Positions 1 to 20,000 of a stretch of 20,000 bases of DNA are shown one piece after another (the stretch's first letter is position 1; each line of letters starts with the position of its first letter). The stretch comes from an uncultured virus (IMG/VR IMGVR_UViG_3300024261_001453). Taxonomy: Duplodnaviria; Heunggongvirae; Uroviricota; Caudoviricetes. The notes under the pieces were generated by a model. It was not told where the DNA came from and did no database searches. It saw nothing but the letters and a program-made list of their open reading frames with translations. The position numbers were made by a program, and so were the translations under genes. The stretch is taken from IMG/VR virus record IMGVR_UViG_3300024261_001453, one strand, 5' to 3'.

Positions 1-14
1 TTAGGATATATGAA

Positions 15-1607
15 ATGTCCGATGAGTCAAAAATAAATGAGTTATTCAATATGAACAAAAATGAGTTTGTAACAAAAAAACAATTGACTGACTACTCTAA
101 CTACTTAGTTAACGAATTAGCATCAACTAAGAAGACAGTTAATACAGCCATTACTAAAGGTAATGTAGCTCCAAAGAAATTGGAACAATTATTAGAGTAT
201 TATGAAGAGTTAAACAACTCTAATTCAAAAGTAGCTAAGTATCTTGATTATTTATCAGAAAAGGTACAAATAGTAGTTAATGAGAATAAATCATTAAAGA
301 AGACAACTGAGAAATTAGTTAAACATAATGATTATTTAGCAGAAAACTTAGAGAAATCTATTAATTACGCTGAGTATTTAGGTGAAAACTTAGATAAGAA
401 CATTGATTATTCTGAGTATTTAGCTGAGAATTTAGACAAGAACATATCTTATGCTGAGTATTTAGCTGAGAATGTTGATAAAAACATTTCATATTCTGAG
501 TATTTAGCTGAGAGTTTAGATAAGAACATTGCTTATTCTGAATATATCGCTGAGAATTTAGACAAAAACATCGCTTATTCTGAGTATATCGCTGAGAATT
601 TAGACAAAAACATTGCTTACTCTGAGTATATCGCAGAAAACGTTGATAATAATATCGCTTATTCTGAATACTTATCTGAGCATGTTGAAGGTAACATTGC
701 TTACTCTGAGTATATCGCAGAACATTTAGATGATAACATCGCTTATTCTGAGTATGTAGCAGAGAATCTTGACAAATCAATTAATTATCAAGGATTGATA
801 GTTGAGAGATTAAACGGAGATAAATTATTTGAATCTGTTGAAGGATCTGAAAGCTTCCCATCTCTAGACGATGCTGGTTTTGAAGCTTTTGATGATGAAG
901 AAAACAAAGATGAAGAAAATTGTAATCTTGAAGTATCATTAGATAATAATGATGAAGAAAATGGTGTTGAAGAATCTGTTGAGAATACAGATGATTACGC
1001 AACAGAAGAAAACAAAGATGAAGAAAATAAAGATGAAGAAAACAAAGAAGATAAAACTGAAAGCCATGATATGGTAAACGGTGATAGTGATTCTGAATTA
1101 TCTGAATCTATTGATAAACTAATTGAAGAAGCTAAAAAACGAAAAGTTTCTGAAACAACAGATGTGAATTTCTTGAAGTTCATGTCTAAATCACAAGTTG
1201 ACAGCTTTTACGCTTTGTCAAATGACGAACAAGAGTCAGTTAAAGTCCATATAAACGAAAGAGACTACTTTACTCAAAAAGATGTTTTGTTATTGATATC
1301 TGAAGCACTATCAACTAAGAACGAATCTCTTGAAGAGAGAATAATCAGATTGATGCCTGAAAACACAAAGCCAATCTGGGAACAATTAAACGACACTTCT
1401 AAGAAATCTATCTTGTCACAAGCTAGATTATATCCAGAAGACGTTTTAACTACTGAGGCACAAGTTGAACATTTTTGGTCAACTAGAAAGCTAAAGACAA
1501 ATGAGTCTGTAACAAAGAAACTTGTATCACATGAAAGCCTTATCCAAGAAGATAAACTTTCAGATAATGATGTTCAAGCGATAATGGAAAGATTCAAAAA
1601 TATTTAA
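15..1607 (+). CDS. Prohead core/scaffold protein (T4 gp22-like role); possibly the C-terminal part of a longer ORF such as a protease-scaffold fusion
   Basis: Directly upstream of the major capsid gene. Acidic, coiled-coil-like, with 11 tandem 14-aa repeats and a D/E-rich linker. The frame is open to the window edge (AGG ATA TAT GAA ATG from base 3), so the true start may lie outside the window. Confidence 0.75.
   Translation: MSDESKINELFNMNKNEFVTKKQLTDYSNYLVNELASTKKTVNTAITKGNVAPKKLEQLLEYYEELNNSNSKVAKYLDYLSEKVQIVVNENKSLKKTTEKLVKHNDYLAENLEKSINYAEYLGENLDKNIDYSEYLAENLDKNISYAEYLAENVDKNISYSEYLAESLDKNIAYSEYIAENLDKNIAYSEYIAENLDKNIAYSEYIAENVDNNIAYSEYLSEHVEGNIAYSEYIAEHLDDNIAYSEYVAENLDKSINYQGLIVERLNGDKLFESVEGSESFPSLDDAGFEAFDDEENKDEENCNLEVSLDNNDEENGVEESVENTDDYATEENKDEENKDEENKEDKTESHDMVNGDSDSELSESIDKLIEEAKKRKVSETTDVNFLKFMSKSQVDSFYALSNDEQESVKVHINERDYFTQKDVLLLISEALSTKNESLEERIIRLMPENTKPIWEQLNDTSKKSILSQARLYPEDVLTTEAQVEHFWSTRKLKTNESVTKKLVSHESLIQEDKLSDNDVQAIMERFKNI
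324..785 (+). repeat. 11 x 42-bp in-frame coding tandem repeat (consensus YSEY[LI]AENLDKNIA)
   Basis: Units start every 42 nt from 324 (HNDYLAENLEKSIN) to 744 (YSEYVAENLDKSIN), with many synonymous differences. Confidence 0.95.
1005..1049 (+). repeat. 3 x 15-bp coding repeat (EENKD/E)
   Basis: gaagaaaacaaagat gaagaaaataaagat gaagaaaacaaagaa, with a further EENKD copy near 897-911. Confidence 0.85.
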
Positions 1608-1652
1608 TGTCTGTAAAGAATCCACCTTGGTAAAAATCAAGAATTTGTGGGT

Positions 1653-1670
1653 TTATATATACATTAATTA
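1653..1670 (+). promoter_or_regulatory. Putative late promoter (TWATATATA class) for the major capsid gene
   Basis: ttatatatacattaatta. The identical 18-mer precedes the tmRNA (5820-5837), and the core recurs before other structural-region genes. Confidence 0.65.
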
Positions 1671-1692
1671 AAAAAAATAAAAAAAGAAAATT

Positions 1693-3423
1693 ATGTCACA
1701 CATTAGAATAGACAAACAAAAAGCTATGAAGAAATGGTCTCCAGTATTAGAGAACATGGGAGTTGCTGGTGAAGATAGATTGGATTGGATGTCAGAATAT
1801 GCTGAATTTCACTCAATCAATGAAAACGCTTACGCAAACGCTTCAAACGTATCGGGTATGGGAGCTGTAGTAGCTGCACAACCTAATTCATTAGCTGGTA
1901 ACACAATTGGCAATTACGCTGACTCAACTGGTTCAGGTGATGTTGGTCAAAACCTTTTACCGGTAGCGATGAAAATAGCAGCTCAAACAATCGGTTTAGA
2001 TTTAGTAGCTGTTAAACCTTCTCCAGGTCCAAAAATTGATTTATTATATATCGACTTTAGATATGATGATGCTCATTTAGGAGATTCAGACGAAAGACCA
2101 CAAGTCTTTAAGATTGCACCAAACGCTACATTTTTAACTACTGGTGCTGGTGGTATGACAGCAGTTATCGCTGGATTAAGAGCTCAATTAGCTACGAATA
2201 CAATCACTGAAACAGTTGGTGGTTTAACTGGTAGAATGTGGAATGATATCACAGATGGTTCAGATGTAGTTGTAGAACCAACACCTTCAAAAGAAGGAAA
2301 AGTTGAATTTTTAGGATTCTCTAGAATTGATGGTTATCCAATGTTCAGAGCTTACAGACAGATGAATACATCTCACACAGATGTTGGTTCAGCTCAAGCA
2401 AACTGGGGATTTGACCCGACTAGAAACACATTTAGTCCTACAATGTCAATGGCTTCTCAAATTACTGATTTAGGAGATGTTACTTTAACTGATGAGCCTA
2501 CTATTGAATTAGTATCAGCTCTTGAAGATCACATTCCTGGTTTCTCTGCAAACTGGATGTCGGATGCTACTGGCCCTGCTGGTAACTATCCAATGGATAG
2601 AGAAATGGACGATAAAAGATACTCTGGTATCATCGGACCAAAAATTAGTTCTAAAACAGTTGCCGTAGGTACTATTGAAGTATCTTCAGCTCTTAGAAGA
2701 ACTGAAATTGAAGATATCAAAGCTAACACTGGTATGGATATCGTTCAAAAAATGGAGTCAATTCTTGTTAATGAATTATCTCAAACAATCTCTAAGCAAA
2801 TTGTTGCTAAGATATTTGAAATGGGTTCACTTAACAGATTATCTGCACCAGCTTATGTTGGAACAGCACCGGCACCATTAGCGGGACAAACAATCTTTGA
2901 CTTAAACACAGCTTATGCAACTGTTGCTGCTGGTAATGGAAACGTTGGTGGTGAAACTACACACGCTGTTCAAAGAAAGCTTGTAACTAAGATAGCTCAC
3001 GCTTCTAACTACATCGCTACAGAGGGACGTGTTGGTCCAGCTCAATACCTTATTACAAATGGGGGATTAGCAGCAGCACTTTCTGATATCTCTGGTTATA
3101 CAATTAACCCAGTGAAATCAAAAATCAATGGTCAAGGTCAATTATACCCAGTAGGTTCAATTGGAGATATTTCAATATATGTTGATCCATATATGAGATA
3201 TAACGACAATAGAATTGCTCTTGGTAGAAAGAACAATCCAGATCAACCAGGTATTATTTTTGTACCTTACTTAATGGCTCAGTCTATATCTGTAATTTCT
3301 GAAGCGACTTTCGCTCCTAGAATGTTACTAAGATCTAGATACGCTGTAACAGAAGTTGGTTGGTTCCCACAAAAACAATTTATGACTATCGAAGTTACAG
3401 ATGTGAATACACTTCTTAACTAA
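1693..3423 (+). CDS. gp23: Major capsid protein, T4 gp23 family
   Basis: gp23-like motifs: KKWSPVLE, LLPVAMKIAAQTIGLDLVAVKP, EDIKANTGMDIVQKMESILVNELSQTISKQI, IYVDPY, GIIFVPY, TFAPRMLLRSRYAV. Highly expressed codon usage; followed by a terminator. Confidence 0.93.
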   Translation: MSHIRIDKQKAMKKWSPVLENMGVAGEDRLDWMSEYAEFHSINENAYANASNVSGMGAVVAAQPNSLAGNTIGNYADSTGSGDVGQNLLPVAMKIAAQTIGLDLVAVKPSPGPKIDLLYIDFRYDDAHLGDSDERPQVFKIAPNATFLTTGAGGMTAVIAGLRAQLATNTITETVGGLTGRMWNDITDGSDVVVEPTPSKEGKVEFLGFSRIDGYPMFRAYRQMNTSHTDVGSAQANWGFDPTRNTFSPTMSMASQITDLGDVTLTDEPTIELVSALEDHIPGFSANWMSDATGPAGNYPMDREMDDKRYSGIIGPKISSKTVAVGTIEVSSALRRTEIEDIKANTGMDIVQKMESILVNELSQTISKQIVAKIFEMGSLNRLSAPAYVGTAPAPLAGQTIFDLNTAYATVAAGNGNVGGETTHAVQRKLVTKIAHASNYIATEGRVGPAQYLITNGGLAAALSDISGYTINPVKSKINGQGQLYPVGSIGDISIYVDPYMRYNDNRIALGRKNNPDQPGIIFVPYLMAQSISVISEATFAPRMLLRSRYAVTEVGWFPQKQFMTIEVTDVNTLLN

Positions 3424-3443
3424 ATAGTTAAATTGAAAATACC

Positions 3444-3472
3444 GAAAAAAGACTCCTTGTGGGTCTTTTTTC
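3444..3472 (+). terminator. Intrinsic terminator after the capsid gene
   Basis: gaaaaaagactc-cttgt-gggtcttttttc hairpin with a T-tract. Confidence 0.8.
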
Positions 3473-3484
3473 TTTTTAAATAAT

Positions 3485-3495
3485 TTATATATACA
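3485..3495 (+). promoter_or_regulatory. Putative late promoter, 4 nt upstream of the ATG
   Basis: ttatatataca; TATATA-cact-ATG(3498). Confidence 0.55.
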
Positions 3496-3497
3496 CT

Positions 3498-3887
3498 ATG
3501 ATTAAAAAGTATAATTATTTCTTTGAGTCTAAGAAGACTAAGTTCCCTAATATTAAGAAAGTTGAAGTAGAAGGATTCTTTATTCATATAGGTAGAGACT
3601 CCAAATCTAACGACCACTTAACATTTAACGTTGCTGATGATAAAGACATCTGGATGCACGCTAAGGGTGTTCCTGGGAGTCATGTTATTATAAGAGTTAG
3701 AGAAAACTTACCAACTCAAGAAATACTAAGATATGTTGCTGAATTAGCTAAAAAGAATAGTAAAGCTAGTAAAGAAGATAATGTAACTGTTGTTTATTGC
3801 CAAAGAAAATTTGTTAAGAAAGAAAGTGGTATGAATGAGGGTCAAGTAAGAGTTGATTATATCAATGCCTACGAAATCGTAGTTTGA
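3498..3887 (+). CDS. Stand-alone NFACT-R (DUF814) RNA-binding domain protein, related to the C-terminal domain of RqcH/FbpA
   Basis: Signature IGRDSKSNDHLT...DIWMHAKGVPGSHVII...AELAKKNSK...VVYCQRKFVKK...GQV. Confidence 0.88.
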   Translation: MIKKYNYFFESKKTKFPNIKKVEVEGFFIHIGRDSKSNDHLTFNVADDKDIWMHAKGVPGSHVIIRVRENLPTQEILRYVAELAKKNSKASKEDNVTVVYCQRKFVKKESGMNEGQVRVDYINAYEIVV

Positions 3888-3890
3888 TAT

Positions 3891-3900
3891 TTAATATATA
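3891..3900 (+). promoter_or_regulatory. Putative late promoter (TWATATATA class)
   Basis: ttaatatata in the intergenic gap before the peptidase gene. Confidence 0.5.
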
Positions 3901-3924
3901 AGATTAATAAAATAAATTTTTATA

Positions 3925-5280
3925 ATGGCAGGAGAAACTAAAAGAGTAAAATTTTCGGATAAATTACTAAAGATACTTAAAAGTATGGAGGATAATAATA
4001 GTTATCTAGCTTTTGAACTTCTTTGGATGAATGATCCAACTGCAAAATATCATAATGGCCTTAATATAACAAATGTTGATTGTGGTACAGATAAATCATC
4101 AGATTTTAATTTCACTGTTGTTATTGGTGGTAAGAAAAATATAATGAAAATTGGTAAATTCATTAGATATTACTTTTCTAATCTATTTAGTAGTGATGAG
4201 ATAACAAAATTTGCTCATGCTTTCAATAGAGTGAAGAATGGTGGTAAGGCTGAACAATCTGGTAAAAAAGTTGAAATACCTGAGTTTAGTTATAATCCAA
4301 AAGACCCTAGGTCTACATTCTTATCACTTGTTACAGAAACATACCCACACCCACATGAGGAGAAAGTTATGAAATACTTACCAAAAGACTTAGATAAAGA
4401 TGAATTTGGTAATTATTATAAAGTGATTCCTGGTGATGATACTACAATGTTTAGTTCTCACCTTGATACGGCTGATAGAAGTCCAGTTCCTACTAACCTA
4501 TTCACTAAAGAGGTAGATGGGGATGAGATAATCTATACTGATGGTAGTACAATATTAGGGGCTGATGATAAGTCTGGAGTTACTGTTATGATGTATATGA
4601 TGGTTCATAATATCCCAGGTATTTATTATTTCTTTATTGGTGAAGAAAGAGGTGGTATTGGTTCTAATCAATTAGCTGATGTTTATGATAAATTTGATTT
4701 CCTAAAAAATGTTAAGAAATGTATTTCTTTTGATAGAAGAAGAACAATTTCTGTTATAACACATCAAATGGGTGGTCGTTGTTGTTCTGATGCTTTTGGT
4801 ACAGGACTTTGTAAAGAGTACAATAAACAAGGACTTAACCTTTCATTGGATAATGGTGGCGTTTATACTGATTCTGCTTCATTTATGGATATTATTCCTG
4901 AGTGTACTAATTTATCTGTTGGTTATTTAAATGAACACACAGGTAGAGAAGAACAAAACATGACATTTTTAATACAGTTGTGTAAAACTTCTATTAATGT
5001 TGATTGGGCTGGATTACCAGTTGCTAGAAAAGTAGGTTTGAACCTTGATTTAGTGCAGAAGCACAAATCTTTAATTGATGTTATAAAAAATGCAGTATTT
5101 GAATTAGAGGTGAAGATGGTTGGGTTTGAGGATAAAATATATATAAGAATAGATTTAGATGATACTAATCTAGTAACTGTTTATGATACTTTGAATATTG
5201 TACAAAACTTACTTGATAAACATAAAGTAGATAGTATGTGTATTTTTACTGAAACATATCTTAAAATAGAATTAACATAA
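3925..5280 (+). CDS. M20/M28-clan zinc metallopeptidase with N- and C-terminal extensions
   Basis: Metal-ligand and catalytic motifs in order: SHLDT, GADDKSG, GEERGGIGS, SFDRR, YTDS, NLSVGYLNEHT. Confidence 0.88.
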   Translation: MAGETKRVKFSDKLLKILKSMEDNNSYLAFELLWMNDPTAKYHNGLNITNVDCGTDKSSDFNFTVVIGGKKNIMKIGKFIRYYFSNLFSSDEITKFAHAFNRVKNGGKAEQSGKKVEIPEFSYNPKDPRSTFLSLVTETYPHPHEEKVMKYLPKDLDKDEFGNYYKVIPGDDTTMFSSHLDTADRSPVPTNLFTKEVDGDEIIYTDGSTILGADDKSGVTVMMYMMVHNIPGIYYFFIGEERGGIGSNQLADVYDKFDFLKNVKKCISFDRRRTISVITHQMGGRCCSDAFGTGLCKEYNKQGLNLSLDNGGVYTDSASFMDIIPECTNLSVGYLNEHTGREEQNMTFLIQLCKTSINVDWAGLPVARKVGLNLDLVQKHKSLIDVIKNAVFELEVKMVGFEDKIYIRIDLDDTNLVTVYDTLNIVQNLLDKHKVDSMCIFTETYLKIELT

Positions 5281-5281
5281 T

Positions 5282-5776
5282 ATGAAGAATATTAAGAATT
5301 ATAAGAAGTTCCTAGAAAAGGAAAATATAAGAGAGGATGAGAACTCATATCTTAATGATGATATTAACGATCCTTGGGGTGATCCAAGTGATAGATGGTC
5401 TGATCGGTCGGATTATGATGATGAGGGTTACCAGTATCTTAATGGTGGTGAGTCTAGATCTAGTGAGGATGATAATGATGATAGAGATGATGTTCAACAT
5501 TTACTTTACTTGTTAAGAACAATGTTTAAGAACAATGGTATTGAGGTTGAAATAGAACATAAGAACTTAGATATTATGATATATTGTGTTATGAATAGAA
5601 AGGAAAGATTAAAAGATGTTATTAATGTTTTAGATGTGGCTAATAAATTGAAGAAGGATGTATTACCACAATATGATTGTGAGTTTGAGATGTGGGAAAC
5701 TAGAAAAGGTAAACCAATGTTAACCTTTAACTTCTTTTATGATGAAGGTTTGAACGATGATCGTGTTCCATTTTAA
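5282..5776 (+). CDS. Hypothetical protein with an acidic N-terminal half and a capsid-targeting-like leader
   Basis: Starts 1 nt after the peptidase stop; begins MKNIKNYKKFLE. Confidence 0.75.
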   Translation: MKNIKNYKKFLEKENIREDENSYLNDDINDPWGDPSDRWSDRSDYDDEGYQYLNGGESRSSEDDNDDRDDVQHLLYLLRTMFKNNGIEVEIEHKNLDIMIYCVMNRKERLKDVINVLDVANKLKKDVLPQYDCEFEMWETRKGKPMLTFNFFYDEGLNDDRVPF

Positions 5777-5819
5777 CTATAAACAATCCATTTTAACAAC
5801 TTTTAAATATTTTAGTATA

Positions 5820-5837
5820 TTATATATACATTAATTA
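5820..5837 (+). promoter_or_regulatory. Putative late promoter for the tmRNA
   Basis: 18/18 identity to the element upstream of the capsid gene; ends 9 nt before the tmRNA 5' G. Confidence 0.65.
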
Positions 5838-5846
5838 CAAACACTT

Positions 5847-6223
5847 GGGGGTGTCATAGAATAGATTCGCAGAGTAAAGGTAGTTATGCAGGTATCGGAT
5901 TGTTAAATACCCGATTAATAAATTAAATAACAAAACAGTAAACGGAAACGTAACAGAAGTAGCAAGCAAAGAAGATTTAGTATTTGCTCTACAAAACAAC
6001 CTACTTAACGTAGGGGAGTTAGTTGAAGCTTAATAGAGGAAACTCTTGAAAATTTAACAACTGATTTACACAGTTAAAAAGGTAAGACCGTTATTTGATA
6101 ATTTTTAGAAGTCTTTTCAAAAAAATTATCTAGTTTGAAAGTTTAGAAAAACTTTCTAAGCCTGTAAATGAATAATTATTGTTAACTGAGGAAGACACGA
6201 TGGGCAGTACATCGTCATCTCCA
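5847..6223 (+). ncRNA. ssrA: tmRNA (one-piece, phage-encoded)
   Basis: Acceptor stem GGGGGTG (5847-5853)/CATCTCC (6216-6222) with the G3-U Ala determinant and discriminator A6223. T-arm ACGATG-GGCAGTA-CATCGT. Pseudoknot 1 ATCGG(5894-98)/CCGAT(5911-15) plus TTGTTA(5900-05)/TAACAA(5928-33). GCAGG/CCTGT helix. Internal tag frame closed by TAA TAG; ~377 nt in an ORF-free gap. Confidence 0.92.
5944..6033 (+). other. tmRNA tag reading frame: GNVTEVASKEDLVFALQNNLLNVGELVEA*
   Basis: Resume context TAAAC|GGA matches the UA-R-N-N|G pattern (E. coli UAGUC|GCA) just after PK1; tandem stops at 6031-6036. The resume codon is inferred. Confidence 0.7.
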
Positions 6224-6229
6224 CAAGAG

Positions 6230-6258
6230 CCGATTGAATACTTTCAATTGGATTTTTT
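6230..6258 (+). terminator. Hairpin/terminator 1 after the tmRNA
   Basis: ccgattgaa-tact-ttcaattgg followed by atttttt. Confidence 0.6.
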
Positions 6259-6291
6259 AACCTCACTTCCTACATGGGAGTGAGGTTTTTT
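6259..6291 (+). terminator. Intrinsic terminator 2 after the tmRNA
   Basis: aacctcacttcc-tacat-gggagtgaggtt followed by a T-tract. Confidence 0.85.
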
Positions 6292-6324
6292 AATGCTATA
6301 GAACTATGACGTATTGTTTTTGAT

Positions 6325-6351
6325 AAACTAATCTATTATTTTAAATATAAT
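6325..6351 (+). promoter_or_regulatory. Putative early/middle promoter AAAC-N17-TATAAT
   Basis: AAAC at 6325-28, TATAAT at 6346-51, then agtt-ATG. The same architecture is found at four other sites. Confidence 0.55.
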
Positions 6352-6355
6352 AGTT

Positions 6356-6832
6356 ATGATTAATAAATTCGAAGGTCGCTGGAGATTTCTATCAAACTTC
6401 TATCCGTGTGTGGTAGAACACCAAGGTATATCATATCCATCAAATGAACATTATTATGTTGCTATGAAAGTGACGGATGAACAATTTATTAATGGTAGAT
6501 ATTATACCGCTGGTGATTTCAGAGAAATGATAGCGACAATACCAAGTGCTGCTATTGCTAAAAAGTTAGGACAGAAAATAAAGGTTCGTAAAGATTGGGA
6601 AGTTAAGAAGATTGAATTTATGAACTGGGGTGTTAGAGAAAAATTTAATAACAACTCAACTCTTCGAGAATTATTATTATCAACTGGTGACGATGAACTA
6701 ATCGAGGGTAATTTTCATAAAGATACTTTTTGGGGAGTTTGTAATGGAAAGGGTAAAAACCATCTTGGTAAAATTCTTATGGAAGTAAGAAGAGAGTTGA
6801 GAGGTGAGAAGAGAGTTGGTCTGTTTATTTGA
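6356..6832 (+). CDS. NADAR (YbiA-like) family protein
   Basis: FLSNFYP, YPSNEHYYVAMK, AKKLG, REKF, LLSTGDDELIEGN, DTFWG, GKNHLGKILMEVR. Confidence 0.92.
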   Translation: MINKFEGRWRFLSNFYPCVVEHQGISYPSNEHYYVAMKVTDEQFINGRYYTAGDFREMIATIPSAAIAKKLGQKIKVRKDWEVKKIEFMNWGVREKFNNNSTLRELLLSTGDDELIEGNFHKDTFWGVCNGKGKNHLGKILMEVRRELRGEKRVGLFI

Positions 6833-6843
6833 ATAAAAAAGGG

Positions 6844-6871
6844 AAACTTTTGATAAGATTGCTTCTATAAC
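6844..6871 (+). promoter_or_regulatory. Putative early/middle promoter AAAC-N18-TATAAC
   Basis: aaac-ttttgataagattgcttc-tataac, intergenic, before the methyltransferase gene. Confidence 0.45.
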
Positions 6872-6926
6872 TAAAAGTAAGAAAAAATATAGAAAATAAT
6901 TTCTAAAAAATATAAAACCAATAAAA

Positions 6927-7898
6927 ATGTCTGTTATTAGCTATTTTGGTGGCAAGTCCTCAAAGGTCTTCCATCAGTTCATCAACACAAGAATACCAAA
7001 AGATGGTATCAAAACTTATGTAGAACCATTCTCAGGTGCAATGGGAACGTATATGGATGACCCAAATCTTAAATTCGATACAGTTGTTTATAATGATAAG
7101 AACCGCCACCAGGTGAACTTATATAAGTGTTGTCAAAATCCAACAGAAATGTTGATACATATAGATAATCTAAAGAGTGGTTTATTACACACAACAGAAA
7201 CGGATCCAATAAAAAATTGGGATTTTTATAAAGCTATTTATAAGACATTTCAAAAGAATGATTTCTTAGATGATATGGATTTTGAGATTGGGGATTATGA
7301 AAAAGCTGCTATGTATGCTTTCTTAATTACATCAGCTCATAATTCAGTTTATCCAAGAGGAGCAGGGTTTAATGGTTATAAGAAGAATAATGGCAAACTT
7401 AAAATAGAAGCACTTGTTAATAAACTAAAGAAGGGTAAGTACACAGAGAAATTGGAATCAATTACTGAGTTCTATAATATTGATTTTGAGGAATTGATAA
7501 ACAAATATGATTCAGTAGATACATTTCTTTACTTAGACCCACCTTACGCTAGATTTGACGAGGCTAAAGGAATGGATGATGCTAGGAGACTATTCTGGTA
7601 TGGATGTGATGATGAAGGTGTCTTTGGACCCGAATCACATAGAAGGTTATTAGAAATGCTTAAAAAGACTGATTGTAGATGGTCATTATCTTATTATTAC
7701 TTTCCTTTATTAGAAGAATTATTACCAAGAGACCAATATAACTGGGTTGAGAAAGAAGTATTTAGAAGTTCTGCTCATGGTGGTAACAATTCGGATAATA
7801 AAAAGGTACAAGCTAAAGGTGTTGAGATGCTTATTATGAATTATAATCCAGAAACGGGAGAAAAAATCACTAATAAGGATGTCGAATGTGAACTTTAA
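6927..7898 (+). CDS. DNA N6-adenine methyltransferase, Dam/D12 class (target site not determinable)
   Basis: YFGGKS, YVEPFSGAMG (SAM-binding motif), YNDKN, FLYLDPPY (catalytic motif), terminal EMLIMNY. Confidence 0.92.
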   Translation: MSVISYFGGKSSKVFHQFINTRIPKDGIKTYVEPFSGAMGTYMDDPNLKFDTVVYNDKNRHQVNLYKCCQNPTEMLIHIDNLKSGLLHTTETDPIKNWDFYKAIYKTFQKNDFLDDMDFEIGDYEKAAMYAFLITSAHNSVYPRGAGFNGYKKNNGKLKIEALVNKLKKGKYTEKLESITEFYNIDFEELINKYDSVDTFLYLDPPYARFDEAKGMDDARRLFWYGCDDEGVFGPESHRRLLEMLKKTDCRWSLSYYYFPLLEELLPRDQYNWVEKEVFRSSAHGGNNSDNKKVQAKGVEMLIMNYNPETGEKITNKDVECEL

Positions 7899-8631
7899 GA
7901 TTGTTGATATTTTCGAGAGTGTTAAGGATGATATTTTTTCAATTCAACCATATTTATCTATTAATAATAATCTAAAAAATTTCACTACTAATACATTTAG
8001 TTTATCAATTCCGATGGAATTGGATGGGTTTGGTGTTGATACTGATGCTGAGATGATAAGTCTTATTAGGATTGAGATGAATCAAAGTATTTATAAAACA
8101 ATTTTGAAAGAATTATTCAATACTTCAAAATTTGATTATATAGATATTTCTAAAACTGTTAATACTCACCAATCTGTTAATGATATTATTGATTTTTTAT
8201 CTATTGATTGTATAGATAAAAAATATAAGTATTTAGTTACGAATACTTCTATGGCTAATTCAATAGGTGATAGTTCATTATTTAACTTTAAACCAAGTGC
8301 ATCGGTTGTAGAATCTCAAGGTTTACCATATTTATTTGGGTCTTTGATTAAATATGATGTTTATATAGATCCTTTTATGAAATTTGATGATAATAGAATT
8401 TGCTTATTTGATTCTTGTGAGATTAATATAGAGAATATAAATCAAACTGTTACATCAGCGGCCACATTTGCACCTAAGATGATGATAAGTTATGATGTGG
8501 CTTTTAAAATAGCAGACTCTAAGGTTATATTTGTTTTAGATGGTAATGAATCAAGTAGTTCTTATAAGCAATATAAACAATTACAGCGTGATATAAAAAT
8601 AAATTCTTTATTAGATGGCTCAACAGATTAA
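7879..8631 (+). CDS. Truncated, diverged paralog of the major capsid protein (C-terminal half of gp23)
   Basis: Collinear similarity to the MCP in this window: SLIRIEMNQSIYKTILKELF vs SILVNELSQTISKQIVAKIF; YLVTN vs YLITN; VYIDPFMKFDDNRICL vs IYVDPYMRYNDNRIAL; SAATFAPKMM vs SEATFAPRML. Confidence 0.85.
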   Translation: MSNVNFKIVDIFESVKDDIFSIQPYLSINNNLKNFTTNTFSLSIPMELDGFGVDTDAEMISLIRIEMNQSIYKTILKELFNTSKFDYIDISKTVNTHQSVNDIIDFLSIDCIDKKYKYLVTNTSMANSIGDSSLFNFKPSASVVESQGLPYLFGSLIKYDVYIDPFMKFDDNRICLFDSCEINIENINQTVTSAATFAPKMMISYDVAFKIADSKVIFVLDGNESSSSYKQYKQLQRDIKINSLLDGSTD

Positions 8632-8836
8632 TAATACATTCCAGGTGAATTCGGCTTCTAATAAAAATGCTATTGTGGTTGATCCAGATGGATACACAAC
8701 TATTGATAAATTAATACTTGTTGATCAAAAAGATGGAACTAAGTGGGATTTTTCAATTTATGATGGTGAGGTATTAGTTGAGCCACATGGTAAATCAGAA
8801 AAAAGAGAATATAGAATCAATAAGGTTATTTCTTAA
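8615..8836 (+). CDS. Small hypothetical protein (73 aa)
   Basis: Overlaps the upstream stop region; plausible composition; ends REYRINKVIS. Confidence 0.65.
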   Translation: MAQQINNTFQVNSASNKNAIVVDPDGYTTIDKLILVDQKDGTKWDFSIYDGEVLVEPHGKSEKREYRINKVIS

Positions 8837-9284
8837 TTAATTTAATCTTTAAGTTACCATTTCCTTTTATTAGTCTATGATAAACACCCATAGGTATTTC
8901 TACAATACCCTCAATTACTTTTGGAAGTTGATTATCGATTTGAATCATCCAATCAGTTTCATTTATAGACTCTATAATTCTATCTTCTCTATCACGATGC
9001 CAAATAAATTCACCTGAATCAGTTTCTTGTTTAAATTCTCTGATAAATGTATTCTCTGATAACTGTTCTTCAATAAATGGTAATACAACGTCTGGGTTTT
9101 CATTTTGCCATTCTTTCAAAGCTTTCATATCAAATTCTTTTAATTCATTATCATATCCACATTGGTGACATAAATATTTTCTATCATCATTTATTTCAAT
9201 TTCCCAATTCCAATCACAGTTATCACAAGTAATTTCTTTGATTTTAGCGATTTCGAATATTTTATATGTTTCTAAGTGTTTCAT
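8826..9284 (-). CDS. Zn-ribbon plus cupin-like protein with a capsid-targeting-like leader
   Basis: CDNC...CHQC, then WHRDREDR...EIPMGVYHRLIKG (cupin-like His motifs); begins MKHLETYKIFE. Confidence 0.7.
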   Translation of the reverse strand: MKHLETYKIFEIAKIKEITCDNCDWNWEIEINDDRKYLCHQCGYDNELKEFDMKALKEWQNENPDVVLPFIEEQLSENTFIREFKQETDSGEFIWHRDREDRIIESINETDWMIQIDNQLPKVIEGIVEIPMGVYHRLIKGNGNLKIKLIKK

Positions 9285-9304
9285 TTATTATAAATACTAA
9301 TATT

Positions 9305-9874
9305 TTACCAATACCCAGGGTAGGTTCGCCCATTCCAAAGATGTCCGTATTTCGTGAGACGACAAGCCCAATATCCAGCAGTTGTTCTATCCTTTTTGGT
9401 TGAGCATTTATGTCTAGCCGCGAAGCTCTTTCTAGCATCTGGGTTACTAACTTTAGCTGTTAGTCCACCATGTACATCTCCAAAGGCAAGTTTTTTAACA
9501 TTACCAGTCTTTGGGTTTTTAACATAAACGTGATATTTCTTAGTCCCGCCTCTTTTAGGATAATTTAATTTAACTTCTTTACCCTTATACTCTGCTTCAT
9601 TTAATTCTTGAATATTTTCTATTGGTAAATCAAGTGGTACTAATTCATTATTAAACACTCCGAACCTACCAATATCTGTTGATTCGAATAATTCATTATC
9701 TATATCACACAATTCAACAGTATTAGAATCGAATAACTTTCTAGCTTCTTTTATTACTTCATAAAAAGCATCTGAACCAGGTCTAAAAACATTTTCAGTT
9801 ATAGGTTTAGAACTATCTAAATGGTATTTTAGATTCTCTGATATTTCTTTATATTGATTAAATTTGTGTATCAT
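9305..9874 (-). CDS. Conserved phage protein with a basic C-terminal domain; leader MIHKFNQYKEISE
   Basis: KKYHVYVKNPKTGNVKKLAFG...ARKSFAARHKC...AGYWAC, a motif I recall from hypothetical proteins of aquatic T4-like phages. LNE|AEY junction before the basic domain. Confidence 0.7.
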   Translation of the reverse strand: MIHKFNQYKEISENLKYHLDSSKPITENVFRPGSDAFYEVIKEARKLFDSNTVELCDIDNELFESTDIGRFGVFNNELVPLDLPIENIQELNEAEYKGKEVKLNYPKRGGTKKYHVYVKNPKTGNVKKLAFGDVHGGLTAKVSNPDARKSFAARHKCSTKKDRTTAGYWACRLTKYGHLWNGRTYPGYW

Positions 9875-10290
9875 TCTTCTACTTCATTTTCACCATCACT
9901 TGTAAATTCAGAGAAGTTAATAACACCAACACCATCACTCTCAACACATTCGCATCCGGGGCATCCACATTCACAGCCAGCTTCTCCGGTGCAATTATCA
10001 CAACAAGCACAATCTCCTGATAAAGTTTCATCACTTTCTTCTTCTAATTCATTCTCCATATCAATATTCTCAATATTCTCAATATTATCGATGTTAATCG
10101 TTATGAAGTTTTCAAACTTAACAATCTTATCCATTTCTTTTTTAAATGCCTTATCAACCTTTTCTTGGTCCTCAACAGATGTTGTGAATCCAGGTTCAAC
10201 ATCTTTATCAACTAGTTCTTTAGCATCAAATGTAATTTCTTGTGTTTCTTCTTCTTTTTTGGCTTCATTAAACCTTTTAATCTTTTTCAT
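9871..10290 (-). CDS. Acidic protein with a Cys-rich, metallothionein-like segment
   Basis: Begins MKKIKRFNE; contains CACCDNCTGEAGCECGCPGCEC; 4-nt ATGA overlap with the next gene. Confidence 0.7.
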   Translation of the reverse strand: MKKIKRFNEAKKEEETQEITFDAKELVDKDVEPGFTTSVEDQEKVDKAFKKEMDKIVKFENFITINIDNIENIENIDMENELEEESDETLSGDCACCDNCTGEAGCECGCPGCECVESDGVGVINFSEFTSDGENEVEE

Positions 10291-10298
10291 AGTTTTAA

Positions 10299-10505
10299 TT
10301 ATTTCTTTTGGTACATTCCTTCCAGTACTTGGTACATAGCATCAACAACTCCATAAGAGTCAACTCCGAAGTCACCTTCATATTTTTCAGCAATTGAGAT
10401 TATATCCTTTTCAAGTTCTTCCCATTTATCTCCAGATCTTTGTTTTTTTAGAACATCATCCCAATTAAACTCTTCACTTTCGTTAAATTTCTTTAAGTGT
10501 TTCAT
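10299..10505 (-). CDS. Small hypothetical protein with a capsid-targeting-like leader
   Basis: Begins MKHLKKFNESEE; TAATG coupling with the upstream gene. Confidence 0.72.
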   Translation of the reverse strand: MKHLKKFNESEEFNWDDVLKKQRSGDKWEELEKDIISIAEKYEGDFGVDSYGVVDAMYQVLEGMYQKK

Positions 10506-10879
10506 TATTTACTACTTATTTTTTTAATTATCTGAGCACATTTTTCATACTCTTCTTTATCTTCATATTCAGTTAGAAACTCTCTTAATTGTTGAGTATC
10601 TGCCAATTCTAATTTTATTAGAAATTTAATTTCCTTTAATTCATCGAAGTTTTTTATTTCATGGTCAATTATTTTATCAACAATTTCTCTATCAAATTGT
10701 GACATTCCCATAAAATCATTCCAATCATTAATATCATTATCTTTTAAGAATTCTAAAATGTTAAATAAACAAGTATCTAATCTTGATTTTTTAGATGACT
10801 TATTTGTTTTTTTCTTATTAAATATCTTTCTAAAGAATTCTTCGTTTATAAATTCCATATAGCTATCGATTCTTATCAT
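10505..10879 (-). CDS. Hypothetical protein with a C-terminal UVR (UvrB/UvrC)-like motif; start reassigned to the ATG at 10879 (124 aa)
   Basis: The track start at 10906 is a TTG that would place the promoter motif inside the ORF. The ATG at 10879 gives MIRIDSYMEFINEE; the protein ends EYEDKEEYEKCAQIIKKI. Confidence 0.7.
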   Translation of the reverse strand: MIRIDSYMEFINEEFFRKIFNKKKTNKSSKKSRLDTCLFNILEFLKDNDINDWNDFMGMSQFDREIVDKIIDHEIKNFDELKEIKFLIKLELADTQQLREFLTEYEDKEEYEKCAQIIKKISSK

Positions 10880-10883
10880 TACA

Positions 10884-10927
10884 TATATATTAATTTTCTC
10901 TATCAAGAAATGTAAAATTAATATATA
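10884..10927. promoter_or_regulatory. Divergent pair of TTAATATATA late-type promoters
   Basis: ttaatatata on the minus strand (10884-10893) and on the plus strand (10918-10927), between divergent operons. Confidence 0.6.
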
Positions 10928-10949
10928 AACAAAACCGGAATGTAAATAG

Positions 10950-13900
10950 ATGTCAAATCATAAGAATCTTGTATTTTTCAATAAAGAAGGAGACTACTTA
11001 AACTTTAATTATAGTGAATCTAATGATAGATTCGAAGGAGATATGCTCTTTCACGAAAATTCAACAGATACGTTTAAGACTTATGGTCTTTATACTATGG
11101 AAAATATACCATCTTTTGAGTTTGAATTACCTGGTGAATTAACAACTAAAAAGTTTCAATTATTTAATGAATATGGTTTAAACCTATATGGTGCTAAGTA
11201 TGATGACCAAGATATAATAAATATCGAACCGGTTAATAACGATCCCTCTTTCTACTCTAAATGGATATATGGTATTGACTTTGAATCAAAATTCCCAACA
11301 GGAACACTTATCAAGTTTAATAGTCCTTTATTTGAGTTTAATAATATTAACCAAACATATGCTGTTGTTAGTAGTAAGAAAAATGCTATTATGATTATTG
11401 GGCAGATGGATAATGCTACATTTGAAAGTACTTACTATTCATCATATATTGATGTGAATAGTTATGATAATAAAACGATAACGGGAATTAATGCTGTTGG
11501 TGTTTATAATTATATAGATTCTTCTTATGATAATAATTTATCTGATTGGTCAGAGCCGGATTTTTATGATGAATATTATGTTGGTAAGAAATTAAATTTA
11601 GTTAATACTGAATTTAATGATTCGGTAGTCTCTGTTGAGAATATAGATGTTACAGATCAAGTTCATTTTGAATTCTCAACAAACAATTCTAATTTACCCG
11701 ATGATTCAAATTTTATAATAGAAGTTATAACAAAAACTGATATACCTAAGGTGTATGAAGGAGGGTTAAGTATAACTACTGATAGTAGAATCTATATAAA
11801 TAACGTTTTTAATTACCCACATATACTAAAATCTGGTACGGAATTCAAAATTATAGGATCTGTTGATAATCAAAATTTTTTAAGAGTTTCTAATATACCA
11901 ACATTTGCTGGTAACACACAATTAACATATTATGCTACACAGTCTCAAGTTTTATTCAATAATAGAATATATGAATGTGTAAAAGGTTATACACAAAGCT
12001 TTGCATCACAAACAACATCCTTTGTAACACCTTTAAATACTAATTATTGGTCTAACCCAACTTATGTTAAAGTTGAACAGTCCACGGTTGCAGAATCTTT
12101 ATTATCTGCTCAGATATATTTAACAACAGATAGATATTATTTTTATACTGGTTGGACTAGTTCAGCTGCTGTTACATTAGCGTCTGCTGCTGATAAATAT
12201 AAAGAAGATCTTAAAATATTTAATATTGATTTATTTTATAAAAATAATACATTAAAATCTGATTTAATTTATCCTAGTGATTATGCTAAAGTTAACTTTT
12301 ATCATAGTGAAATAGGTGCTACCTATTCCATCGGCTCTGAATTAAAAACTTCTGAGAGATTGGTTGAGGTTGAAGAAGAATTAAATTATGAATTAAATTA
12401 TGATATATCTGAGAATTTCAAATATAATATTGTTTTTACTGATATTGATGAATTTGGTATACTGGTCGAGGTCAATAAAATGATATATGATGAAGAAGTT
12501 GCCTTTATTTATACCGGATCAATCATTGATATGGAAAGAACAATAGATAGAACTTTAAGATCTTGGTTATCACGGTGGTATTTAAGATTATTATCATTAG
12601 GTATAATAGCTGAATTAAAATATGTAGGTAATTATACTTCTGTATTTTATAATTCAATTGTTTTGAGAACAGAATATCCTAATGTTCCACTTGATATAAA
12701 TAATGTTGAGGTTGGTATAACAGCAAATTATCATATAGAACACTCTAGAGTTTTGTTCGATGACATGGGACCATTTTTAAATATCATAATAAATGATGAA
12801 TCATATTCACAACAAACAATTTATAGTGGATTACTTCCGGATATCCCATCTACTTTATCAGCTTGGATGGAAAAACATTCTGAGATATTAGTCAGCTTCG
12901 AGATTTTCGTAACAAATATTAATAATTTATTGAAATTTGATATTAAGCATTTGGGTAGAAGACTAGATTATACAATAACTACTGGTAAATTAAATATACC
13001 GGGTTTACAAGATTATATAATAACAGAAAAGATATTAGGTAATCATGGTATGTTAATAGCTTCTAATGAGGTTTTACTACCTGATACATCATTAACATCA
13101 TTTGAGGATTCTGGGTTCGCTACGGGTATGGTATTTGCTATAAACAATACATACCATCCATATGTTAATCAAGATTTTAATATACAATTTTTAGACCCAC
13201 AGGTGCTGAATTTGAGTTATCAAGGACCTTTTTGGGGATTAACCGATAGTATTTGTAATTCATCAGCTTTTGTTACATTAGCATTTGATTATGGTTTTGG
13301 CCAAACTGGTTGCCAGCCAATAATTGTACCAACTCAATCTGAGGGTGGTGCGTTTGGCGGAGGTGATGATGGTGCTTCTCCAGGATTACCAATGAGCTCC
13401 TTCGATTTGAATATGTTCTCTTTATCATATAATCTGAATGAATATGTGGTTAATGAATATGATTTAAATTCTTTCTCTGGGACTACCGGATTAGTTGATA
13501 TTAAATATGTTCAGTTATCTAATTCTATGTATGCTTATGGAGATGAATTAGTTGTTATAGATGCTTATATAGGACAATATATAACAACAGTTGCTTTACC
13601 AGGTAATACACAAAGTATAGAGGTTGAATTTAACCCTATAAATAATTATCTTTACTGTTTATCTAAAAACAGTATTTATGTTGTTGATCCTCTTATTAAT
13701 ACCTTGATTAACACAATTTCTTTATCTAATGACGCTTTTGATATCGGGATGAATCCAATAAATGGTGATGTTTATGTTACATATGATAATATACCATATA
13801 TTGATATTTGGGAATATAATAATTTAACTAATATACCAAATCATAATCTGACAACACCATCACCATTAGATACTAAGACGGGAAAAATGGTATTTAATGA

Positions 13901-16817
13901 TTTTGAAGGTGATATGTATATTACAACTAATGCTGATTTGGTAGTTAGAATAGATGGTTTAACAAGAACATTTCAGACGAGTTATGGTGTTACTGGATTA
14001 ACACATTCGATTTTTTATGAACCGGTTAATGAGGGTATATATGTTTATGGATCTGCTAGTTTATGGAAAATAGATAATGGCGCTACACAATCGATTGCTT
14101 TACCATCACAAGCATTCAATGATGTTATATTTAATAATATAACTGGTGAGATGAACGTATCCGATTCATCTACAAATTTTACTAGAATGAATTTAGATAC
14201 TGATTTTTATTTACAAACCGGTGTTTCTAATTATGGGTATTTAATGATAAATCAATTTGATGGTGATGTTTATTTATCATCACAAACATATGATAATATA
14301 CTGGTTTTGGATGGTGTTGATGGTACTGTTAAATATACCGCTCCTGTGAGCGCACAGACGACAAAATTAGTTTATAATCCTGAAAGAAAATCTATATGGG
14401 CAATACAGCCATCTATAAACTCAGTCGTTGAGCTTGATGTTGAGCTTGGTGGTGTTATAAATTTATTACCACCAACATATGATACAATTGAGGATAATCA
14501 ATACGGTACTTTGGATCCAGATTATGAACAAAGAGAAAGTATTTGGTTAAAAACCAGAGATTATATGAGAAGACCGAGAGAAAATTTTGAGGGTGATGTC
14601 TCTGTTAAGTATTATTGGAGGTGGCTTTCTGATAATGTTCCTCAATTCTTCTTATATGATTTTAGTGGTATTCAATTAGATAGAACCACAACTGGATCAT
14701 ATTCTTATATTGGTGAAAGACCTTTAACAGAAGTAGTTCTTAATAAATATCCAAATAGTGATATTAGTAAGGTATCTTTGTCACAATACCAACAAACTAT
14801 ATTCGATAAGGTCGAACAAACATTAAGTTATGTTGATGATGAGGATGATATTTCAACTGATGTAGAACCTTTGCAATTATTTTTGGGATTCAAATCTGAA
14901 AATCCAGGTGCTTTAAGATCTGTATTGCAATTGTATAAGAAAGAAGAAATTTATTTCGATATTATATCGGATACTGTGAATAGTATTACACTTGAAACTT
15001 TGGATATTAATAATGAGAATAAAAGAGGTCAATTAACAATATTAGAATCATCAATTGAAACATTTACTAAAAAGGGATTAAAACCTGGTCAACATATTGT
15101 TGTTTATTTAAAGGATACTATGAATGATGAAAATCAGTATATATCTGGTAATAATGGTATTCTTTTGAAGGTTAGGGAGGTTTATACCAAGACGTTAGTT
15201 GTGGATTTCTTTAATCTATCTTATGACTTCATAGAGTATGAAAATACTGTTATATCGGATTATCCATTTGTCGGTACTAATACTTATTTAGATTTAAGTA
15301 TAAAGGTTGTTGATAGAGAAATAGGTAGGTTCACAACCTATGCTGAGACAGAGGAGGAAGATATTCGATTTAAAGTAGAATTGGGTAATGTTGGTAAATT
15401 AATTGGTCCAAATGAAGTTTTTATATTCAAGGAGTATGATATATTAGAGGGTGGTATAGACTGGCCTTATCTCAATAAGAAGAGAAAGGAGATGTTGATG
15501 ATGAAACATTTGATATATCCTTATATCGGAGCTTATAAGTCTATTATAAATGCGATTAATTACTTTGGTTATAATGATTTACAATTGAATGAATATTATA
15601 AAAATGTTGATCCAGCTTCCGAGAATTTCTCTAAGTTGTTTAAGGTTGAAATACCTGATATATTTGATAATAGTGTTGATGGTTGGGAAGAAAATGACTT
15701 CATAAAACACACAATGCCGAATAATAAATTTGATGGTACAAATTTATTTAATTTAACATATTTTATAACAGATAAAGAGGGTAATAATGTACTCAGTTAT
15801 AGTATTGATGAAATTATTATAAAATTACAAGGATTGAAATTTTGGCTTAAGAATAATATTATCCCATTGACACATAAGATAATGGATATAACAGGTAAAT
15901 CTTATATAAATAATGGTACTTATATAGTACACAAGGTACATGATGTTAGAATATTTAATATAAATCAAGAAATGACACCGATAACATTTAAATTAAATGA
16001 GTCTTATTTATCTCCTGTTAATAGTGGATCTACTGTTTATGATTGTGTTCTTGATTTTTATTCAATAATACCTGGAGTTGGTGCTGAGATTACACCATCG
16101 GAGACATTATTAGAAAAGCCTAAAACTTTTAATGGTTCTAATTTGGTTCTTCCTGATTATTTTAATATTAAAATAAGAACTTATAAAACTTATAAAGAAT
16201 GGGCTCCTTTTAAAACTTATATTACCGGTGATAAGGTTACTTATTATGATAAATTATATGAGTCTGTTATTGATAACAATAAGGTTAAAAATCCTAGAAA
16301 ATATGAAAATGCTACTGAGTGGAATGCTACTGATGGTTACCAATTAACTAATATAGTTCAATATAGAAGAGATTTTTATGTTTATAGTGGTTTAGGTAAT
16401 ACACAATCAATCATCAGTCCTAATTTAGATCCAGGAAATTGGTTAGATGTTACTGAGTGGAGGCAACTTGATTATGATCCTGTACAGACTATAAATGAAT
16501 TTAGATCTGGTGATGATTTGTTACCATTTAATTTCATTATTGATTCAAATATTGACCCGTTTATAGTCATTGAAGTTACATCAGATAATGGATATGGTAG
16601 TGTTTATAGTGATAAAAAAAATTATGAAATTAGAGGATTGAAAGATTTAACAGAACCATATAATCCTATTGATCCAATTGGTCCTTTTGAGCCAATACCA
16701 CCAGTTTATGGAGAACAACCAGCAATTCCTTTCCATGGTGGGCATGGAAACCCACATGGTGAGCCACCAGTACTACCACCACCCGGCCGTGGAGGAATTC
16801 CAAATATTTCGCCGTAG
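10950..16817 (+). CDS. Very large virion structural protein, probably a baseplate wedge/tail component with a beta-propeller and CBM5/12-like motifs
   Basis: 1955 aa, behind a late-type motif. YVTN/YncE-like blades (FNPINNYLY, MNPINGDVYV, FNDFEGDMYI, YNPERKSIW; ~13490-14440). IGAYKSIINAINYFGY resembles the baseplate-wedge GT/S helix motif. W..(K/G)TY..GDKVTY-type motifs near 16200-16440. Confidence 0.6.
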   Translation: MSNHKNLVFFNKEGDYLNFNYSESNDRFEGDMLFHENSTDTFKTYGLYTMENIPSFEFELPGELTTKKFQLFNEYGLNLYGAKYDDQDIINIEPVNNDPSFYSKWIYGIDFESKFPTGTLIKFNSPLFEFNNINQTYAVVSSKKNAIMIIGQMDNATFESTYYSSYIDVNSYDNKTITGINAVGVYNYIDSSYDNNLSDWSEPDFYDEYYVGKKLNLVNTEFNDSVVSVENIDVTDQVHFEFSTNNSNLPDDSNFIIEVITKTDIPKVYEGGLSITTDSRIYINNVFNYPHILKSGTEFKIIGSVDNQNFLRVSNIPTFAGNTQLTYYATQSQVLFNNRIYECVKGYTQSFASQTTSFVTPLNTNYWSNPTYVKVEQSTVAESLLSAQIYLTTDRYYFYTGWTSSAAVTLASAADKYKEDLKIFNIDLFYKNNTLKSDLIYPSDYAKVNFYHSEIGATYSIGSELKTSERLVEVEEELNYELNYDISENFKYNIVFTDIDEFGILVEVNKMIYDEEVAFIYTGSIIDMERTIDRTLRSWLSRWYLRLLSLGIIAELKYVGNYTSVFYNSIVLRTEYPNVPLDINNVEVGITANYHIEHSRVLFDDMGPFLNIIINDESYSQQTIYSGLLPDIPSTLSAWMEKHSEILVSFEIFVTNINNLLKFDIKHLGRRLDYTITTGKLNIPGLQDYIITEKILGNHGMLIASNEVLLPDTSLTSFEDSGFATGMVFAINNTYHPYVNQDFNIQFLDPQVLNLSYQGPFWGLTDSICNSSAFVTLAFDYGFGQTGCQPIIVPTQSEGGAFGGGDDGASPGLPMSSFDLNMFSLSYNLNEYVVNEYDLNSFSGTTGLVDIKYVQLSNSMYAYGDELVVIDAYIGQYITTVALPGNTQSIEVEFNPINNYLYCLSKNSIYVVDPLINTLINTISLSNDAFDIGMNPINGDVYVTYDNIPYIDIWEYNNLTNIPNHNLTTPSPLDTKTGKMVFNDFEGDMYITTNADLVVRIDGLTRTFQTSYGVTGLTHSIFYEPVNEGIYVYGSASLWKIDNGATQSIALPSQAFNDVIFNNITGEMNVSDSSTNFTRMNLDTDFYLQTGVSNYGYLMINQFDGDVYLSSQTYDNILVLDGVDGTVKYTAPVSAQTTKLVYNPERKSIWAIQPSINSVVELDVELGGVINLLPPTYDTIEDNQYGTLDPDYEQRESIWLKTRDYMRRPRENFEGDVSVKYYWRWLSDNVPQFFLYDFSGIQLDRTTTGSYSYIGERPLTEVVLNKYPNSDISKVSLSQYQQTIFDKVEQTLSYVDDEDDISTDVEPLQLFLGFKSENPGALRSVLQLYKKEEIYFDIISDTVNSITLETLDINNENKRGQLTILESSIETFTKKGLKPGQHIVVYLKDTMNDENQYISGNNGILLKVREVYTKTLVVDFFNLSYDFIEYENTVISDYPFVGTNTYLDLSIKVVDREIGRFTTYAETEEEDIRFKVELGNVGKLIGPNEVFIFKEYDILEGGIDWPYLNKKRKEMLMMKHLIYPYIGAYKSIINAINYFGYNDLQLNEYYKNVDPASENFSKLFKVEIPDIFDNSVDGWEENDFIKHTMPNNKFDGTNLFNLTYFITDKEGNNVLSYSIDEIIIKLQGLKFWLKNNIIPLTHKIMDITGKSYINNGTYIVHKVHDVRIFNINQEMTPITFKLNESYLSPVNSGSTVYDCVLDFYSIIPGVGAEITPSETLLEKPKTFNGSNLVLPDYFNIKIRTYKTYKEWAPFKTYITGDKVTYYDKLYESVIDNNKVKNPRKYENATEWNATDGYQLTNIVQYRRDFYVYSGLGNTQSIISPNLDPGNWLDVTEWRQLDYDPVQTINEFRSGDDLLPFNFIIDSNIDPFIVIEVTSDNGYGSVYSDKKNYEIRGLKDLTEPYNPIDPIGPFEPIPPVYGEQPAIPFHGGHGNPHGEPPVLPPPGRGGIPNISP

Positions 16818-16932
16818 TGTTTCGAATCCAAAATAATAGCTCATCAAAAGTTGAATATTTTACCTAACGCTCGATTAATTTAATGGTACACGTTTCCAGA
16901 CATATACGGTTTTTAGTAAAACTAAACATCAT

Positions 16933-16966
16933 AAAAAAACCCCATCATAAAAATGATGGGGTTTTT
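16933..16966. terminator. Bidirectional intrinsic terminator
   Basis: aaaaaccccatcat-aaaa-atgatggggttttt perfect inverted repeat between convergent genes. Confidence 0.9.
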
Positions 16967-16987
16967 ATTTATTGTTTATTCTATTAT

Positions 16988-17668
16988 TTAGTTGTTTGGT
17001 TCAACAACGTTTGCTTCAACAACTTCCGATTCAACCTCTTTAGCTACTGGTGGTGCGATATTAACACCCTCTTCAAAAGAAAGTACCCAGTCTTGTATTT
17101 GAGTTGAAAGATTCTTAGCTGTAGCATCATAGTAATTAAATACTTTACTGATTGCTCCAATTCTACGTAGAACTTGTGCGAAGTAATAAGCTGCGTTTGT
17201 AAGTCCTTTTACTTTATGCTCTGATATTAAGTGATAGATATATGTTATCTCAGTTGCGTTTACAGGAAAAGATACTAGGTCTGTATCATTTGTGTATTTA
17301 GCTTCTTTCATACCACCTAATAATTCTGTTAGTTCGATAGCAAAGAATACAGTATTTGTATCATATTCTAAATGCTTAAGAATTAAATCAGTTAAGAATT
17401 TATATTGTTTTCTGTTTAGGTGAAAATTATATTTCGCATTTGTCATAACAACCGACAATTCTTTCCAAAGCATTTGTGAATTTTTATAAAGTTCATCTTT
17501 TTCTTCAGCGGATTTACCTTCACCATGATTATTTATCATATAATCATTGATTTCTTCTATTTTAGAATCAAGAGCTGATTCATTTTCAGGTGTTAATAAC
17601 AGTTGTTCTATTTCATTTTCCATGAAAGTAACATCTGGTTTGATAACATTTGTTTCGATTTGTGTCAT
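16988..17668 (-). CDS. Hypothetical protein (226 aa, predicted helical)
   Basis: Long ORF with typical codon usage and an A/T-rich leader, ending at the terminator. Confidence 0.8.
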   Translation of the reverse strand: MTQIETNVIKPDVTFMENEIEQLLLTPENESALDSKIEEINDYMINNHGEGKSAEEKDELYKNSQMLWKELSVVMTNAKYNFHLNRKQYKFLTDLILKHLEYDTNTVFFAIELTELLGGMKEAKYTNDTDLVSFPVNATEITYIYHLISEHKVKGLTNAAYYFAQVLRRIGAISKVFNYYDATAKNLSTQIQDWVLSFEEGVNIAPPVAKEVESEVVEANVVEPNN

Positions 17669-17697
17669 ATTAATTAATTTATTTTTTATCTATATTT

Positions 17698-17724
17698 ATT
17701 ATACTCTTTCTGTGTAAATTGTTT
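17698..17724 (-). promoter_or_regulatory. Putative early/middle promoter AAAC-N17-TATAAT
   Basis: Minus strand aaac-aatttacacagaaagag-tataat, 29 nt before the ATG at 17668. Confidence 0.5.
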
Positions 17725-17953
17725 CGTCAAATATTGAATTTAATGATTCTAATTTATCTTTTGAGTTTGTATATTTTTCAATCCATTTATCATGTTCATC
17801 CATTAAATCAGAATGTTCACCTATAGCTACTAAGTTGTTTACATATAGTGAAAGGTTAGCTCTTGCTTCTTCCATTTCTGCTTCATACTTTTTTCTTAAA
17901 GCTTTGATGTAGTTATATCCTAGGTTTTCACCTTGTTTTATCTTGTTTTCCAT
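17699..17953 (-). CDS. Conserved small coiled-coil phage protein
   Basis: ANLSLYVNNLVAIGEHSDL; an (I)GEH(S/P)D motif I recall from T4-like phage hypotheticals. Confidence 0.75.
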   Translation of the reverse strand: MENKIKQGENLGYNYIKALRKKYEAEMEEARANLSLYVNNLVAIGEHSDLMDEHDKWIEKYTNSKDKLESLNSIFDETIYTERV

Positions 17954-17954
17954 A

Positions 17955-18386
17955 TTAAACTATAAATTCTTCGTCACTTTTAGCATCCTTTTGTTGCTCT
18001 TGATACAATTCCTCAACTTTATTAGCTCTTGCTACTTTTTCCACACCATATTTGTTTACTAATCCAGAGAATGTATTAAGGTCTGTTCTAACTAATTTAA
18101 TTTTACCAGAATCGATGTTAATATTAATTTTATCAATTTCTTGTTCGAATAAAATTGTTATTGATTCATCATCATAAGCAGTTAATAAATCTTCATTGAT
18201 TGAAATCAATAATTCCTTATCCATGATTGCTACATACTTATCTGGTATTTTACTCACGTTGATGATTGCTTTTTGTTTCTGGTCTCCTTGAAATTGAAAT
18301 TTCATTGATACAGGGAATGACTTTTTATTGAAAATCTCATAAAAGTCGCTTATTGTGTCTTCCGACAGTTCGTAAAATCTATCCAT
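17955..18386 (-). CDS. Hypothetical protein, possibly an inactive homolog of the putative phage metallopeptidase family
   Basis: LLISINE...ILFEQEIDKI...GKIKLVRTDLNTFSGLVNKYG parallels the family pattern, but the HExxH histidines are absent. Confidence 0.55.
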   Translation of the reverse strand: MDRFYELSEDTISDFYEIFNKKSFPVSMKFQFQGDQKQKAIINVSKIPDKYVAIMDKELLISINEDLLTAYDDESITILFEQEIDKININIDSGKIKLVRTDLNTFSGLVNKYGVEKVARANKVEELYQEQQKDAKSDEEFIV

Positions 18387-18408
18387 TGTTTAATGTTTTT
18401 GTTTTTAT

Positions 18409-18435
18409 ATTATAAGGTGTATATATGAAAAGTTT
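18409..18435 (-). promoter_or_regulatory. Putative early/middle promoter AAAC-N17-TATAAT
   Basis: Minus strand aaac-ttttcatatatacacct-tataat, intergenic. Confidence 0.55.
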
Positions 18436-18440
18436 ACTAT

Positions 18441-18872
18441 TTATATAAATAAAAATAGTAATATCGTTGATAAAACGACAGCAGTTGGTATTACTTTATA
18501 ATATAAGTTATTGTAATACTTATCTGACTTAAAAATTGAAAATCCAACAACAATTAAGTATGAGTATTTATCAACTTTATCAATCTTATAAACATCATAA
18601 AGTTCTAGTAGTCCTTTTGAAGATAAATACTTTGATAATTCTGATGTATATTCTTTTATGTAGGTTTCTGATATTTTATCTATATCTGCCTTTTTAAGTG
18701 AAAAATTTTCCCCTATTAAATCTTCTGGTACGTTAAGTACTGTGTAAATTCTCTTAGCACTATCAATTCTAACATTGAATTTTGGCTCTAGTTCAAATTG
18801 TATTTCCTTTAAAATCTTTTTATAAGATCTAAAGAGTTTGATCTTTTTAAAGAGTGATATATTCTTATTCAT
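18441..18872 (-). CDS. Hypothetical protein with a C-terminal transmembrane anchor; likely start at ATG 18872 rather than 18914
   Basis: Ends VIPTAVVLSTILLFLFI. A promoter motif at 18877-18903 lies between the two candidate starts. Confidence 0.7.
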   Translation of the reverse strand: MNKNISLFKKIKLFRSYKKILKEIQFELEPKFNVRIDSAKRIYTVLNVPEDLIGENFSLKKADIDKISETYIKEYTSELSKYLSSKGLLELYDVYKIDKVDKYSYLIVVGFSIFKSDKYYNNLYYKVIPTAVVLSTILLFLFI

Positions 18873-18876
18873 AAAT

Positions 18877-18903
18877 GTTATATCATTAATAATGTTTTTG
18901 TTT
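18877..18903 (-). promoter_or_regulatory. Putative early/middle promoter AAAC-N17-TATAAC
   Basis: Minus strand aaac-aaaaacattattaatga-tataac-attt-ATG. Confidence 0.5.
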
Positions 18904-18926
18904 ATGTGAATCATTAATTTTAAAAA

Positions 18927-20000
18927 TTAGTTTAATTCCTCTACATTCTGAATCTTTCCATCACTCGCATCTTGTATAAATTCATCTATTGTGTTTGTTG
19001 ATTTGTCAATATTTGTCAATAATCCTATTAATAAATCCAGTTGTTGTGGTATTGATCTACCTTCTAAACCATACTTAGTTTTATCTGTAAGATTAGGTAA
19101 CTTAACATTCTTTTTACCAACTGATTCTGGTTTATCTTCTCCACCCCATAATCCGGTAAATTTACCGAGGTCATCCATTGGGTGCCATCCACCATCATTC
19201 TCACTTTTTATTTGACTTAAATCATTTGCTAATTGATCAGTTTGAAGAGATTTAACTTCCTTTAGCTTTTCCATGTTGATTGCTTCTAAAGCAATTCCAA
19301 ATTTCTCAAAAGAGGTGGTTAATATATCATATGAATCCGCTAATACAACCATACCACCTGCAATTCTCATTATTGGATCCTCTCCAAATCCAAATGCGCC
19401 AGCAACACTACCCAAGAAGGATCCTTCTTTTTCTTCGACTCTTGTTAAATACTCAGCTAATCTAGTATAGTCTATTATATTTCTGCTTAATTTCTTTATA
19501 AAGAGAGGGTCTATTTTAACATCAAAATATTTTTTATTTTTATAAAAAATATAAGCTGTGTTTGCCATAGCTTGTGCTACTCTATCAATAATACCCATAT
19601 CTTTTTCAGTTCTAACCACTTCCGTTTTCGTACTCGTCTTAGCACCGAAACCAGCAAATCCTCCTGATTTACTACTTGTAGTTTTTGTTGAAGTAGTTAC
19701 TAACATATCATCAAGCCATTTTCCCAACTTTGCGAATCCCATTACATTCGTAGCTATATTTGGTATAAATTTTGGATCTAGTTTAACTGCAAAATATCTT
19801 TTATTATCAAAAAGAATACGGGCTGTGTTTGCCATTGATTGAACACCACCCTCCAACATTGAGGAGTTCACAGAAAAACTGTATTCGCTGTATCCAGCCA
19901 TAGTTAAATCATAAAATATATCTAAAAAGGAATTTATCGCCTTTCGAATACCGATACCCCATGCTTCATCAGGATGATTTTGCCAATATTCTTTCCCAAC
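18927..20000 (-). CDS. C-terminal fragment of a larger helical protein with internal repeats (possibly tape-measure-like)
   Basis: The frame is open from the window end (VGKEYWQNHPDEAWGIGIRKAINSFLDIFYDLT-MAGY...). Repeat MANTARILFDNKRYFAVKLDPKF / MANTAYIFYKNKKYFDVKIDPLF, with Gly/Phe-rich segments. Confidence 0.6.
   Translation of the reverse strand, partial: VGKEYWQNHPDEAWGIGIRKAINSFLDIFYDLTMAGYSEYSFSVNSSMLEGGVQSMANTARILFDNKRYFAVKLDPKFIPNIATNVMGFAKLGKWLDDMLVTTSTKTTSSKSGGFAGFGAKTSTKTEVVRTEKDMGIIDRVAQAMANTAYIFYKNKKYFDVKIDPLFIKKLSRNIIDYTRLAEYLTRVEEKEGSFLGSVAGAFGFGEDPIMRIAGGMVVLADSYDILTTSFEKFGIALEAINMEKLKEVKSLQTDQLANDLSQIKSENDGGWHPMDDLGKFTGLWGGEDKPESVGKKNVKLPNLTDKTKYGLEGRSIPQQLDLLIGLLTNIDKSTNTIDEFIQDASDGKIQNVEELN

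Follow-up and report, generated by a model that had tools for sequence, protein, structure and literature searches.

Downstream of the gene for its major capsid protein, this viral DNA carries what are probably two separate things lying side by side: a tmRNA gene and a fixed gene block that contains a stand-alone NFACT-R protein. The window analysed here is a 20,000-nt stretch of a 76.9-kb record (19% complete) that holds a T4-type capsid protein, a portal and a terminase, and the source is a huge marine phage that probably infects Bacteroidota. The initial annotation had joined NFACT-R, a peptidase and the tmRNA into a possible three-gene ribosome-rescue module. All three genes proved real and do lie within 2.8 kb; the tmRNA, however, stands apart from the other two and is sometimes inverted or displaced. 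The features discussed below are as follows.

1653..1663, + strand: promoter-like motif TTATATATACA, upstream of the capsid gene
1693..3423, + strand: T4 gp23-type major capsid protein (Pfam Gp23 E 2.7e-26; PHROG 138)
3485..3495, + strand: motif TTATATATACA, ending 3 bases upstream of the NFACT-R start codon
3498..3887, + strand: stand-alone NFACT-R protein, 129 aa
3925..5280, + strand: MH-clan (PepT/TET-like) dinuclear metallo-aminopeptidase, 451 aa
5282..5776, + strand: acidic protein, 164 aa, with the shared N-terminal leader
5820..5830, + strand: motif TTATATATACA, ending 16 bases upstream of tmRNA base 1
5847..6223, + strand: tmRNA body
5938..6036, + strand: tag reading frame of 31 codons when counted from GTA, 30 when counted from the next AAC, closed by TAA TAG
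6197..6215, + strand: T-arm, 6-bp stem and 7-base loop GGCAGTA
6230..6287, + strand: two tandem terminator-like hairpins (6230-6251 and 6259-6287)
6356..6832, + strand: NADAR-domain protein (protein domain search)
6927-7898: Dam methylase, which travels with NADAR and the tmRNA in inverted blocks

The tmRNA escapes the usual detection tools. ARAGORN returned 0 tmRNA genes in the window and Rfam none at the gathering score; in E-value mode, RF00023 reached 8.8 bits at 5847-6226 (E 0.72; gathering score 47). Both failures can be traced to the D- and T-loop sequences, which have drifted from the tRNA consensus. Comparative evidence bears out the gene that the initial annotation had called from the sequence: 5847-6223 is a genuine one-piece tmRNA, and the end proposed for it, 6223, is exactly the discriminator base. 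In the acceptor stem, 5847-5853 pairs with 6216-6222, with G3:U at 5849/6220 and the discriminator A at 6223. Across 46 distinct sequences, the 7 pairs of this stem are formed in 98.1% of cells. The G3:U pair is found in 44 of the 46 rows (in the two A-U rows, the 5' end is misaligned by two columns), while pair 5 is A-U in 29, G-C in 8, G-U in 7 and C-G in 2. The letters that follow the discriminator are CAA, not CCA, and 45 of the 46 relatives lack an encoded CCA.

Over the whole molecule, 71 pairs were formed in 94.9% of cells, against 36-49% with the partners slid, and 39 of them showed compensatory changes on both sides, with none of 500 shuffles reaching any of these measures; these pairing figures gain from the fact that one alignment served both to derive the consensus structure and to count the pairs. 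Helices 2 and 3 comprise 25 pairs that are 96-100% paired, 12 of them changed on both sides. In the place of pseudoknot PK1, ahead of the tag frame, helix 4, examined for its first stem, is a 5-bp hairpin with two covarying pairs. In the T-arm, five of the six stem pairs changed on both sides, and the loop, GGCAGTA, is non-canonical and not of the T-psi-C type. The tag frame is open for 29-31 codons in all 46 sequences and encodes 31 distinct peptides, every one ending in A or V; gaps within it are all 3 or 6 columns long, and the frame upstream of the tag is not conserved.

The RNA resembles SsrA (RF00023) in its 7-bp acceptor with G3:U, discriminator A, T-arm, long helix 2, pre-tag hairpin, internal tag frame with a stop and several 3' helices, as well as, among its complete relatives, in the presence of SmpB in the same genomes. 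It differs from SsrA in its T-loop, in a D-loop without GG, in its faint Rfam score and blank ARAGORN result, and in its tag, which at ~30 codons is about three times as long as that of E. coli and opens with GTA, TTA or TCA followed by AAY, whereas the usual first in-frame codon of a tmRNA tag is GCN. Huge phages have been reported to carry tmRNAs and SmpB, the tmRNAs having been assigned by ARAGORN (Al-Shayeb et al. 2020, PMC7162821). Run on two genomes from that study, ARAGORN was blank in the stretches homologous to this one, and there is no 'tmRNA' row in those of its supplements that were examined.

RNA-library contigs from three studies lie on the tmRNA with 0 differences (5855-6232, 5867-6224 and 5780-6168), although such contigs give neither RNA ends nor strand and may include DNA carry-over. 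The third begins upstream of both the tmRNA and its promoter-like motif, and no RNA-library contig covers 5500-5779. SmpB is encoded ~130 kb from the locus in the complete relatives W01 (E 7e-53) and W02 (E 8e-50) but did not turn up in the record to which the window belongs, which is 19% complete. Neither W01 nor W02 has another tmRNA above 26 bits, and both encode a member of the CCA-adding enzyme family. With a real tmRNA, SmpB and this enzyme family together in complete relatives, the phage is probably equipped for trans-translation with components of its own.

The promoter-like 11-mer TTATATATACA occurs three times in the window, always on the + strand (expected 0.10; 0 of 200 shuffles reached 3), and in the 76.9-kb record seven times forward and never in reverse. 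The copies ahead of the capsid gene and the tmRNA also agree in the next 7 bases, so that they have 18 bases in common. The earlier claim that NFACT-R, peptidase and tmRNA each have a motif of their own is true for the first and the last, since the window scan found no exact copy upstream of the peptidase. Its own promoter-like motif and the two terminator-like hairpins suggest that the tmRNA is a separate transcription unit. We infer that it would be transcribed alone, ending at the hairpins, with its 5' end cut to G1 and its 3' end trimmed. CCA would then be added by the CCA-adding enzyme that the phage clade encodes, and the RNA would be charged with alanine via the G3:U pair. Phage SmpB, encoded elsewhere, would bring it to ribosomes stalled on broken messages, where it would add a tag of ~30 residues ending in Ala or Val and free the ribosome.

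Gene order across relatives points the same way. NFACT-R is adjoined by the peptidase gene in 80 of 80 loci, by the capsid gene in 79 and by the gene for the acidic protein in 74; capsid protein, NFACT-R, aminopeptidase and acidic protein are thus a fixed gene block. The tmRNA was seen in 70 loci; in 4 of them the tmRNA-NADAR-Dam block points the opposite way to NFACT-R, and insertions put the tmRNA 1.9-4.1 kb from NFACT-R. All 70 informative NFACT-R loci have the tmRNA. They come from one clade, however (capsid protein 68-100% identical), and this co-occurrence therefore reflects shared ancestry and is not independent evidence. Conversely, four more distant relatives (W03, W04, G001 and G002) keep the tmRNA without NFACT-R. 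In one direction, then, the genes are distributed independently, which the initial annotation had said would count against its proposal.

The ORF at 3498-3887 matched Pfam NFACT-R_1 over residues 23-119 (E 8.2e-16, 59 bits; cut-off 29.8), and the Pfam search detected no second domain in it. Its best solved relatives were residues 456-550 of B. subtilis RqcH (E 8e-15) and CCDC25 (E 1e-7). An AlphaFold model (pLDDT 89.9) gave Foldseek TM values of 0.74-0.79 to RqcH, FBPS and CCDC25, and in the model the final strand of the domain is also the end of the chain (residue 129). Family match and fold agree with what had been proposed from the sequence, namely an NFACT-R domain standing alone, without the other domains of RqcH. 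All 30 aligned sequences keep W52, H54 and the G57..H62 motif unchanged. Each genome yields a single NFACT-R match, and the open frame that holds it is 135 aa long in G000 and W01 and 238 aa in W02.

With B. subtilis RqcH (PDB 7AQC/7AS8/8S1U) and S. suis FBPS (5H3W), the phage protein has in common the fold, 33-35% identity and the D-x-W-x-H...PGSH and NSK motifs. It differs from them in lacking NFACT-N, HhH, coiled-coil and M domains, and in being viral, leader-bearing and encoded downstream of a capsid gene. With Jlp2/CCDC25 (PDB 7EOE; TM 0.74-0.76) it shares the stand-alone state and a W-x-H histidine followed 8 residues on by a second His, the spacing of H44/H52 in Jlp2; unlike them, it has no C-terminal coiled-coil region and is nearer to bacterial RqcH by sequence. 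H54 may be the counterpart of Jlp2 H44, judging from this spacing and the CCDC25 sequence rather than from a residue-level alignment. The same W-x-H histidine is present in B. subtilis RqcH, for which no peptide-release activity is known, so H54 does not mark out a hydrolase.

In RqcH, the NFACT-R domain is the part seated on the large ribosomal subunit. Stalled ribosomes are the most likely target of the phage protein, which may be a peptide-release factor of the Jlp2 kind. Most likely it would dock on stalled or split ribosomes and, once there, might either free the peptide from peptidyl-tRNA, as reported for solo Jlp2, or occupy the RqcH site. According to a recent preprint, the yeast protein Jlp2 frees peptides from stalled ribosomes and cannot do without H44, which lies in its NFACT-R cavity (10.1101/2025.09.04.673968).

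Residues 1-18 of NFACT-R form a leader outside the fold (residues 1-10 have pLDDT < 50). The leader pointed out in the initial annotation is real: it is N-terminal and, by eye, heads ~20 of the 87 ORFs of the record. A strict pattern for it fits 17 of the 87 N-termini, compared with 25 of 1520 internal windows; this pattern overlooks NFACT-R itself and takes in NADAR, the latter probably in error. Among peptidases the leader is an added extension in 8 of 53 distinct variants, and it is on nearly all of 51 distinct acidic proteins among those listed. Because it lies outside the fold and recurs on so many ORFs, loading of NFACT-R into the virion through it is plausible.

This leads to a reading that we hold tentatively, as possible: NFACT-R, the acidic protein and some of the peptidases would be loaded into the capsid via the leader and injected with the DNA, much as in T4 with its internal proteins. 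NFACT-R would then hit host ribosomes at the onset of infection, and, just as tentatively, its adjoining tmRNA would be coincidental. The position of the block directly downstream of the capsid gene, the upstream motif in common and the portability of the leader among peptidases and acidic proteins all fit. So does a match to the T4 prohead protease (Peptidase_S77) in the 713-aa ORF before the capsid gene, seen in three of three genomes but weak and under threshold (19.6-22.7 bits; cut-off 27). The presumed likeness of the leader to the T4 signal is one of general kind rather than of aligned sequence: a short N-terminal peptide common to proteins that have nothing else in common, here in a phage whose capsid protein, portal and terminase are of the T4 type. 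The leader differs from that signal in its frequency, roughly one ORF in every four or five, which could mean something else. T4 internal proteins are reported to have only a capsid targeting sequence in common (PMC3012670). Delivery in the head is compatible with two separate neighbours downstream of the capsid gene, not opposed to them.

The competitor role suggested earlier for NFACT-R would make it a decoy on the RqcH site of obstructed 50S subunits, blocking host Ala-tailing so that nascent chains of phage or host are not marked for ClpXP. In its favour, the NFACT-R domain that comes nearest to the phage protein by sequence is that of bacterial RqcH. The idea requires a host with RqcH. 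Of 301 genomes sampled from the likely host phylum, which holds the genomes nearest by the phage's RNR, 229 have RqcH-sized full-length frames with NFACT-R. However, NFACT-R was found in 0 of the 3 genomes nearest by RNR, nor was it found in the B. thetaiotaomicron control. Moreover, RqcH structures are described as showing NFACT-R poorly resolved near the A-site finger, with tRNA and stalk base held by other RqcH domains (PMC8012679). We regard the decoy as rather unlikely.

We consider it unlikely that the phage has a two-armed rescue in which the drifted tmRNA with SmpB would serve stalled 70S ribosomes, and injected NFACT-R would be a His-dependent peptidyl-tRNA release factor for obstructed large subunits. 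Were this true, the protein would be the first member of the Jlp2 class from a prokaryotic virus, and, delivered by the capsid, it would be active before phage expression, for example against defences that cut mRNA or tRNA.

The ORF at 3925-5280 had no Pfam match at E <= 0.01, M28 remaining under its cut-off of 21.3 (E 0.019, 15.1 bits). It matched PHROG 4191 'peptidase' (E 7.6e-63), PepT chains by sequence (3gb0 E 6.6e-6) and, far under the cut-off of 274, the NCBIfam PepT-like family (E 1.4e-8, 34.2 bits). The fold of its model (pLDDT 83.9) matched PepT and TET/M42 aminopeptidases (3gb0 E 1e-9; 2cf4 TMt 0.54). Given these PHROG, PepT and model matches, the earlier 'M20/M28' assignment is right at clan level. 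H179, D181, D214, E240, E241, D316 and H338 stay the same in all 32 sequences, and we read them as a metal site plus the catalytic Glu. Fold and the His/Asp/Glu/Asp/His metal-site pattern, with roles by analogy, are those of the MH-clan families PepT (M20B), TET/M42 and M28. The phage protein differs from these in staying under every curated family cut-off and in having extra domains on either side of the catalytic one, N-terminal (~125 aa) and C-terminal (alpha/beta, ~80 aa). The stretch between its two PepT-matching segments is ~74 residues long versus ~180 in PepT, a difference that probably reflects the absence of the PepT lid domain. The acidic protein, whose start lies 1 base past the peptidase stop codon, had no family match in Pfam and PHROG searches.

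No evidence here links the aminopeptidase to ribosome rescue. The proposal that NFACT-R, peptidase and tmRNA cooperate, for example to release or mark, tag and degrade, could draw on their closeness, on the tmRNA at every informative NFACT-R locus, on the exact 11-mer common to NFACT-R and the tmRNA, and on RNase R and ClpS, which are also encoded in the record. We nonetheless think it quite improbable. Beyond the single clade and the inverted or displaced tmRNA, W03 and W04, the two distant relatives searched for SmpB and the peptidase, have SmpB with the tmRNA and no NFACT-R, and their peptidase genes lie hundreds of kb from it. Furthermore, the peptidase is nearest in fold to aminopeptidases, enzymes that work from the N-terminus, whereas the tag is C-terminal. 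That the genes are neighbours in a single clade is not enough to call them a module.

Highly improbable, finally, is an NFACT-R that serves as RNA partner of the altered tRNA-like domain of the tmRNA: tRNA binding was predicted for NFACT-R where it is fused to ThiI (Burroughs and Aravind 2014, PMC4075521), and the T-loop has drifted in the NFACT-R clade and is of the canonical GGTTCGA type in relatives L154 and L184, both without NFACT-R, but a single clade amounts to one evolutionary event, the T-loop of W03, without NFACT-R, is by our reading of its sequence also non-canonical, and SmpB is present and is already the known tmRNA partner.

Our literature search on NFACT-R, alone and with phage, found no report of a phage-encoded one. 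The 2014 domain survey gives NFACT proteins, ThiI fusions and solo eukaryotic proteins as contexts of the domain and none that is viral (PMC4075521); the viral stand-alone NFACT-R is a context missing from it. If its release activity were Jlp2-like, the protein would offer a small, tractable bacterial-side model as well as a new viral grip on host translation. The long, conserved tag of ~30 residues raises the question of its reader. As the tmRNA is invisible to ARAGORN and to the Rfam threshold, surveys that depend on these two will undercount such RNAs and record SmpB without its RNA partner.

The initial annotation had placed three parts beside the capsid gene, each with its own late-type motif, and had read them as a possible ribosome-rescue module. 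All three were observed in our analysis (the NFACT-R domain by Pfam and Foldseek, the peptidase by PHROG and fold, and the tmRNA by covariation and tag frame), except that the shared motif does not precede the peptidase:

3498-3887, ORF of 129 aa encoding a solo NFACT-R domain
3925-5280, ORF of 451 aa encoding a peptidase
5847-6223, tmRNA

The tmRNA is real, though hidden from the standard finders. Neither the window nor its homologous stretches in LR745206 and LR756502 gave a tmRNA in ARAGORN, and Rfam at its gathering score was blank for the window; with loose filters, RF00023 gave an end-to-end alignment at 5847-6226 that scored 8.8 bits, the gathering score being 47. These blanks were not taken as absence, since the covariation and the tag frame decide the matter. 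The detectors probably fail owing to the T-loop of the window tmRNA, GGCAGTA, and a D-loop region without the usual GG. Two relatives that do not belong to the NFACT-R clade, at loci L154 and L184, carry tmRNAs with the ordinary T-loop GGTTCGA, and these passed Rfam at 59.3 and 77.7 bits. By direct reading, and with the tag frame included, the elements of the window tmRNA are:

5847-5853 with 6216-6222, acceptor stem of 7 bp including G3:U
5938-6030 (+), tag frame, followed by TAA TAG
6197-6215, T-arm
6223, discriminator A

Searching with the 5'-end pattern brought in 18 viral loci, which together with the window and the fetched loci L001 and L002 amounted to 10 distinct sequences; for these, RNAalifold gave 72 pairs, 28 of them with compensatory changes. 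Adding the loci brought in via NFACT-R extended the set to 46 distinct sequences. In their consensus structure, which was derived from the same alignment on which it was counted and is thereby favoured, 94.9% of 3245 cells were paired, versus 36-49% when the 3' partners were slid by 1-3 columns. Thirty-nine of the 71 pairs had changed on both sides, and none of 500 shuffles reached any of five structure measures. Pair 5 of the acceptor stem, for example, is A-U in 29 sequences, G-C in 8, G-U in 7 and C-G in 2, and pairs of the T-stem show as many as 21 double changes. So wide a margin, together with the counts at single pairs, is difficult to account for without a real structure. The family search used an nhmmer profile; a 15-mer scan of viral contigs gave mostly noise, with 56 of the 80 fetched loci lacking a match to the tmRNA profile. 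Two terminator-like hairpins lie 3' of the tmRNA (6230-6251 and 6259-6287).

All 46 sequences keep an open tag frame of 29-31 codons, every gap inside it is 3 or 6 columns long, and the frame upstream of the tag is not kept. A long tag appears to be a general trait of these huge phages. The 31 distinct tag peptides share a conserved core, and each has Ala or Val as its C-terminal residue. The first in-frame codon is variable (GTA, TTA, TCA) and the next is AAY without exception; from this pattern we infer that AAY may be the resume codon and the variable triplet the -1 triplet. Two further tmRNAs, both blank in ARAGORN, were noted in the more distantly related huge phages. That of LR756504 (locus L038, 1501-1857 (-), equal to 280507-280863) scores 65 bits with Rfam and by direct reading has a tag of ~26 codons and an unusual T-loop, and that of LR756501 (locus L040, 1501-1844 (-), equal to 718388-718731) scores 21 bits, its ends not being obviously tRNA-like.

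The sequence also occurs in RNA libraries. In fourteen runs recorded as RNA, which come from seven of the eight listed studies, 34-49% of the words sampled from a 701-base stretch were present; the tmRNA makes up 54% of this stretch, and the sample label of the runs containing the tmRNA is marine. When four runs from four studies were compared with the window, three each gave a contig with no differences: two of these lie inside the predicted tmRNA (5855-6232 and 5867-6224), and the third (5780-6168), with adapter-like letters at its flanks, begins 67 bases ahead of the tmRNA. From X9, the fourth run, came only partial pieces that differ from the window and apparently stem from relatives. No contig covered 5500-5779 in any of the four runs or extended beyond 6232 in X1, X2 and X5, the other three, but contigs drop rare sequence, so the empty flanks are not evidence of silence. 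We regard the contigs as supporting evidence for tmRNA expression rather than proof, because they reveal neither ends nor strand.

An exact 11-mer, TTATATATACA, stands upstream of the capsid gene, the NFACT-R gene and the tmRNA (3 matches versus 0.10 expected; 0 of 200 shuffles reach 3) and is absent before the peptidase. The whole viral record holds it seven times in the forward and never in the reverse direction. In 27 of the 46 tmRNA sequences, the upstream region carries AACTTTTTTG, a spacer and TAnnTTTG, an arrangement that resembles the Bacteroidetes -33/-7 promoter. The upstream region of the window's own tmRNA does not have the TTTG part, so that "late-type" is a tentative label for the motif.

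As for partners of the tmRNA, the complete huge-phage relatives W01 and W02, which carry the solo NFACT-R, each gave one strong match to SmpB (E 7e-53 and 8e-50), ~130 kb from the tmRNA, and no second tmRNA candidate above 26 bits, the remaining matches being tRNA-sized. Both encode a member of the CCA-adding enzyme family, which fits the genomic CAA or CTA found in place of CCA at the tmRNA end in 45 of 46 sequences. Of these two genomes, only W01 has an AlaRS-like piece, of 292 aa, and charging of the tmRNA would presumably fall to the host enzyme.

The ORF at 3498-3887 consists of the NFACT-R domain alone (Pfam NFACT-R_1, E 8.2e-16, residues 23-119). Its best solved relatives are residues 456-550 of B. 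subtilis RqcH (E 8e-15), S. suis FBPS and CCDC25 (E 1e-7), and its AlphaFold2 model, built from 30 sequences, has a pLDDT of 89.9 and matches RqcH, FBPS and CCDC25 in Foldseek with TM values of 0.74-0.79. The motif W52-x-H54 and H62 are kept in all 30 family sequences. H54 and H62 are spaced by 8 residues, as are H44 and H52 of the eukaryotic solo protein Jlp2, and on the basis of this motif spacing H54 may be the equivalent of Jlp2 H44. The histidine of the W-x-H motif is also present in B. subtilis RqcH, and H54 is therefore no pointer to a hydrolase specifically. A preprint reports that yeast Jlp2 frees peptides from ribosome-bound peptidyl-tRNA, with H44 of the NFACT-R cavity as an essential residue, and raises the question of whether histidine-bearing NFACT-R domains form a release-factor class (10.1101/2025.09.04.673968). 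A 2014 survey gives three contexts for the domain: NFACT proteins, ThiI fusions and, in eukaryotes, the solo proteins CCDC25/Jlp2 (PMC4075521).

In a phage collection of 50,697 records, the solo gene was found only in LR745206 and LR756502. Another 13 NFACT-R matches there, with 33-46% identity and one annotated as FbpA, were taken as probably RqcH-type and not as members of the solo family; their records are named for Listeria, Enterococcus, Staphylococcus or Helicobacter phages or for faecal samples. A single 129-aa frame was seen in a cellular genome (locus L273); two ORFs, of 131 and 294 aa, precede it on its strand, and it appears to be part of a split RqcH and was not counted as solo. 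The solo family is diverse: in a library at 50% identity, 14 representatives match at E <= 1e-30, and its ranking contains several dozen short NFACT-R proteins (~120-245 aa) before RqcH-sized ones take over. The distant representatives are mostly on short contigs for which viral and cellular origin are indistinguishable; a contig of 629 kb carries one that has a 370-aa extension. The domain is sometimes fused to other parts. The LR756502 ORF (locus L002, 2699-3388) is 229 aa long with a 100-aa N-terminal extension, and representatives of 217-499 aa have extensions on either side. A subgroup of four loci (L021, L026, L029, L031) has a far more divergent NFACT-R, with 36% identity over residues 29-106 and a 12-residue insertion; it is also the only subgroup with a full CCA end encoded in the tmRNA.

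Pfam gave nothing for the peptidase ORF at E <= 0.01. The ORF does match PHROG 4191 "peptidase" (E 7.6e-63) and PepT chains, and its matches to M28 and PepT-like models are far below the cut-offs. Its structural model (pLDDT 83.9) resembles PepT, TET/M42 and M28 aminopeptidases. Seven residues (H179, D181, D214, E240, E241, D316, H338) are invariant in 32 of 32 relatives and form the pattern of a dinuclear MH-clan active site, with the putative role of each residue assigned by analogy. We found no link between the aminopeptidase and the C-terminal tag. The acidic 164-aa ORF that follows was considered as SmpB or a member of a known family and rejected, with no match in Pfam, PHROGs or NCBIfam; in the Atlas, it matched only unnamed viral clusters, below 0.9, and it bears no likeness to the ORFs after the peptidase in the more distant relatives W03 and W04.

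The order of genes was then compared in the best 80 of 109 viral loci encoding an NFACT-R relative. The capsid gene precedes NFACT-R in 79 of the 80, the peptidase follows it in all 80, and the acidic ORF follows in 74. A tmRNA was seen in 70; the remaining 10 loci are uninformative, as they stop 0.2-3.9 kb beyond NFACT-R. The tmRNA is on the same strand as NFACT-R in 66 of the 70, 1.9-4.1 kb past it (median 2.0 kb), and on the opposite strand in 4, together with the NADAR and Dam genes. From the near-constant order and these four inversions, the fixed unit is therefore capsid gene, NFACT-R, peptidase and acidic protein, and the tmRNA is part of another block, shared with NADAR and Dam; insertions and an inversion occur where the two blocks meet. 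As all NFACT-R loci form one clade, with capsid proteins 68-100% identical, co-occurrence with a tmRNA in 70 of 70 amounts evolutionarily to one observation.

The initial annotation had named independent distribution of the genes as evidence against a module, and this was found in one direction, a tmRNA without NFACT-R. In W03 and W04, the two genomes searched for these genes, a tmRNA (65.2 and 21.1 bits), SmpB and the peptidase are present and NFACT-R was not found; the peptidase homologues are hundreds of kb from the tmRNA, and the acidic ORF does not follow them. Two further relatives also have a tmRNA and no NFACT-R: G001 (270,756 bp, 89% complete, capsid protein 59% identical), with the tmRNA ~5.5 kb from the capsid gene, and G002 (44.5 kb). 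The original observation is confirmed and its interpretation partly supported; the finding consists of a tmRNA family that has drifted and encodes a long tag, plus a solo NFACT-R in a virus, and is not a demonstrated module. Among the rows listed in the supplements of Al-Shayeb et al. 2020, 17 are for SmpB and none for tmRNA, NFACT or DUF814, and these listed rows are silent on the authors' actual findings (PMC7162821).

The position of NFACT-R and its block behind the capsid gene would be explained, without any tie to the tmRNA, by virion delivery, at which the initial annotation had hinted. Residues 1-10 of the protein have pLDDT <50, the fold begins near residue 19, and E10, K12, K13, K15, F16 and P17 are conserved in this leader. 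By eye, ~20 of the 87 ORFs of the record open with a similar leader of 8-12 residues (Met, basic residues, an aromatic, then Glu), in two flavours. A strict pattern, which misses NFACT-R and probably takes NADAR wrongly, matched 17 of 87 N-termini versus 25 of 1520 internal windows. Almost every one of the 51 distinct acidic proteins listed has the leader. Of 53 distinct peptidases, 8 (L056, L063, L065, L066, L068, L072, L082, L102) bear it in an extra N-terminal extension, and it is missing from the window's; it is therefore portable, gained and lost as a unit. In T4, diverse internal proteins are loaded by a common capsid targeting sequence (PMC3012670), and by analogy putative virion delivery via the leader is a reasonable reading. 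The N-terminal part of a 713-aa ORF that precedes the capsid gene weakly matches the family of the T4 prohead protease (Peptidase_S77, 19.6-22.7 bits, below threshold). The match has the same location in 3 of 3 related genomes, and the ORF may be a protease-scaffold fusion. Several leader ORFs lie in tandem arrays of small genes. These features are:

3-1607 (whole ORF G000:C1:23512-25653, in record coordinates), 713-aa ORF with the sub-threshold Peptidase_S77 match
8826-9284 (-), 9305-9874 (-), 9871-10290 (-) and 10299-10505 (-), examples of leader ORFs, by eye; also G000:C1:72648-74922

A decoy role of NFACT-R, in competition with host RqcH, would depend on RqcH being present in the host. The window corresponds to bases 24047-44046 of the 76.9-kb viral record, which is rated 19% complete and encodes a T4-type terminase, portal and capsid protein. 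The nearest named relatives of the window are uncultured huge phages of 634-735 kb: LR745206 shows 79% identity over 98% of the region and LR756502 65.5%, and LR756504 and LR756501/3 are related by the peptidase only. Al-Shayeb et al. 2020, whose largest genomes these are, assigned them to the Mahaphage clade, with predicted replication in Bacteroidetes (PMC7162821). The phage ribonucleotide reductase (RNR) is closest to Bacteroidota records (19 of 21 loci found, 47-60% identity). In the phylum of a Flavobacterium record, NFACT-R lies in RqcH-sized frames in 229 of 301 sampled genomes. The 3 genomes closest by RNR all lacked a match to it, as did the control genome of B. thetaiotaomicron. Two contigs of 47 and 92 kb (L261 and L264), filed as "Mycoplasmatales" MAGs, have an RNR 52% identical to that of the phage, the other RNR matches being to Bacteroidota; these two may be misbinned phage contigs.

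Elsewhere in the window, 10950-16817 (+) is a 1955-aa ORF without a match in Pfam or PHROG. The phage invests broadly in RNA and protein quality control, and the genes concerned are scattered over the record:

G000:C1:21026-22930 (-), RNase R
G000:C1:6139-6420 (-), ClpS
G000:C1:71131-72582 (+), TROVE (Ro60-like) protein
G000:C1:6446-6961 (-), HAD domain of "Swiss army knife" RNA-repair proteins
G000:C1:16208-17056 (-), GluRS-like protein of 282 aa

Follow-up and report, generated by a model that had tools for sequence, protein, structure and literature searches.

The window analysed in this work (the whole 20,000-nt stretch of DNA from an uncultured virus) belongs to a huge marine phage carrying a conserved, stripped-down copy of its own capsid protein, 250 residues long and encoded beside DNA-modifying enzymes, not head genes. 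The question raised by this locus is what such a protein is, and whether it acts within the capsid or away from it. To our knowledge, the HK97 fold is known solely as a shell builder (capsids and encapsulins), and T4 gp24 is the only well-studied second capsid paralog among tailed phages.

Homology and predicted structure of the short paralog

1693..3423, + strand: parent paralog, a gp23-type major capsid protein (MCP) of 576 aa (Pfam PF07068, 2.7e-26; phrog_138 and phrog_28442)
7879..8631, + strand: short MCP paralog (P0001) of 250 aa, a predicted minimal HK97-fold protein (ORF, MCP homology, AF2 model, HK97-fold matches, 346 cluster representatives)
7879..7962, + strand: residues 1-28, an N-terminal helix (H7-18 in the model) and a short strand, for which the MCP sequence has no equivalent (residue 29 is the first to align), strongly conserved in close relatives
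7963..8541, + strand: residues 29-221, homologous to MCP 320-570 (probability 99.7%, E 3e-25)
8542..8628, + strand: residues 222-250, an added C-terminal amphipathic helix (H227-246 in the model) without MCP counterpart (conservation, AF2 model)

The ORF at 7879-8631 encodes a derivative, specific to this lineage, of the gp23-type capsid protein that the phage itself carries. The short protein was 30% identical to the MCP of the window over 108 aa (BLASTP, E 3e-15), and the profile of its family aligned with this single MCP with a probability of 99.2% and an E-value of 2e-19 (hhalign). The sequence-only reading had described the ORF as collinear with MCP residues ~320-570; alignment of the family profile with a profile of 68 MCPs (hhalign, 189 columns) recovered this same range, far beyond chance, and the strings that had been quoted in support were present in the ORF (GVDTDAEMISLIRIEMNQSI, YLVTN, QGLPYLFGS, YIDPFMKFDDNRI and ATFAP) and in the MCP (QGQLYPVGS, YVDPYMRYNDNRI and ATFAP). 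Relatives of the MCP itself were found in uncultured huge phages of 630-735 kb, in Lak phages, and in jumbo phages of Tenacibaculum, Sphingomonas and Chryseobacterium.

Significant homology to a genuine Gp23-family capsid protein places the short paralog in the Gp23/gp24 superfamily (PF07068). P0001 itself matched no Pfam family at E≤0.01 and no PHROG, and the Gp23 Pfam model was matched by only 10 of 140 family members at that threshold (best value, 4e-5). Among PDB sequences, T4 gp24 was the sole capsid match of the family profile (positions 31-138 vs. gp24 161-286, E 0.012). The nearest clusters in the ESM Atlas were short “Gp23 domain” proteins, some of them probably amplicon fragments.

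The AF2 model of the short paralog (pLDDT 89.1, pTM 0.85) contained the required elements of the HK97 fold (spine helix, A domain and P domain), and from residues 1-22 to 217-225 it aligned with entire HK97-fold shell proteins, the compact fold matching encapsulins end to end, with encapsulin chains starting at model residue 1-3. Residues 29-221 hold a pre-spine strand, the spine helix (H55-80), the A domain, the motif G..DP[YF]M..D.RI and the long P-domain strands. Ahead of the spine helix the model placed just helix 7-18 and two short strands (26-28 and 36-43); the T4-type N-arm, long E-loop and E-loop insertion domain were absent, and nothing in the short paralog aligned with MCP 1-319, which comprises the N-arm, most of the E-loop and the insertion domain. 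The claim that the N-terminal half is missing thus holds for the sequence but not for the structure, which was predicted as a complete, compact HK97 fold. The C-terminal helix carries the motif Y..YK...RDxKI[DN]x[IL]L, with a model pLDDT of 91 dropping to 76. Judged by the model, the short paralog is a gp23-type capsid protein pared down to a minimal HK97 fold, with a C-terminal helix gained.

The T4 head vertex protein gp24 (Gp23 superfamily; PDB 1YUE and 5VF3) is also a second capsid-protein paralog in a genome with a gp23-type MCP. It has 427 aa vs. 250 in the short paralog, which differs from it by the loss of the insertion domain, N-arm and long E-loop and by the added C-terminal helix. 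The short paralog was 27-38% identical to the MCP of its own lineage, vs. 14-16% to gp24, and its origin was therefore assigned to that MCP and not to gp24.

Family size, selection and truncated relatives

The family comprised 346 cluster representatives at E≤1e-3 (clusters defined at 50% identity), nearly all of 215-280 aa and matching end to end; it is thus a large family without Pfam or PHROG assignment, characterized by an HK97 fold predicted to be cut to a 250-residue core, a new C-terminal motif and wiring to DNA-modifying enzymes. The only invariant residue was R237, while G154 and D164, which belong to the motif common to the MCP, were nearly invariant in 140 sequences and made up two of the four most conserved positions. 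Scans for related loci were run on sub-alignments (A3, A5 and A4); the 140-sequence alignment had no sufficiently conserved stretch. The phage collection contained no cultured phage with the full-length type; only two of its records, both uncultured, matched at a coverage of 80% or more. The idea of a DNA mimic was discarded because the pI and charge of the family were not unusual (median pI 5.1 and net charge -6, vs. a median pI of 5.4 for the proteins of the record).

The reading frame was intact in all 22 unique loci found, and purifying selection was evident from dN/dS values of 0.16-0.29 in the eight closest pairs, vs. 0.22-0.44 when the MCPs from those loci were compared (only pairs with dS of 0.3-1.5 were used, farther pairs being saturated). 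All copies of the window's own type were identical in DNA, and at larger distances the amino-acid divergence of the short paralog was 2-3 times faster than that of the MCP. A functionless, decaying partial duplicate of the MCP gene, which the sequence-only reading had named as an outcome contrary to its own, would agree with a protein shorter than the MCP and missing from many relatives, but these dN/dS values, the intact frames, the 346 representatives of the same length, the confidently predicted fold and the conserved added termini refute it.

Truncated paralogs made of MCP pieces were detected in other jumbo phages: ORF-116 of Tenacibaculum phage PTm1 (BBI90508.1), MA9V2_215 of Chryseobacterium phage MA9V-2 (WNN12464.1), a 313-aa ORF in LR756500 and a 188-aa ORF in LR756501, all “hypothetical” or unannotated. 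They matched the profile of the short paralog over the spine-helix/A-domain/DPYM part (per-genome E-values of 1.3e-7, 1.0e-7, 4.5e-29 and 9.5e-15 respectively), and hhalign probabilities of 99.1% and 89.9% were obtained for truncated relatives. In contrast to the short paralog, they stop shortly past the DPYM motif; with neither the C-terminal RDxKI helix nor the long P-domain strands, none of them can form a complete HK97 fold. Of the four, three (PTm1 ORF-116 and those of LR756500 and LR756501) were located amid replication or nucleotide-metabolism genes, away from the MCP, and a methylase neighbour was absent at the truncated relatives. Phages bearing more truncated relatives branched deeper.

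Gene neighbourhood, transcription signals and distribution

1654..1670, + strand: promoter-like motif TATATATACATTAATTA upstream of the MCP gene (repeated exactly at 5821-5837 and missing ahead of the NADAR unit)
3444..3472, + strand: terminator-like hairpin (12 pairs and a T run) immediately 3' of the MCP gene (MCP RNA contigs stop at 3375-3407)
6259..6287, + strand: terminator-like hairpin (12 pairs and a T run) just upstream of the NADAR unit (RNA contigs stop at 6217-6232)
6356..6832, + strand: NADAR-domain gene, first in the unit of the short paralog (PF08719, 5.1e-28; position conserved)
6927..7898, + strand: D12-class N6-adenine DNA methyltransferase gene (PF02086, 3.4e-16; phrog_56)
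8615..8836, + strand: 73-aa gene (p73, cluster c6) without family match, overlapping the 3' end of the short gene by 17 nt

The short gene is the last but one of a unit formed by the NADAR gene, the Dam-type methylase gene, the short gene itself and p73. Its overlap with the methyltransferase gene, pointed out from the sequence, amounts to 20 nt, and two strong terminator-like hairpins separate the unit from the MCP gene. In the 80 nt ahead of the gene, an ATATATA-type motif occurred in 55 of 68 cases for the MCP and in 49 of 54 for the protease/scaffold, compared with 4 of 39 for NADAR, none of 34 for the methylase and a background of 149 in 4080 windows; none of 18 short genes had it, which agrees with the late-type motif having been reported missing here. 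In the 77-kb record the motif preceded all five recognisable virion/packaging genes, and the NADAR-methylase-short-p73 unit was without it. The motif was also found ahead of some metabolism genes.

RNA contigs from four marine metatranscriptomes covered at least 99% of the MCP gene and of 5855-6232. Contigs from these same metatranscriptomes left 7879-8631 uncovered and reached the methylase gene just at 7354-7572, in one run, though contigs cannot prove absence and this gap carries no information on expression of the short gene. By hairpins and motif, the transcription signals of the short-gene unit are separate from those of the head genes.

Position was conserved among related loci. In 19 of the 20 unique loci with both genes, the short gene was 5-8.7 kb downstream of the MCP gene on the same strand, and came after the protease/scaffold, MCP and peptidase genes. 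The methylase gene was upstream of it in all 21 assessable loci (directly adjacent in 15, within ~1.7 kb in all), co-oriented, and in most loci overlapping or no more than 6 nt apart; the pair stayed joined across two inversions (L034/L142 and L175). In one locus (L025) the methylase gene was in two pieces and the short gene intact. Apart from the MCP gene and the short gene, no gene with the A-domain region of the MCP occurred in the 77-kb record, nor in a 483-kb genome of 98% completeness or two genomes of 634-642 kb.

At least 13 related loci cleanly lacked the short gene while retaining the rest of the array, with the methylase gene intact. In six of 13 loci without it the methylase gene was followed by p73 with a 168-nt gap, and in the other seven there was no remnant within 2-3 kb; tblastn for remnants in loci lacking the gene gave no match below E 0.1. 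The gene was also missing from a 249-kb record that is 90% complete. Presence was scattered on the MCP tree, with at least 13 changes, a count that is approximate because the FastTree tree has many open forks. An obligate partnership with p73 was rejected because p73 persists in loci from which the short gene is gone.

Possible roles within and outside the capsid

We tentatively favour the possibility, short of calling it probable, that the short paralog is built into the capsid lattice in few copies and can be dispensed with, as a pared-down analogue of the T4 vertex protein gp24. It would act through its retained capsid-type contact surfaces, above all the A domain and the G..DP[YF]M..D.RI motif common to the MCP; it would bind the MCP and enter its lattice, and the virion, as a low-copy component, most likely as a subunit of a special (fivefold vertex) capsomer. 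This gp24-like role would have arisen by independent duplication, and the MCP itself would take the vertex position where the short gene has been lost. The paralogy to the MCP at residues 29-221 and the match to gp24, the only capsid protein hit in the PDB, suggest such a role, and the family size, purifying selection, conserved shared motif and fixed place downstream of the MCP gene speak for it, as does the restriction of A-domain regions to these two genes in the genomes examined. There are also precedents that may apply by analogy: T4 gp24, itself an MCP paralog, is described as easy to bypass (PMC3012670), so that repeated loss of the short gene would be expected, and gp24 is reported as missing from some T4-superfamily phages (PMC4621102), with which the patchy loss would fit. 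The objection that the protein is too truncated for a vertex protein is weaker than stated, since the model aligned with whole shell proteins and annotated T4-type vertex proteins in BFVD are as short as 297 and 317 aa. Against a vertex role count the location in a NADAR-methylase unit behind two hairpins and without the ATATATA motif of head genes, unlike T4 gp24, a vertex location being so far a proposal; the tightest linkage, which is to the methylase and not to the MCP; the clean absence from 13 loci and the 249-kb record, together with the scattered presence on the MCP tree; the truncated relatives among replication/nucleotide-metabolism genes; and a divergence faster than that of the MCP. 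The protein also has no equivalent of the N-arm, the first E-loop strand and the insertion domain of the MCP, which are described as giving peripheral contacts in T4-type capsids (PMC12810830), and in most of the jumbo-phage capsids reported as solved, e.g. Goslar, the penton is the MCP itself (bioRxiv 10.64898/2026.04.21.720040). If the short paralog is a vertex subunit, it shows the minimum of the fold needed by a penton, and natural sister lineages, some keeping the gene and some lacking it, would serve the study of vertex closure in very large capsids.

Outside the capsid, the truncation, the hairpin separation from the MCP, the lack of the motif, the company of methylase and NADAR genes and the truncated relatives among replication genes, on all of which an interpretation as a capsid-sensor decoy or a poison of competing phages could be built, were borne out, but that conclusion drew no direct support. 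In its broader form it is a doubtful, though not negligible, possibility: an unnamed, widespread minimal HK97-fold family, split off in Bacteroidota-type huge phages from their capsid gene and re-used as a soluble MCP mimic, would be made together with counter-defence-type enzymes and never enter the finished capsid, occupying host proteins that recognise capsid protein or capping MCP A-domain interfaces and so controlling the timing and manner of MCP polymerisation. Its operon partners are DNA-modification/repair enzymes of the kind that phages use against host immunity, and phage NADAR-type orphan antitoxins neutralising DarTG1 have been reported (PMC11825919). Transcription signals unlike those of head genes, a patchy distribution with clean losses, typical of accessory genes, and an evolution faster than that of the MCP point the same way, as do the relatives reduced to spine helix and A domain, located among early or middle-type genes, and the new invariant C-terminal motif, which suggests a partner that is not part of the capsid lattice. 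Binding of the short paralog to a sensor or to the MCP is, however, a proposal; no MCP-derived decoy was among the literature matches listed; a capsid sensor should be switched on, not blunted, by a look-alike of its trigger; an epitope decoy would not need the whole fold, which the family has kept under purifying selection in 346 clusters; and the fixed place beside the head module is unlike the shuffling typical of anti-defence islands. Were the protein absent from the virion, this would be a new viral use of the capsid fold, possibly in immune evasion; were it such a mimic, it would represent the first non-shell job of the HK97 fold in a virus, which, from one transcription unit with NADAR and Dam, would blind capsid-recognising host immune proteins or gate MCP polymerisation.

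The close linkage to the methylase gene (overlapping or at most 6 nt away in most loci, never farther than ~1.7 kb in 21 loci, and moving with the short gene in two inversions) would also be expected of an HK97-fold adaptor docking the Dam-type methylase, and perhaps NADAR, inside the capsid, with the enzymes packaged or acting on incoming DNA. The logic is comparable to that of phage P1, whose anti-restriction proteins DarA and Hdf are described as anchored to the inner capsid at penton-hexon junctions (PMC12810830). We consider such an adaptor unlikely: at least 13 loci have an intact methylase and no short gene, L025 has an intact short gene beside a methylase in two pieces, and the truncated relatives elsewhere have no methylase neighbour. 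The methylase C-terminal tails were moreover alike whether or not a locus had the short gene, and a cargo peptide in them was discarded. This bears as well on a self-assembling, encapsulin-like shell, a small compartment built in the infected cell, which is very improbable. No cargo-type tail of the methylase tracks the presence of the short gene, no encapsulin-type cargo gene with a targeting peptide was found beside it, and the gene is dispensable. The sequence identity of the short paralog to encapsulins (M. xanthus EncA, T. maritima encapsulin and the P. furiosus VLP, 2E0Z) was 6-10%; unlike these, it is encoded by a phage and clearly descends from a gp23-type MCP, its closest sequence relative being the phage's own MCP.

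The short paralog and its family

The window spanned positions 24047-44046 in a viral record of 76.9 kb (G+C about 30 %, completeness estimate 19 %), and a 483-kb, 98 %-complete contig carried an identical short gene. The following features were located in the window:

1693-3423, gp23-type major capsid protein (MCP), 576 aa, Pfam PF07068 (2.7e-26)
3444-3472, strong terminator-like hairpin, 12 pairs and a T run, after the MCP gene
3498-3887, + strand, NFACT-R protein (ribosome-quality-control type RNA-binding domain), PF05670 (8.2e-16)
3925-5280, 451-aa "peptidase", phrog_4191 (7.6e-63)
6259-6287, strong terminator-like hairpin, 12 pairs and a T run, before the NADAR gene
7879-8631, + strand, short MCP paralog P0001, 250-aa ORF
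10950-16817, + strand, 1955-aa ORF with an ATATATA-type motif upstream

The closest relatives of the MCP belonged to uncultured huge phages (630-735 kb), Prevotella Lak phages, and Tenacibaculum, Sphingomonas, Flavobacterium and Chryseobacterium jumbo phages. The collinearity of the short ORF with the MCP, noticed in the sequence-only reading, was reproduced by BLASTP (30 % identity over 108 residues, E 3e-15) and by comparison of a 140-member family profile with a 68-MCP profile, which paired MCP residues 320-570 with short-paralog residues 29-221 (99.7 %, E 3e-25); residues 1-28 and 222-250 had no MCP counterpart in this profile-profile comparison. The overlap with the upstream methylase gene, also noted in that reading, was 20 nt (D12 class), and the downstream 73-aa gene (p73) overlapped the 3' side of the short ORF by 17 nt.

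The short-paralog family is real and large, and is not gene wreckage. A word-indexed search returned nine homologs (207-256 aa, 58-94 % identity), and an exhaustive HMMER search returned 346 cluster representatives at E<=1e-3, 145 of them at E<=1e-10, nearly all 215-280 aa long and matched end to end. P0001 had no Pfam or PHROG match, and only 10 of 140 family members showed a weak Pfam Gp23 match. The frame was intact in 22 unique DNA copies, with dN/dS of 0.16-0.29 (Nei-Gojobori, eight closest pairs) vs. 0.22-0.44 for the MCPs encoded at those loci; over longer distances, where dS saturates, the short paralog diverged at two to three times the MCP rate.

In a 154-kb IMG/VR contig (L008/L030, locus 2815-4545) the MCP frame was broken into two pieces (314 and 229 aa), leaving about 33 residues between them uncovered, the contig being otherwise identical; possible causes are an assembly error, frameshift or insertion.

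Predicted fold and conserved positions

A model built from 10 sequences was poor (pLDDT 62.8); the model from 140 sequences reached pLDDT 89.1 and pTM 0.85, with these elements:

Residues 7-18, helix; 26-28 and 36-43, short strands
Residues 55-80, spine helix
Between the spine helix and the P-domain strands, A-domain helices and strands
Residues 180-192 and 200-211, long P-domain strands
Residues 214-220, strand
Residues 227-246, extra helix

The top PDB matches (Foldseek) were T4 gp23/gp24 and encapsulins, and T4-like MCPs led the BFVD matches, which also included two proteins annotated as vertex proteins (297 and 317 aa). VIA-align gave 13.0 for T4 gp23 (model 23-222, chain 109-521; 196 aligned, rmsd 3.1), 12.1-12.2 for T4 gp24 (model 6-222, chain 2-421 of 1YUE) and about 11 for encapsulins (model 1-217, chain 7-272). 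Since the model aligned with whole HK97-fold chains, the earlier description "half-length" held only with respect to the MCP, with its long N-terminal region and insertion domain; as a fold, the short paralog is predicted to be complete, a minimal HK97 fold with a stub replacing the E-loop. The most conserved positions among the 140 sequences, the invariant R237 and I241, were both in the added C-terminal helix (family motif Y..YK...RDxKI[DN]x[IL]L), followed by G154 and D164, inside a G..DP[YF]M motif common to the MCP.

Gene array, transcription signals and gene loss

The array order was protease/scaffold (phrog_207), MCP, NFACT-R protein, peptidase (phrog_4191), small peptidase paralog, NADAR, methylase, short gene and a 73-92-aa gene, and was kept even between loci whose short proteins were only 25-35 % identical. 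The methylase lay upstream of the short gene in all 21 assessable unique loci: directly adjacent in 15, separated by one or two small ORFs in five, and split in one. The pair also held together at loci where it was inverted with respect to the head block (L034/L142; L175). At L025 (9005-9946), a methylase split into pieces of 171 and 74 aa lay upstream of an intact short gene. As to the peptidase, the 164-aa protein at 5282-5776 clustered by BLAST with the preceding 451-aa peptidase, a 360-aa paralog was found at 53746-54828 of the 77-kb record, and in some relatives the array held an additional copy (about 430 aa). The 1955-aa ORF had no Pfam or PHROG match; it was conserved in LR745206, at 1910 aa.

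One motif, of ATATATA type and lying some 25-35 nt before start codons, may represent a phage-specific class of promoters.

Loci with the ATATATA-type motif within 80 nt upstream of the gene
Protease/scaffold: 49 of 54
MCP: 55 of 68
Peptidase: 41 of 60
NFACT-R: 24 of 49
NADAR: 4 of 39
Methylase: 0 of 34
Short gene: 0 of 18
p73: 0 of 15
Background windows: 149 of 4080

The motif preceded 41 of the 93 ORFs of the 77-kb record, including all five recognisable virion/packaging genes (terminase, baseplate wedge, head closure, protease, MCP) and likewise the RNR, helicase and kinase genes; the record also encoded a gp55-like late sigma factor (phrog_234, 13909-14274). Sites in the window were at 1654-1670, 3486-3494, 5821-5837 and about 10880. 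The lack of a late-type motif at the short gene was thus borne out, and by this motif the short gene is in another signal class than the head genes.

Metatranscriptome contigs ended at both hairpins (3444-3472 and 6259-6287). All four marine metatranscriptomes contained a distinct RNA contig (about 310-378 nt) from 5855-6232 (+ strand), at a depth at least that of the MCP; it mapped to the "empty" 580 bp separating the 164-aa gene from NADAR. It started about 20 nt past an exact copy (5821-5837) of the 17-nt motif preceding the MCP, and ended at two terminator-like hairpins (6230-6251 and 6259-6287). ARAGORN, and Rfam at gathering threshold, gave no match; with the threshold relaxed, the tmRNA model matched over its full length (positions 1-374; window 5847-6226) but scored only 8.8 bits (E 0.28). 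This is possibly a very divergent tmRNA-like RNA or a new non-coding RNA. The NFACT-R gene, found between MCP and peptidase in nearly all related loci, lay near it.

The short gene is dispensable. A 168-nt gap without short-gene remnant separated the methylase from the following 73-aa gene in six loci; seven further loci had nothing similar to the short gene within 2-3 kb past the methylase. The MCP stood alone in ten whole records carrying this MCP family, two of them of 249 kb (90 % completeness) and 177 kb (74 %); the others, 12-50 % complete, prove little on absence. Presence was scattered over the MCP tree, requiring at least 13 changes (FastTree, many open forks).

Possible roles and other MCP-related ORFs

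Shorter profile matches kept the spine helix, A domain and DPYM motif, without P-domain strands or C-terminal helix:

LR756500, 313-aa ORF with DNA polymerase B on one side and RecA-like and DnaB genes on the other
LR756501, 188-aa ORF adjoining thymidylate synthase
Tenacibaculum phage PTm1, ORF-116, flanked by a MazG-like gene and a helicase
Chryseobacterium phage MA9V-2, gene 215, 3.3 kb downstream of its MCP

In Lak-B1, LR756504, PAU, pT24 and MaF61 the MCP was the sole profile match.

The short paralog may be a dispensable capsid-lattice or vertex protein, the reading that we tentatively place foremost: the shell-building fold is retained whole under selection, conservation extends to the contact-rich A domain and the MCP-common motif, the gene lies beside the head module, and it is the sole second A-domain gene in complete genomes. 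T4 gp24, a head vertex protein, is the closest known system, and its working is putatively also the most alike; passages in PMC3012670 (gp24 easily bypassed) and PMC4621102 (gp24 missing from some T4 relatives) provide precedents. However, the near-full-length architecture of gp24 and its head-gene-type regulation signals are absent here, and the short paralog arose independently from the MCP of its own lineage. The operon and signal class of the short gene, the close methylase linkage, the missing peripheral MCP elements, the frequent clean loss and the replication-type neighbourhoods of truncated relatives argue against a lattice or vertex role, and the same points favour a non-virion MCP mimic acting by putative binding as assembly modulator or immune decoy, close to what the sequence-only reading had proposed; this is possible but somewhat less probable. 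A methylase-linked adaptor is unlikely, and an encapsulin-like shell protein very improbable; a decaying duplicate was ruled out, with near certainty, by the large family, the intact frames and the dN/dS. The rest of the probability goes to readings outside those weighed. No description of the family or of an MCP-derived decoy was found in the open-access literature searched, including a gp24-centred search.

In the 483-kb genome, four further small ORFs (163, 178, 88 and 74 aa) resembled MCP residues 7-50, 23-85, 34-88 and 511-558 (at 234152-234280, 436603-436812, 41161-41307 and 198805-198951), and all four had counterparts in LR745206 and LR756502. The MCP N-terminal region seems to be common to several small proteins, possibly as a prohead-targeting or propeptide segment.
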